A stretch of 64,000 nt of DNA. Source: Chloropicon primus (lineage: Eukaryota). The first letter of the stretch is position 1. Every line of letters begins with the position of its first letter. The notes beneath the pieces were generated by a model that was not told where the DNA came from, did no database searches, and saw nothing but the letters and a program-made list of their open reading frames with translations. The translations under genes and the position numbers were made by a program. Positions 1-64,000 of the stretch are shown here, piece by piece. The stretch lies in the NCBI GenBank assembly GCA_023205875.1, contig CP060755.1, positions 1,674,001 to 1,738,000 on the forward strand, written 5' to 3'.

Positions 1-17
1 AGGACCTCGGCCTGAGC

Positions 18-1055
18 TTGGTGGCCGAGTCTGCCTTTTGGAGCACCTGGGTCTGCTCGAACTTCGCCAGTCTGCCCGGTGTTCTGGCAAGCAAGAAGCT
101 GACTTGCACGAGGACTTTTGACCTTTGTGCGCCGACCTCCAACGCAATCACGGGCATCAAGGGCAAGCCCTCGAACCTCGACTTCTTCAGAATTGCCAGG
201 TCCTCGGTGTGCCTCTCGGGCCCAAGCATCCAAGTCTACCACGACTCGGTGCCACTTGGGGGCGCCCTGGACCTCGCCAGCAGGGACTTCGGCTGGGTCC
301 TGCCCCAGGAGATAGAGGCCTTCTTCGATGCGGCTTTCGCCACGGTGTTCGGCCAAAACGCGGAGCCATACAGTCGCGTCGCAATAAGCGATGCCCTGTC
401 CGTGAGCGGGATCAAGGTCAGCTTTGACTTCGCCACGGAGGAAGGAGACGGCATGGAAACCGGAAAGTATGTCGGGGCGCTCGCCTCGCAAGTTTCCACA
501 ACGCCAGTGCCGGCGACGTGCCCCAACACCGCGTACACGGTGTTTCATGGCACGGGGTCGGTCTCTCTGAGCGTTGACTCTTACAACGAGTCCAGCAGTT
601 TCGGAACGTCCGGGATGATTCCAGTCAGCATGGGGGCTGACGCGAAGCACGTTCCGCTGTACCAAGTGACGCCAAACTCCGAGGAGGGGGACTGGGCCTC
701 CTTCGCCGTCAGCAGGCTGACCAAGCTGGAAGTTGTCGTGGCAAAGAGTGCGATCCTGAACCAGCACCTCTGGCGGATCAGCCGAGTCTCCGCCGAGTAC
801 GGGTCCGGGTCAACGCAGGAAGAGGTGGTTCAGCTCCAAGTGGACTTGAGGGACGCGAGCGAGCCGAGAAAGGCTCAGGTCCCGGTGCTGGACCAGGAGT
901 ACTACGCCTTAGCGGCTCTGGCCCTGATGGTCATCGCGGGAATCATCGTCTTCATGCTGCCCTTCATCCTGTACCGGGAATACATCCTGGGCCTGAAGGC
1001 CAACGGCCTTCCGCTGCCCTTCTTCAGGTACACGACCCAGTTCAGGGGCTGGTGA
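18..1055 (+). CDS. 3' part of a hypothetical single-pass membrane protein (probably begins before the window)
   Basis: Long ORF with a C-terminal hydrophobic helix (YYALAALALMVIAGIIVFMLPFILY); no family recognised. Confidence 0.6.
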   Translation: MVAESAFWSTWVCSNFASLPGVLASKKLTCTRTFDLCAPTSNAITGIKGKPSNLDFFRIARSSVCLSGPSIQVYHDSVPLGGALDLASRDFGWVLPQEIEAFFDAAFATVFGQNAEPYSRVAISDALSVSGIKVSFDFATEEGDGMETGKYVGALASQVSTTPVPATCPNTAYTVFHGTGSVSLSVDSYNESSSFGTSGMIPVSMGADAKHVPLYQVTPNSEEGDWASFAVSRLTKLEVVVAKSAILNQHLWRISRVSAEYGSGSTQEEVVQLQVDLRDASEPRKAQVPVLDQEYYALAALALMVIAGIIVFMLPFILYREYILGLKANGLPLPFFRYTTQFRGW

Positions 1056-1108
1056 GCTGAAACGCAAGCGCGCGCGCGCTGTAACCTTTTTGTATTTCTA
1101 ACCAAATA

Positions 1109-2026
1109 TTACTTTGACACCATCATTCCGCAATCAACGATATGGACTCTCTCCTTGGGCTCCCCTTCCGGCGTTCCGGTCTCTTCGATCTTCTTCACAA
1201 GGTCCATCCCCTCGAGAACCTTCCCCAGCACGACGTGCTTCCCGTCCAGGTGCGGCGTAGGAGCCGTCGTGATGAAGAACTGCGAGCCGTTGGTGTTCGG
1301 CCCCGAGTTGGCCATGCTCAGGACGCCTGGCCCGGCGTGCTTGCTAGAAAAGTTCTCGTCGTCGAACTTCTCGCCGTAGATGGACTCCCCGCCCGTGCCG
1401 TTCCCCTCCGTGAAGTCCCCGCCCTGAATCATGAACCCCGGGATGATCCGGTGGAAGCTGGATCCCTTGAAGTGCAGAGGCTTGCCCTTGGCGCCCTTGC
1501 CCTTCTCGCCCGTGCAGAGGGATTCGAAGTTCGCCACCGTCTTTGGAACCTGGTTGCCGAACAACCCGAGGACGACCCTTCCCGACTCGGAGGCCTCCTC
1601 GCCCCCGATCTCGACGTCGAGGTACACCTTGGAAGTGACCTCCTCGTCCGCCGGGGGCGGGAGGTCCTCCTCGAAAAGGTACTCCCACTCGAGGTAGGCC
1701 TCCGTTTTCTCCAGCACGACCTGCACGAACCTGTCCCCTCCCTCCTCCTCGATGCTCCAGAACGACTCGTCCGGGTCCACAGAGCTCTCGAAGGACCCGG
1801 AGACCCTCTCCTCCCCGTGCACCTTGAGCTCCAGCTCCTTGGGCTTTATCCTCACCCCCAGGTCCTTCCCCCTCGCTGTCTCTGGTATCGGTATCGCGAT
1901 CGTCACCTCCCCCGAGGACGCCTTTTGCGACCACTTGGGCACGGATTTCAGCCCCGTCGTCCTGAGCAGCGCCCTCGTCCTCGCCCTCGTCCTCGCCCTC
2001 ATCCTCGCCCTCATCCTCGCCCTCAT
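1109..2026 (-). CDS. Cyclophilin-type PPIase with N-terminal CS (p23/NudC-like) domain and transit-peptide-like leader
   Basis: [15 protein letters not shown] and [18 protein letters not shown] motifs; upstream WSQ...VTIAIP...[11 protein letters not shown]...VVLEK is CS-like; start taken at ATG 2026. Confidence 0.85.
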
Positions 2027-2102
2027 CCTCTCCAAGGTCTGACCGTGTTTAGCGGGAACGACAACTGGCGCTCTCCTTATCCCGTTAAAAGGCGGGAGGA
2101 GG

Positions 2103-3245
2103 ATGGCGTTCACGGTGGTCACTGGAGGGCGGGTGAGGGGGTGGAGGGGAGGGGTGGGGTGGGGGTGGAGGGGTGGAGGAGGCGACGGGGGCGGGTGGAG
2201 GGAGGACGGCGGGGAGGGGAAGGGGAGACGGCACGACGAGGACGGGGGGAGGGGTGTTGGACGGGGGAAGGGGGGTGGAGAGGGGGTGGAGGGGAGGAGG
2301 GGGGACGTTGGGAGGGGGGCTGGAGGACCCAGGCGGCGGCGGCGGGGGAGGGACGTTGGGAGGGGGGAGGGCTCGTTGGCCAGGGCGCTGGCCCAGGCGA
2401 GGGCGGTGCTCTTCGTTCTGTGGACCTTTCTCCTCGTTTTTCCTGGCATCACAGTCATGATCCTCGCCTACCCGTTCGTGTACCTGTTCGATCGCAAGAG
2501 GCGACGGTTTCTTCACGCGGTCAACAGGGTGTGGGCCTCGCTCAGCATCATGCCCTTCTTTCGGGTGAACGTCTCGGGGAGGGACAACCTGCCGCCGAGC
2601 ACCACGGGAGCCGTCTACGTGGCGAACCACCAGAGCGTCATGGTGAGTAGTGAGCGAGCCCACGTTGTTGTTGTTGTTGATGATGATGATGATGATGATG
2701 ATGGCCTTCTCCTCTTCTTCTTCTTATTCCGACTGACTCGAGACTGTTCTTTCGTGCTCATAAAAAAACAAAAACAGGACATCTTCGTTCTCTTCCTCTT
2801 GGGCATGCCCTTCAAGTTCGTCTCGAAGATCGAGGTTTTTTACGTACCGATCATCGGCCTGGCGATGTACCTCACGGGGCACGTCGCCCTGAAGCGGATG
2901 GACGGGCGGAGCCAGGCCCAGACCTTCAAGCAGTGCTGCGGACTGCTCAAGGAGGGCGTGTCCATCTTGGTCTTCCCGGAGGGAACGAGGAGCAGGGACG
3001 GCAAGGTGAAGGACTTCAAGGCCGGGGCGTTCAAGATGGCCCGAAGGGGCGGGGCTCCCGTCGTCCCCATCTCCCTCAGGGGGACCAACAAGGTGATGCC
3101 CCACGGCAAGGGCTTCCTGAGGTTCTACCCGGGCGTGGTTGACATCAAGATCCACGAGCCTCTGGCCCTGGAGGCCGACGGCGACGTCCAGGATTGGTCG
3201 GACCGCACCAAGGAGTCCATTCTCTCTGGCCTCGACGACCAGTGA
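2103..3245 (+). CDS. LPAT1: Plastid-type 1-acyl-sn-glycerol-3-phosphate acyltransferase (LPAAT), one intron 2643-2777
   Basis: NHQSxxD motif is restored by removing the GTGAGT...AAACAG intron; FPEGTRS and FKxGAF motifs present. Confidence 0.9.
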
Positions 3246-3354
3246 GGGGCGAAGGAGAAGAAGAAGCGGGCGAATCGAATCGAATCGAATGATGGATTGA
3301 ATTGAATTGGATTTGTGTGTTGTATAGTTTGTTCACAAAACCGCAGCGAGCTCC

Positions 3355-4104
3355 CTAAGGCGTCGGTACGGTGAAGCTCAGTCTGTTCACGCGGAGGTTG
3401 AAGGGGGGCTTGCCGTTTTGGGCAGCACCCTTCGGGGGCCACTCGGTCGGGAAGTCCACCCCCACCGCGGCTCTCACGGTGCCATAAGGTCCGAAGACGT
3501 CCACCTTCTCGTCGAACTCGATCCCGTGGGACGTGAAGTGGAGCCCCGTCGAAACGTCGTTCCTCAGTCGCACCCCGACGAAAGCCTTTCGGGGGACCTC
3601 GCCCCGGCTCAACTCCTGGAAGCACTCGAGGGGGAGGTTGACTTGGGTTTCGACGACGAATTTCGACGAGGGGTGCGGCCTGACCAGCTGCTTGTACTGC
3701 AGGGTCGGCACGGGGAGCGCTTTCAGCCGAATGTGGTCCCCCACCTTGAGCCTGCACTTGGGAAGGATCCCGCCAGAGCTGTCGACGGCGATTCCCGCCG
3801 CGAGGTCGACCTGGGGCCTCCTCGCGAAGACGTAAGGATCGAACGCCATTCTCCTGTACGCCTTGACCCTCAGCCCGCCCAGCCCCCCCCGGAAATGATG
3901 GTCGTGGTCGTGGTCGTCCTCGTCGTCGTAGCGCCTCCCCCTCCTCCTGGCGATGTCCACCTTCACCGTGCCGAACGTCGCCCGAGAGAGCGCCCTCAGC
4001 GGCAAGAGGCACACGCTCCTGACGACGCCCCCGACGCTCCGCCGCGACGAGGGGTCCGACGACGGCGAGGTCTCCGGGGTCTCCGGGGTCGTGTCGCCCT
4101 CCAT
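3355..4104 (-). CDS. Hypothetical beta-strand-rich protein
   Basis: ORF with host-like codon usage between two genes; no family recognised. Confidence 0.55.
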   Translation of the reverse strand: MEGDTTPETPETSPSSDPSSRRSVGGVVRSVCLLPLRALSRATFGTVKVDIARRRGRRYDDEDDHDHDHHFRGGLGGLRVKAYRRMAFDPYVFARRPQVDLAAGIAVDSSGGILPKCRLKVGDHIRLKALPVPTLQYKQLVRPHPSSKFVVETQVNLPLECFQELSRGEVPRKAFVGVRLRNDVSTGLHFTSHGIEFDEKVDVFGPYGTVRAAVGVDFPTEWPPKGAAQNGKPPFNLRVNRLSFTVPTP

Positions 4105-4633
4105 CCCTCTGCCCTTTGTCTGCCCTGTCCTCGGTGCGCTGGCCCGAGTGGACGAAGATCCGAGTAGGAATATCTTAGGAGATCCGATACGGTTTTCGGA
4201 TAAAAAGGGTTTCGTCGTCCCTTCAATAACAAAGGGTTTTCTACACAACATGTAGAAAACGCCACGTGTGCCTGCCGACGCACGAGAAAGAGAGAAAGAG
4301 AGAAAGAGAGAAAGAGACGACGGACGGGGACGAAAACAGGTGCGGACGAGGTACGCAACCCACCGAGGACAACAACAACATCAACAACAACAACACCTTG
4401 CCTTCCCTTCCCTTCCCTTCCCTTGCCTTGCCTTGCCTTGCCTTGCCTGGAGTTCGCTTCTCCTAGGGAAGGAAAGAAAAAGAAAAAGAAAAAGAAAAAA
4501 CAATATTATCCTCCCTCGGCTCTTCTCTCTCTTCTTGTGTTTGCTTGCTTGCTTGCTTGTGGGACGGAACTGACGCAAGGGTTCGCTGCTTCTTCTGCTT
4601 CGCTTTCTCCAGGGAATTAACGAGGGGCTCAAG

Positions 4634-5257
4634 ATGATGCAGCAGCCCTTGTTGAGGCCCGGGCAGAACGTGATGCCGACCGTGCTGCAGGAGTGTTTTG
4701 ACATAAAGCCGGTCAAGTGCGACCAGGCGAGCATCTCCCTCCAGGCGAATTTGCAGGCCCAGATGCTCTCGCAGTCGCAGCTGCACGCGCACGCCCAGAT
4801 GATGAACATGATGAGCCACTCGCTCGTCCACACCCACTCGCTGGGTCAAACGATGTCGCAACAGACGAGGTACGCATAGTTTCTCTCTCTCTCTCTCTCT
4901 CCCTGCTGCTGCTGCTGCTGCTGCTGCGGTTGCTGACTCTCCGGGCCTCTCCTTGACGAAAAATCAAACAGGCCGCACAGGCCGCGCGAGGAGGACGAGG
5001 ATGCGTCCATGCAGATGGCCATGAAGAGGCCGAGGTTGATATGGACGAGGCAACTGCACGAGCGCTTTGTGGAAGCGGTGAACAAGATGGGAGTCGACCA
5101 GGCTGTCCCGAAAGCGATCATGCAGTCGATGAACGTGAAGGGGATCACGAGGGAGAACGTGGCGAGCCACCTGCAAAAGTACAGAGCTCAGCTGAAAAAA
5201 CGCAGCGCGGAGGCCGCTGCTGCGGCCGCGGGGAACAAGGTCGAGGCAAAGACCTAG
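4634..5257 (+). CDS. GARP-family MYB transcription factor, LUX/PCL1-like; intron ~4870-4971
   Basis: [19 protein letters not shown]...[27 protein letters not shown] closely matches the LUX-type GARP domain. Confidence 0.85.
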
Positions 5258-5368
5258 GGAGAGATTTTGATAAAAAAAAAATCTGTAACACTATTCTTTT
5301 AATCTTCGTATATGCAATCTGAACGAAAAAAAACAATATTCTTCCTCGCGCCACCAAACAAACCGTTC

Positions 5369-7135
5369 TCAAACGCCGATCGACTGGAGCTTTGGCAGCT
5401 GAGTCTGCAGCTTCTCCACCGCGTTCTTCCCCAGCTTGCAGTTGTAGACCGATATTGATACAAGGTTCTTGAGGCCTGAGATCTGCTGGAGCCCCAAGTT
5501 GGTGATCCTCGAGTGCGTGAGGTTGAGCGACTCGAGCTTGCTCAGCCTGCTCAGGTACGGCAAGGACGCATCGGTGATCCTATGGTTCTGGGCGAGGTTC
5601 AGGGACACCAAGGTGCTGATTTGGCTTATGTGGTTTATCACACCAAAGTCCGTGATCCCCCCGGAGCAAAGCTCCAGCGCCTTGAGGTTCTTCAGCTGCT
5701 TGATGTGCCTCAAACCAGAGTCCGTGACCTTTGCCCCGAACAAGTCCAAGGCGGACAAGTTCTGCAGGCCAACCAGCTTGGCGAGGCCCGTGTCGGTGAT
5801 GTGCCTCGTGTCCAAGTTCAGCAAGCGAAGGCCTCGCAGGTCCTTCAGGCTCTCCAGGGCGGAGTCCGTTATCGTGGTGTACGACAGGTTGAGCTCCTCC
5901 AGGTTGGCCAGCTTGGCGAGGTAAGAGATGCCCACGTTGCCCACCCCCGTGTCCGAGAGATTGAGGGACTTGAGATTCTCCAAGTACGTGAAGATGGACA
6001 TGCCATCGTCCGTGATCTTGCAAGAGTCCAAGTTGAGGCTCTCGAGGTTGCGGAGGCCGAAGAGTTTGAGGAGGCAGGCGTCCGTCGCCCCCGTGTAGGC
6101 CAAGTTGAGAGACCTCAGCTCGGTCATCCTGCCCAGCTTGGCGAGGTAGACGCTCGGCACGGAGCACCACTCCAGGTTCAGGTGCTGGAGCCTCTTGAAG
6201 TTGAGGACGAACTCGACGGACTCCTCGGTGATGGGGCAGCCCGCGAGGCTGAGGTTCCTCAAGTTCTTCAGCCCGCCGAGCTGCTTGACCCCCTGGTCGT
6301 TTATGCTGCAACGCGTGAGGTGCAGCTCCTTCAGGCTCTCCAGGCCCCGCAAGTGCCTCATCTCGCTGCTCCTCAGGTTGATGCACCACCCCAAGTTCAA
6401 CCTCTCCAGCTTGCCCAGCCCGGCGAGGTTCTCCAGCCCGTGCGTCAGCTCGCTGCACATGTCCAAGGAGAGCTCCCTGAGGTCCGCCATGTTCCTCAGG
6501 AAGGAGAGGCCGGTCTTCCCGACGCAGTCGCAGGCCTCCAAGCTCAAGCTCCGCAGCCTGGTCAGCCCCTTCAGCACCTCCAGGCCCTCCCTCGTGATGT
6601 TGAAGCAGCAGTCCAGGGACAGCTCGGTCAGGTTGAGGGAGTGAGACAGCTGGTGCAGGCCGAAATCGGTGAGCTGCCTGCAGTGCGAGATGTGGAGCAC
6701 CCTCAGCTCCCGGCTGCACAGGGACTGCAGCCAGTCGTCCTTGACGTTCGGCTGGTACGCCAGGCGGGCGTGGGTGATGTCCCTGCCCCCGAAGAGGGCG
6801 ATCGTGCCGGACTCCAGCCTCTCCCTCTCCACCAGAACGTCGAAAATCTTCTGGATCAGCTCGTTCGGTATCTGGTCCAGCACGCGCGCGTCAAAGTTGT
6901 CGAGGGACCCCGCGAAGTGCGCGATGCAGACGTCCAGGAGGTCCGGAAGGACCTTCTCCTTGCCCCTCCCCCTGGACTCGGCCTCCTCCTTGTTGTCGAT
7001 GGAGAGCCTCCTCGCCTTGAAGCTCAGGGGCACGGCGCCCAAGTCCGGGACCCCGCCCTGCTGCTCGCGCTCCTCGCCCGCGCTCCTGCCGCTGAGGATG
7101 TACGCGATCAGGCGTTTGCTGCAGCTCGCCCCCAT
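5369..7135 (-). CDS. RNI-like/cysteine-containing leucine-rich-repeat protein
   Basis: Many LxxLxLxxCxxITDxGL-type repeats; MGASCS N-terminus suggests acylation. Confidence 0.9.
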   Translation of the reverse strand: MGASCSKRLIAYILSGRSAGEEREQQGGVPDLGAVPLSFKARRLSIDNKEEAESRGRGKEKVLPDLLDVCIAHFAGSLDNFDARVLDQIPNELIQKIFDVLVERERLESGTIALFGGRDITHARLAYQPNVKDDWLQSLCSRELRVLHISHCRQLTDFGLHQLSHSLNLTELSLDCCFNITREGLEVLKGLTRLRSLSLEACDCVGKTGLSFLRNMADLRELSLDMCSELTHGLENLAGLGKLERLNLGWCINLRSSEMRHLRGLESLKELHLTRCSINDQGVKQLGGLKNLRNLSLAGCPITEESVEFVLNFKRLQHLNLEWCSVPSVYLAKLGRMTELRSLNLAYTGATDACLLKLFGLRNLESLNLDSCKITDDGMSIFTYLENLKSLNLSDTGVGNVGISYLAKLANLEELNLSYTTITDSALESLKDLRGLRLLNLDTRHITDTGLAKLVGLQNLSALDLFGAKVTDSGLRHIKQLKNLKALELCSGGITDFGVINHISQISTLVSLNLAQNHRITDASLPYLSRLSKLESLNLTHSRITNLGLQQISGLKNLVSISVYNCKLGKNAVEKLQTQLPKLQSIGV

Positions 7136-7493
7136 CTCGAGCTCCGTGTGTTCGTGTGTTGTTCGTGTGGTAACAATCCAAAGATTGGCTGACGCTGGTT
7201 CTGGTTCTGTTGTTGTTGTTGTTGTTGTTGTTGTTGCTTCTCTTCCAAAAATCGCTTCCTCTCCTCCTGCCTCCCCACAAAGCCTCGACCACGACAGAAG
7301 CGTCCTCGCCCTCGTCGTCGTCGTGGTCCTCGTCGTCGTGTTGGTGTTGGTGTTGGTTCTCTCTTGTCCCTATCCTATCCCTATCAGGCTTGGCACGTGG
7401 CTTTCCATTCCTTCCACGTCGACTTTTCCATATGGGAAATGGGGGGGGAGGCGGAGACTTGGGCGCGAGGGGCGCAGTCGCACGAGGGAGGAG

Positions 7494-8288
7494 ATGGAAA
7501 GGATGGGGAGTTTGGCGTGGAGGGGGAAGGGAGGGGGGGTGAACAGGACCATTGCGGCGGGGTGGACGTGGATCAAACAATGGGGAAACAACAAACAAGG
7601 AGGACCAGGAGGAGGACGAACAGGAGGAGGACGAACAGGAGGAGGACTCGGGAAAGACTCAAACGCTAATTGCACCGACAGGAGAGGGTACAAGACGGAA
7701 CAAGGAGGAGGCCATCTGCTGCTCTCCAAGGTCAGACCTCTGGGGGAGGAGGGGCGAGAGCGACTGGGGGGGGAGGGGGACAGGGACGCGAGGCCTTTCG
7801 AGGTCGCGGCGAGGGCCTGGTGCCCGACGCTGGGAGACTCTTGGACGGGCGAGAGACTCGTGGGAAAGGTCAATGCGACGAGGACGACGACGGCGACGGC
7901 GACGACGACGACGACGAGGACGCCTCGCGGGGTGCTGGAGCAGGCACTGGGGGGGAGGACGGAGGTCCGAGGCGGGAACTGGCTCCGCGAGGCCGCGAGT
8001 GGCGGAACGCCTCTGGAGGTCCTCCCCGCCACCCTGCGTGCCGGCGCCTTGCTGGGCCTCGTGCCAAAGCTTGCCTCGGGGCCGCTCCTTCGGAGTCCGC
8101 TCAGGGGTCCCTCCGAGGCCGGCGCCGAGCCCGGCGTCGGCGGGGTGGCGGACTGGATAAGAGTCGACTACGACGAGGTCGAGGTGATTCGGGCAGAGTC
8201 CGTGAAGCGCAAGAGAAGGAGCAAGATGAACAAGCACAAGCACAGGAAGCGCAAGAAGAAGGCCAAGTTCAAGAAGAGGAAAGTGTGA
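7494..8288 (+). CDS. Mitochondrial ribosomal protein mS38/COX24-like (DUF1713)
   Basis: C-terminal SVKRKRRSKMNKHKHRKRKK motif; start uncertain. Confidence 0.7.
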   Translation: MERMGSLAWRGKGGGVNRTIAAGWTWIKQWGNNKQGGPGGGRTGGGRTGGGLGKDSNANCTDRRGYKTEQGGGHLLLSKVRPLGEEGRERLGGEGDRDARPFEVAARAWCPTLGDSWTGERLVGKVNATRTTTATATTTTTRTPRGVLEQALGGRTEVRGGNWLREAASGGTPLEVLPATLRAGALLGLVPKLASGPLLRSPLRGPSEAGAEPGVGGVADWIRVDYDEVEVIRAESVKRKRRSKMNKHKHRKRKKKAKFKKRKV

Positions 8289-8760
8289 GCACCAATCGCG
8301 GCGGGGAAGGAGGAGAACGGGCGGGTAGTGTTATTGTTACTAAGATTGAAGAAAACAAGAGCGACGTCGTCAAGGTTGTTTTTCGCATCAAAATAAAGAA
8401 ATGAATCGAATCGAATTGGATTGGATTGGATTGGATTGGGTTGCCTCGAGAGTCGAGTTCTTTTTTTTTCTCGCACCTTTCCCCTCCCGCTCCCCTCCTA
8501 AAACCTCGTCCCTTCCTTCTGCTTCCGCACTCCCAGCACCAGCACCAGCAGCGACTCGTCCATCCTTGTACCCCTTGGCCCCTCGAGAGAGTAACGCTTT
8601 TTCTCTCATCATCGAGGCGCCGGCGACGAGGGGCAAGCAGAGGCGGCGAGCGCGCGAGGAGGGAGCTCAAGGGAGGGGAGGGAGGGGGAGGTAACGGACG
8701 TTTTCCTCATCATCGAGAGGCGCCGGCGACGAGGGAGCTGAAGGGAGAGAGAGTGAACAG

Positions 8761-10389
8761 ATGGAGTCCTCGGGACCTGCGGAGGAAGCCGGGGAGAGCT
8801 CGGAGGCTCTGGCGATCCTTTCTCAGATGTGTCTCATCATCGTCGTTTTCATCGTGGGTTGGTTGCTGGAGAAGAGGCACGTTACCTGGATAAGCGAGGC
8901 CTCGGTGGGCCTCATCATCGGGGTGGGGGCTGGGGGTCTCGCGTTCGCGGCGACGAGCAAGTTCGAGTCGAAAGCGTACTCGGAATGGATGAACTTTTCG
9001 CCGGACTTCTTCTTCTTCGCCCTGCTGCCACCCATCATCTTCGACGCCGGGTACTCGCTGGACCCCCAGCTGTTCTTCGGCAACTTTGACGCCATCTGCA
9101 CCCTGGCCTTCCTCGGGACGTTTGTCTCGGCCATCATCATCACGGTCCTCGTGTGGGGCTGCGGGGCCCTCGGCCTGTGCTACGAGCTCAGCATCATCCA
9201 AGCCGGCCTGTTCGGCAGCCTCATCAGCGCGACCGACCCCGTCACGACCCTCGCCATCCTCGGGAACGTCAAGGCGGACCAGAACTTGTACTACCTCATC
9301 TTCGGGGAGAGCGTGCTGAATGACGCGGTGGCCATCGTGATGTACCAGACGCTCAACGGTTTCCAGCACCAGAGCTTCTCGGCCGGTAGCCTGGGCAAAG
9401 CCTTCGGCGTCTTCCTCATGATTTTCGTGGGCTCTTGCTTGATTGGCGCGGGGTTCGGCCTCCTCAGCAGCCTGTTCTACAGGTTCGCCCAGTTCAAGAA
9501 GGAGGAGCACTATGATATCGTCGAGGCCTGTCTTCTGGTTCCGGTCCCGGTGGCCGCGTACATGGCCGCCGAGGGGGCGGGCCTCTCGGGCATCGTGTCG
9601 ATATTGTTTTGCGGCATTGTCATGGCGAGGTACACCAGGCAGAACCTGTCCAAGAAGACGAGCGACACGTCCTTGAACTTCTTCAAGATAGTCGCGAGGG
9701 TGGCGGAAACTTTTGTTTTCATTTACATGGGCCTGTCGCTCTTCTTGGGCCACCAGACCTTTGACATGGTGTCGATGTGGGTCTTGTTTCTGATTGCGTT
9801 CGTCGGAATGCTTCTGGCCAGGGTCTGCAACGTGTTTCCGGGCACCTTGTTGGTGAACACGAGGCGAAATTCCCTGCGCAAAATCTCGAAGAACCACCAG
9901 ATCTTCCTCTGGTTCTCCGGCCTGCGCGGTGCGATCGCTTTTGCCCTCGCCATGAAGTCGACCGCTGACGTGGGGGATGAAGCCGGTGCCGTGATCTTCA
10001 GCACGACTCTGCTCATTGTCCTCGTCACCGTTCTTGTGTTCGGCGGGTTCACGCCGTTCATGCTTTCCAAGCTCGACGTGCTGGACAAGAACGCGCCTTA
10101 CTCTAACTTGGATGCCGGGGGTCAGAGCGAAGACGTGGCTTTCGCCCATTTTGGTGGGCATAACAAGGACCACAGGTCGGACAACGACATATCCTCGGGG
10201 AGAGAGACCAGCGTCGAGATGGCCGAGTTCGAGGGGAGCCCAGAGCGATACATCACTCAGGTGGAATTGCGATCGGAGGCCGGGAGCTCGGACACCCCTC
10301 TCAGGAAGTTCATTCGAACGGCCTCCGGGAAGCTCACCGTCGAGGAGATTGATAAGGGACTTCACAAAGTCTTCGTGTCCCCTCAGTGA
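8761..10389 (+). CDS. NHX: Na+/H+ exchanger (CPA1; NHX/NHE family)
   Basis: FFFFALLPPIIFDAGY, LISATDPV, FGESVLNDAV and FSGLRGAIAFAL motifs. Confidence 0.95.
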   Translation: MESSGPAEEAGESSEALAILSQMCLIIVVFIVGWLLEKRHVTWISEASVGLIIGVGAGGLAFAATSKFESKAYSEWMNFSPDFFFFALLPPIIFDAGYSLDPQLFFGNFDAICTLAFLGTFVSAIIITVLVWGCGALGLCYELSIIQAGLFGSLISATDPVTTLAILGNVKADQNLYYLIFGESVLNDAVAIVMYQTLNGFQHQSFSAGSLGKAFGVFLMIFVGSCLIGAGFGLLSSLFYRFAQFKKEEHYDIVEACLLVPVPVAAYMAAEGAGLSGIVSILFCGIVMARYTRQNLSKKTSDTSLNFFKIVARVAETFVFIYMGLSLFLGHQTFDMVSMWVLFLIAFVGMLLARVCNVFPGTLLVNTRRNSLRKISKNHQIFLWFSGLRGAIAFALAMKSTADVGDEAGAVIFSTTLLIVLVTVLVFGGFTPFMLSKLDVLDKNAPYSNLDAGGQSEDVAFAHFGGHNKDHRSDNDISSGRETSVEMAEFEGSPERYITQVELRSEAGSSDTPLRKFIRTASGKLTVEEIDKGLHKVFVSPQ

Positions 10390-10441
10390 GGAACAAAAAC
10401 AACAAAGAAAACTTTTATGGTACAATGTGTTATATTTGGTG

Positions 10442-12700
10442 TTACAAATGTTTGCCCTTGGGCCTCTTCTTTGCGTCGAGGAACATCTTCTTACTCATTG
10501 ACTCTGCGTTGCGGGCCACTCTGTTGGGATCTCTTTGGACGTGCAAAGTGCCGCAGTTGGCGATGCCCAGGTAGCACAGAATCACGCAGTTCTCGTCATC
10601 CCTGCAGACACAGGGGCAGGCGTACGTGATGCCGCTGAAGGGGTGGTTCACCTTGCAGGTGCACTTCTGGTCGGGCCTCGGCTTGAGCATGCCACTCCCG
10701 TATCTACTCTGCAACCTGTCATCGAGCACCTGCTGGAAGAACTTGTGCATCTGGCTTTGCTTCCGCACCATGTGTATGCCACCCAAGTTGTTGACATCAA
10801 ATCGATTCATGATCATGTTGACGACCTTGTCCCACTTGGAACTCCGGAAATGGTATATCTTCTTCAACTTGGCGTCCGTGTGGTCCCCCAAAGAGTCGAC
10901 CTCGCTAAGCCTCAAGTCGATCAGCGCCATCAGAATCTTCTCCACCGTGTTGGTCATCTCGGGCCTGTACTTATCTTTAGTGTACAGTTGGGGTATCGAG
11001 TAAAGGCTTGAGATGTCCAAAGTCACGAGCTTGATCCCTTGGTTCTTGGAGTACAGCCCCAAGCACGGGCCCTTGTTGACCTTGCACTGGTCGAGGTTGT
11101 ACTTGCCGAGGTAGAACCTCGAGTAGATGACGTGCAGGTCGTCTCCCGTCTGCAGCATTGTCGGATAATGAATCCTGACCCCCTCCACGAACTCGTCCTC
11201 CAATAAGGCTATTTGGGTCCAAGTGTTGCCGTAGTCGACACTCGCGGCCAAGTGCAGGTGCGTCCTGCAGGAGGTACAGCCGGGCTGCCCCCTCTTGTGG
11301 TTGTTGAACGCCATGACAAGCAGAGAGTTCTCCAAAGTCGTGTTGGTGCCCTTAGGGGGGTGCACCTGCACCACAGAAAATTTGGTGTTCGGGTTGGAGA
11401 TGGGAAGGGGTTCCGGTCTGGTCCAACTCCGCCCGTTGTCGAAAGAGATTGATCTGAAAACGCAACCCACGATCGCCCTAAAGTAGCAGTGGAGCTCGGG
11501 TTTCCCCTGGTAAACCACCTCCACCAGGCTGCCCTCGATCAAGTTGGTCCTTCTCTCGCGTATGTCCCCATACGGGTTCCAGGTGGCGCCCTGATCTGTG
11601 GAGATCAAGACTCCGCTGGACGTCCTGTTTGCGATGTGAGCGTACATGAATCTGCTCTTGATCGCCTTCTCGTCTTTCGGGGTGCACGTGCTATTGTTCT
11701 CCCTCGGAGGTTGCTCCCTCCAGAAGGGCATCACCCAGTCGCCGTTCAGGAGCACGGTGGGCTTGTTCGCTATGACTTTGGGAATGCCGTCCGTCTTCTC
11801 CTTGAGCAAGGTCCGCCCCTTGCCCCAAGTCCAGCTCTTCCGCGGCCCACCGTGGGTCAAGTGGTCAAGCGCGCTCCCTACGACGCTCATCTGCTTCGCC
11901 CTGATGTCGCCACCGGGTTCCCACAGCGTCGTGTTTTGCACCACCTTCTGGCACGAGTTGCTCACAGCGTAGAACAGCCACAGAATTTGCTTCTTCTCAT
12001 CGAAGAAGAGCACCGGGCTCCAGTACGCCGACCACAAGGCATCTTGGTCAGGCGGAACTTCCTGGGCTTCTGACCAGGACACCCCCTCGTCGTCACTCAT
12101 CGCCCAGTAGATCCTCTGCTTGGGCAAGCCCTCCACCGCCACCCTCTGGAACCTGTCTCCGTTGTTTGGATTGGTCACAACCGGTGCCCGAGGTGCTGCC
12201 TGCCAAGCGGAAACAAACCTCAGCTTGCCGTCAGGCATCCTTATCTTCTCTATCATCGCCATGTGAGCATAGTGGATGTCTTCAGAGAACTTGGTGATGT
12301 ACGTGGACCGTTGCACCTTCAACATCTCAACCGTCGACACGTTGCCACTCACGTCGAGCTTCCTCTTCGCGGATATGGCAGGGCAGCCGTACCTTGGCAC
12401 TGGAGACAGCGGAGCGCCCTCCGGCCTAACGCGAGTGTCGTTCGCCCCGAACTGAGACTCTACATACTCTCCAGGCGCCGCCGGCGTTGCCATTTCCTGC
12501 GTCGGCGCTTGGTCCACACTCTTCCCTCCAGTGTCCCCTATCGTAGCGGTGAGATCTTGGGCCACCCAGTGAGCCACCGAGGTCACCTGTGGACCTGGCC
12601 TCAGCAACGAATACGAAACGAGGCAGAATGCCATCACCACGATGACCCTCTGCAGAAAGGGCTTGCCCTTCCTGCTTCTGGAACGCCTTTTCATCGGCAT
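10442..12700 (-). CDS. BNR/Asp-box (sialidase-like beta-propeller) type II membrane protein
   Basis: Four Asp-boxes (SDDEGVSW, STDQGATW, SFDNGRSW, SVDYGNTW); N-terminal signal anchor. Confidence 0.8.
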   Translation of the reverse strand: MPMKRRSRSRKGKPFLQRVIVVMAFCLVSYSLLRPGPQVTSVAHWVAQDLTATIGDTGGKSVDQAPTQEMATPAAPGEYVESQFGANDTRVRPEGAPLSPVPRYGCPAISAKRKLDVSGNVSTVEMLKVQRSTYITKFSEDIHYAHMAMIEKIRMPDGKLRFVSAWQAAPRAPVVTNPNNGDRFQRVAVEGLPKQRIYWAMSDDEGVSWSEAQEVPPDQDALWSAYWSPVLFFDEKKQILWLFYAVSNSCQKVVQNTTLWEPGGDIRAKQMSVVGSALDHLTHGGPRKSWTWGKGRTLLKEKTDGIPKVIANKPTVLLNGDWVMPFWREQPPRENNSTCTPKDEKAIKSRFMYAHIANRTSSGVLISTDQGATWNPYGDIRERRTNLIEGSLVEVVYQGKPELHCYFRAIVGCVFRSISFDNGRSWTRPEPLPISNPNTKFSVVQVHPPKGTNTTLENSLLVMAFNNHKRGQPGCTSCRTHLHLAASVDYGNTWTQIALLEDEFVEGVRIHYPTMLQTGDDLHVIYSRFYLGKYNLDQCKVNKGPCLGLYSKNQGIKLVTLDISSLYSIPQLYTKDKYRPEMTNTVEKILMALIDLRLSEVDSLGDHTDAKLKKIYHFRSSKWDKVVNMIMNRFDVNNLGGIHMVRKQSQMHKFFQQVLDDRLQSRYGSGMLKPRPDQKCTCKVNHPFSGITYACPCVCRDDENCVILCYLGIANCGTLHVQRDPNRVARNAESMSKKMFLDAKKRPKGKHL

Positions 12701-13062
12701 CAGGACAGAGAACCAAGTCCAAAGTGGAGGGCCACGTCCAATTCCACGCAAAAATACTTCGAACACCAACCCACCCCCAGCCAAACGCGGGGTAAAGTCT
12801 CTTTGCGTCGTGATTCGATCTCCCCTGAGGTACGTCAAGATCGTTTCTCTCTGGTCTCTGCGCCCGTCATCCTTCGACCTTGGCTTCGTCTTGGCTTGGC
12901 TTCACCTCCATTCCATCAAGACTCTTCCCAAGATGGTTGGAAAAATCATCAAGCTAGAGCTCTTGCTGAGAGAGACAGAGATGGAGGGAGGGAGGGAGGC
13001 GTGTCTGCAAAGCAAGCAAGCAAAGAGAAAGAAACTCTGTTACAATGTCGTGAAGGGCGGAT

Positions 13063-15282
13063 TCATTCGTCCCAAAAGTCCTTTTGCGTCTTGTACGGGC
13101 CAGAAGGATGGATCCAAAATTTGGCGCTCACCATTCTCTCCTGGGTGACCAGGCCGCACAACGACTCATAGTCCTCTCGGGGGAGCTCCCAGTCGATCAC
13201 GTCCAAGTTCGACTTGATGCGGCCCTCGTTCACGCTCTTTGGAAGAATGCTCGTGCCGTGCTGGATGCCCCAGCGGATCAAGCACTGGGCAGGGCTCTTG
13301 TTCAGCTTGGATGCCACGGACGCCAGAACGGGATCGTCCATCAGCTTTGGGCCCTTCCTCTGGAACATGGTCGAGCTGTCCGGGGAGCCCAAAGGAGAGT
13401 AGGCCGTCACGTGGATTCCCTTCTCCTGGCAGTACGTCAAGAGGGAATCCTGGCGCCAGTAAGGATGGACTTCCACTTGCAGCACGGCGGGCTTGACCTT
13501 CGCGTACGCCAAGATGTCATCAACCTTCTTCGTCGAGAAGTTGCTGACCCCGATGGAGTGAACCAGGCCCTCTGACACGAGGTCCTCCATGGCTTGCCAC
13601 GTCTCGCGGATCGAGGGCTGGACCGTGGGCCCAACATTCCCGGTCACCGGCCAGTGAATCAAAAGCAGGTCGAGGTGGTTCACTTTCAAGTCCCTGAGAA
13701 TCTTTTGCACGGCCGGCTTCACGCTCTCCCTGCCGTGGTGGTTGTTCCACAGCTTCGAGGTGAGGAAGACATCCTCGCGCTTCACGACCCCCTCCGCGAA
13801 CACGATCTGCAAGGCCTGGCCGATCTCGTGCTCGTTCGCATAGTACTCGGCGCAGTCGATGTGCCTGTACCCGGCCCTCAGGGCGTGCAGGGTGGCTTGC
13901 TTGATCTCACCCGCCTTGGACTTCCAGGTTCCCAGCCCGATCAGTGGGATCCTCTTGCCGTTGTTCAGGGTCTGGGTCGGCATGTTCTCCACGACGTTGT
14001 ACTTGGCTCGACTCTGCCTGAGGAAGGCCTCTGCGTCGTGAGGCACATCCCAAAGATCCTCCAGAGTCTTGTACGGGCCAGAAGGATTGAGCCAGAAGCT
14101 GCCATTCACCATTCTCTCCTGGGTGACCAGGCCGCACAACGACTCATAGTCCTCTCGGGGGAGCTCCCAGTCGATCACGTCCAAGTTCGACTTGATGCGG
14201 CCCTCGTTCACGCTCTTTGGAAGAATGCTCGTGCCGTGCTGGATGCCCCAGCGGATCAAGCACTGGGCAGGGCTCTTGTTCAGCTTGGATGCCACGGACG
14301 CCAGAACGGGATCGTCCATCAGCTTTGGGCCCTTCCTCTGGAACATGGTCGAGCTGTCCGGGGAGCCCAAAGGAGAGTAGGCCGTCACGTGGATTCCCTT
14401 CTCCTGGCAGTACGTCAAGAGGGAATCCTGGCGCCAGTAAGGATGGACTTCCACTTGCAGCACGGCGGGCTTGACCTTCGCGTACGCCAAGATGTCATCA
14501 ACCTTCTTCGTCGAGAAGTTGCTGACCCCGATGGAGTGAACCAGGCCCTCTGACACGAGGTCCTCCATGGCTTGCCACGTCTCGCGGATCGAGGGCTGGA
14601 CCGTGGGCCCAACATTCCCGGTCACCGGCCAGTGAATCAAAAGCAGGTCGAGGTGGTTCACTTTCAAGTCCCTGAGAATCTTTTGCACGGCCGGCTTCAC
14701 GCTCTCCCTGCCGTGGTGGTTGTTCCACAGCTTCGAGGTGAGGAAGACATCCTCGCGCTTCACGACCCCCTCCGCGAACACGATCTGCAAGGCCTGGCCG
14801 ATCTCGTGCTCGTTCGCATAGTACTCGGCGCAGTCGATGTGCCTGTACCCGGCCCTCAGGGCGTGCAGGGTGGCTTGCTTGATCTCACCCGCCTTGGACT
14901 TCCAGGTTCCCAGCCCGATCAGTGGGATCCTCTTGCCGTTGTTCAGGGTCTGGGTCGGCATGTTCTCCACGACGTTGTACTTGGCTCGACTCTGCCTGAG
15001 GAAGGCCTCCATGTTCTGTGGCGTGATTTTGATGACCTTCGGCAGCTGCTGCCCCTTCTGCTTCCTTTCTCTCAAGACTCTCATGGCCTCCGCCATGTTC
15101 GCCTTCTCCTTGTCGTCGAACTTGTCCTCGGTCACACCCCGCAGGTCGAAGAACCTCACGCGCCCCTTCTCGACGCCGTTCTCGTCCCTCGAAACGTGAT
15201 CCTCCCTCGACTTGAACCTCGCCATGCACGCGCGAAGCTCCGCGCCCAGCTCCGCAACTCTGTCCCCCTCCATCGCAGCCAT
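13063..15282 (-). CDS. Aldo-keto reductase with two tandem AKR domains
   Basis: IGLGTWK, GYRHIDCAEYY, LLIHWP, IGVSNFS and AYSPLGS each occur twice in one ORF. Confidence 0.9.
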   Translation of the reverse strand: MAAMEGDRVAELGAELRACMARFKSREDHVSRDENGVEKGRVRFFDLRGVTEDKFDDKEKANMAEAMRVLRERKQKGQQLPKVIKITPQNMEAFLRQSRAKYNVVENMPTQTLNNGKRIPLIGLGTWKSKAGEIKQATLHALRAGYRHIDCAEYYANEHEIGQALQIVFAEGVVKREDVFLTSKLWNNHHGRESVKPAVQKILRDLKVNHLDLLLIHWPVTGNVGPTVQPSIRETWQAMEDLVSEGLVHSIGVSNFSTKKVDDILAYAKVKPAVLQVEVHPYWRQDSLLTYCQEKGIHVTAYSPLGSPDSSTMFQRKGPKLMDDPVLASVASKLNKSPAQCLIRWGIQHGTSILPKSVNEGRIKSNLDVIDWELPREDYESLCGLVTQERMVNGSFWLNPSGPYKTLEDLWDVPHDAEAFLRQSRAKYNVVENMPTQTLNNGKRIPLIGLGTWKSKAGEIKQATLHALRAGYRHIDCAEYYANEHEIGQALQIVFAEGVVKREDVFLTSKLWNNHHGRESVKPAVQKILRDLKVNHLDLLLIHWPVTGNVGPTVQPSIRETWQAMEDLVSEGLVHSIGVSNFSTKKVDDILAYAKVKPAVLQVEVHPYWRQDSLLTYCQEKGIHVTAYSPLGSPDSSTMFQRKGPKLMDDPVLASVASKLNKSPAQCLIRWGIQHGTSILPKSVNEGRIKSNLDVIDWELPREDYESLCGLVTQERMVSAKFWIHPSGPYKTQKDFWDE
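13128..15009. repeat. Direct repeat: 13128-14031 matches 14106-15009 (904 bp, period 978)
   Basis: No differences seen by eye; shadow ORFs recur identically at +978. Confidence 0.9.
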
Positions 15283-15701
15283 ACCCTACCGTTGTCCCCT
15301 CTTCAACCCCTCTTCCTCTCTCCTCCTCGTCCGGGCGCGCGCCCGACCAGCCCAAAAAATCGAAACGCTCCTGCTTCCGTTTCAATTTTGTAATGGAGGA
15401 CGGCGGGGTGGGGAGGGAAAGAGGAAGGACTGAAGGGGGGTTAGCGAGTGCGCGGACGCACGCACAAAGATCAAAAACAAAAAACTTTTATGGAAAAAGT
15501 TGTTAAGCAAAACACCAAAAAAAAACTCTTTGCCTTTCAAAAAGAAGCCTTGGATCGTCCTGGAAAAATTTGATCCAGCTTCGCAGACACAAAAACTCTT
15601 CTCCCCCACACAGGGGGGAGAGCAAAAAAAAACGAAGCGACCAAGGTGGTGGGGGAACTCTAGCATGCAGTCCGGACGATCCGCTTGCCCTCGGGCGGGA
15701 C

Positions 15702-16910
15702 TTAGCGGCCGTCGTCGGAAGACGCCGGAGCCTCCTCCTCCTCGGCGGCTGGGGCCGAGAAACCGAACCTCTCGTTCACCTGGTCGATGACGGCCTGAAC
15801 ATCCTCCTCCTTGATCGTCCAGAAGTTGTCCATCTTCTCCAAAATCCCGTCGACCTCCTCCTGGGTGAAGTAAGGCTTTCCGTCCCCGTCGTTGGTGAAA
15901 GGGAGGCTGAACACGAAGCCGTAGCCCTCGGACAGGGAATGGATCGCGTCGGCCGGGGTGTCGGCCTTCTCCTCCAAGTAAGCCTCGAGGTAGTTGACCA
16001 CCATGGCGCCAATGACCTTGGACAGGTCTACCTTGATAATCTTGGCCTGGGCGTCCCTGGCGGCGTAGTCCCCGTCAACGATGGCCTGCCTCCCCGCGAC
16101 GAAGGCCTTGAAGACGTCGTCGCTGATTCCCGGGGCAACGTCCCCCGCGCTCACTTTCTTCAAGTACTTGTTCAGCAGGGTTCCGGAGCCGCTTGGAGTG
16201 GAAAGGTCGGCAGTCGCGTCCTCCTCCTGGCCGTAGAGGTAGCCGAAAGCCTCGTCCCAGGCGTGCTCCATCGAGGTGTAGGGCTTCCCCTCGGCGGTGA
16301 CGCCGTTGGTGTTGTCGTCCTGCTTGGTGCCCGAATCGAGCTTGCAGGCGTCGATGTAGTTGTTGACGATCTGATCGAGGGCGAACGCGCCGATGAGGGA
16401 CTTCTGGAAGGTCTGGTCGACCTCCCAGCCCTTGGAGTTCACGTTGATGGTCCTCTTGTTGTCCGAAAGGACGCCAGGGGACCCGTCCGCCGCCGCGGTG
16501 TTCCAGGCGGGAATCACGTTGTTGGCGAAGTCCTTGATCATGTCAGCGAGCTTCTCTTTCGCGGCGGCGTTCTCCTCGTTGAGGCACCCGCTCGCCGTCT
16601 TGCCCGCCACGTTCTTCCCGTCCTTGCCGGCCTCGTCCAGGGAGGGGTCCGCGAAACCCGTCCCTTCCTGGAACTGCTGCAGGAGCGCATCCGCGGTGGA
16701 CTCGTTGGAGTTCATCCCATCGTACAGCTCGTCCGCCATCTTCAGCCTCGCGGTCTGACCCCCGAAGGACACCGTGCTGGCCCCGTCCCTCTCGAACGAG
16801 TACGACGCCTTCTCCGCGTACGCCAGGAACGCCAAGTTCGGGATCAAGCTCGCCCCCAGGATCGCCGCCGCAACGGCGGTGGCGGAGAACCTCCTCTTCG
16901 TGCCCATCAT
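15702..16910 (-). CDS. Secreted DUF4856-like protein (bacterial-type, acidic)
   Basis: Signal-like N-terminus; YSFERDGASTVSFGGQTARL, QKSLIGAFALDQI, MEHAWDEAFGYLYG and HSLSEGYGF resemble the DUF4856 family as recalled, not searched. Confidence 0.7.
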   Translation of the reverse strand: MMGTKRRFSATAVAAAILGASLIPNLAFLAYAEKASYSFERDGASTVSFGGQTARLKMADELYDGMNSNESTADALLQQFQEGTGFADPSLDEAGKDGKNVAGKTASGCLNEENAAAKEKLADMIKDFANNVIPAWNTAAADGSPGVLSDNKRTINVNSKGWEVDQTFQKSLIGAFALDQIVNNYIDACKLDSGTKQDDNTNGVTAEGKPYTSMEHAWDEAFGYLYGQEEDATADLSTPSGSGTLLNKYLKKVSAGDVAPGISDDVFKAFVAGRQAIVDGDYAARDAQAKIIKVDLSKVIGAMVVNYLEAYLEEKADTPADAIHSLSEGYGFVFSLPFTNDGDGKPYFTQEEVDGILEKMDNFWTIKEEDVQAVIDQVNERFGFSAPAAEEEEAPASSDDGR

Positions 16911-17339
16911 CGTCGCCGCAATGTCTCCGTCGTGTTCCAACAACCGGGTCCGCTGTGCGTAACTCGTCTTTCGTCTCCTGCTTCTCGTTCAAGGAAGGGA
17001 ATGGCCGCCAACGAGCTCTCTGCCTTTGGGCTAGGGTTTTGACCCACCACCTCGGGGCAAACCCCCAATCGTTTCATTCGTTTCGTTCGTTTCAAGATGT
17101 AACGCCCGGGGGGGAGTGACGAGGGTTTAGGATCGAGTTTGGGGGTGGGGGGATGGGGGACGGGGACGGATGGAAACGAAACATGTAAAGAAGTTTATCA
17201 AAAACGGCTGTGATCTCTCACAAGGGTTCTGCTTATACTCAAGCTACACAGAGAGATGTCGAAGGGAAACAAAATGACATCAACAAACGCAAAAACGCAA
17301 AATCGCAAAAACGCAAAAACGCGGGCCGGGAGATCCCCA

Positions 17340-18515
17340 TCAGTAGTAGCCCAAGTCCTCCAGGATGGCGTAGACGTCCACGAGCCTGCCCATGTACGTG
17401 ATGGTGTCCTCCTGGATGGGGACCATGCCCTTGGTTCCCGCCTTGAAGAGCGCGGGCTTGGTGCTCAGCCAGTTTGCGAACGCTGGGGTCGAGGCCGCGT
17501 CCATGAAGGCGGCCCTGATCTCGTCGACCGGCAGCTCCTTGGCGCTGACGGCCACCATGTGAGACGGAATCCTCGCGTAGTTGCACCCGTCGAAGTCGTC
17601 GACGTCCGCGCACCCACCGTCGGGGCACACGAGCTTCAGGTCCGCCTTGGACACCGAGGACCAGGGCTGCGGGTCGTTCCCGTCGGCGGCGTAGTCCTGA
17701 GAGGTGGTCTCCTTCATGAAAGCGACGTCGCCCCCGCCCTCCATCAGGCACCTCAAGGACCCAGCGTACCCCGAGTAAGGGTCGCTGTCCCTCTTGCAGT
17801 CCCCGATGCAGTTGGCGCACATCTGGTCCTGGACCTCCTCGGGTCCGCTCGGGGCGCACATCTGCGGGAAGTACTCGAGCATGATCTCGTAGTCCTTCTT
17901 GTTGGAGATGGCCTCGACGCCGGAGGCGTCCCTCTCGATGCTGACGATGGAAGCCAACGGGATGGTCCACCCGCTGGTCCTCTTGTAGCCCGTGTGGCAA
18001 CTCCTCGAGCCCTTCAAGTCGGCCAGGCTGACTTTGGGGTTGGCCTCGCACACGCTCGCGGGGACCACGGCCACGCCGTAGTACGTCAGGCCCTTGCCGC
18101 TCCCGGTGTAGTCCTCCGCCGCAATGGCTTCGAACCCGTAGTCCTTGTTCGCGTCGTACACGTCGTGGGCGTCCATGTCCATGCCGAAGTTGCAAGCGCC
18201 GGTCGAAATCATCTCCAAGACGCTGTCCTCCCCGGCCGCGGGCTTGACGCACTCCCAGTTGAACTGGCTGGCCAGGAGGCTTCGCCTCCTCCTGCCGTCA
18301 TCGGAGACTGGACCCGTGTCGTCCCCGCCCATGTCGTCGTCCTCCTCTACCTGGCCCTCGGCCCCTCCGCCGCCGCTGAAGAACGTCTTCACCATCTCCA
18401 TGCACGCGAGGTACTCCTTGTCCGCCGCGGCGCACACCTTCACGTCCACTGCCTGCGCGCTCGCCGAGCCCAGCGCCAGCAGGGCAGCCACCAACAAACC
18501 CACGCTCCTCATCAT
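17340..18515 (-). CDS. Secreted single-lobe transferrin-family protein
   Basis: Signal peptide; YYGVAVV, LKGSRSCHTGYKRTSGWTIP, YSGYAGSLRCLMEGGGDVAF and CNYARIPSH motifs. Confidence 0.92.
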   Translation of the reverse strand: MMRSVGLLVAALLALGSASAQAVDVKVCAAADKEYLACMEMVKTFFSGGGGAEGQVEEDDDMGGDDTGPVSDDGRRRRSLLASQFNWECVKPAAGEDSVLEMISTGACNFGMDMDAHDVYDANKDYGFEAIAAEDYTGSGKGLTYYGVAVVPASVCEANPKVSLADLKGSRSCHTGYKRTSGWTIPLASIVSIERDASGVEAISNKKDYEIMLEYFPQMCAPSGPEEVQDQMCANCIGDCKRDSDPYSGYAGSLRCLMEGGGDVAFMKETTSQDYAADGNDPQPWSSVSKADLKLVCPDGGCADVDDFDGCNYARIPSHMVAVSAKELPVDEIRAAFMDAASTPAFANWLSTKPALFKAGTKGMVPIQEDTITYMGRLVDVYAILEDLGYY

Positions 18516-19141
18516 CCCTTTTTGCTCAACGTCGCGTCGTTCCTCTGCGCCCCAAACTGTCGTCAGTCCGCGGCGGTTACAGTCGCTGCTCCCTCTCCAA
18601 CAATTTCCACCAATAACTGAAGAAGACTGACAAGGTTTGGGGCATTTTGGAAGGGCGGGGAGGGAGAGAGGGAGAGGGAGAGAGGGAGAGGGAGAGAGAG
18701 GGAGGCAAGGGGAAGGAAGGACGTCTCGCTTCGAGGACGTTGGCGTTTGTTGTTTATCGTGTTATCTTTGTTCTGTTTTACTTTCAATTTGGTTACTCAG
18801 ATTAATACTCTTTTTTCGATTTTTTAGACAGGTTTCACAGGCTCGATCCAAAAGAGTCCAACTGTCGTGTCCTGGTTCGTCTGTTCCGTTCCGTTCCGCT
18901 CCTCTGTTGTCCCCTTCTTTCGCCACAGCGAACGAGCAGCCACACGTAGTTGCAAAGAAAACCTTGTGCTGCGTTCTCAACCACCGCGACTAAGATACAA
19001 AACCTTTCATAACACCAAGACCAAGTTGTGGCGACAGAAAGATGACAACAAGAAGCCGGAGGCAACAAGGCAACAGGCAAGACAAGACTCTCTCACTCGA
19101 ACTCCTTTCGCTCCCCTCCTCGAAGACTACGCCACAGTCAC

Positions 19142-20198
19142 TTAGATGGCATCAGCATTGATCTTTTTGTATTCCGCGATCCTTTCTCCCAGGATCTCCT
19201 CTGCCGAACCCATAATTCTCTCGAAAGCGGTCCTTGCCATCGACAAGACCTTGACCTTCGTGCCAGCGACACAGTCGGCAGCCCTGGGCTTCTCCTCGAT
19301 CAAAGCCATCTCCCCAAAGTAGCCTCCCGCCTCAATCTTCTTGACCATTTTCCTCTCCTCTCCTATCTTCTTGTAGCACTCTATCTCACCCTTCTCCACA
19401 ATGTAGAACTTGGAGTCGCTGGTAAGTTCGTCCCCTTCCTTCAATATGCACTCACCAGGGTCGTAGATCTCTAGGGTAAGGCAGTCAGCGATCACGCTGC
19501 GGTCCTCCGGGGTCAGAACCTGGAAGAGCTCGATCTGCGACAGCGTTCTCTCGTACTGGAGCCTCTTCTTCGCAGTGCTCACAACTATGATGTTCCTGAA
19601 AGACAGCCTGTCGACGCACCACAGAGTACCTTCACTGCGGGCGATCACAGTAGCTGCCCTAGGGCAGTTATACATAAGAGCTAGTTCGCCAAAAGATCCC
19701 TTGTTGTCGTAGGAAAACACCTCCTGGTCCGCCTTGAGCGCAACAAACTCTCCTCGCTCGATAATGTAAAAGTTGTCTCCTTCGTCTCCTTCCTTGATAA
19801 TCATCTCGTCTTTGTCTACCTTCTTCTCGAACATGGCGTCAATAATATCGGACTCCTGCTCGTTGTCAAGACCGTCGAACAGAATGCACTTCTCCATTGC
19901 AATCTTAATTCTTTCCTTGGCGTCGTCCGACTTCTCGTGCACCACCTTTTGGACTATCTTTCCCATCGTGACGCTCGAGGTCTCCGCGCTCACGGAGGCC
20001 CTCCTTCTTGGAACGAAATTCACGGGCTTCTCGCTCTTTTCTTGCTTGGCAGGTGAGTCATTGCCCACCGCACTCACGTCATTAGACGCTCCGGAGCTGG
20101 TGGTTTGGAGGAGGAACAAAAAGAAAAACATTCGGTCAGCAAGCGCCCCCTGCGTCGCGAAGGACTTCTTCTTCTTCTTCTTACCATATATTTCCCAT
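19142..20198 (-). CDS. cAMP-dependent protein kinase regulatory subunit (exon 20198-20185, intron 20184-20097)
   Basis: RRRASVSAE inhibitor site; two cNMP cassettes FGELALMYNCPRAAT and FGEMALIEEKPRAAD; spliced start MGNICSG. Confidence 0.88.
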
Positions 20199-20639
20199 GC
20201 CTGCCTGCTTCTGTGTGCGTAAGTGTGCACTATGCTTTTCCTATCCGTGTCCTAGAACGAGACGAAAGCTTTCGTCTTGTTTGGCTCCTCGTGTCACGCG
20301 AAGCAGTGCCCCCCTCTTCCTTTTACTCTCCGTCCTATCCAGCCTGCTTCCCAAAGGGTAGGTCACGGAAAGACAAAGTCCGCCGCAAAGATGTACGCCT
20401 TGTGCCCAATGCAGAGTAGAGCGCCGGTGCTCTCCTCTCCCGTCTCAGACTGTCGCCCCCCTCTCAGACTGTTCTCCCGTCCTGGTTGTGTCCAAGTCGT
20501 CGCTTTGTTGCGAGGTTTAGCCCCTCCGAGACTTGGGTTCTTGTCCACTCGTGTCGTTGTGTGTGACCCACACCCCAACCCCCGGTTTCGTTTCGTTTCT
20601 TTCTCGTTCGTTTGTTCGTTGGTTCGTTTCGTGTTCTCT

Positions 20640-21005
20640 CTCTTGTTCTTGTTCTTGTTCTTGTTCTTGTTCTTGTTCTTGTTCTTGTGTGGGTTTCTTC
20701 TTGTCCGCGTGGTTCCGTGGTCCCTCACCAAGAAACAAAGAAAAGAGAGTTCTGTTCTCTTGCATTTCCTCTTTCTTTTTCTTTTTTTTTGTGTGGATGG
20801 ATGGGGGAAGAACAAGAGAACACAAGAACAAGAACAACAAGAACACAACGCAACACTACACTACACTGTGGCTGTGTTTGAAAGACCAATCTCATCCTCA
20901 GCATCATCATCATCTTTTCCTTCTTCTTCTTCTTCTTGTTCTTGTTCTTCTTGTTCTTGTTGTTCTTGTTGTTCTTGTTGTTGTTGTTGTTCTTGTTGTT
21001 GTTGA
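20640..21005. repeat. Low-complexity microsatellites ((TTCTTG)n, (TTG/TTC)n) upstream of PKA-R
   Basis: Visible tandem short repeats. Confidence 0.8.
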
Positions 21006-21437
21006 ACTTGTTGAGGGGCAGGAAACACGATCCCACTCTCCAAGGAGGGGTTGACTCCCCCCAGGAGGGCCCAATTGGGCCAAGAGAGCCAAGAAGAAAC
21101 GGAATACTGTATTCCCTGGCCCGGCGTTCCGGATTCCTCTCCTCCCTCCCCAATCCTCCTCCCTCCCTCCTTGGAGCCGTCAAAGGCCCGGTTCCTCTTT
21201 CCTCGTTCCTCTTCCATCTCCACGCTCGCCCCGGTCTCCGTCCCCAGGGAATTCGAGGTGAGGGGGAGGCTGGCTCCTTATCCACAAAGGGGGAAAAGGG
21301 CGGACGACGACGACAACGACGACGGACGAGAGAGGAGCGCGGGGGCGACGCGTGCGTGGGACGAAACGTACATTACATTGAGCAGTACCAACCGCACGTG
21401 GTCCAACGACTGAGTTTCGGCTGCTGAAGGAAGGAAG

Positions 21438-22196
21438 ATGGTGGTGACCGCGAGAACGAGCTTCGTCGGCAAGCCACTCGCCGGCGCGAGGCGACAGGTG
21501 CAGGCGGTGCAAGGGGGGAGGCAGGCGGCTGCGAGGAGGAACACTCTCGTCACGAGGGCACAGGTCGCCGAGGTCGCCGTGCTGAACGAGACGGGGGAGA
21601 AGACGGGGACCAAGTCGCTCGACCTGAAGAGCGCGGGGGAGAACTCCAAGGGACTCGTGCACAGGTACGTCGTCCACGTCCTTCGCAACCAGCGCCAAGG
21701 CACCTCGAGCACCAAGACGAGGGGAGAAGTCAGGGGGGGTGGCAGGAAGCCCTACCAGCAGAAGGGCACCGGAAACGCCAGGAGGGGCTCCAAGAGGTCG
21801 CCCCTGATCCCCGGTGGTGGAATCATCTTCGGGCCCAAGCCGAGGGACTGGAGCGCGAAGATGAACAAGAAGGAGAGGAGGCTCGCCCTGAGCTCGGCCT
21901 TGGTGAACGCCGCGGAGAGCATCACCGTGGTCCCCGACCTGGACGGGAAGTTCGACGACATGAAGACCAAGTCCGTGGTGAGCGCCCTCTCGAGCTTCGG
22001 CGTCGAGGAGGGGGAGAAGGTCCTGCTGATCACCAAGAACCAGGAGAACGAGGGCTTGTACCTGGGAGGACGAAACATCCCAAAGCTCTGCTTCAACGTG
22101 ATGGACAACATCCACATCTACGACCTCCTTAACGCGGACAAGATACTGATGGAGGAGTCTGTTGTACCATACATCGAGGAGAAGTTCGGGGCCTAG
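21438..22196 (+). CDS. RPL4: Plastid 50S ribosomal protein L4
   Basis: RQGTSSTKTRGEVRGGGRKPYQQKGTGNARRGS and GGGIIFGPKPRDW; transit peptide. Confidence 0.95.
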   Translation: MVVTARTSFVGKPLAGARRQVQAVQGGRQAAARRNTLVTRAQVAEVAVLNETGEKTGTKSLDLKSAGENSKGLVHRYVVHVLRNQRQGTSSTKTRGEVRGGGRKPYQQKGTGNARRGSKRSPLIPGGGIIFGPKPRDWSAKMNKKERRLALSSALVNAAESITVVPDLDGKFDDMKTKSVVSALSSFGVEEGEKVLLITKNQENEGLYLGGRNIPKLCFNVMDNIHIYDLLNADKILMEESVVPYIEEKFGA

Positions 22197-22282
22197 GGGA
22201 GGTTGGAGATCGAAAACTTGTAACCTTACCCGGCGCTCGGGGACCATATGTAGATCGAAAGGGTGGGAAAATTTTACTTTGT

Positions 22283-22351
22283 TCTTGAATCTGAGATATC
22301 TCTTTGCTTGTCTCTTGAATCTGAGATATCTCTTTGCTTGTCTCTTGAATC
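22283..22351. repeat. 30-bp tandem repeat (TCTTGAATCTGAGATATCTCTTTGCTTGTC, ~2.3 copies)
   Basis: Exact head-to-tail copies between convergent 3' ends. Confidence 0.85.
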
Positions 22352-22425
22352 ACACAACGACGACGACGCCGAGGACGGCGACGCGGGCTTGGTGAGAGAA
22401 GCGCTCGCTCGCTCGACCTCGGGCT

Positions 22426-23217
22426 TCACCCTCCGCCCTTCTTCTTGTCGCTCAGGGAGGAGTTCACCCTCAGGGTTCCCTGGAGGTCCTGCAGCTTTTG
22501 GTTGGCGCGCCAGTTCTCGATCCACGCCTCGGCCGACTTGACTCTCAGCTCCTGCTGCTGGGCGCTGATGGCCTCGGCGTCCTCCTCCCGCCTCTTCACC
22601 TGGGCCTCCGCCTCCTCGAGGGCCCTCCTCGCCGCGTCCACCGCCTTCCTGTCCTCGTCGAGGCCGGTCAGGTTCTCCTGCAGCCTCCCCAGCGTAGCCT
22701 GCTCCTCGGCCTTGATCCGCCCCCAAGTCTCCTCGGCGACTTCGGCCGCCTGCATCAGCCTGCTGATCGACGAGCCTCCCGACCCGCCCCTGGCCGCGAG
22801 CGCTCCTGAGTGCGAAAAAATCGGAAAGAGACCGGCGTGCGTCAGCATTGAACCCTCTTCGGTAGCTCCTCCTCCGCCTCCGCAATCTCATCTTTGGAGG
22901 ACATTTTCGCAGCGAGAGAGAGACCACTCACCGCCCGCGGCAACAAGGCACGCGACGATCCCCCCGAGGACGTAGGTCGGGTTCGAGACCACGGCCTCGA
23001 CGGAGATGGGCGCCGCGAGGGATGCCGAGGTCACCGTCTCCACCACCGCTCCCGGCTCCGCCTTGGCCACCACCCTCTTCTTCCCAGTGTAACGCCCCGG
23101 CAAGTCCTCGATTCCCTTGGTTCTCTCCCTCCCCTGGTTCCCCTGCGCCCACCTCCTTGTCTCCCTCCCCCCGACCCTCCCCCCAATCCTCCCCGTGCTC
23201 ACCATCGTGCTCCTCAT
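22426..23217 (-). CDS. Hypothetical coiled-coil protein with transit-peptide-like leader, one intron (~22972-22808)
   Basis: Two minus-strand ORF segments; heptad-rich C-terminal exon (AEAWIENWRANQK). Confidence 0.55.
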
Positions 23218-23365
23218 CCTCGTCCTCGTCCCCGTCCAAGCCAAACCCAACGCCCGAACCAATCTTCCGTTCAAGCCCAATGCCCAACCCTGCACCCAGG
23301 AGAAAAGCTTCCAATTGGCTCTCCTAATCTGATCCCACGTTACAGTTATTTAAGACATTAACGCA

Positions 23366-23739
23366 TTAACACTAATTAACGCTGTCCAATCCTCGTGCTG
23401 CTGTTGCCCTGCTCGGCCCGAAACGAGGCGGCTTTTGTTCGGGAACGTGCGATGTGTTGGGAACGGGAGCTCAGGCGGCTCGACCTGTCTACACCGCACG
23501 TCAAATAACCCAATGGCAGGTTACCCACACCAGACTACGCCGTCATCTCTGAGACAAGTCCAATGGACAAGGAGCCCTCGCGGTGACGTAGTCAAGGGAG
23601 GCTTGTGATCCCTCGCCGGGGGATACAGAGGGATGCTACTGGACCACAAGCCTCCCGGGCGCTGGTTCAACGCCTACACGCAAAGCACGACCATCTCCAC
23701 GAGAGCGATTCGATTGGACAGCGTTAATGGGAGTGTTAA
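23366..23739. other. Inverted-repeat-closed, highly structured ~375-nt element (MITE or unassigned ncRNA)
   Basis: ATTAACGCTGTCCAATC (23375-23391) is the exact reverse complement of 23712-23728; outer TTAACACT/AGTGTTAA; several nested internal stems. Confidence 0.7.
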
Positions 23740-23865
23740 CTCGGAATCCGGGGCCTGAGGGACTACTTGAAGACCAAGTTTCGTGGCAGGATCTTCTTCG
23801 TGGACGAGTACCTTACGGCCCGTGATGTGAACGACCAAGCGAGCTGGTGGCAGTCTCACTTGTAG
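23740..23865 (+). pseudogene. Short Fanzor1/TnpB-like RuvC relic
   Basis: Reads LGIRGLRDYLKTKFRGRIFFVDEYLTARDVN..., resembling the Fanzor1 '..L....F....vDEy.TS' motif joined to 'RDvN'. Confidence 0.45.
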
Positions 23866-24537
23866 CGTCCACAACGTCGTAAAATAACAATTCGTCATTT
23901 TACAAGCCAATCAACTTTACAAGCGATGATCTTCTTCTTCCTCTCCCTCGCCATCCTTCCCTGAGAGAGACAGAGAGAGGTAGGGTGAAGGACTTCCACT
24001 TCGTCACCCTCCCTCCCTCCTCCCGCCTCTCCCTCCCTCCTGCTTGCCTCCTCCTCCTCCTCCTGCCTTGGCCTTGGGGCTTTATGCAGAATTCTTGTGG
24101 CTGGGATGCGCCCAGGGGGGAGAGGCAGAAGATCCTCTATCTCTCTCTCTCTCTCGAGCCGGGCGACGGCGAGCGAAGCGGCCGAGAGGCGCGGCCGGAA
24201 GCGTAGCGCTTCTCCTCATCTCACGAGCTTTCCAACGACCTCTCGGCCTTGGGGAACGGCCAGAGGGTGAACAAGCGGCGGGCGGCGATGGCAGGGGACG
24301 GCTGGTTGGCGAGGACTTTGACGACGAGTGAGGCGAGCGAGTGTGTGTGTGTGGGAGGCATGGGAGGACCGCGACCGAATCTCTAGGGGCGGGAACACCG
24401 AGCATATATCACGTACGTACGCACGCACGCACAGAGAGAGGCACAGACACAGACACGGCGGACACACACACACACACACACACACAGACGGGGACAGGCA
24501 GACCTCCTTATCCTATCCGTCAGGGGGGACCTCGAGG

Positions 24538-26310
24538 ATGAGGGAGAGGAAGAGGGCGACGGGGGAGGGAGAGGAGCCCGGGACGTCGAGGAGGAGGGTG
24601 TGCGAGGAGGCGGGAAGGAATGGGGGCTGCTCGGCGTCGACCTCGGGGAAGCAAGGGTCGGGTTCGAGCTCCAACAACAACTCCCAGGAGAGGTTCTGGG
24701 AGTTCAACCAGGGCGGGAAGGACGCCACGCTGCAGGAGCGGTGGGTCGGGGGGAGCGGGATATTGAGGAAAATTGCGAGGAGGGAGTTCGTGAGCGCCCC
24801 GCCGTCGAGCTCGATCAACTCCATCCGGAAGATGTGCATGGACATCTACCCCTGCAAGTCTTGCATCGCGTCCACGGTTCCGGAGTTTCACATTCGGGCG
24901 TTCACGCCGGACGGCCAGTTCCTCGTGTGCTTCAGCCTGGACCTGCGGCGGGTTCTCGTGTACCGGTACTGCAGGAAGGACCGGGGGAGCTCGCTGTCGG
25001 CCAGCGAGTCCGTCGACACCTTCCTGAGAAAAGTGTTCGAGCTCAACGTGTGCCAGGAGGGGGAGCAGCTGTGCAAGACCTTCTCCGTCACCGTGAAGCA
25101 GGGGAGGTACTTCATTCTCGCGAGCTCGACCACCTCCAACCTGCTGTCCAGCGTGGCGGAGAGGGCGCCCACGTTCGAGAGGGTGACGTTGCACGTCATC
25201 GACCTGGAGAACGGCGTGAAGAGCGACGAGAAAGTTTTCAAGAAGGACTTCATTTGGCTGACCCAGAACAACGGCATCTCGGTGCACGACAACACCCTCG
25301 CGGTGCTCTCCGTGAAGAAGCAGACGATCCACTTCTTCCACATCAACGCTCTGGGGAAGCTGGTCAAGATAAGGTCGGTCGGGGAGTTCATCTACGAGGA
25401 CGACGAACTGGCGCTCTTGGAAGGCTCGGAGTCCGAGACCGCGGCGGCGGGCGGGGGCTCGGGCGCCGAGGAGGGGGGAGTCCGAGGGAGGGGGTCCGGA
25501 GCTCCGGACGCGAAGCCGTACACCGGGATTCAACAGAGGCTTCTGGGCTACCTGGTGACCCGGGCGCTCAAAGCTGGCAGCACGCCGGGGCAGAACGAGA
25601 TCCTCAAGGACTTCTTCTTCCACTTCAAGGAGTACCATGGCTTGATCATGTGGAAGATGCAGATGCTGGACAGCGAGCACTTGCTGATCAAGTTCGACAA
25701 GAGCCCCTTCTCGGGAAGCATTGACTCGCAGGCCGTGCACGCGAGGTACTCGGGGGTCTTCAACGTCCAGTCGGGCGTCTTCGTCTGCTTCTTCTTGAAC
25801 CGGAACGAGGAGCTGGCGTACTTGTACCAAAACTTCACGGACTTCTTTAGGCCTGCACAGCATGACCACCTGTGGTCCAGGTTCGTCAGCTCCTACTCGA
25901 ACGACCAGTTTCTTCGCGCCCAGATCGTGAAGCAGAGGGACAGGTACAACAAGATTTATGGCTCGGAGTCCGAGCTGTCGAAGCAGTTGGCCTCCTTCCT
26001 GCCACTGAGTCCCCAAATGACGAACTCGAGCCCCTACTTGGACGCCAGGCTGTTCCAGTTTGACGACAGATTTGTTTCCCCGTACAACTGTCCGAGGCCA
26101 ATTGCCGAGCACGCGATCAAATTCTTGACGAGGAAGTACGGGAATTGTGTGTTTAAGATCTTGCCCCTGACAGAGGATTCGGATGCAGAGGACGAGGGCG
26201 TTGAGGGCTATGCGACGTTTTGCTTCCACCCCACCCTTCCCTTTGTGATCTCCTCCATGTACAGTAATCAGTTGGTAGGTCCCAGGGTCATGAAATTCTA
26301 CTACAGATGA
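24538..26310 (+). CDS. DET1: De-etiolated 1 (CRL4 CDD complex subunit)
   Basis: FTPDGQFLVCFS, LAVLSVKKQTIHFF, WKMQMLDSEHLLIKF, SSPYLDARLFQFD and FHPTLPFVIS. Confidence 0.92.
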   Translation: MRERKRATGEGEEPGTSRRRVCEEAGRNGGCSASTSGKQGSGSSSNNNSQERFWEFNQGGKDATLQERWVGGSGILRKIARREFVSAPPSSSINSIRKMCMDIYPCKSCIASTVPEFHIRAFTPDGQFLVCFSLDLRRVLVYRYCRKDRGSSLSASESVDTFLRKVFELNVCQEGEQLCKTFSVTVKQGRYFILASSTTSNLLSSVAERAPTFERVTLHVIDLENGVKSDEKVFKKDFIWLTQNNGISVHDNTLAVLSVKKQTIHFFHINALGKLVKIRSVGEFIYEDDELALLEGSESETAAAGGGSGAEEGGVRGRGSGAPDAKPYTGIQQRLLGYLVTRALKAGSTPGQNEILKDFFFHFKEYHGLIMWKMQMLDSEHLLIKFDKSPFSGSIDSQAVHARYSGVFNVQSGVFVCFFLNRNEELAYLYQNFTDFFRPAQHDHLWSRFVSSYSNDQFLRAQIVKQRDRYNKIYGSESELSKQLASFLPLSPQMTNSSPYLDARLFQFDDRFVSPYNCPRPIAEHAIKFLTRKYGNCVFKILPLTEDSDAEDEGVEGYATFCFHPTLPFVISSMYSNQLVGPRVMKFYYR

Positions 26311-26422
26311 CCAACGACGACGACGACGGCGACCGTGTGGTGTGTGTAAAAATTTTTAGAAGAAAACGCTTCATTTTTTGGGGGGCATCCATTGCCTTGC
26401 TGTCCCTCGGCACGCATGCTTT

Positions 26423-26547
26423 TTACAAGTCCTCCGCAGGGAAGCCTCGCACGGGAGGAACCGCCAACGCCGTCTTCCTGAGCTCCAGAACTTCACCCTC
26501 GTCGAGCTGCCAACCCACCGCTTAGCGTAGCCCAAAAAGCATTCACA

Positions 26548-26597
<50 letters not shown>

Positions 26598-27717
26598 AGC
26601 GTGGGAGATACAAAGGACAATGGAAGCTGCCCTTGCCTGACTCACCGCCCATGATGTCCTCGACCTGTTCCCTGTTTTTCGCCCCCGGAATCACAGTTAC
26701 GTCTGGATTGCAAAGCAGCCAGTTCAGCGCAACCTGCGTGCTGGATTTTCCTCCGTGGTTTTCGCCAATCTCCTTCATGAGCTCCAGCAATGGCTTTGCC
26801 TTCCTCATGAACTCCTGATTGTAGATCCTGGACCTCGCGCCGCTCGGCAAGTTGTCCTCGTCGTACTTTGAGGTGAGGATTCCTTGTGCCAAGGGCGAGT
26901 AGGCGATGACTGTCACACCAAGCTCCCTGCACTTCTCCAAAACCCCGTTCGTCTCCGGCAGGCGGTAAAGCAAGTTATAGTGAATCTGGTTGGAGGCCAG
27001 TGGCACTCCTAACTCTTTCAGCCGCTTGTGCGCCTCAGCAAGGCGCTTGTCGCTGTAGTTGGAAACACCAACACTCTTGGTGAGACCCTGCTTCACGCAC
27101 TCCTCCAGGCCTTCAAGGTACTCGTCGTTGAACCAAAGGCCCGGCCAGTGCAGCTGGTAAAGGTCGCAAGACTCTGTCTTGCACCGAGAGAGCGAGGCAC
27201 GGAGAGCATCAGGGACCGCGCCCTTGGAGAATCGCCAGGGAAGCGCCGCGAACTTGGTCGCGATTTTCGGCCTCGCCAAAGGAATTCCTGCCTCGCCAGT
27301 CGTCATGGAGTCCCTGATGAACCTGCCGAGGATCCTCTCGCTCTCTCCTCCTATGCCGCCGTAAACTTCTGCCGTGTCGATCCAAGCATCCTCTTCGGCG
27401 AGCTCCAGGTAAGCGTCGTACGCTCCCCGCGCGAGTCCCTCCTTCTCCGCAGACCAGCCGTCGTTCCAATAGAGTGCGTCGCCCCAAGACCACGCTCCGA
27501 TGCCGATCGGCGCAACCTTCGTCGGGCCCAAGTCTCTCGACGAGGACGTCACGAGCTCCTCCGTCCCAGTCCCAGCACTCGAAGCGATCCTCGTCCTGGC
27601 CCTGGCCCTGTTCCTCGTGCTCGTTGTCTTCCTCCAAGGCGCCGCCGCGTTGATGCCCCCCGCCGTCCTCAGCGCTCCCCCCCTCGTAGCCATCTTCTCA
27701 CCCACCACCACGTCCAT
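26423..27717 (-). CDS. Plastid aldo-keto reductase (pyridoxal-reductase-like); last exon ~26520-26423
   Basis: IGIGAWSWGD, IDTAEVYG, ATKFAALPWR, LYQLHWPG and AYSPLAQG; GTGAGT donor then exon AVGWQLDEGEV...FPAEDL*. Confidence 0.88.
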
Positions 27718-27953
27718 ACTCCACGCCCTCGCTCGTCCCAGTCCTAGTCCGTTATTATGTCCTCCATTTTGGGCCACAAAAACAGCATCTGTTGGAGGTT
27801 TTCCCCTGTTGGTGGGATTCCAGTGTATACCAGTTTGGTCACACCCAAAGGACAACCCACAAAGCGTTTTTTTCGTGTTCTCACTTGCTGGACAAGGCCA
27901 ATCTATAGTTACGAGGAGTTACGAGGAGGGCAGCGAGTGAAACCCTACCGGTC

Positions 27954-30125
27954 ATGGCGCGATCAGGGAAGCGCCGTAAGAAAAAGGAGAAGCAGGGGAG
28001 TGGCTCGACGAGTTCCACAAGGAGGTCGCACTCTGGCGAGAGTCATGCTCAGGGCGCTTCGAAGTCGGGGCAGGAGTCTCCGACGACGGAGCGGCCGTTA
28101 CTTCGGTTCTGGAATCAGGCGTTGAAGTGGCTCTACGAGAAGTGCATGCTTCCTATCGCGGACGACCCCGCCTCTGCGGGTGAGGGTTCGAGCACGCCTC
28201 GCAAGAAGCGGGGGGGGAAGCGGAAGGAGAAGCCGCTGGACGACCCCGCCTCTGCTTTCGAGGAGGGTTCGAGCACGCCTCGCAAGAAGCGGGGGGGGAA
28301 GCGGAAGGGGCGTCCGCCGGAGGCGGACGCCTCTGCGGGTGAGAGTTCGAGCTCGTCAGGCAAGCCTCGCAAGAAGCCTCGCAAGAAGGGCAAGAAGAAG
28401 AACAAGAAGAAGGGTAAGAAGAAGAAGAACAAGAGGGGGAAGAAAGCAGGGAAGCAGCCGGGTGGCTTGGCGGACGACAGCGTGAAGAAGACCTGGTTCT
28501 CATCGATGAAGAGAGAACTTGAAGAGGTAAAGTGTCCGAAGACGGGATGGAGGTCGTGCTTGAACCTTCCAGAAGATTCTGTGGTATCCGTGGAGACATT
28601 GCAGTCGCCCGCCAAAAGGAAGAGGGGGCAGAAACTGAAGACCTCCAAGCTATTGTCGGAGCGAACGGTGATACGGACGAGGAAGCTGAGGATGCGCTTG
28701 AACCCTGAGCAGGCGAAGTGCCTTTGCAACTGGATGGGAGCTGCGCGTTTCACATACAACAAGTGTTTGGAGGCGGTCAAGAAGGAGGGTTTTCCGCTGG
28801 TTTGGACCGTCCTGCTGGACAGATTTGTGACGGCCAAACCGCGACGCCCTGAGGTCTTTGAGGGCCTGGAGAAAGAGCTGAAAGAAATCCAATGCTCTCC
28901 ACGGCCATGGACAAAACAGGAGGCAGAGCTTTTCGCGGCCAGAGAGAAGAGACTCGAGAGCCAAATTGGAGGCAGACGATTTCGCGCCGAAGTGGCCAAG
29001 GACCGGGACTACGTTAGCGGGGCCTTTGTAAATCAGAAGCATCCTTGGCTGAAGGATACCCCCTGTGCCATCAGACAAGCTGCCGTGCGAAGTCTCATCA
29101 AGGCATGGGATTCGAACATCGCGAAGCAGGAAGCGATGAAGGAGCGCGGCGAGGAGAAGGGGCACCGCTTCGTTCTCAAGTATCGTCAACGTCAGCAACC
29201 GAGCTCTTGGACCATTGAAATTGATGCAAGAGAGTTAAAGAACGTGGAGACGATCGAAAGGCCAAACACGAGGCACAAGGATGACACCAAGCACAACAAA
29301 CGACGCAAGTGGACCAAGCTGGAGGTGTTCAAGAAGAAGATGGCCGGCGGGCCCCTGTACTTGACGGAGGAGATCCCCGGGGGCAAGATCGAGGGTGCCG
29401 TGAAGATCACAAGAAATCGCCTTGGGCAGTTCCACATGCACATTCCTATCGCGACGCCATGGGATCGCCTGCCACCCCTGAAGCCTGAGAAGAAGCGGAA
29501 GGTTGTCGCCCTGGATCCGGGAGTCAGGACCTTTCAGACGTCGTACTCGCCGCAAGAAGGCGTCGGGGAGTATGCCAAGGGCGAGCGAGGCTTCGCGAGG
29601 CTGTTCCACCTCTGCCGGAGGATTGATGAGATCATTTCCGAGCGCAAAGACCCAAAGGTGAAGCTCCCTTACCTCGACCGCCGCGACTTGAAGAGACAGC
29701 AATACGCCTGCATGGAGAAACTTCGAGGTCTGACGAACGAGCTTCACAAAAAGGTAGCCAACGATCTATGCAGGAGGTTCGACACAATCCTCCTCCCGGA
29801 GTTCAAGTCCCAAGACATGGTGAAGAAGAACAACAACGGGAGACGCCGAGTGATCAGGAAGAAGACGGCTCGCACGCTCTTGACGTTGAGGCACTATGCG
29901 TTCAGAACGTTCTTGGCTTCCAAGGTGCTCTTGCACGGCAGTGAGCTGGCGATCGTGACGGAGGAGTACACCTCCAAGACCTGTGGCAGGTGCGGACACA
30001 TCAAGAAGAACCTGGGTGGAGCAGAGGTGTACAAGTGCCAGAAGTGTGGCTTCAAGTGCGGTCGGGATGTGAACGGGGCACGCAACGTCCTCCTGAAGCA
30101 CTTGCGTCAACCAAAAAGTGTGTAA
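27954..30125 (+). CDS. Fanzor (eukaryotic TnpB-family RNA-guided endonuclease), Fanzor2/IS607-TnpB-like
   Basis: OrfB-type HTH (RMRLNPEQ...WMGAARFTYNKCL); RuvC-I VVALDPGVRTF (D521); RuvC-II ILLPEF (E616); EEYTSKTCGRCG...YKCQKCGF zinc ribbon; RuvC-III RDVNGARN (D705). Confidence 0.95.
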   Translation: MARSGKRRKKKEKQGSGSTSSTRRSHSGESHAQGASKSGQESPTTERPLLRFWNQALKWLYEKCMLPIADDPASAGEGSSTPRKKRGGKRKEKPLDDPASAFEEGSSTPRKKRGGKRKGRPPEADASAGESSSSSGKPRKKPRKKGKKKNKKKGKKKKNKRGKKAGKQPGGLADDSVKKTWFSSMKRELEEVKCPKTGWRSCLNLPEDSVVSVETLQSPAKRKRGQKLKTSKLLSERTVIRTRKLRMRLNPEQAKCLCNWMGAARFTYNKCLEAVKKEGFPLVWTVLLDRFVTAKPRRPEVFEGLEKELKEIQCSPRPWTKQEAELFAAREKRLESQIGGRRFRAEVAKDRDYVSGAFVNQKHPWLKDTPCAIRQAAVRSLIKAWDSNIAKQEAMKERGEEKGHRFVLKYRQRQQPSSWTIEIDARELKNVETIERPNTRHKDDTKHNKRRKWTKLEVFKKKMAGGPLYLTEEIPGGKIEGAVKITRNRLGQFHMHIPIATPWDRLPPLKPEKKRKVVALDPGVRTFQTSYSPQEGVGEYAKGERGFARLFHLCRRIDEIISERKDPKVKLPYLDRRDLKRQQYACMEKLRGLTNELHKKVANDLCRRFDTILLPEFKSQDMVKKNNNGRRRVIRKKTARTLLTLRHYAFRTFLASKVLLHGSELAIVTEEYTSKTCGRCGHIKKNLGGAEVYKCQKCGFKCGRDVNGARNVLLKHLRQPKSV
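28160..28390 (+). repeat. ~78-bp coding tandem repeat in the Fanzor N-terminus (2 full copies plus 1 degenerate)
   Basis: GGACGACCCCGCCTCTGC...GGGTTCGAGCACGCCTCGCAAGAAGCGGGGGGGGAAGCGGAAGG at 28160 and 28238. Confidence 0.85.
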
Positions 30126-30421
30126 CTCCTCAGGGTTGCACATACGTTTGTTAGTACGGGCTGCCGTGCGTGGGCGGAAGTATTCGTTCATGTACGGTGG
30201 AATGGTCGTGGTAGGGCTGAATTACCCTGCCGAGAAACTTACAAACTCGGTGAAACGACCTTTGCAGAAAACTAACAGGTAAGTAGGGGCCGGTCTCCGT
30301 TCTCTCTTTCAGTGGAAAGGAGAACTTGCCTTTGTGCTTCCAGTATTGACTGTGAATTCCCTACCGTCCTTTCGTGACTTTTCTGTGTGCTGTTTTTGAT
30401 CTGATGTCTGAACACCATAAC
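30121..30421 (+). ncRNA. Candidate Fanzor omegaRNA scaffold
   Basis: Non-coding, directly 3' of Fanzor; at least 8 complementary stem pairs seen by eye. Confidence 0.6.
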
Positions 30422-30479
30422 AGCATCATCGCTCATGGGCCCATAGATTACAGGGGGGGGTGTTTGTTGTCTTTTGTTG

Positions 30480-31439
30480 TTACAAGTACTGGTTTCCGCT
30501 GATGTTGATCCCGCTGTCTTTCAGGGCCTTGGCCAAGATATCCAGTTGCAAAGTGTCTTGGGGTCTGCCGTCTTTCCTGACGTTGCCGGCCTGCCCCTGG
30601 GCCTTCTTCGTCAACCTGGGCAAAGGAAACGAAAGAGAAACGTTCTTTCCTGTGAGCCACGAAACCGAAGCCATTCCCTCACGCGTGTCGAGCCGCATTT
30701 CACCCTCTTTTCTCTCCCCAAAGTGAAAAGTGTGGCGAGCTGAACGGCGCTCGAGAAGGGTGGCCGCCCCGAACCGAGAAAAACGCAAGGCAAACTCCAC
30801 TTACTCTAAGGCGTCCCCGAGAACCCTGCCCAGAAACTCCTCCGTCGAGGCTGCTATAATCTTCGCGCTGCGCCGAGTCCACACACGCAAGATCAGAAAC
30901 AGCACGCGCGGAGAGTCGTGGCGGTTGGGTTCACAACACGCGCAGAAAAAGAGAGCAGAGAGCGTTGTCGGTGTCAGTCGCTTCCTGCCCCAACCAAGGG
31001 GCGGGACAGAAAATGCAGTCGCACTTACACCTGCGGGTCCTTGATGGACAGGCCTTGCTTTTTGGCATAGTACTCCACCAGCTCCACGGGAACCTGATTC
31101 CGGGCGTAATTGTCGTCGCCACCAAGTGAAAAGACAGTCCCACGTTCGTCAGTTTCGTCCGGAACACTCCACCATCGCACACCAGAGTCCCGGCTCGTCC
31201 CGACTTTCGTTCGTTCGTTCGTGCGTGCGTGCGTGCGCGTCCCGTTCCCCTCGTTTCTCTGTGCTCTGTTGCTGGCCCCTCCTTCTCCTCGTCCCGTCCG
31301 TTCGCTCCGTCCCGTTCGCTCCGTCCTGTCCCGTCCCGTTCGTTCGTTCGTTCATTCTTACCGCTGGCGTGTGTTCCCTCACTGCCTCCCTGACCTCCCT
31401 CCCCTTCCTCACCCACTCCTCTGCCCCCTGCTCCGCCAT
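30480..31439 (-). CDS. TAF10: TFIID subunit TAF10-like (multi-exon)
   Basis: Spliced exons give VPVELVEYYAKKQGLSIKDPQV / AKIIAASTEEFLGRVLGDALE / ...TLQLDILAKALKDSGINI, the TAF10 histone-fold pattern. Confidence 0.72.
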
Positions 31440-31545
31440 TGACCTCCTCGCTCTGCTCCTCCCGCCAAACACAACCCAACCCAAACGTTGGCGGGAGCTG
31501 GCGACGAAGACGCGCTGAGGTGTGGGTTGTGGGTTGTGGGTCGTG

Positions 31546-32037
31546 ATGTCGGTGACGTTGCACACGAACCTGGGGGACGTGAAGGTGGAAGTGTATTGCG
31601 AGCTGGTGCCCAAGGCGGCGGAGAACTTTTTGGCGCTGTGCGCGAGTGGAAAGTATGACAAGACGTGTTTCCACAGGAACATCAAAGGGTTCATGATCCA
31701 GGGAGGGGACCCTACGGGGACGGGACGGGGGGGGAAGAGCATCTATCCCACCGCGAATGGCAAGTTCGAGGACGAAATCGTCGACAGCCTGAAGCACAAC
31801 GCGAGGGGGGTGCTGAGCATGGCCAACAGCGGGCCGAACACCAATGGGAGCCAGTTCTTCATCACCTACTCCAAGCAGAACCACTTGAACGGCAAGTACA
31901 CCATATTTGGCAAGGTCATCGATGGCTTCGAGGTGCTGGAAAGCATGGAGAAGGCGCCGACGGGGGCGGGGGACAAGCCAAAGACGCCGATCGTCCTGGG
32001 GAAAGTTACGATACACGCCAACCCCCTCGCGGGGTGA
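31546..32037 (+). CDS. Cyclophilin, PPIL3/CYP18-1 type
   Basis: MSVTLHTNLGDVK..., [19 protein letters not shown] and IHANPLA C-terminus. Confidence 0.92.
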   Translation: MSVTLHTNLGDVKVEVYCELVPKAAENFLALCASGKYDKTCFHRNIKGFMIQGGDPTGTGRGGKSIYPTANGKFEDEIVDSLKHNARGVLSMANSGPNTNGSQFFITYSKQNHLNGKYTIFGKVIDGFEVLESMEKAPTGAGDKPKTPIVLGKVTIHANPLAG

Positions 32038-32270
32038 TGGCCTGGGAGGAGGAGAAAGGAGGGAAGGAAGGGGAGGCGCGCGGTGTCTACCTTTATTATT
32101 TACAGAGTTTGTAACTTGTACTAACAAAGCAGATTTTTAGCTTTTTTTTCAGAAGCCTCTGCAAAAGAGAAGCTCCTTTGTGTTACTATTTTTTAGTTTT
32201 GTTTTCCATTGAGAAAAAGATCTAGTGTTACAAGCGGGTCTAAACCAAAAAAAAGTTTCGTGGGTCCCCC

Positions 32271-34676
32271 TCAGAAGGAAAAATTGCTAAGGCTCGGGGC
32301 AGGTTCCAACGGCTGAATGTCTTCCTTGTTCAGCAAGGGCTGGTCCTCCCCCGTGAGACCTCCAAGGCACTGCTGGGCGTGGCTCGAGTGCTCCGCCATG
32401 AACTCCAGAACTTGGAGCCGGTGCGAAAGGGCCAGCCTCGTCTCCAGAGCCTGGCCCTGGCCCCGAGCAGGAGCCTCCTGCTGCGCGCCCTGGTCCCTTT
32501 CGACCTCCATGGGCTCGACAATCTTGACGCCCCAGACGTCGTCCACGCTGTGCACGGGAAGGGCGTTGGCGTTCGACTTGTTGGCCTTGTTCCTCGAGCT
32601 GAGCTCCTCCAGCGGGGTCAGGAGGCCCCAAGCGTTGTGGATGTTCGAGAGAACGTCAGACCTCTCCACCCCGGAGACTTTGTTGCTCCCTGGGCAGTGC
32701 GCGAAGAACTCGGGGTGGCAGGACATCAGGTCCAGGGCCTCCTCGTCGAACACCCTGAGCTCCTCCCTGCCGCCCTGGGTGGGGCCCTTCTTGACGTTCC
32801 CGCTCTTGAAGGCTTTGGAGTTCACGTGCTTCGAGCTCACGGGGAGCCACTTGACATCCTCCTTGCTCAGGTTGAGCCAAACTTGCTGCTCGGCCATCTT
32901 CTCCTCGTACTGGACCAGGTAGTGGCCCGAGGTGGGCTCAAAGTTCATGATCCGCCCCTGGTAGAACCTCTCTCTCTCGGGCCAGTAGACCGCGACCCTC
33001 CAGCCGAGGGCGTCCATCCCCTGGGGGAGGTACGAGGGCCTGGTCACCGCCGACGAATCGTGGAGCTGCCAGTTGTTCCTCTTCAGGTCCGACCACTCGT
33101 GCTTCGAGTCCACGAAAAGAATCAGGTACTTTTGCCTCGAGGGCGAGAAGGCCACGACCTTGCCGACGAGCTTCTCGTGGCCCCTGTGGATCCTGACGTG
33201 CTTGCCCACCAGGTCCCTCGTGTCCTTCAAGGGCAAGAGCTTCTGGTTGGTCGCCAGGCTCTGGGAGGCTGGCTTCTTGAGAGCCTCCGGGATGGTCTTG
33301 TTCAGCCACTTTGTCCTCTGCTGGTCGAGAACGACCGAGTCGACCTGGCCATTGTCGAACTTGAGCTTGTGCTCGCCGCTGCCCTGGTTGAACCCTATCA
33401 CCACGCCCTTGAAGTACTTGTGCTCCTCCGGGGACCACACCCTCAGGCGCCAGCCCACCGCGTCCTTGCCCTGGGGCTTGTCGTGGGCCTCCGCCTTCTG
33501 CGCCGCCTCCGCCGCCGCGAGGGCCTTTGCCGCCGCCTCCGCCTTCCTCGCCGCTATCTCCTTCGCTTTCATGGCCTTGGCCTTGGCCAGCTCCGCCTTC
33601 TCCACCACGGCCATGTCCTTCTTGTTCGCCTCTCCGACCTCCACCAGCTCCACGGGCAGCTGCAGGGGGGGCGCCAGGCCGACCTGATTGGCCACCGCCT
33701 CCTCAAGGTCGTGGTCCGGCGTCTTCGGGCACTGCACGTTCCTCATGCTGTCATTGCTGTCGTTGTCGCTGCTGTTTCCCGAGACGCACGTGCTGCTGTC
33801 CAACTCCATGGAGCTCGTCGTCACGGTCTCGTTATGGCTGGTCTCCCCCTGGCGACCAGGCTTCGAGGACCTGGCCCTCTTCGTTGTGGGCTGCTTGCCC
33901 CCCGGACCGACGTGCTGCACGGTGTACTCGGAGTGCACGCTCGAGTCGTTGTTGTTGTTCTGGCAGTCCGCCGCCACCCTCTTGCCCCTCGGGAGGGTCC
34001 TCGCCCCGTGACCCGGGGACCCCCCCTTCTTGTTGCCGCTGCCCTGCTTCACCTTCTGCTTCTTCTTCTGCATCTTCATCGCCCTGTCCTTGGCCTTCTG
34101 GGCCTCTATGTGAGGGTACTTGACGGCCTCGTTCCTCAGCAGCACCAGCTGCTGCTCCCCGTCCTGGTAGGCGATCAGGTGCTTCCCGCTGGGTTTGTCG
34201 TACTCCTTGACCTTCCCCACGTACCACCTCCCCATAGCCGGCCAGTACACCTTGACCTTCCTGCCCACGGCGTCCTTCCCCTTGGGCGACCCGTGGTAGC
34301 TCGAGTTTGGGGCCGCCCCGGGCTTGGGCTGGGTCAGGAACTGGAACTTCTCCCTCGCCAGGTCGACCTCCTGCTGGTCCCCGTCCTCGTACTTGACAAA
34401 GTGCTTCTTGGTCTTGTCCGTGTAGCTATATATCTTGCCCTTGAACCACTGCCCGGGCTTGCGCCAGTACACGGCCACCTTCCTCCCCACGACCTCCGGG
34501 CCGAAGATGCTCCCCTCCTCGTCCCCCGCCTGCCTCTTCCGCACCGAGTCGCTCGGGGAAGGCTTCTTCTTGCTGCTCAGGAGCTCGTGGACCACGGACT
34601 TGTTCCTGTCCCGCGTCTTCATCCCGTGCGACAGGGGGGCGTCCACTGTCGTCGCCGCTTGGTGGTGCTGGACCAT
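32271..34676 (-). CDS. Multi-Tudor-like domain protein (five repeats)
   Basis: Five copies of vG.rv.vyW.....y.G.v..y....g.h.v.y.dg. Confidence 0.8.
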   Translation of the reverse strand: MVQHHQAATTVDAPLSHGMKTRDRNKSVVHELLSSKKKPSPSDSVRKRQAGDEEGSIFGPEVVGRKVAVYWRKPGQWFKGKIYSYTDKTKKHFVKYEDGDQQEVDLAREKFQFLTQPKPGAAPNSSYHGSPKGKDAVGRKVKVYWPAMGRWYVGKVKEYDKPSGKHLIAYQDGEQQLVLLRNEAVKYPHIEAQKAKDRAMKMQKKKQKVKQGSGNKKGGSPGHGARTLPRGKRVAADCQNNNNDSSVHSEYTVQHVGPGGKQPTTKRARSSKPGRQGETSHNETVTTSSMELDSSTCVSGNSSDNDSNDSMRNVQCPKTPDHDLEEAVANQVGLAPPLQLPVELVEVGEANKKDMAVVEKAELAKAKAMKAKEIAARKAEAAAKALAAAEAAQKAEAHDKPQGKDAVGWRLRVWSPEEHKYFKGVVIGFNQGSGEHKLKFDNGQVDSVVLDQQRTKWLNKTIPEALKKPASQSLATNQKLLPLKDTRDLVGKHVRIHRGHEKLVGKVVAFSPSRQKYLILFVDSKHEWSDLKRNNWQLHDSSAVTRPSYLPQGMDALGWRVAVYWPERERFYQGRIMNFEPTSGHYLVQYEEKMAEQQVWLNLSKEDVKWLPVSSKHVNSKAFKSGNVKKGPTQGGREELRVFDEEALDLMSCHPEFFAHCPGSNKVSGVERSDVLSNIHNAWGLLTPLEELSSRNKANKSNANALPVHSVDDVWGVKIVEPMEVERDQGAQQEAPARGQGQALETRLALSHRLQVLEFMAEHSSHAQQCLGGLTGEDQPLLNKEDIQPLEPAPSLSNFSF

Positions 34677-35497
34677 GTTGTTCTGTTTTCGCTACGTGTC
34701 AAGTCCTCGGAGGCCTCTGCGCCGCGAGCGCGAAACCCGGCGTTCAGGCGAGCCGCGGCCGCGCGGCCACGGCCTCGGGAAAGCTCAGGGGGGAGCCCTC
34801 GCGCGCTGCCCGGTCCCCCACGTCGACGACGCGACGACGACGACGGAGAGGTCCTCTCCCCCTTAAGAGGTCCTCTTTAAGGTCGGGTCGCAAAAAAAAA
34901 AAAAAAACCCAAAGCCCTTGTCGTTGTATTCTGTATGTCTGTGTGTCTCCGGCCTGTGTTCCTCTCCGTCCGTGTCCCTGTCGTTGGAGTCGCGGAGGAG
35001 GAGGAGAAGGACGAGAGCGACCGACGGACCGACCGACGTGTTTTGCGCGCGCCCTCGTCTTCGTCTTCGTCTTCGGGTGGGTTCTGGTCTCTTCTCTTCT
35101 CTTCGTTTTCTATTCGGTTCTGAGAAGGAGTTGCTCGGGGGAGGAAATAAAGGGATTTCTACTCTCCACCAAGACCCAAGAGGCAGGAGAACCTTCCGCG
35201 TACATTTCGCACCTCGCACCTCCATGACGAGACGAGACGAAATTTAGAAATTTAGGACACGGAGCGAGGGAGAGAATTCGAAGGAAGATATTTCCGATAA
35301 CAGGCCGAGGAGGAGGCCTGGGGCCGGCCGGCCTTCTCCCATCAGCACGAGAACGAGCACCTCATCCCAAAAACCAAATGGCACATTAAAAAAAATATTT
35401 CACAAAAGCAAACTCCCCACCCACACCCACACCCACACCCGCACAATACCCCCAATGCATGCATGGATCCATCCTCCCCTCTCCTTCCCTCTCTCGT

Positions 35498-37089
35498 TCA
35501 CTCGTCCTCCTCCTCCACCGGCGCGAGCATCTCCCCCGCGGACATGGTCCTGAGCTGCATCTCGGCCTTGGTCCTGAGCTCCTCGTCGGACAGGGAGTTC
35601 CTCCACTTCCTGTACCTCACGGCGAGCTTGTCGTAAGGCACGGGGTTGGCCCAGGTGTCCCCGCCCCGCTTGAGGCGGTCCTCCTGGCCCTGGACGAGCA
35701 CGAGGTCCTCCCCGAGGACCTGGGCGGCCATGGTCTCCCAGAGCTTCTTGGCCAGGGGGACGTAGAGCATGAAGCCCATGAAGTCCAGGGACATGCGGTA
35801 CAGGAGCCTGGTGCCCTGGCCGGCAGGGACGCACACGTGGAGCTGGTGCAGGTGGTTCTCGCAGGCCGCGGCCCGGGCTCCCTCCTCGAGCTTCCCGGGC
35901 TCCGCCAGCCCGATGGTGGAGAGGACCATGCAGGGCGGCTCGAACGACATGTCGATCGGGTAAGGCTCCCAGTTCCCCCCCAGGAGCTTCTGGGTGTTGA
36001 ACTTGACGAGGTCGGGGATGGACCACCCCTTGGCGAAGGTCGCCGTGTGCGTGAAGGGGGCGTGGGCCAGGTCGAGCAGGTTCTCCAGCAGGAGGCCGTG
36101 CTCCACGGGCACGTCGATCACGAGCTCGGCGTGAATGATGAAGGGGCTCTCCTCGCGGAAGGCCGGGGGTGGCTTGGTCAACCCCGGGAGCTGGTCCGCC
36201 GCCGTCTCGGCGGGCTCCTTGTCGCTCAGCCAGCACCACACCATCCCGTCCCTCTCGAGGGCGGGGAAGGCCCGGCCGTCCTCCTCGCCGCCCACCTGGC
36301 GGAGCTCCAGCCCGCTGGCGGAGCTCGGCGACCTCGACAGGGAGACGCTCACGTCGAAGGCGTCGAACTCGATCGCCTCCCCGCCACGCTCGTCGAGGTT
36401 CTTGGAGAACTCAAGCGGGTACCAGTAGTCCTTGAGCTCCTTGGGCCACCTGAGGTCGGACCTCAGGGCCGAGGTCTTCTTGGTGGACTCCATGTCCACG
36501 GCCTCCGGGATGAAGTTGGCCGTCGACGAGGCCCCCTCGCCCCCGGACCTCTCCGCCATCTCCAGGGACGCCTCCAACGCCTTGCTCCTCTCGTCCACCT
36601 CCCTGAGCTTCCGCAGCTCCTCCTCGATCCTCTGCTCCTGGACGTGGGCCTGCAGGTGCGCCTCGTGGATCTGCTCCTGGAGCAGGCTCATCTCTGCCTG
36701 CAGGTCCTCGATGCTCCGCCCGAGGACGGGGTGCTTGGACGCCGACGAGGACGAGGAGGATTCCTGTGTGTTTGGATCGTGTTGCGCGCGAATGATGATG
36801 ATCATGTTGATAATGGTGAAGAAGATCACGAGAGAGAACACAGGGTGTCAGAGTCAGCCCGCTCGCCCGCTTCGACGAAAAAACACGCGCACTCGCTCAC
36901 CTTGCCGGTCCTGCCGTACGCCCCCTCCCCCCTGGCCTCCCCGAGCGCCCGCAGGGGTTGAGGCTGTTGTTGGCGAGCCCTCCTCGGGTGAGGTGTCCTC
37001 GGTCTGCCCACCACCGTCGTCGCGCACCTCGCGCCGCTCGCCGTCCCGCCGTGCCCTAGCCCCGCTCCCGACACGACCCTCCCCCTCAT
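35498..37089 (-). CDS. CAO: Chlorophyllide a oxygenase-like subunit lacking the Rieske cluster motif; one 5' intron
   Basis: LLENLLDLAHAPFTHTATFAKGW, PYPIDMSFEPPCMVLSTIGL, HLHQLHVC and WANPVPYDKL; no CxH...CxxH. Confidence 0.85.
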
Positions 37090-37462
37090 GCTTCCCAACA
37101 ATACCCACACCACCAAAGACCGAGGCCGATCGTAACTCGTATCGTCGCAAAGAGGGAACCTAACCCCTCTCCATTCCCCAGTCCAGTATTGTCGTTATCG
37201 TTGTCGTGTTGTGTGTTGTTCCTCGTGTGTGTGTGTGTGTGTTGTTCCTCGTTGTTGTCCTCGGGTCGCGGCGCGGCTGGTCCCTCCCCCCTTTCCCTCT
37301 CCTCCTCCTGGGCTCCGGATCTGCACCAATGAGAATCTCGCTTTCTTCTCGATAAGAAGAAGATCTTGGTGAACTCTCCTGCCGAAAGAAAAAAGACAGA
37401 GAAACACAAAGGCGCCAAAATATCTTTCGCTCGAACAGGGCTGCCCGGACGACGTGGTGAAC

Positions 37463-37519
37463 CGGAGGAAGGGACACGGAGGAAGGGACACGGAGGAAGG
37501 GACACGGAGGAAGGGACAC
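37463..37519. repeat. 14-bp tandem repeat (CGGAGGAAGGGACA x~4)
   Basis: Visible tandem copies in a 5' region. Confidence 0.8.
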
Positions 37520-37533
37520 TTCGGGGTCGAACG

Positions 37534-38613
37534 ATGAGGAACTTGAGGAGGAACTTGGGGAGGAACTTGGGGAGGACAGGAAGGAGACGAACAAGGGAGC
37601 ACTGCTGCTGCAGGAGGGCGGTGCAGGAGGAGGTCTGCGTCTTCCCGGCCTCCTGGTCCTTGGACCCGAAAGGATCCCAAAGCCGGAGTCCGACGCACGC
37701 CGTCACGGTGTCGACGGCGGACTTCCGGGGCGCGGAGCTGACCGAGCCTGACGCGGGGATCTGGATCGCTCTGTTCGACGCGGACCGCAAGTGCTGCCTG
37801 GCGAACGTGCGCCTGCCGGGCCTCCGGTTCGACCGGGGCGCGAGCGAGACCTTCTGGGTGTCGTGCCCCGAGCTCGGGAGGACGGTGGAGAGGGTCTGGA
37901 TCGGGCCGGCGGGGGGGTCCTGGCAGCCGGAGGGGATCGCGGTCCAGCGGTGGACGGAGAGGGGCCCCGGGCTGTCCTTCAGCTTCAGGAACGCCTCCGT
38001 GCTCGGGGAGAGGCAGGAGGCGAGCGCGGCGGAGCTCGTGGCCTTTGACGCGGCCGCGGACCGGGGCAGGAGGGAGGCCGCGGCGGTGCGGGACCGGGCG
38101 AACTTCGAAGAGGCGAGGAGGTACATGCTTGGCGCCGACGCCGCCCTGGTGGGCCTAGGCACCGCCCTGCTCTACCTCTCCTCCGGCCGGGTCGACGCCC
38201 TGAACTTTGGGGCCGGGGGCGCGGTGGGGTTCGTCTACCTCTCTCTCCTCTCCAAGTCCGTGGCGTCGATGGGCGCGAGCGAGGGAGAGGGGGGGGGCAC
38301 GGAGGAGGAGGAGGAGGAGGACGGGGGGAGCGGGGCCGGTCCACTGAAACTCCTCCCCACCTTCTCCCCGGAGAAGGTCCTGTCCCTCCCCGGGACCCGG
38401 CTGCTCCTGGCCTCCGGCCTCGTGTTCCTGATCGTCCGGCGGCAGCTCGGGGACCTGCACTGGGGGACCGGGCCGCTGGGGAGTCGGGAGGTTCTCCTCA
38501 CCATCCTCGAGACGGTGGGGGGCCTGCTGATGTACAAGGTCGCGGTCCTGGGGGTGAGCGCCGTCAACCCGCAAGCCAAGGACGGGGAGGACGCGGAGGG
38601 GAGGCGGTCTTGA
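37534..38613 (+). CDS. Hypothetical plastid membrane protein with PLAT-like beta domain and C-terminal TM helices
   Basis: VTVST..., RFDRGASETF...PELG...VWIGP.GGSW; several hydrophobic segments. Confidence 0.6.
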   Translation: MRNLRRNLGRNLGRTGRRRTREHCCCRRAVQEEVCVFPASWSLDPKGSQSRSPTHAVTVSTADFRGAELTEPDAGIWIALFDADRKCCLANVRLPGLRFDRGASETFWVSCPELGRTVERVWIGPAGGSWQPEGIAVQRWTERGPGLSFSFRNASVLGERQEASAAELVAFDAAADRGRREAAAVRDRANFEEARRYMLGADAALVGLGTALLYLSSGRVDALNFGAGGAVGFVYLSLLSKSVASMGASEGEGGGTEEEEEEDGGSGAGPLKLLPTFSPEKVLSLPGTRLLLASGLVFLIVRRQLGDLHWGTGPLGSREVLLTILETVGGLLMYKVAVLGVSAVNPQAKDGEDAEGRRS

Positions 38614-38797
38614 AAAGCGAACGACTAAGGTCTTCTTCAAAAATGACGTACGTGTGTAAGTGTTAGTCGTCGTCGTTTCTTTTGTGCTTGTTGTTTTTCT
38701 TCCTCCTCGCTCGCTTGTCGTTCGTTCGTTCGTGAGGGAGTGATGCCAAAACCCGAGACCCGTGCCACCACCAGCATCGTGTTCAGGACGACCGTTT

Positions 38798-39319
38798 CTT
38801 AGGCCGTGCCTGCCCAGCGATTGAGTTGATGATATTCGCGACGACGCGTCGTGCGTTTTTGGTGGAGGGTAAGGAAAAAACAGACAGTCAGCAAACATAC
38901 GACGACGGCGACGACGACGCGGAGGAGGAGATCCATCTCCGTGTGGCGATCGACGGGCCTCTCTCTCCGTCACAAAAAAACACACAAAATCGCGGCACGA
39001 CCACGTCCAAGTCGTGCTTGCTCACACAAATCTTCACCCTGTCATCATCTTCTCATCTCGCCCACTCACCACACATGCAGTTGGCTCCGCACTGGCAGTC
39101 GACGCCGCAGGGGCAGTCCTTGTTGAGGCACTTGGACTTCCCGAGGCTGGTGACCTGCTGGGCGGCGGCCACACTCGCGGATCGGCAGCAGGCACGCGCG
39201 ACAGTGGTCGCCTCCTTCTTCGTGGTCGCGACCTTGCTCCCGCAGCACCCTCCCTGGTTCGCGCGTGGCCCGGCTCCCACCACCGCCACGTTCTTGTTCC
39301 CTGCAACGCTCCTGTTCAT
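38798..39319 (-). CDS. Small Cys-rich metallothionein-like protein (possible short last exon)
   Basis: GGCCG, ACCR and KCLNKDCPCGVDCQCGANCMC followed by a GTGAGT donor. Confidence 0.55.
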
Positions 39320-39866
39320 CCTGAAAATGAAAAAAATGTACGCACGCCACGCACGTCTGTCTCAACCACTCCCCCCCTGGATCAAGGTGTACGTGTACCC
39401 AAGCAAAGTTGTCTTTGTGTTTGTCTCTCCGCTCCGGGTCCGGGTTCCTCTGCTCGGTTCGTCGTCGCTCGTGGCTCGTCGCTCTGGATTTCCCGATAAG
39501 GCGAAATTGGATTTTATTTTTTGTGTAGATTTCCCTTGTTGTTTGTGGGATCTTATCCATTTCCTTCCTCGAGGCCTCCAGGAGCCCAGGGGATCTTTTC
39601 AAGTCCTGATTGGCTCCAGCCCATTTGGGGTGTGTCTGTCCCAACACCAACACCAACACCAACACCAACACCAACACCAACACCAACACGACGACAGAGG
39701 GGAACGCTACGCTGCTTCCTGCCAGTCTGACGTGAAAGGAATTCGGACGGATTGCTGCTCCAGGAAGAAGGCGACCTCCCATTCCCATTCGCATTCCCGT
39801 TCGCGTTCTCCTATTCCTATTCATTCTTCATTCATTCATTCATTCATTCTAGACTAGGCTGACTCT

Positions 39867-41069
39867 ATGAACACGACGACGAGGACGATGAACACGAGCA
39901 AGTGCTGCGGCGGCGGGCCCAGAAGTCTCGTCGTCCGCCAGCAGGTCTCGTCCGCCAGCAGGTGCGCGAGCCACCACCTGAGGACGAGGGCGACCGCGGT
40001 GGAGGTGAGCGGGAAGGCCCAGGGAACCGCGACCGAGGAGCCCCTTCTCCTTCGGGCGGTTAGGGGGGAGGAGGTGTCCAGGCCCCCGGTGTGGATGATG
40101 AGGCAGGCCGGGAGGTACATGAAGTCGTACCAGGAGCTCTGCAAGAAGTACCCGAGCTTCAGGGAGAGGAGCGAGATCCCGGAGCTCAGCATCGAGATCT
40201 CCCTGCAGCCCTGGAAGGTGTACAAGCCGGACGGCGTCATCCTTTTCTCCGACATTCTCACGCCCCTGGAGGGGATGAACATCCCGTTCGACTTCCTCCA
40301 GGGCAAGGGCCCCGTGATCGAGGACCCGATCAGGACGATGGAGCAGGTGGAGAGGGTGTGCAAGCTCGACCCGGCCTCCGCGGTGCCGTTCGTGGGCCAG
40401 ACCCTCGAGGCCCTGAAGAAGGAGATCGGGAACGAGAGCACCCTGCTCGGGTTCTGCGGGGCGCCGTACACCCTCGCGTCCTACATCATCGAGGGTGGGT
40501 CCAGCAAGAACTACACCAACATCAAGAAGATGGCCTTCACCCAGCCGGAGGTCCTCCACGCCCTCTGCGGCAAGCTCGCCGAGGGGATGGTCGACTACCT
40601 GTCGTACCAGGCGGAGTCCGGGGCGCAGTGCGTCCAGATCTTCGACTCGTGGGCGAGCCACCTCTCCCCCTGCGACTTTGAGGTCTTCTCCCTGCCCTAC
40701 ATCAAGCAGATCGTGAGCGGGGTCAAGGCCAAGCACCCGGACCTGCCCATCATCCTCTACATCAGCGGCGGCGCCGGCATCCTGGAGAGGATGGCGGACA
40801 CAGGGGTGGACATCGTGTCCCTGGACACGTCCCTGGACATCACGGACGCCAGGAAGAGGATCAACGACAAGACTGGGATCCAGGGGAACATCGACCCCGC
40901 CCTCATTCTCGCGGGAAACAAGGAGGCGATCACCAAGAGGGTCCACCAAACCATCGAGCAGGGAAGGGGAACGAAGCACATCGTGAACCTTGGCCACGGA
41001 GTCCTTCCGGGAACCAGCGAGGAGAACGTGGGCTACTTCTTCGACACCGTCAAGGAGTTCAGCTGGTGA
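39867..41069 (+). CDS. hemE: Uroporphyrinogen decarboxylase, plastid
   Basis: [30 protein letters not shown] and NLGHGV. Confidence 0.97.
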
Positions 41070-41234
41070 AGGGAGCCTCTCCACCCACCCCTAAAAAGAT
41101 AGGAAAGAAAAAAAGAACTCGTTTGTATTATAGGGTTTTTCCGCAAACAAGCTTATAGACTATCGTATATATAACTACTCTTACAACAGCGCGCGCGCAC
41201 TCGACCCGCTCGGTTCGTGCTCTCCCCCTCCCCC

Positions 41235-42722
41235 TCAGAATTGGGTGCCCCCCAGATTGATCAGCGTCTGCTGCGTGATCACGCCGAGGGCGGCGCCTCC
41301 AACCACAACGAGCATCGGCACCCCCCCCGGAACCAGGCTCGGGACATCGGCCACCCCGAGGTCCTTCCTCTCCCGAATCTTCCAGGCCATCGCCGCTGGC
41401 AGGACGCCGAAGAGGGCGAGGACGCCGTACGTCCCGGCGTACTCCAGGGCGCTCAGGAAGGCGTCCGGGTACACGACCGCAAACAGGGCCGGAGGGACAA
41501 GAGTCAGGGAGAAGGGGACCAAGCTCTTCGTGTTCACTGGCATGTTGAGGCCGTCCGCGATAAAGTCGACCAGCCCCAGCACGAACCCGATGAAGGAGGT
41601 GGCCACCGCAAGCAGGCTGAAGGACATGATGTATGTCCCGACCGTGGCGTCTTCTTCCAGCACCTTGAGCGGGTCCAGAATCGAGCCGTCCGCCGCGTCG
41701 GACCCGTCGAGGTTGTAGCCCAAGATGGCCGCGTTCCACAGGAGGAACATCACGAGGGGGATCGTCGTCCCCGCCACGATTGCCGTGGTGATTTTCCTCC
41801 TGTCCCCCTCCAAGCTCGACGTCACCGTGGGCACGATGTTGTGAAACACGAAGGAGAGCGCCACCACCGGCACGCAGGACATGACCCTGCCGACGTCCGC
41901 GTGCCCGAGCTGAGAGGCGTCGAACTTGCCGAAAGCGACGGCCAGAATCCCGAAGAAGGAGAGGACGACCCCGCCCACGAGCGCGGTGTTCACCCTGTCC
42001 AGGACGCTGGGGTTGCTGGCGTAGATCGTGACGCCCAGCAGGGAGCCGAACGCCACGCTCGCGAGCGCCGGCGAAAAGTCTGCTATGCCCGATATCAGCT
42101 CCCCCCCTCGGGAGATGTACGCCACCAGGAGGGAGTAGTGCAGAAACACGTAGGTCGTGCCGGCCAAGATTCTCCCAGGCCCGCCGAAGGTGTCCTCCGC
42201 CATCGAGAGCATGGACACGCCCCCCCGCCCGAGCTCGCACATCAGGAACAAGTTGACCTCCGCGAGGAGGAGGCCCGTGACGCACGAGTACGCCCAGCAG
42301 CCCAGGATCACGGCGGAGCTCGGGAGGTACCCCGTCCCAGCGGTGACAGCAGGGAGGGCGAGGATACCCGCGCCCACCGTCGTCCCTGCAACGAGGGACA
42401 CGGACCCCAAAACCGAGCCAGGCTGGTGCTGGAGGGTCTCCACGTCCAGGTTGGAGAACAGCCTCTGCTGCTCGTCGTCGACCTCCGCGTCGAGGTAGCC
42501 GTCGTCCTCGTCCAAAACCTTCTCCTTGACCTCCACCTTGGAGCCCACCTTCGTCGTGGTTCTCCGCTGCTCCCTAGGATGCAAGACCACGCTCGTCAAC
42601 CCAACCTCCCTCCCCCTCGTGTTCCCCCCCCTCTGCATGTTTCCCCTCCCCCCCCTCCTCCCTCCCCCTCCTTTCGCTCTTCTCCCTCCGTCCCTCACCC
42701 CTCGCACCCCCTCGACCACCAT
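41235..42722 (-). CDS. Aromatic amino-acid permease (TyrP/Mtr-like)
   Basis: LVAGTTVGAGILALP, LLLAEVN, FVFHNIVP and ATSFIGF. Confidence 0.9.
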   Translation of the reverse strand: MVVEGVRGVRDGGRRAKGGGGRRGGRGNMQRGGNTRGREVGLTSVVLHPREQRRTTTKVGSKVEVKEKVLDEDDGYLDAEVDDEQQRLFSNLDVETLQHQPGSVLGSVSLVAGTTVGAGILALPAVTAGTGYLPSSAVILGCWAYSCVTGLLLAEVNLFLMCELGRGGVSMLSMAEDTFGGPGRILAGTTYVFLHYSLLVAYISRGGELISGIADFSPALASVAFGSLLGVTIYASNPSVLDRVNTALVGGVVLSFFGILAVAFGKFDASQLGHADVGRVMSCVPVVALSFVFHNIVPTVTSSLEGDRRKITTAIVAGTTIPLVMFLLWNAAILGYNLDGSDAADGSILDPLKVLEEDATVGTYIMSFSLLAVATSFIGFVLGLVDFIADGLNMPVNTKSLVPFSLTLVPPALFAVVYPDAFLSALEYAGTYGVLALFGVLPAAMAWKIRERKDLGVADVPSLVPGGVPMLVVVGGAALGVITQQTLINLGGTQF

Positions 42723-42977
42723 CACCGCAAACACCCGCGAAGATCTCTCTCTCTCTCTCCTTTCCTTTGACTTGGATGGCGGGAGGGGACAGGAACAGGG
42801 AAACACGACGGGCCTCGCGCGCCGCGAAGGGAAGGGAAGGGAACAGGGGGGGAGGTGGGTTGTTCATCACATCATTCATGGCGTCGGAGATCCGAGGGGA
42901 ATAGGAAGGCCTCTGTCGTCGGGAACTCTCTCTGTCTCTCTCTGTCTCTCTCTGTAACGGTAACGCTGAAGCCCTTG

Positions 42978-43655
42978 ATGGTGATGGGAGGGGAGAAGGA
43001 GGGCAGGGCGGGGGCGGGGGCGGGGGAGAGGAAGAAGCCCTTGATGAGGGGAGTGCTGCACCAGGTCGCTGCGGCAGTGAGTTTCGTGGCGGGGGGGGCG
43101 ATGGTCGGCCACGCGGCGCCCGACAGCAAGGCGATGGTAGCTGGAGCGATCTATTGCCTGAGTTTGGTCTTTTTGTTCGCGGCATCGGCCACGTACCACA
43201 GGCCTGACTGGGAGCCCAGGGAGAGGAAGATTCTCAGGAGGATAGACCACGGAGCGATCTTCGTCCTCATCGCGGGGACGTACAGCCCGATCGTCCTGCT
43301 GACCTTCGAGTCCGGCACGAGCGCTGAGAAGTACGTCGGCTTCATCTGGCTCCTGGCCCTCTTTGGGATTTTGCTGTCCGTGTTCTGGCCGAGCGCGCCC
43401 AAGGGCCTGGTCGCTGCGATATGTGTGGGATTCGGCGCGATCGGCCTCCTGGAGCATAAATCTTTCCAGCTGACTGGCGCGGAGTTGTTCGTCATCGGGC
43501 TCGGGGGCGTTTTCTACGTGATTGGGGCCGTCGTGTACGCAGTCCGACGCCCAGACCCGTTCCCGGAGGTGTTCGGTTACCACGAAGTGTTTCACGCTCT
43601 CACGATCTTGGCGACCGTCTGCCACTTTGGCGTCATCTGGGAACTCACCTCGTGA
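42978..43655 (+). CDS. Hemolysin-III/PAQR family membrane protein
   Basis: SATYH, RRIDHGAIFVLIAGTYSP and FGYHEVFH. Confidence 0.92.
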   Translation: MVMGGEKEGRAGAGAGERKKPLMRGVLHQVAAAVSFVAGGAMVGHAAPDSKAMVAGAIYCLSLVFLFAASATYHRPDWEPRERKILRRIDHGAIFVLIAGTYSPIVLLTFESGTSAEKYVGFIWLLALFGILLSVFWPSAPKGLVAAICVGFGAIGLLEHKSFQLTGAELFVIGLGGVFYVIGAVVYAVRRPDPFPEVFGYHEVFHALTILATVCHFGVIWELTS

Positions 43656-43743
43656 GACCAGCAGCGCGAGAGGGGCTCTCGCTCGTCGTCAAAGAGACGA
43701 TGCGCCGTATCACGTATGATAATACAAACGAATAATGACGGAG

Positions 43744-45666
43744 TTAAGCAAATTTGTTTCCCATCTCAAGCTGTTTCTGCTCCTCCAGATACTTCTTCAG
43801 CTTCTTCTCTTGCTTGTTCTTGCTCTGCTTGATCCCGTGGAACTTGTAGCACAGCTGCCTGAAGGCCTCCTTCGGAGTCATGACACGGCCGAACTCATCC
43901 TTCCTTGTCAGGGCGCTCTCAATGTCCTGAGCGAATTGGCCGTTGTCGCTGTAGCTCTCGATCACGTCCCGCACGTTGTTGTCCTTCATGTCGTTCGTCC
44001 TGCCCGCCCATCGCACCGTCTTCCTGAGTTCCCCCCTGTCCTGGAGCAGCTTCAGTGCGCCGCCAAGGCCCTTGTTGGAAGTGGAGGCCGCCGTCTCGTC
44101 CCAGACGGCCACACCCTTGCCCCCGCCCTCGCGCGGCTTGGACTTTTCTTCCTCTTCCGGCCCAGCGCTGGTCGAGGCCCCCCCCTGGGACTCGGGCTTG
44201 GCGTCCCCCTCGCCTCGCTCCTTTCCAGCCTTTTCGCCGTCCTTCTTGTTGTTGTTCCTCATGCCTCTTGCGGATATCGTGTTGCAGAACTCGCTCGTCT
44301 CCGTGAAGACCTCGCCCCCGTAGAGGTCGCCTGGGACCTGTTCTCTCTGGGAGAGGGACTTGACCTGCATGGCCATCGTCGCCTCCGAGCCCTGGCCCGC
44401 CCTCCTCTGCCTCGACAAAGCGGTTTCCCTCGCTCGGTTCAGGGCCGAGAAAAAGGCGTCGTTCTCCTCGTCCTCCTGGGCCTCCTCCACGTCCATGTTT
44501 TGGTTGAACTTCTCCGCCGTCTTCTCGGCCGCCTTCGACATGGCTTTGGAGTAGGCGGCATCCCTCCTGGCTTGCTCAGTGAGGTAAGAATCCTTGTTGT
44601 GCTTCGAGCGCATCCCCTCGACACGCTTCCCGTGGTTCACCTCGCTCTCGTTGGCCTCGCCGGCGGTCTGGGAGGCCAGCGCCCGGGCCTCCAGATCGTC
44701 AATGTCCTTCTTCTTCATCCTGATGTTCTTCTTCTTCTTCCGCCTCCTCTTCTTCCCGGACCCGTCCTTGGCGCCCTCCAACGTCGCCGCCTCCTCCTGC
44801 GTCCAGAAGTCGTCCATCGCCCTCTTTATGGGGTCAGCACTCTCCTTCGTCTTGCCGTAGTTTATCCCCTCCTTGAGCTTCTTCCTGATCTCCTCCTGCT
44901 CCTTGAGCTTGGCCACGTCGACCCCGCCGCTCCCATCGATTTCCATGCCCCTGGTGCTGCCGTCCTCGCCGTCGCACAGGACGCCTCCGGAGCCCTCGAG
45001 GTCCTTCTCCGCGGCCTCCTCGTACCTGTTCCGAGGCTTGGACAGCCTCACCGCCTCGTCCCTCTTCTCCTGCTGCGCCAGCAGCGTGTCCTCCAGGACG
45101 TCCTCGCCGGTCTGCAGCTCCCCGTCGTCGTCCAGGACACCCTGGTCCTTGAGCGTCAGGATCACCTGGCTCCCCTCGCGGAACTGCTGGGCGTCGTGGC
45201 CAATCTTCAGGCCCTTCAGCTCGCTCGAGGCGTACCTCCTCCTCTTCGAGCCTTGGCCTGCGAAATCGTCGTCCCCGAACTCCTCCTGGTCCTGCAGAGC
45301 CTGCTGCGTCCTCAGGGCCTCCTCCCTCTCCTTCTTCCTGCTCTTCTTGATCCAGGACCTGACGTCATCCTCCTCGCCTCCCCCGCCCTCCCCCAGCGGC
45401 CTGACCACCCTCCCCTCGTCCACCTTCTCCTTCGCCAGCCGCTCCTCCCTGATCGCCAGGAGCTTGTCCTTCACCTTGTCCCTCTCCTCGGTCCCCTTGC
45501 TCCCCTTGCTCGGCCAAGCCTCTTCCTCCTCCTGGTTCTTCCTTGTCCTCTTCCTCTTCTTGTTCTTGTTCTTGTTCTTGTTCTCCACCCTGAGCGGCTT
45601 GAGCCCCAGCTTCTCCCTCAGCGCATTCGTCTCCTCCACGCTAAGCTCCACCGTCTTGTCCACCAT
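43744..45666 (-). CDS. SART1: U4/U6.U5 tri-snRNP protein SART1/Snu66
   Basis: LSVEETNALREKLGLKPL (HIND), ILTLKD and DEFGRVMTPKEAFRQLCYKFHG. Confidence 0.93.
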   Translation of the reverse strand: MVDKTVELSVEETNALREKLGLKPLRVENKNKNKNKKRKRTRKNQEEEEAWPSKGSKGTEERDKVKDKLLAIREERLAKEKVDEGRVVRPLGEGGGGEEDDVRSWIKKSRKKEREEALRTQQALQDQEEFGDDDFAGQGSKRRRYASSELKGLKIGHDAQQFREGSQVILTLKDQGVLDDDGELQTGEDVLEDTLLAQQEKRDEAVRLSKPRNRYEEAAEKDLEGSGGVLCDGEDGSTRGMEIDGSGGVDVAKLKEQEEIRKKLKEGINYGKTKESADPIKRAMDDFWTQEEAATLEGAKDGSGKKRRRKKKKNIRMKKKDIDDLEARALASQTAGEANESEVNHGKRVEGMRSKHNKDSYLTEQARRDAAYSKAMSKAAEKTAEKFNQNMDVEEAQEDEENDAFFSALNRARETALSRQRRAGQGSEATMAMQVKSLSQREQVPGDLYGGEVFTETSEFCNTISARGMRNNNKKDGEKAGKERGEGDAKPESQGGASTSAGPEEEEKSKPREGGGKGVAVWDETAASTSNKGLGGALKLLQDRGELRKTVRWAGRTNDMKDNNVRDVIESYSDNGQFAQDIESALTRKDEFGRVMTPKEAFRQLCYKFHGIKQSKNKQEKKLKKYLEEQKQLEMGNKFA

Positions 45667-45914
45667 CTCGCCTCAACCCTCTCCTCCGCTCTTCTCTTCC
45701 GCTCTCCTCTCCTCTTCTCTTCCAAAGGGAAAGTGAAAGCGGGAGTGTTTTTTGGATAAAGCGCGGCGGAGGGAACCCTCCAGCACGAGCCACGTCACAC
45801 CGAGACCAACAACAACAACCAACAAGAACGATAACAACAACAACAAGAACAACAACCACGAAGGCGACGACGTCCTAGGAGAGGAGAGGAGAGAAGAGGA
45901 GAGAAGAGGAGAGG

Positions 45915-47150
45915 ATGGCCAAGTGTACCGGGAACCTCAACCTCAACCTCAACCGGAATGGACGGACGAGGAGGGCCACCACCACCAGGGTGATGGTCAG
46001 CAGAGTGGACCCAGCCAGGAGGGGACAAGGACAAGGAGACCCCAACGCGGGCTTCGAGAGGAGGAGCGGGAGTCCGGGCCCACCGGGGGGAGACAGAGAC
46101 AGGGAAAGGGACAGGGAGGCACGACGAGGGCAAACGGAGTCCCAGAGGGGGCCCGGGCGAGCGGGGCAGGGGAAGCGGGGAGGAAGGCGTAGGACGGGCT
46201 ACGAGGGAGGGCCCGGAGGGAGCAGGGCGCGCGGGAGGCGCGGGAGCGTGGCCCGTGGCCGAGGAGGCGACGCCAACGAGCCCGTCCTCGTCAACCGCTC
46301 CTTCTTGCTGGGCAAGCCCGTCATCACACGCACCACCGGCACCAACCTCGGGGTGGTGAACCAAATGTGGGTGGACACGAACGAGTGGAAGGTCGTTTGC
46401 TTTGACGTGAGGGAGAACATGTTCTTCGGAGAGTACGATTCGGTCATGCTGGAGAGCCTGAAGCAGATTGGCGACGTCATTTTGGTCCAAAACGAGTCGG
46501 ACGCCCAGCAGCACGTCGTGGTGTACGGCCTCAACTACCTGGTGGGGAGCGAGGTGGTCACGGAGGTGGGAGGCTACCTGGGCAAAGTGAGGGACTTTGC
46601 CTTCAACCCGGAGGACGGGCAGATCGCGACCATCGAGTTTGACTCCTTTGGAACTCCGGTGGTGCCGTCCTCGGTGCTCTCGACGTACGCGGTGAACTGC
46701 AGCGAGATCATCAGCGTCGGGCCAGACAGGCTCGTGGTGGCAGCGGGGGCGGAGTCAAGAGTGCAGCAGCTTTCGAGCGGAGTCATGCAGAGGCTGGCGC
46801 TGTACGAGCCCCCGTGGGAGGCAGCTTACAGGGAGCAGTACGAGATGGACTACTACGGCAGTGGTTACGCCCTCCCGCCCTTCCAGGAGCAGTACAACCA
46901 GAATGACTACAGAAGCGCTCCGCCGCAGCAGTACAGGCAGTATAACCAGAGGGAGCCCCAGTACATGCAGGACAGGCGACCGCCCCAGCGCGAGAGAGAA
47001 AGGGCGAGGGGGCAGCAGAGCTATGATGACTTCATTGAAGTGGAGGAGCGTGAGCCCGTGTACGAGGCCCAGGTCCAGTCACAGCGCACTCCCCCGAAAC
47101 CTCAAGACGCCGATTACACAAAGTACAACAGGGACGAGGACCGGCTGTGA
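45915..47150 (+). CDS. Double PRC-barrel domain protein with transit-peptide-like leader
   Basis: LLGKPVITRTTGTNLGVV...IGDVILV and LVGSEVVTEVGGYLGKVRDF. Confidence 0.8.
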   Translation: MAKCTGNLNLNLNRNGRTRRATTTRVMVSRVDPARRGQGQGDPNAGFERRSGSPGPPGGDRDRERDREARRGQTESQRGPGRAGQGKRGGRRRTGYEGGPGGSRARGRRGSVARGRGGDANEPVLVNRSFLLGKPVITRTTGTNLGVVNQMWVDTNEWKVVCFDVRENMFFGEYDSVMLESLKQIGDVILVQNESDAQQHVVVYGLNYLVGSEVVTEVGGYLGKVRDFAFNPEDGQIATIEFDSFGTPVVPSSVLSTYAVNCSEIISVGPDRLVVAAGAESRVQQLSSGVMQRLALYEPPWEAAYREQYEMDYYGSGYALPPFQEQYNQNDYRSAPPQQYRQYNQREPQYMQDRRPPQRERERARGQQSYDDFIEVEEREPVYEAQVQSQRTPPKPQDADYTKYNRDEDRL

Positions 47151-47398
47151 GCTCGCGCGTGTCGTGCGAGCTACTGAAAAGGCACAAGACAAGACAATGA
47201 GATATACGATAAAAGGCGTCGTTGTTTCCTAGTGTGATAATATTTTCTTGCTCAAGAGACCAAGCCTGTAAGTTTCCCCATGAATTTGCCCGCTGCGTAC
47301 ACCCTGGTAAGCCAAGCGAGTCCGAGAGCAGAACGTGTGAGGGGTCTGTTGACACGCAACCGAACGAGTGGGAAGAAGAAGAGAAGAGGGGAGCTTGC

Positions 47399-48068
47399 TT
47401 ACTTTGTCCAGATGTAAAACAAGGTCAGCACCCCCATCGCAAAGACAAGAAGCATGAGGATGTGGCCACTGCCAGTGAACTTGAAAGCCCTGTCTATCCG
47501 CTTCATGGTCCGCTTCAAGTTACTCCTCGCCTTGTTCACGGTGTCCTCCAAGCTGTTCAGAATCTCCGAGTTCAGCCTGGACTCGTGTTGAATATCCAAC
47601 GCCAACTGCGAAAATTCGCAGAGCAAGCCCCGAACGCGCGGGAAAGAGTTAGTCTCGTCTCGGCCACTCGTTCGTTCAAGATCCTCCTCACTGACACAGA
47701 GAGTGTTCGTGTCATCTTACCCCTTTCATTCTTCCTATCTTCCCCCTGAGGCCGTCCACCTCCGTGTCGAGGTCGAAACTCGGCGCTACCGTCAGCTGGA
47801 TATCCCCGCTTCCATCTCCCGAAGCGCTGGGACTGTTGCTGCCAAATAAGTTTTGCCTGTCCCGAAGCCCATCCCTGTCCACACCGTCCCCATCATCGCA
47901 AACAAACGGACAAAAACACAAACAAGACGACGCGTGCGTCAGTTGAGGTCCCCCGAGATACGAGTCCCGGGGTTCTCGAGGCTCCCCCCGGTCGTGCGCC
48001 CCCCCCCCCCCGGTCGTGTCGTGCGGCGTCCCTTCCTCTCCTCCTCCTCACCTGCCGTAGTGCGCCAT
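47399..48068 (-). CDS. Bet1/SFT-like Qc-SNARE (multi-exon)
   Basis: SNARE heptads (DLDTEVDGLRGKI...LALDIQHESR) plus C-terminal TM helix; first exon MAHYG with GTGAG donor. Confidence 0.75.
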
Positions 48069-48159
48069 GGCGCTCCAGTGAATGGAGAGGGCGCTCCTGG
48101 ATTTTGCCGACGGGGAAGGGTAACGCTCTTGGGACGACGAGGAGGACGAGGAGGAGGAG

Positions 48160-49170
48160 ATGGCGGAGCTTGTTGGGGAGAGGATAGAGGTGTTGTTCGA
48201 CGACCCGCCGGAGTACTTTGCTGGGGTCGTGACAAGGTACGCGGAGGAAACGGGATTGCACGGGGTGAGGTACGACGACGGGACGAACGAGGAGTGTGAC
48301 TTGTCCTCGAGGAAGACAAAGTATCGCCTCGTGAGGGGAGAAGGAGTGGCCTCGCGAAAACTGTCGAGAACCCCGGCGTCCCAGGAAGGAGGAGGGGTCG
48401 ACGGGAACGAGCTGCAGGCGGCCGACGCAGAGCCTGTACCGGAAAGAGCAGAGTTTGATGTGAAGACGGTTCCTTGGTTGCACTCTGCAAGTTTGGACGT
48501 AAGTCTCCAGCGTCACCTCACCCACGCACGCACGCACGCACGCACACAAACTGACTCGCTTCTTTCGTGCGTTTTCCCTCTCCGCAAGTCCCTGTTTCGG
48601 AGAAGCGTGATAGAATCGAGGCGCGGGCCGAAGCAGAACATCCACCCGCCCTTCTCTCTGAGGACAGAAGACGGCGTGGAGATGACCGTGGTGTCCCTCG
48701 GTAACCTTGTCCGAACGAAGGCGGAGGCGAAACCGTTCGGGATCTCTCAAGCCGACTTTTATGGCGTGCAGTACAACCTGACACCTGCTGGGCACGTGGC
48801 TGACTTCAAAACGAGTGGCAAAGTGATGAGAATGGAAGTCCAGCCAAGCCAAGGCGGTGGTTTTGCATGGAAAGTGAGGGTCTCCGATTCCCATGGGAAC
48901 TTCCGTGACTTCGTGGGCCAAGACGCCTCCTCATCCTGGGCAAAGGTTGCTTTGAGCGAGCACGGACATCTTTGGACAATTCGCATGAGCCGTTGGTGTG
49001 GGTTGAAAGCCTTTGGTCTGCTGGAGGAGAGCGTTTTGGATGCTTACAAGGACCAAGTCCTGGCAGAGATGCTGGAGGAGCGAAAGAGTTTTGGATTTTG
49101 GGAGAACTTGCTAATGGCGAGGAGAAACGTCGAGTCGTACCAGAACCTTGATTCAGGGGAAGAGGAGTGA
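48160..49170 (+). CDS. Hypothetical protein with N-terminal Tudor-like domain; probable intron ~48499-48588
   Basis: LVGERIEVLF...YFAGVVTRY...HGVRYDDG. Confidence 0.6.
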   Translation: MAELVGERIEVLFDDPPEYFAGVVTRYAEETGLHGVRYDDGTNEECDLSSRKTKYRLVRGEGVASRKLSRTPASQEGGGVDGNELQAADAEPVPERAEFDVKTVPWLHSASLDVSLQRHLTHARTHARTQTDSLLSCVFPLRKSLFRRSVIESRRGPKQNIHPPFSLRTEDGVEMTVVSLGNLVRTKAEAKPFGISQADFYGVQYNLTPAGHVADFKTSGKVMRMEVQPSQGGGFAWKVRVSDSHGNFRDFVGQDASSSWAKVALSEHGHLWTIRMSRWCGLKAFGLLEESVLDAYKDQVLAEMLEERKSFGFWENLLMARRNVESYQNLDSGEEE

Positions 49171-49236
49171 AAGGACAAGTGGGAAGGAAAAAAAAGAGGC
49201 GACTTTATACTCTTGCTTCTCTTTAAAACTCGAGAT

Positions 49237-51329
49237 TTACGCTTGTTCGAGGGTTGGGCTGTCGAGAACCTTATAGATCCTTATCATCCAGTGCTTGGAC
49301 GTGAAAACCTCTTGAAAGTAGTTCAACGTGATGTCGGGGTTTCCGAACTTGGTGTTCCTCACCCTGTCCATGCCATCCCTGCCAACCGTCTCCGCAAACC
49401 TGTAGTAGGAAAGCTTGTACATCAGGGTGTTGAGCATCGTCGGCGAAGCCTTCTCGTCGATCCTGTAGTACCCTTCCCCAATGTAGTCTCTCTCCTTGAT
49501 GTCGCCGTAGACACCGCCCCCGATTCTCACCATCCACAAGAATTTGTTGATGTCGTCGCTTGAGTACCCGACCAAGCCACCAAAGATGACGAAAACGTAG
49601 TCCACATCCAACTTTCTGAACTGAACCCAGGCCTTCTCCTCTGGTGAGGCCATTGCCCTCCCAACAGTCGCAATGTGCGTGTTGTTCCACGTGTTGTTGT
49701 CCACCAACACAGTTCTGTCGGCCATTGCCGTCGTTTGATATCCGTAGTCCCACCAACTTGCGACCTTTGCCTCGTAGTCCGTGTTTTCCCTCAACCACGA
49801 GTACCCCTCTCTGTAGTCATCAAAGATGTAAACTCCGCCATCGCGGGTCCTGGACTGCAGTATAATACTGGGAGAGGAGTAGCCCTCACCCCCCAGGAAG
49901 GAGCAGTGAAAGAGATGGTAGGAGAGCACGAAAATGGTGCCCGAAATGCCCAACAAAGCAAGCGGGCGCGGGATGGCCCCGAGCCCAGACTCCGAGCGAG
50001 AGTTCCTCCTCCCCTTTCTCTTCTTCTTGCTCGGGCTGGTAACCGTTTCCTCGGGAGCTGGCGCCGTGATGTGGTAACTCTTGCAGAGCACTTCCAGGAC
50101 GTCAGAGAGGGCAATGCCAGCCAGGCAGCATGCCGCCGGGGCAAGCACAAGCATGAGCCTCACCATGACCGCGGAAAAGTAAACGCTCAGCACGCCCCAA
50201 ATCACAAGAAACAGGGACCCCTCCGAGAGCGGCCTGAAGCAGGAGATGATGCCAGACCCCATCAGGATGATTCCAAGCCTAAGGTCGTTGATGAAGGACG
50301 ACCAGGATGGAGCCTGGTGCTCGCTCACACTGGCGATGATTGGAATGTACTTGGACGCGTACGTTGGGTCCAGCAAGCTGAGACTCCTTCCAGACCACCT
50401 CAGCGTGGGCGACGTCATTGCGAAGGTGATGACTGCGAGGGAGACAATCCCCATGACGCCGATGCTCGCGGTGACAAACAGCCTCAACGCCTTGTTGTAC
50501 GCCGCTTCGGTCAAAGTCCTCTTCAGGTACTTGACAAGAGCAACCCCGTTCATCAGTGCCAAGACAAAGAATCCACTGAAATGCTCAGAGGTCTCCACCG
50601 CGTTGAAGCCGATCACTGGAAGCACCATGGCCAGCACAGTACCGTTGATGATGAACATGGAGTACCCCGTGTACAAGTTCGTGCTGAACTTGTTGATAAT
50701 CAGCAAAGCCAGCGCGTGGATCGGGATCAGGTTGATAATGAAGGTGTACCCTCCCCAGGAGGAAACCATGTAAAAGTACGAGAGACTCGCACACACGCCC
50801 CAAAACATGCTGCCCGTCTTGATGGACTTGAGGTAAAGGTAGAAAGTGAAGGTGAGGGCGAAGATCGCCACAGCTTCGTTGTCATACGATCCCGCAACGC
50901 TCCTCGAGATGTAGCTCGGAATCGTCGCAACGAAACTCGCTGCCAACAAGCCCGCTCCCCTGGACCTCACCTGCCTGACCATGAGGTAGGTCGATATCGC
51001 CGTGAAGCTGCTGAAGAGGGGGCCGATCATCACACAAACGTCCTTCACGTTCACGGGGTGGAGCTTGAAGACATTCTGCAACACCTTGTACAGCCAAGTC
51101 GCCGTAAGGGTGAGCCCCGGGTAGATGGTGCCGCCCACGACTCGACCGAGCGGGTACCAAGTGCGCTCGTCGAAGAAGTTCCAGAACGCATCGACGCCTG
51201 CAAAGTGGCAAGTACGACGGAGTCAGTCGAACGGCAGCGAGCGGAGCAGGCTGGGCAGCGGACCCCCTTCGCGACGAGGCGAAACCCTTTCGTCCTCAGA
51301 TCAAACCGAGGTCGTGGCACAGAGATCTC

Positions 51330-51364
<35 letters not shown>

Positions 51365-51677
51365 TGTGCAAACCTCCCCACGTCGACTACAGCGTTGACG
51401 CTCGCCGGTCCTCGCGGTCCCACTTACCTTTCTCGCTCGCCAGCTGCGTGACCCTGTAATTGAAGTAGGGGTCGAACTCGTGTATGACGCTCTCGTACTT
51501 TACAATGCTAAAGAGCCTGATGGAGAAGGCCACCGCGGCGATGAGCACCAAAGTTGTTATTTCAATGGTCGCCGCAATGGGTGATTGTGTTTGTTCCTTT
51601 TCCACTTCCCCCTTGTTCCTGGTTTCCCCCTTCTCCCCCGCCACCCCGACCTTCCTCATCCTCGCCGGCGTCGCCAT
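49237..51677 (-). CDS. STT3: Oligosaccharyltransferase catalytic subunit STT3; intron ~51428-51198
   Basis: [38 protein letters not shown] and [11 protein letters not shown]. Confidence 0.97.
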
Positions 51678-51742
51678 GATGTCGCAAACCCTGAACCCAA
51701 CAAGTACAATTCGCTCGAGGGGAGGGAGGGAGGGAGAGGGCA

Positions 51743-51908
51743 GGGCGTTACCCGACTCATCGCATTGCATCCATAGGAGACACGACACGGCAGGAGGGGG
51801 GGGGCGTTACCCACTCATCGCATTCATCGGAGACACGACACGGAAGGAGGGGGAGGGCGTTACCCGACTCATCGCATCGAATCCATAGGAGACACGGCAG
51901 GAGGGGGG
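51743..51908. repeat. Three degenerate ~55-bp direct repeats in the STT3/BT1 divergent promoter
   Basis: GGGCGTTACCC(G)ACTCATCGCAT...GGAGACACG...GGAGGGG at 51743, 51802 and 51855. Confidence 0.8.
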
Positions 51909-51929
51909 AGGGGGAGGAGGAAGGGGAGG

Positions 51930-53603
51930 ATGGGGGGGTGGAGGGGGAACCGACCACTGGAGTGGGTCAGGGGATCGAGGAACTACTGGAACAGATTGGT
52001 GGGCAACTTCACCTTGGAGTTCATCGTGCTTTTGACGTCGTGCTACTATGGGGTCAAGGGAACTCTGTACACGTTCGTCCAGTCGGGTCAGCTCCCGTAC
52101 TTTCAAAAGTACGTCGGCATCACCGGCATAGAGTACCAGAAGTACAAGCTGGTGTCGAGCCTCCCCTGGGCCATGAAGGCCTGGATAGGCCTCATCAGCG
52201 ACAACTATCCCATCTGGGGATACAACAAGAGGTACTACATGGTTCTCGCGACCTTCATCGGCTCCGTCTCCTTCGCCCTGCTCGGGGTTCTGGACATTGA
52301 TCAGAGTACGGCCTTGTTTGCGGCGCTGCTCCTGTTCTTCGCTTCCCTGGACATGGCGACCGTCGACCTTCTCTGCGAAGGCAAGTACGCCGAGAAGATG
52401 ATGGAGAAGCCCGAAACCAGCAGCGATCTCGTGAGCTGGGTCTGGGGGGTGTACCAGCTCGGGTCCCTGACGGCGAGCTTGTTCATAGGACCAGTATCGG
52501 ACAGATACTCGCCAAAGATTATCTATCTCATCGCGGTTCCGTTCGCGTTGCAGTTCTTGATTCCGCTCGCTCTCGGTTACCTGCCTGAGGAGAGGGTCAG
52601 CCCCGCCTCGGAGGCCAGCCCGATTGGAATGACGAGAACGAATTGGAATGCAGGCGTGACGATGCGCTTGGTGAGCTACCTGCCCCGGAAGATGAGGGAG
52701 AAGCCAAGGATCTTTGTGATGGCTTTTCTGACCGCGCTCAGCGCCCTGCTGCTTGGGGTGGTCCACCTCACGGGCACCGAGGGGCAGCAGTTGACTTACA
52801 CCATCTGCGCCTCCGTGATGCTTTGTGCCTGCTCGAGCTGGGCCTTGCCACCTGTGCTAAGTCGCGCCAATATCTACATGTTCCTCTGCCAAGTCCTCTA
52901 CATCCAAGTCTCTGGTGCGTTGGACTACTTCTACACCGCTGGCCCCGAGTGCTTTGCGGGGGGGCCCAGCTTCAGCTTCAGCTACTACACGACCTACACG
53001 GTGATTGTGGGTTCGCTCGCGGCTTGGTTGGGCGTTGTCCTGTTCCAGGCCTGGATGAGGGACTGGAACTTCAGGAGAGTGTTCTGGCTGACCACGTTCG
53101 TGAGGGTGATCGGAAGCATCTTTGACATTTGCATCGCGTTGCGTTGGAACCTCAGCATTGGCATCAGCGACAAGACGATGTACATGTTTGGCGACGCCGT
53201 TATCTACAACATCGTGTACCAGATGGACTTCATGCCAGCTGTGGTCTTGACCTCAAAGGTCTGCCCCAAGGGGCTCGAGAGCACGATTTACGCGTTGCTC
53301 GCCGGGATGCAGAACATGGGCCAGAACGTGAGCCAGAGCCTGGGATCATATCTCATAGAAGCCATGGGTGTGAAGACTGCTTGCAAGCCTTCCGTCGACG
53401 AGGAGTGTGACTGCGATTTCGACAACCTCCCGCTGCTCCTCTTCGTAAGCCACATGGTATTGCCCCTGCTCACCATTCCGCTGACGTTTCTGCTGATTCC
53501 AAATCGAAGGATGACTGACACCCTCGACGTGGGGAATGACGACCACCACCGGGTCGTGAAGGAAGATGAAGTGGAGTTAATGCCTAATGATGCCGGTGAA
53601 TGA
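51930..53603 (+). CDS. BT1 folate/biopterin transporter family (MFS)
   Basis: PWAMKAWIGLISDNYPIWGYNKRYY and CPKGLESTIYALLAG. Confidence 0.9.
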   Translation: MGGWRGNRPLEWVRGSRNYWNRLVGNFTLEFIVLLTSCYYGVKGTLYTFVQSGQLPYFQKYVGITGIEYQKYKLVSSLPWAMKAWIGLISDNYPIWGYNKRYYMVLATFIGSVSFALLGVLDIDQSTALFAALLLFFASLDMATVDLLCEGKYAEKMMEKPETSSDLVSWVWGVYQLGSLTASLFIGPVSDRYSPKIIYLIAVPFALQFLIPLALGYLPEERVSPASEASPIGMTRTNWNAGVTMRLVSYLPRKMREKPRIFVMAFLTALSALLLGVVHLTGTEGQQLTYTICASVMLCACSSWALPPVLSRANIYMFLCQVLYIQVSGALDYFYTAGPECFAGGPSFSFSYYTTYTVIVGSLAAWLGVVLFQAWMRDWNFRRVFWLTTFVRVIGSIFDICIALRWNLSIGISDKTMYMFGDAVIYNIVYQMDFMPAVVLTSKVCPKGLESTIYALLAGMQNMGQNVSQSLGSYLIEAMGVKTACKPSVDEECDCDFDNLPLLLFVSHMVLPLLTIPLTFLLIPNRRMTDTLDVGNDDHHRVVKEDEVELMPNDAGE

Positions 53604-53709
53604 AAACATATACTTAGTCTTCTTGATGTGATCTCAGCACACTAGGGTCTTGGTCACAGGGCTGCATCATCATCTTCCCGTTCAGGTCCGAAGTCTTGCT
53701 GACCACGAT

Positions 53710-55188
53710 TTACGGCTTGTTTGATCTTCTTGATATGATGTTGTTTAATTCAAGGTTTTCAAAAGAGAATTCGGCGCCGCTGTCGTTCACGAGGGTGTAG
53801 ACTTGAGCCAATATCTTTTCCCTCTCCACGGCAAACTCGGACGTGCTCGAGGCTAGGACGACCGCGTAGAGCTCGACCTCAAAGCATCTCAACGAGATAT
53901 CCTTAAGGTGGCAGCGCGGGGGTTGGTGCGTAGTGTCGATTTTAGGATTGCTCTCCAGGCTCTCCCGGATCATCCTGCTGATTTTCAGCAGCTGGTCGAT
54001 GTTCTTTGCGTACAGCCCAAATGTCATCCTCAGGACGCGCGTTTTGCGAGTACTGTAGTTGACGAGGGTCGAGTTGGTGAACGTGGCATTCGGCGTGCTG
54101 ATCACCTCGTTTTCTCTCCCTCGAACACGACTGTGTATGAGCCCGATATCGGTCACGACTCCGTGAACCCCGTGAACCTGAATGAGGTCCCCCACTTCGA
54201 AGGGCTTGAGGAACAGCATGTTCATTCCGCCCAGAAAGTTCTTTGCGATTTCTTGCGACGCTAATCCGAAAGCTATGGTGAGGAAGCCGAGGGACGTCCA
54301 GATTGGCTTGAGCGGCAGGCCGATCGCTTCGGCGAAAAACAGACTGGTCAGAACTGTCACAGTCAGTCTCAAGAAGTTCCTGCTTCGGCGCAGAAACGAC
54401 GTAGTCCTCAGCTGCTTGCTTCCAGCGTTGTTGTTTTTGTTCATCACGTTGAGCGCCGCGAAGAGGACGTTCACGAGCTTCAGCACGAGAATGGACAAGC
54501 TCACGATCCAAGCGACTTCGACGGCGTTCATTTCCCTCAGGAGACACCCGTTCTTCCCAGTGATGACCTTGTACAGCTTGGAGGAAAACCCGGCCTTCTG
54601 AAGAATCCTCACCAGAGTCATCGAGATGAGTCCGGTTTGCACCCCCCTCTCTAGTCCTTTGTAGATGCTCTCCTTGTAAGAAGGTTGGTACCCGGGCAGC
54701 GGGTTGTGAGTGAGGAGCCTCTCCACGATCTTGGGGGAATGCTTGTGCAGGACCCTAAGCGGTACCAGCAAGATGGGTGCGCCCACCGGAACGTTCAGCA
54801 GGAGCAGCAGGATCAAGTAGCAGCAAAACTCGTGGGAGTTCAAATTCGCCGCCACGGCTTTCTCGTGCGTGAAGAGCTGCAGGCCGAGGAGGAGGAACAG
54901 CACAACGGTGGACAATCGCGTCACGACATCCCTCGCTCGCAGCTTCTGCTTCACTGTCACAGGTGAGCTGGAGCTGGCCCCGTTGCTGCTGATTGCTTGC
55001 ACGCGACATCCGTAACTTCCTCTCCTCGGCAACTTGCTTCTGGCGCCTCTCAAGCATCCTCCCTTTGGCCTTCGCTGCCTTGGTCCCCGCTTCTGCTTCA
55101 CTATCATAGGCGAGCTGGAGCAACATCCGTACCTCCTCGGCCTCCATCCCGAGCCCAACCTCCCTCTCAGCGTCTGCGTAGTCTCCAT
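53710..55188 (-). CDS. MscS-like mechanosensitive channel
   Basis: AFGLASQEIAKNFLGG...KPFEVGDLIQV.G.HGVV.DIGL and PNATF...LVNYS. Confidence 0.9.
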   Translation of the reverse strand: METTQTLRGRLGSGWRPRRYGCCSSSPMIVKQKRGPRQRRPKGGCLRGARSKLPRRGSYGCRVQAISSNGASSSSPVTVKQKLRARDVVTRLSTVVLFLLLGLQLFTHEKAVAANLNSHEFCCYLILLLLLNVPVGAPILLVPLRVLHKHSPKIVERLLTHNPLPGYQPSYKESIYKGLERGVQTGLISMTLVRILQKAGFSSKLYKVITGKNGCLLREMNAVEVAWIVSLSILVLKLVNVLFAALNVMNKNNNAGSKQLRTTSFLRRSRNFLRLTVTVLTSLFFAEAIGLPLKPIWTSLGFLTIAFGLASQEIAKNFLGGMNMLFLKPFEVGDLIQVHGVHGVVTDIGLIHSRVRGRENEVISTPNATFTNSTLVNYSTRKTRVLRMTFGLYAKNIDQLLKISRMIRESLESNPKIDTTHQPPRCHLKDISLRCFEVELYAVVLASSTSEFAVEREKILAQVYTLVNDSGAEFSFENLELNNIISRRSNKP

Positions 55189-55320
55189 CCTCCCTCAAGT
55201 CCCTCCTTCCCTTCCATCGAGTCGAGGTCGAGTCCTCCGCTTCTCATCTCCCGCCAAAGCGAGTTCAGCCGTTTCAAGGAGGGCGCGGAGGACGTCAGAG
55301 GGCGGGGGAGTTGTGGGGCC

Positions 55321-57296
55321 ATGACCAAGGCGGTTACGACAGGAGCGCAGAACGGGAAGGAGGAGGGAGGGGGAACCACGAGGCTCAGAACTTTATCGGA
55401 GAACTGTGAGGAGAGGGAAGGAGGGAATGGAGAGGACCTGGAGCTCGTCGTGGTCTCGCGAGGGAGCGGGGCATCAGGCGACTCGGACAGGTCGCTGGGA
55501 CTCGAGAAGAATGTTTCCCTGTTCTCGGATTGCTCGACTTCCTCCATTCCCGGCGTCTTGAGGACGCCGAAGAGCTCCAGACAGATCTCGGCCACGGGAC
55601 TGAGCCAAAAGTCCGGGACGCCGGAGGTCAAGTTCTTCACCAGCAAACGAGCCAAGGACGAGTCGTCGAAGGGGAAGCAGCGCTGGAGGGAGCCGTTTAG
55701 GATGGTGAAGAGGGGGTTTCGACACGTGGTTCTCTTCAAGTGGCTCCCGAAGCACATGAGGAAGAGACTCACCATTCCCATACTGATGACTTTCTGGATC
55801 ACAATGGTCATCGGCGTTGGCCTCGTGTACAACATCGTCTTGTACATCGACTCTCGTAGTATTCCCGAGACCCAGGAAGTTCCCGGGACGTGCACGAGGG
55901 AGTTGAAGGAGATCGAAGACCGCGAGAAGTCCGCAGACAGGCTGTTCATTGTGAACGCCACGTACATCACGTTCTCGTCGCTCCTCACCATCTTTATCGT
56001 CATGGAGGTCACGGGTTCACTGCGGTACTTGGGAAAGGCGCTGAACAAGGTGGTCCTGAAGAAGGACTTGACCAGCATCATGAAAACCCTGCGCCTTGCC
56101 ACGGATAATGCGACCGCGGAAACTGAGACGGTGATGCAGCCGATCCACTCGCTGGTGAACCAAGCGCTGCAGTATAGGAAACGAGCCGAGAAAGCGGAAG
56201 CGAGGTGGGCGGTGAACGTGCGCCGGGTGGAAATGCTCAAAGCTCTCATCGAGGCAGAAAAGGGACCCCAAAATCTGCCATCCATTTCAAGCCAGCTGGA
56301 CTTGACAATATTCGTCTCGAGTTGGAACGTCGGCAACCAGAAGCCCTCGCAGTCGCTCACTTCCTGGCTCGGCGGGGCGTCCATGTGCGACATCGTTGTC
56401 GTCGGAGTGCAGGAGTGCTCCTATGGCGTGGGCTGCGGAAACCATTTCCAAGACCTGCTCTCAACTGAGATGGGAACCGACTTCGTTCTAATGGAACACG
56501 CGTGCCTCTTGGACAACCTCTCGGACATCGCTGCGATTAGGATCTACTTTTTCGTTAGAAAGAAGCACGCGCCTTGGGTGAAGGACATAGTCAAGCAAGA
56601 CGTGAAGAGGGGGGTTAAAGTGATCCTCAACAAGGGTGCAGTCGCCATTGCAGCTATGGTCTACGGCATCAGACTTTGTTTCATCAATGCGCACTTTCAG
56701 GTTGGTTTGGTTTGAGCACCGCCCCGTCCGTCATTTTTGAATTCTTCCACTGACCCTTCTCTCTCTCTTCTGTTGTCTCTGCCCAGGCCCACCAGAACCG
56801 TGTGGAAGAGAGGAACTTGGACTTCAAGGTGATCTCGGAGAAGATGGCGGGAAAACTCGGGGACCCCGGACACCACGTGGTGTGGTTTATGGGCGATTTG
56901 AACTACAGAATTGATCAACCTCATCAGGTTGTTGTGGATCACATTCAGAGAGTCCGAGAAGGACAAGAAGACTGGTCGATCCTGTCGGAGCATGACCAGC
57001 TTCGAAAAAACAGGGCGGCGGGTTTGTGCTTCTCCGGCTACACTGAGCCTGGCATCACATTCATGCCTACGTACAAACTGAACGAGGACCGCTCCGGATA
57101 TGATTTGAAGAGAACGCCGGCGTGGTGCGATAGAATACTGTACAAATCCAATCTCGTGCTGCTCGAGCTGGGGTATACATCGGATTGCTTCTTGTCCACA
57201 AGCGATCACCATCCGATCATGGCGGTTTTCCGGCTGCCTGTTTTCGAGGGTCAAAGAGCGGCGGAGCGCGTCACCATCTGTGGCGACGACGCGTAA
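55321..57296 (+). CDS. Inositol polyphosphate 5-phosphatase with N-terminal TM helices; intron ~56701-56787
   Basis: SWNVGN, VGVQE, NKGAV, FINAH, WFMGDLNYRI, PAWCDRIL and SDHHPI. Confidence 0.88.
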
Positions 57297-57361
57297 CCGT
57301 AACCACGAGGAATCAAAGAAACAAAATGTATTAAAACGAGAAGAATACGAACAAAAAAACG

Positions 57362-58864
57362 TTACGCAGCAAAGGTCAAGATTGCAGGCTCCTTCGCCAG
57401 CATGGGGATGCTCGTCTCACCCTTTTCACACGTCCCCGCGCTCGTGTTGCACGTCGTTCCTTGCGGGCAGCAAGACTTCTTGTCGTCGCAGCACACGGCG
57501 TCTGCGGCAGGGCAGCAAGAGTACGCAACGCACTGCTGGAACAGCTCGTACATGCAGCAGCAGGTCGCTGGAGCTTTGCACTTCTGGTACTGATTGCACA
57601 CGACCTCGGGAGCCGGAGGCGGAGGGCCGGGCGACGGAGGCGTCGGAGGCGGAGCAGGAGGATCAACGCTCTCCTTCTTTGGGTAGCTCGACATCTTTGC
57701 GATGCCGCAGATGCCGGAGGGAGCCACCCCCATGGCCATCTTCATGTAGCCCTCCTCTCCCCACATGCCGCCCCACGAGTTCTTCATGATCCAGTAGTCC
57801 TGGCCATCCTCGCTCGTGCCGTAGCCCACGACGAGAACTCCGTGGTCGAGCTGCTCCCCACAGTCCGGGTCGGCGAAGACGCCTCCGGTGTAGAGCTGAA
57901 AGTTCGGGTGGTTGGCCTGGATCGCCACCGAGAGGGGCTGCTTTGAGACCACCTTGATCATCTCCTCCTCGTTCCCGGCCTCGACGTCCTCGAACCCGTC
58001 AATGGTCACGACGACCCTGTTCTCCTTGGCCTCGTTGCACTGGGTCTGGAAGCCCTGGTACGGGTAGTCCTCCTCGGTGTCGAGCCCGTTCTTCATCACG
58101 AACTCGAAGGCAAAGTCCATGAGGCCGCCCTGGCAGCCGTGGTCGTGCAACGTGTCGCAGTCCACGAGCTCCTGCTCGCTGAGGGAGGTGAGGTTGCCGC
58201 TCACGATGGCGTTGATGCCCTCGATCGACCCCGTGGTGGAGAAGGACCAGCACGATCCGCACCTGCCCTGGTTCTTCACCGGGGTGACCGCGTTGCGCTC
58301 GACCCAGTTCACGCTGTCGAGGCCCGCGAGGTCGCCCGGCACGAAGGCGGCCGTCGTCGTCGCCCTCCCCGGGAGCGCGCCGCGGTTCCCGGGGCTCGTC
58401 CCGAGGCGCGTGGCGCGGAACTCCTCCAAGCTCAGGTCCGCGAGCGAGTTCAGGCCCACCGTGTAAGACCTCTCCGCGCCCTGGTCGCCGTGGAGGTACA
58501 GCAGGTTCTCCTTGAAGGCCCCGAAGCGGCGACGCATCAGCTCCGCGTCGCCCTCGTACGCCTTGCCGTGGTAATCCATCCACTCCCTGAATACCGTCAA
58601 GATCTCCTCGTGGACCATGCCGTTGTTCCCGAGGAGGCCATCCTCCGCTCCGGCGCGGGCGCCGCCGCTCAGGAGGCTCAGCCCCCTCGCCGTGATCCTC
58701 GCCGTAAACTCCGCGACAGTCTCGTCGTGTGGGGCCTCCTCCCCCCTGCTGCTGTAGTACCCCTCGTTGCTCCCTGTTTGCTTGCTCCCCAGCACCGCGA
58801 CGCCCTGGGCCAGGCACACGGCCACCACCGCCGCCAAGCACACCGCCCTCGCTCCCCTTCTCAT
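57362..58864 (-). CDS. Papain-like cysteine protease with I29 prodomain and granulin (RD21-like)
   Basis: QGRCGSCWSF, LDHGV and NSWG; Pro-rich linker and C-terminal CC-rich granulin. Confidence 0.95.
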   Translation of the reverse strand: MRRGARAVCLAAVVAVCLAQGVAVLGSKQTGSNEGYYSSRGEEAPHDETVAEFTARITARGLSLLSGGARAGAEDGLLGNNGMVHEEILTVFREWMDYHGKAYEGDAELMRRRFGAFKENLLYLHGDQGAERSYTVGLNSLADLSLEEFRATRLGTSPGNRGALPGRATTTAAFVPGDLAGLDSVNWVERNAVTPVKNQGRCGSCWSFSTTGSIEGINAIVSGNLTSLSEQELVDCDTLHDHGCQGGLMDFAFEFVMKNGLDTEEDYPYQGFQTQCNEAKENRVVVTIDGFEDVEAGNEEEMIKVVSKQPLSVAIQANHPNFQLYTGGVFADPDCGEQLDHGVLVVGYGTSEDGQDYWIMKNSWGGMWGEEGYMKMAMGVAPSGICGIAKMSSYPKKESVDPPAPPPTPPSPGPPPPAPEVVCNQYQKCKAPATCCCMYELFQQCVAYSCCPAADAVCCDDKKSCCPQGTTCNTSAGTCEKGETSIPMLAKEPAILTFAA

Positions 58865-59271
58865 CCCGTCCCCCTCTTCCTCGCCTGACCTCTTCCCCTC
58901 GTCTCTCTCTTGTCTCTTGTCCCTCTTCTCTTGTGCGCCCCCGACCGACAGACCTCTAACGTCCGTCCTTAACCCTCGCGCTTTTTCGACAAGACCCTGA
59001 TGCCGAGATGAGATGGAATTCAACGACTTCTTCGGGGAGGCAAGAGGAGGAGGGAGGAGGGGAAGTGGATTGGGTGCGATGCGATGCGATGCGAAGCTGA
59101 CGACCACCAAGATGGCCATCTTGGTGGGCGGGTCTTCTTTCTTTCTATATAACAAATCAAAGGAAGTAACTTGTTGAAACCTTTAGGGAAAACTTGAGAA
59201 AGCAAACAAAACCGACGAGAATCATTCCCAGTCCCAGTCCCAGTCCCAGTCCCTGGGCCCCCTCTCTCCTC

Positions 59272-61269
59272 CTAGAGATCGTCCGTGACGGAGAGGTGGA
59301 AGTCGTAGGCCCCGCTGCCCCCGGCGCTGGCCACGACCCACAGGAAGCATCCCTGCCCCATGGTCCTCAGCCTCTTCACGTTGCTCGTCCCGGGGGTGGG
59401 GCTGGTCTGCATGCTGACGACGTGCCAGGGGTCGCCGTTCAGGGGGTTCTGCAGGAGGAACAGCATCAGGTCGGGGGCGTCGGCTCCCCGATTCTGGGGC
59501 TCCACCCAGGCCTCGTGGTACACGGACCCCTTGAAGGCGGACCCGTCCGGGGTGGCCGGGGTGCAGTAGGCGGTCCCGCCCTCGACGGACTGCCAGACGT
59601 AGGTGTTTCCGATGGTGATGATCCCGTCCCTGAAGGCTTGAGGGGGCGGCTGGACCTCGTAGGACTTTGGGCCGCTGCTCTCCAGGAACCCGCACGTGTG
59701 CAGCATGTTGGGGCTGTTGCACGACCTTCCCCCGATTCTCACGTCGGAGCACTCCGACTGGGAGAGATCCCTCCTCGGGCACTGCGTGGTTCCCGGGGTG
59801 ATCCACTCCTTCCACCCGGGGGGCAGGAAGGTGGCCTTGACCGGCTCCTCCCCAGCGTTTGCCAGGTGGTTCAGGCGGGCCCACTTGCTCGGGACCCTCT
59901 TTGGAACCACCCTCGTCTCGATGGGAACGTAACTGCCCCATGTCCTGGGCTTCTCGGGGTACACCATGTTGCTCTCGCCGAACGCGGTCGGGGGGGCGTC
60001 CTCGAACCTCGTCGCGGGGGTCCGGGGCGGCGTGCCGCTGCCCGGCAGGTTCCCAGCCGAAGGCATCTCGAAGTCGTAGTCGTAATCGTAGTCGTACTCC
60101 TCCTCCCCGGTCGTCGCGGTCGCCGGCGCCCCAGCGGGGAGGCAAAGCTCCTGGCCCTCGGCCATGTCGGGAGGAGGCAGCACGCAGTTGATCTTGTACA
60201 GGTCCACCCCGCAGACCTCCGTGTCCGAGGTCGAGATGGAGCAGCCCGCAACCGTTACGGTCATGTCGTCGCCCTTGCCGACGGCGATATCGTCGCAGGT
60301 CGCCGTCCCGATCGAGTCCATGGAGGCCAGCTGCTCCACGGAGACCCTCTCCGGCAGCAGGTGGTGGAGCACGAGAAGGTCCAGGCTCGGGCTCCTCATC
60401 AGGTCCTCCTTGCTGATGCTCAGAGCCGCCGTGAGCTGCTCGAAGGCCGCGTCCGTGGGAGCCAGCATGGTGTACCTGGCCCCCGGAGGGAGGGACGCCG
60501 TCCTATTCAGGCTGGTCTCCTCCCAGATCTCCGCGAAGGTGTTGGTGTGCCCGTTGGTCCTCAGCACCTCCGCGACCTCCACGCACCTGTCGGGGCCCTC
60601 GTCCAGGGCCCTCGTCCTCGCCGGCTCCGCCGCCTGGCCGCCCGGCCTGGTGATCCTCACCAGGAGCGGGTCCTTGGTGAACTGGGTGCGGCCGCTCGGG
60701 TCCTCCGCGGTGATGGTGGCGCCCGTGGTCAGCGCGTCCCTCCCCGCGGGGATGGCCGGGGAAAGCAAAGCGATCTCGGCCTCCACGGTCGCCCCGGCGG
60801 GAACGCGCAGCTTGCGGGGATCCTCCGAGTCGGGGACCCCGTCCGCCGGGCGGATGCCGAGGACGTCCAGCTCGCCCGCGCTCTCCCCGTCGGGGCCCGG
60901 GGTCTCGATCACCGAGAACAGGACGTCCAGGTCCTCCCCGCCGTTGTTCGTCACCGAGACCGGGAAGGCCGCCGGCCTGCCCGTCGTCATCTCGAGTGGG
61001 CTCGTGGCGGGGTCCAGCGCGATCTCCAGGAAGGGCTGGTCGTCCGCGGGAGAGGGGGAGGCGCTCGAGGCGCTCGCCCCCTGCGCCGAGTACGCCTTCG
61101 GGTACGCGGGCGGGGCCCCGTACCCCATCATCCCCTTCTTCCAGAACCCCATCCAGGGCAGGAAGGTCGCCTCCGTCTGCCGGGGCGCGCAGCACAGGAA
61201 GGCCGTCAGCACCACCAGGAGGACCAAGGTGCACCCCCTCGAGCTCAAGCCCGGTTGGTGACGCCTCAT
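59272..61269 (-). CDS. Secreted mosaic protein with a fasciclin (FAS1) domain
   Basis: Signal peptide; YTMLAPTDAAF...LHHLLP...LYKINCVLPP FAS1 motifs. Confidence 0.75.
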   Translation of the reverse strand: MRRHQPGLSSRGCTLVLLVVLTAFLCCAPRQTEATFLPWMGFWKKGMMGYGAPPAYPKAYSAQGASASSASPSPADDQPFLEIALDPATSPLEMTTGRPAAFPVSVTNNGGEDLDVLFSVIETPGPDGESAGELDVLGIRPADGVPDSEDPRKLRVPAGATVEAEIALLSPAIPAGRDALTTGATITAEDPSGRTQFTKDPLLVRITRPGGQAAEPARTRALDEGPDRCVEVAEVLRTNGHTNTFAEIWEETSLNRTASLPPGARYTMLAPTDAAFEQLTAALSISKEDLMRSPSLDLLVLHHLLPERVSVEQLASMDSIGTATCDDIAVGKGDDMTVTVAGCSISTSDTEVCGVDLYKINCVLPPPDMAEGQELCLPAGAPATATTGEEEYDYDYDYDFEMPSAGNLPGSGTPPRTPATRFEDAPPTAFGESNMVYPEKPRTWGSYVPIETRVVPKRVPSKWARLNHLANAGEEPVKATFLPPGWKEWITPGTTQCPRRDLSQSECSDVRIGGRSCNSPNMLHTCGFLESSGPKSYEVQPPPQAFRDGIITIGNTYVWQSVEGGTAYCTPATPDGSAFKGSVYHEAWVEPQNRGADAPDLMLFLLQNPLNGDPWHVVSMQTSPTPGTSNVKRLRTMGQGCFLWVVASAGGSGAYDFHLSVTDDL

Positions 61270-61615
61270 CGTCTCTCGTGTTCGCGTACCAGGAGGTCGT
61301 GTGGTTGGTGTGGTCGGTGTGGTCGTGTCGCAGGCAGGGGCGGCGCTGTGTCTCGGCCCGCGAATGGGAATGGGCGGACTGCCCCCCCCCACCTACGACG
61401 TACGACCCCCTCACACGACGACAACCTCCCGCTCGCAGGTTACTCGTAACCTCCAAGATCCAGCGTGGATCGGGATCGGATCGTCACAAACCGAATCCCG
61501 GGGGGAGGGGAGGGAGGGAGGGAAGCGATGGATGGAGAAGGTTGGAGATCAATCTTTCTTTTATTTGTTGTTGCTTCTTTCCTCCTCCTCGTTCGTTTTC
61601 TTTTTCTTTTAGTTT

Positions 61616-62667
61616 TTACTTGGCCTTCCCCTTCACACCTTTCTTGTCCCCCCCCTCCTCCTTCTTGCTCTTGTTCGCGATGAAGGAGAGCCCCGTGTTC
61701 CAGATGAGGGCCACGAGGTTGGCGAAGAGGACCTGGTAGTTCTGCGGCACGAACCTGAAGTTGACCAGCTGGAAGGGCACCCAGATCTTCCAGTTCAGGA
61801 CGAGGGAGTCCAGCCACCCGGCCTTGAGCCTTGGGATGATCTCCGCGGGCTTGCCCTCCAGGCAAGTCAGGCAGGACAGGAACGTGCCGATGAAGACGGG
61901 GGAGAACACGAGCTGGTCGCACAGGACGCTCACGAGGGCGGCCTTGTTGGAGGTGAGGCCCAGCGTGGTGACGAACTTGCTGAGGTTCAGGTACCAGAAG
62001 TGGAGCGCCGGGGCCACGAGCGCGAGGCCCAAAAAGGTGAAGGTGGCGCTGCGCCTGTAGTTGAAGGGCCCGTCCTCCAGGGTCAGCTGGCAGATCAGGT
62101 CGCCCGCGAAGTTCAGGAAGGCCGTGGTGGCCAGCTTCATGGGGATGGGGTGCTTGTCCACGAGGGCCAGGTACCAGGCGAGCAGGCCCAGGGGCTCCCC
62201 GCCCCCCCCGCTTCCTCCCCCCCCGCTCCCCCCGCTTCCTCCTCCTCCGCTCCCCCCGCTTCCTCCGGCCCCGCTGCCCCCCCCCTTGGTGCCGTCCAGG
62301 CTGAAGGCCCTCCAATTCCTCGCCCCTCCGCTCCTCGCGGACACGGAGGACTGCGAGGGGCCCCTCCCCGTCAAGCCCCTCGGCAACCCCGTGGCCACCC
62401 CCCGTGGCGCCGGCCCCTGCGCGGCGAGGGCGGTCACCCGCCGACCGAGCACTACGCCCTGCTGCTTCACCACCTGCCCCCACGCACCCACACAAACAAC
62501 CATCCCGACGTCAGTAAGTCCCCATTCCAATTCCCCTGGCGAGAAAAGGGGTAAGAGCGATCGAGGGAGGGAGCGATCGAGGGAGGGATTCCTTTTCTCT
62601 TGGTTGTTCTTGTCGTGGTACTTACCCTATCCGCATTCCTGCAGGCGGACTTGACCCACGTCGTCAT
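61616..62667 (-). CDS. Mpv17/PMP22 family membrane protein (one 5' intron)
   Basis: WYLALVDKHP, GDLICQ, DQLVFSP and NWKIWVPFQLVNFRFVP. Confidence 0.9.
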
Positions 62668-62901
62668 CGTAGTGTTTGTTGTGTTGTTGTGTTGTTGTTT
62701 GTTGTTGTTGGTGTGTCGTCGTCCTCCCCCCGGCGCCAGGGCGACTCCGCGTTCTGCAGAGCGGGAAAGGCCAAGGCGGCTGCTGGGGGACCAGGACGAG
62801 GACACAAGAGGAGACGAGGGACGAGGACAAGGACGGAGAGAGGAGGGAGGAGGGAGGAGGGACGGGAGGGAATAATCCTAACGTAAGCCGAGGGGGGGGA
62901 T

Positions 62902-64000
62902 ATGAATTTCGGGTTTAATAACTTGCTGGGAAGCCCGTACAGGGGGGGGAACGCCTGCTTTGATGGGGATGGGAACGACACGAGTTTGTACGTGGGGGTG
63001 GGGAACAGGGTGGCCAAGACGAACCTAGCGACCACGGTCACCACGGTGCTCAAGTTCGAGGCGGAGAGCGACATCGAGAGGATCGCGTTGAGGCCGGACG
63101 GCCGCGTCCTCGCCGTCGTGGACAAGCTTGCTCGACTGAGCCTTCTGAACACGAGCCAGAACGTGGTCTTGCACAAGCTCACCCTCAAGGGAGAATGCCG
63201 CTGCATGGAGTACAGCCCATGCGGACGCTACCTCGCGGTGGGCGTGGGGAAGGTCCTCCAGGTGTGGGACTGCTCGGTCGACATGAAGAAGACCTTCGCT
63301 CCGCTTAGGCTGCACGTGCAGCACGGAAGCGCTCACGACGACCTCACGACCATCAGCTGGAACTCCGAGGGCACTTACCTGGCCTGCGGAAGCCGTGACC
63401 TGGGGGTCCACGTCTTCTCTCGGGACAAGGTCAAGGGGTTCAAGGGCGCGGTGCTCACTGGGCACAGGGACAACCCGGTGCTGGCGCAGTTCACGTCGAC
63501 CAAGGTGGGGGCGGCGGGATCGGAGGGCTCCAGGCAGGTCCTCTACACGCTCTCCCAGGACGGCAAGCTCATGCGGTGGGCCTTCAAGCCCGACGGAGGC
63601 GGCGAAGGGGACGAGGAAGACCTGTCCCGGGGGAGCTGGATTCTCGCGGGGAAGCACTTCGTGGAGCGGCAGGGGGCGAAGATCACGAGTTGCCACCTTC
63701 ACCCGGTGTCCCAGACCCTGGTGGTCGGGTTCAAGGACGGGCGTTTCGAGCTCTTCCAGATGCCGGACTTCACGTCCATCCAGTCCCTGAGCGTTTCCAG
63801 GGACGCGCTGTCGACCGCGGTGATCAACCCCGCCTCGGACTTGGTCGCCATCGGGTGCGCAAAGCTGGGTCAGCTCCTCGTTTGGAACTGGCAGTCTGAG
63901 AGCTACGTCTTCAAGCAGCAGGGGCACTTTTACGACGTCCTGAGCCTGGACTTCTCCAAGGACGGCAGCCAGGTTGTGACCGGGAGCGCGGACGGAAAGG
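62902..64000 (+). CDS. PWP2: Periodic tryptophan protein 2 (WD40, SSU processome); runs off the window end
   Basis: MNFGFNNLLGSPYRGGN...VGNRV and KLGQLLVWNWQSESYVFKQQGH; absent from the ORF track because it is truncated. Confidence 0.9.
   Translation, partial: MNFGFNNLLGSPYRGGNACFDGDGNDTSLYVGVGNRVAKTNLATTVTTVLKFEAESDIERIALRPDGRVLAVVDKLARLSLLNTSQNVVLHKLTLKGECRCMEYSPCGRYLAVGVGKVLQVWDCSVDMKKTFAPLRLHVQHGSAHDDLTTISWNSEGTYLACGSRDLGVHVFSRDKVKGFKGAVLTGHRDNPVLAQFTSTKVGAAGSEGSRQVLYTLSQDGKLMRWAFKPDGGGEGDEEDLSRGSWILAGKHFVERQGAKITSCHLHPVSQTLVVGFKDGRFELFQMPDFTSIQSLSVSRDALSTAVINPASDLVAIGCAKLGQLLVWNWQSESYVFKQQGHFYDVLSLDFSKDGSQVVTGSADGK

What the first reader, a model, noticed from the sequence alone, without database searches (positions are those of the whole stretch)
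27954..30125. Intact Fanzor (eukaryotic TnpB/OMEGA RNA-guided nuclease) in a picoalgal nuclear genome
Seen: an intronless 723-aa ORF among ordinary intron-containing algal genes. It has an OrfB-type HTH, RuvC-I 'VVALDPG' (D521), RuvC-II 'ILLPEF' (E616), a CxxC...CxxC zinc ribbon after 'EEYTSKT', and RuvC-III 'RDVNGARN' (D705). All three catalytic acidic residues are present. Established: this architecture defines TnpB/Fanzor, the Cas12 relatives that cut DNA using an omegaRNA guide, and the canonical RuvC-II Glu position is the Fanzor2/IS607-TnpB arrangement. Inference: this is a potentially active, programmable eukaryotic nuclease, long for its class, with no transposase partner nearby.
Basis: partly seen in the sequence, partly recalled or inferred. 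Interest (0 to 1): 0.92.

Follow-up and report, generated by a model that had tools for sequence, protein, structure and literature searches.

The report
Algal Fanzor with spliced guide RNA
A known jumping gene of a marine picoalga encodes an intact Fanzor, a likely RNA-guided DNA cutter, and its RNA is likely spliced exactly where the guide is predicted to begin, so splicing would supply the sequence it aims at.

Summary
The 723-aa ORF is real and is a Fanzor2, but not a discovery in itself. It is one of about 25 copies in Chloropicon primus, published as 'Fanzor2*' in a non-autonomous cut-and-paste transposon (Yoon 2023). Here the element spans 27790-30422, with TGTT...AACA ends and a GCATC duplication. 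What looks new is the RNA. The omegaRNA scaffold (30116-30278, fold z -5.9) ends 144 nt inside the element, at the boundary that relatives define. That boundary is exactly a consensus splice donor, AG|GTAAGT. RNA contigs from five runs break or branch to foreign sequence at or within 3 nt of it; DNA depth does not fall. All 7 insertion sites I could read offer an AG within 5 nt of the element's end. Likely mechanism: splicing removes the transposon tail and joins the scaffold to flanking sequence, making a guide against the empty site. The acceptor, cleavage, TAM and mobilising transposase are not shown, and 3 of 7 sites would self-target.

The parts
27790..30422 (+). Non-autonomous Fanzor2* transposon, 2633 bp
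   Evidence: Loose ends of other copies at 27790 (X1, X7) and 30422 (X3, X4); X8 pieces stop at the same two places; DNA contig depth rises from about 100-170 in the flanks to thousands inside
27785..27789 (+). Left target-site duplication GCATC
   Evidence: Sequence; 5-nt variable TSD published for this family
27790..27819 (+). Left end, degenerate inverted repeat starting TGTT
   Evidence: 4 terminal bases exact, 11 of 30 ungapped positions match the right end's reverse complement; single match in the window
27954..30125 (+). Fanzor2 ORF, 723 aa, no intron
   Evidence: fold search top hit ApmFz2 9b0l, E 9e-14
27954..28655 (+). N-terminal extension (residues 1-234): 29% K+R, basic NLS-like runs, 81-nt tandem repeats, faint relic of an overlapping IS607 TnpA frame
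   Evidence: relic only weakly supported (phmmer E 7e-4 to L083 TnpA among 63 ORFs; a TnpA profile found nothing)
29514..29516 (+). D521, RuvC-I (DPG motif)
   Evidence: 23 of 23 in A1
29796..29801 (+). P615-E616: canonical RuvC-II position replaced by Pro; E616 not conserved
   Evidence: P 23 of 23, E 10 of 23
29961..29963 (+). E670, shifted RuvC-II glutamate (Ealt)
   Evidence: 23 of 23; aligns with ApmFz2 E467
29982..30047 (+). Zinc finger C677-C698
30066..30068 (+). D705, RuvC-III
   Evidence: 23 of 23
30116..30278 (+). Predicted omegaRNA scaffold, closed by a stem between 30149-30155 and 30271-30277
   Evidence: Fold z -5.86, 0 of 200 shuffles as stable; stem arms kept in L080, L081, L083, L084 with changes on both sides read by eye; stem ends 2 nt before the mapped boundary in most multi-copy relatives
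30279..30284 (+). 5' splice donor GTAAGT (preceded by AG) at the predicted scaffold/guide boundary
   Evidence: Only plus-strand GTAAGT in the element; same hexamer as 2 of 4 mapped host donors; RNA contigs end or branch at 30278-30281 in X3-X7
30279..30423 (+). Candidate 145-nt intron: transposon tail with pyrimidine tracts, branch-like CTGAT at 30401, acceptor CAG made from the terminal CA plus the first TSD base
   Evidence: weak fold, z -1.53; the spliced joint for this copy was not listed or 44
30393..30422 (+). Right end, ending AACA
30423..30427 (+). Right target-site duplication GCATC
30424..30443 (+). Predicted guide after splicing (flank sequence; matches the empty site 3' of CAG)
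   Evidence: Inference; unique in the window
26521..27760 (-). Neighbour: aldo-keto reductase gene, divergent, one mapped intron at 26521-26645
30480..31400 (-). Neighbour: TAF10-like gene, convergent, three mapped introns; its 3' UTR reaches the insertion site (upper coordinate approximate)
   Evidence: Last exon matches Pfam TAF10 at E 0.003, below the cut-off; joints

Best explanation
This is one copy of the multi-copy Chloropicon primus Fanzor2 transposon, carrying an intact gene for a likely RNA-guided DNA nuclease, and its transcript is likely spliced at the predicted end of the omegaRNA scaffold, which would join the scaffold to flanking host sequence as the guide. Shown: element ends, 5-bp duplication, D521/E670/D705, a stably folding RNA at 30116-30278, a consensus donor at 30279, and RNA contigs that leave the element there. 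Inferred steps: (1) an IS607-type Fanzor2 lost its serine recombinase and was captured inside TGT...ACA ends moved in trans by an unidentified DDE/integrase-type enzyme; (2) capture left the old right end 144 nt inside, which would freeze the guide as transposon sequence; (3) the spliceosome removes that tail from GTAAGT to an AG at or just past the junction, co-opted from the target duplication as in introners; (4) the RNP, with a TAM probably ending in AG (CAG at the empty sites read), cuts the empty allele about 17-22 nt into the flank, and repair from the filled homologue copies the element, keeping and spreading it in this diploid alga.
For: Family: cluster of 46 with named members all C. 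primus, 25 copies with RNA depth in Lemieux Suppl. Data 6, three heterozygous 2.66-2.71 kb insertions, i.e. recent mobility. Boundary: multi-copy relatives diverge right after ...TAGCAG...TAGCGG or ...TAAGCG; the closing stem ends 2 nt before that point with at least 5 Watson-Crick pairs in 7 of 9 relatives, as in the ApmFz2 structure (C-2, scaffold to 0); here that rule gives G30278. A GTAAGT at one given position has a background rate near 1e-4, GTRAG 1.4e-3. RNA: X3, X4, X6, X7 carry spliced TAF10 joints at both or one intron, X5 at one, so they hold RNA; their contigs end at 30278 (X4, X6, X7) or run on into foreign sequence from 30278-30281 (X3, X4, X5, X7). Contig depth at 30356 versus 30218 is 105/1888, 34/282, 181/1280 (X4, X6, X7), whereas in DNA runs depth at 30378 versus 30218 is 11426/9723 and 7981/3624 (a hint only, contig depth is flat). 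GTAAGT is kept in both published copies whose right end is visible and in a deletion derivative, while neighbouring bases differ in two of these. Sites: 7 of 7 give an AG within 5 nt of the end (0.48 each by chance), 4 of 7 start with AG (P 7e-4), and 5 of 5 with a known upstream base read CAG (0.088 each). One X7 contig starts exactly at 30418, where spliced and unspliced forms of this copy would branch. Copies are mosaic: 187 of 351 site pairs show all four combinations, as break-driven gene conversion would give.
Against: No joint 30278 to 30424 was listed for this copy (tables truncated), and the foreign continuations could not be placed because no genome is held, so the acceptor is unknown. 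Only contigs, no raw reads. In 3 of 7 sites, this copy included, the filled junction also reads CAG plus guide, so a 3-nt TAM would self-target. Stronger-looking acceptors lie inside the tail (30312, 30343), though no joint to them was listed. The junction acceptor has only 50% pyrimidines upstream. The site statistics are post hoc, rest on 7 sites, two of them contig consensuses (agreement 0.92 and 0.68), and assume a 5-bp duplication for left flanks. Mosaicism may partly be a polishing artefact and pools two strains. No cleavage assay; another algal Fanzor formed an RNP without cutting. No transposase identified.
Confidence: 0.55

Rival explanations
1. Ordinary Fanzor2*: the working omegaRNA is unspliced and long (about 300 nt), takes the tail, TIR and first TSD base into its scaffold, and uses the terminal TAACA as the 3' arm of the closing stem. 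Splicing at 30278 concerns only the mRNA.
For: Yoon 2023 proposes TIR and TSD inside the scaffold for Fanzor1 and Fanzor2*. TAACAG occurs at both 30273-30278 and 30418-30423, so the end could pair 5 bp with the same 5' arm, and the guide for this copy would be the same.
Against: The internal arm pairs 7 bp and sits in the conserved register; the tail folds no better than shuffles; in the 4 of 7 sites that begin with AG the last scaffold base would be A rather than the G seen in relatives; most RNA contig depth leaves at 30278.
Confidence: 0.2
2. Splicing is real but lands on assorted downstream host exons, or simply disarms the element. Guides are arbitrary or absent and Fanzor is a passenger copied by a trans-acting transposase.
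For: The acceptors are unmapped; the foreign continuations are long (up to 255+ nt) and differ between runs; self-targeting at 3 of 7 sites argues against an efficient locus-specific guide.
Against: All 17 longer copies keep the catalytic pattern; the donor coincides to the base with the scaffold end; insertion sites are enriched for AG and CAG at the junction.
Confidence: 0.17
3. Fixed-guide system: the unspliced RNA uses the internal sequence from 30279 as a constant guide against some other target (a virus, a rival element or a host gene).
For: The position after the scaffold is constant transposon sequence; some unspliced RNA is present.
Against: Bases after GTAAGT vary between copies; no second match in the window (the rest of the genome could not be searched); it does not explain the splice consensus.
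Confidence: 0.05
4. The branch at 30278 reflects DNA copies that end at the old IS607 right end, not splicing.
For: Only contigs were seen and the loose-end lists were cut (99 and 19 rows hidden).
Against: No depth drop and no listed loose end at 30278 in DNA runs X1, X2; both published copies with a visible right end keep the tail; the site is a perfect donor.
Confidence: 0.03

Closest known systems
Chloropicon primus Fanzor2* (Yoon et al. 2023, PMC10711439; 'IS605 transposase' family of Lemieux et al. 2019, PMC6731263)
   Same: Same family: 95.6-98.8% identical over residues 175-723 to 16 named copies; degenerate TIR, variable 5-nt TSD, no autonomous partner found.
   Different: In the passages, section and supplement text I saw there is no omegaRNA boundary, splice donor, TAM or activity for it; the figures (2A, 4A, S3) were not visible to me.
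ApmFz2 / ISvMimi1 Fanzor2 (PDB 9B0L; PMC11832414, PMC10530073)
   Same: Best solved-structure hit by sequence (E 2.5e-19) and fold; DPG, shifted Glu, zinc finger, N-terminal extension, RNA stem ending 2 nt before the guide.
   Different: ApmFz2 sits in an IS607 element with TnpA, and its scaffold ends at the element's end (GGG TAM); here TnpA is gone, ends are TIR/TSD type and the scaffold end is 144 nt internal.
IStrons (IS605/IS607 with group I introns; PMC10690162)
   Same: Splicing and omegaRNA share the transposon's right end; TnpB-driven homing of the empty site is shown there.
   Different: There a self-splicing intron removes the whole element and severs scaffold from guide (antagonistic). 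Here a spliceosomal-type intron would remove only the tail and join scaffold to guide.
Introner elements of Micromonas (review PMC11282704)
   Same: Donor brought by the element, acceptor AG co-opted from the target duplication.
   Different: Introners splice the whole element out of host mRNA; here the intron would lie in the element's own transcript and serve a guide RNA.
Integrase-type DNA transposons with TGT...ACA ends (IS481EU; Ginger2 by TSD length; PMC10045372)
   Same: TGT...ACA termini as in IS481EU; 4-5 bp TSD as given for Ginger2; IS481EU also makes about 25-bp duplications.
   Different: No transposase was found here, so the superfamily cannot be assigned.

Membership tests
Fanzor2 | DPG at RuvC-I | tested here: met
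   D521-P522-G523, 23 of 23 in A1
Fanzor2 | Shifted RuvC-II Glu six residues before the zinc finger; canonical position Pro or Gly | tested here: met
   Matches the published pattern DPGx(120,160)Ex6CxxC...D; P615, E670
Fanzor2 | TnpB-like fold with HTH/WED/REC, RuvC and zinc finger, nearer ApmFz2 and TnpB than Fanzor1 | tested here: met
   Model of residues 235-723, pLDDT 78; top hit 9b0l E 9e-14, SpuFz1 E 5e-6
Fanzor2 | Phylogenetic link to IS607 TnpA-bearing elements | tested here: met
   Quick tree of 44 rows: in a 19-row clade (SH-aLRT 100) with TnpA-bearing L083, L084; the careful search did not finish, no Fanzor1 outgroup, 20 of 64 picked rows dropped
Fanzor2 | Eukaryotic genomic context, not a contaminant | tested here: met
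   Spliced neighbours, DNA contigs continuous from flanks into the ends, dispersed copies in two named assemblies
Fanzor2 | Structured 3' omegaRNA with a terminal long-range stem | tested here: met
   (predicted; no Rfam family)
Fanzor2 | RNA binding, TAM- and guide-dependent DNA cleavage | not testable with these tools
   Needs RNP and cleavage assays
IS607 / IS607EU element | Serine recombinase TnpA in the element | tested here: not met
   No TnpA ORF; profile search negative, only a faint relic
IS607 / IS607EU element | No TIR, no TSD, dinucleotide crossover | tested here: not met
   5-bp TSD and TGTT/AACA ends
Fanzor2* (Fanzor2 in a cut-and-paste transposon) | TIR, TSD, multiple dispersed copies, no transposase | tested here: met
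Fanzor2* (Fanzor2 in a cut-and-paste transposon) | TIR and TSD form part of the omegaRNA scaffold (proposed by Yoon 2023) | tested here: inconclusive
   The conserved scaffold end is 144 nt internal and RNA leaves there; the bound RNA was not seen
Canonical TnpB (Ecan) | Catalytic Glu about 50 residues before the zinc finger | tested here: not met
   P615 at that position; E616 variable
IStron | Self-splicing group I intron spanning the element | tested here: not met
   No Rfam group I match at E up to 1; GT-AG type signals instead
IS481EU / Ginger2 | Encoded or partner DDE transposase of that family | not testable with these tools
   No genome held; only termini and TSD length resemble

The most novel reading that the evidence does not exclude
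A Fanzor whose guide RNA is assembled by the spliceosome: an intron starting exactly at the scaffold end removes the transposon's terminus and fuses the scaffold to whatever follows the next AG, so that the 3' splice site doubles as the TAM (CAG), each insertion programs its own guide, alternative acceptors could give several guides per copy, and the empty alleles opposite heterozygous copies carry cleavage scars that record native activity.
Probability: 0.45. Interest if true: 0.87.

Novelty: new variant of a known kind. Interest (0 to 1): 0.62.

Why it matters
The protein alone is a known, untested family member. If the splicing model holds, it answers how a Fanzor2 stays programmable after capture by a new transposon, by a route different from the published one (absorbing TIR and TSD into the scaffold). 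It would be a case of spliceosomal splicing building a guide RNA, the reverse of IStrons, and suggests splicing-controlled guides as a design idea. C. primus is diploid, culturable, has about 25 expressed copies and known heterozygous insertions, so the open question of what Fanzors do in their native eukaryotic host (homing at empty alleles) becomes directly testable with existing reads.

Tried and rejected
Whole genome not held, so other copies could be read only through contig loose ends and a published indel table. No second element end in the window and no right-end match in viral contigs. E616 as catalytic: rejected. An inverted pair CCCCTGT/ACAGGGG near 27803 and 30450 first looked like the ends: rejected by the loose ends at 27790 and 30422. 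A 9-bp duplication (AACAGCATC) is also present at this site; read as 5 bp plus chance, because other copies share AACA up to 30422. Four foreign RNA continuations were sought in the window and not found. Rfam: two sub-threshold chance hits. TnpA relic: only faint. MAFFT could not align the scaffold's 3' arm across 5 relatives, so no formal covariation count was made. The left-end comparison in relatives gave no usable TAM (only 80 of 238 loci passed the motif filter). No empty-site joint was listed in X1-X3, but the junction contigs overlap the element by only 28-30 letters, so homozygosity is not claimed. NCBIfam guided_TnpB scored 95.9, under its cut-off of 100. Four look-ups of earlier scan notes returned nothing. 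Not used: complex prediction, representatives search, protein atlas.
Full report
Observation. The ORF at 27954-30125 is 723 aa without a stop. It has HTH_OrfB_IS605 and the TNB zinc-ribbon family above cut-off, scores 95.9 against a cut-off of 100 for NCBIfam guided_TnpB, and its best solved relative is mimivirus Fanzor2 by sequence and by fold of a pLDDT-78 model of residues 235-723. D521 and D705 are right. E616 is not the second catalytic residue: in an alignment of the protein with 22 close relatives the canonical position is Pro (P615, 23 of 23), E616 is kept in 10 of 23, and E670 in 23 of 23. DPG plus a Glu six residues before the zinc finger is the published Fanzor fingerprint (PMC10711439), and E670 aligns with ApmFz2 E467, whose mutation abolishes cleavage (PMC10530073). 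The length comes from a basic, low-complexity N-terminal 234 aa with 81-nt repeats.

What it is. The exact protein is in the collection, in a 46-member cluster; 39 of the 40 members read carry names, and all 14 names shown are Chloropicon primus. Lemieux 2019 lists 25 such genes with RNA depth. Yoon 2023 describes them as Fanzor2* in a non-autonomous cut-and-paste transposon with degenerate TIRs and a variable 5-nt TSD, and the preprint says no autonomous partner was found. So the headline finding is known. Laying public contigs on the region put the ends at 27790 and 30422, with GCATC on both sides and TGTT...AACA termini. Three heterozygous full-length insertions in Lemieux Suppl. Data 8 show recent movement. 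A quick tree (44 of 64 picked rows; 20 loci dropped because no full motif-bearing ORF was found) places the protein in a 19-row clade with TnpA-bearing IS607 elements L083 and L084; the nearer L080 and L081 have broken TnpA frames and L082 none.

The RNA. Bases 30116-30278 fold far better than shuffles (z -5.86) and are closed by a 7-bp stem; the 145 nt after them do not (z -1.53). The stem arms recur in L080, L081, L083 and L084 with changes on both sides, read by eye. In relatives present in more than one copy, similarity stops after ...TAGCAG...TAGCGG or ...TAAGCG, and in 7 of 9 such loci a stem of at least 5 Watson-Crick pairs ends 2 nt before that point (L087 had 4 pairs, L011 none found). 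ApmFz2 has the same register (PMC11832414 section 9). Applied here, the scaffold ends at G30278, 144 nt inside the element. The next six bases are GTAAGT, the only plus-strand copy in the element and the same donor as 2 of 4 mapped host introns.

Splicing evidence. X3-X7 contain joints that remove TAF10 introns, so they hold RNA. Their contigs end at 30278 (X4, X6, X7) or continue from 30278-30281 into sequence not on the stretch (X3, X4, X5, X7). Contig depth falls 7- to 18-fold between 30218 and 30356 in X4, X6, X7 and to zero in X5; it falls less in X3 (6507 to 2452 at 30378) and not at all in DNA runs X1 and X2. Contig depth is a coarse measure and I treat it as a hint. No joint to the internal acceptors at 30312 or 30343, nor to 30424, was listed, and the tables were truncated. 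The continuations are not in the window and could not be placed without the genome. One X7 contig starts at 30418, the exact base where spliced and unspliced forms of this copy would diverge, since TAACAG lies at both ends of the candidate intron; the other three RNA contigs end elsewhere (30455, 30437, 30429).

Insertion sites. I could read 7: this one, three from loose ends (X1, X7, X3/X4) and three from the published table. All 7 give an AG within 5 nt of the element's end, counting its terminal A (0.48 each by chance); 4 of 7 begin with AG (P 7e-4); all 5 with a known upstream base have CAG at the empty site (0.088 each). These patterns were noticed after the fact, and two sites are contig consensuses. 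In the commonest arrangement, C then AGNNN duplicated, the empty site reads CAG plus guide while the filled junction reads AAG plus guide, which would discriminate; the host uses an AAG acceptor in the neighbouring gene. In 3 of 7 sites, this one included, the filled junction also reads CAG, which counts against the model unless self-cutting is tolerated.

Mechanism. Most likely the transcript runs through the ORF and scaffold, the spliceosome removes the tail, the scaffold is joined to flank sequence, and the RNP cuts empty alleles so that repair copies the element. Homing by TnpB is shown in bacteria (PMC10690162); here it is inferred. All 17 longer C. primus proteins examined keep the catalytic pattern (an 18th, 307 aa, is truncated), and 187 of 351 pairs of variable sites show all four combinations, which fits frequent gene conversion but may include assembly artefacts. 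Movement to new sites needs a transposase in trans; TGT...ACA ends point to an integrase-type enzyme (PMC10045372), not identified.

Unexplained. The two published insertions whose right end is visible include 25 and 26 nt of flank (23 and 22 nt past the AG), and at the third the reference lacks three bases seen before the left end. These could be deletions of the target in the empty allele, about 25-bp duplications as IS481EU makes, or caller offsets. The cells are cut at 400 letters, so this stays open.

Literature seen. PMC10711439: passages, section 24, supplement rows and the S3 legend, no figures. Its preprint, PMC12633428, PMC12301720, PMC10530073, PMC10432273, PMC10690162, PMC10045372, PMC11282704, PMC13565253: passages. 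PMC11832414: passages and section 9. PMC6731263: passages, Suppl. Data 6 whole, Suppl. Data 8 part 1 of 5 plus two searches. Others: listings only. I found no report of a splice donor at a Fanzor scaffold end in searches or in passages 14, 76, 77 and 91; the library lacks most subscription papers, and Yoon's figures may show a C. primus RNA model that I could not see.

Verdict. Known family, corrected active site, and a probably unreported RNA arrangement: identity about 0.99, splicing at 30278 about 0.85, splicing as the source of a working locus-specific guide about 0.5.

Noticed in passing
P0029 and P0060 (metagenome proteins): 947- and 921-aa proteins with XPG_N and XPG_I (Exo1-like) domains fused to a Fanzor2 that keeps DPG, the shifted Glu and the last Asp. 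They are 51% identical over their whole length, group in the same subclade as this protein, and were the only 2 of 23 hits with XPG domains. A maintained nuclease-plus-resection fusion would be worth its own look; no DNA context was available.
   Followed up: partly
window 27906 to 30364 (joint in X7) and 28557 (loose ends in X4, X6, X7): Two internally deleted derivatives of the element: one keeps only the ends (MITE-like), the other joins the ORF at 28557 to a variant scaffold end that still has the GTAAGT donor.
   Followed up: no
L082:749-826, 1335-1412 and 3316-3393: A relative (53% identical) has two inverted 78-nt copies of its post-stop RNA region upstream of the gene, plus 247- and 159-nt direct repeats: another derived end structure without TnpA.
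   Followed up: no
L081:2353-2630: In this relative the scaffold end is followed directly by what reads as host coding sequence, i.e. the ancestral arrangement without a tail.
   Followed up: partly
P0005: A C. primus copy annotated with its C-terminus running into unrelated host-like sequence instead of the usual stop.
   Followed up: no
P0028: 885-aa Fanzor2 relative with a weak metallo-beta-lactamase-fold match at its N-terminus; one sequence, may be a gene-calling join.
   Followed up: no
window 30290-30312: The tail carries a short pyrimidine-rich tandem unit whose copy number varies between element copies.
   Followed up: no
Lemieux Suppl. Data 8, chr17:327257: A 31.7-kb deletion is called two bases from a heterozygous insertion of the element; either an alignment artefact with another copy or a break-associated rearrangement.
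   Followed up: no
L160-L238: Closest prokaryotic relatives (up to 44% in the best segment) include many multi-copy elements in marine Dehalococcoidia/SAR202 and Poribacteria as well as cyanobacteria.
   Followed up: no
window 27760-27789 and 30428-30480: The element sits in a gap of about 150 bp between the TAF10-like stop and the aldo-keto reductase start; TAF10 3' UTR contigs reach the junction, antisense to the predicted guide.
   Followed up: partly
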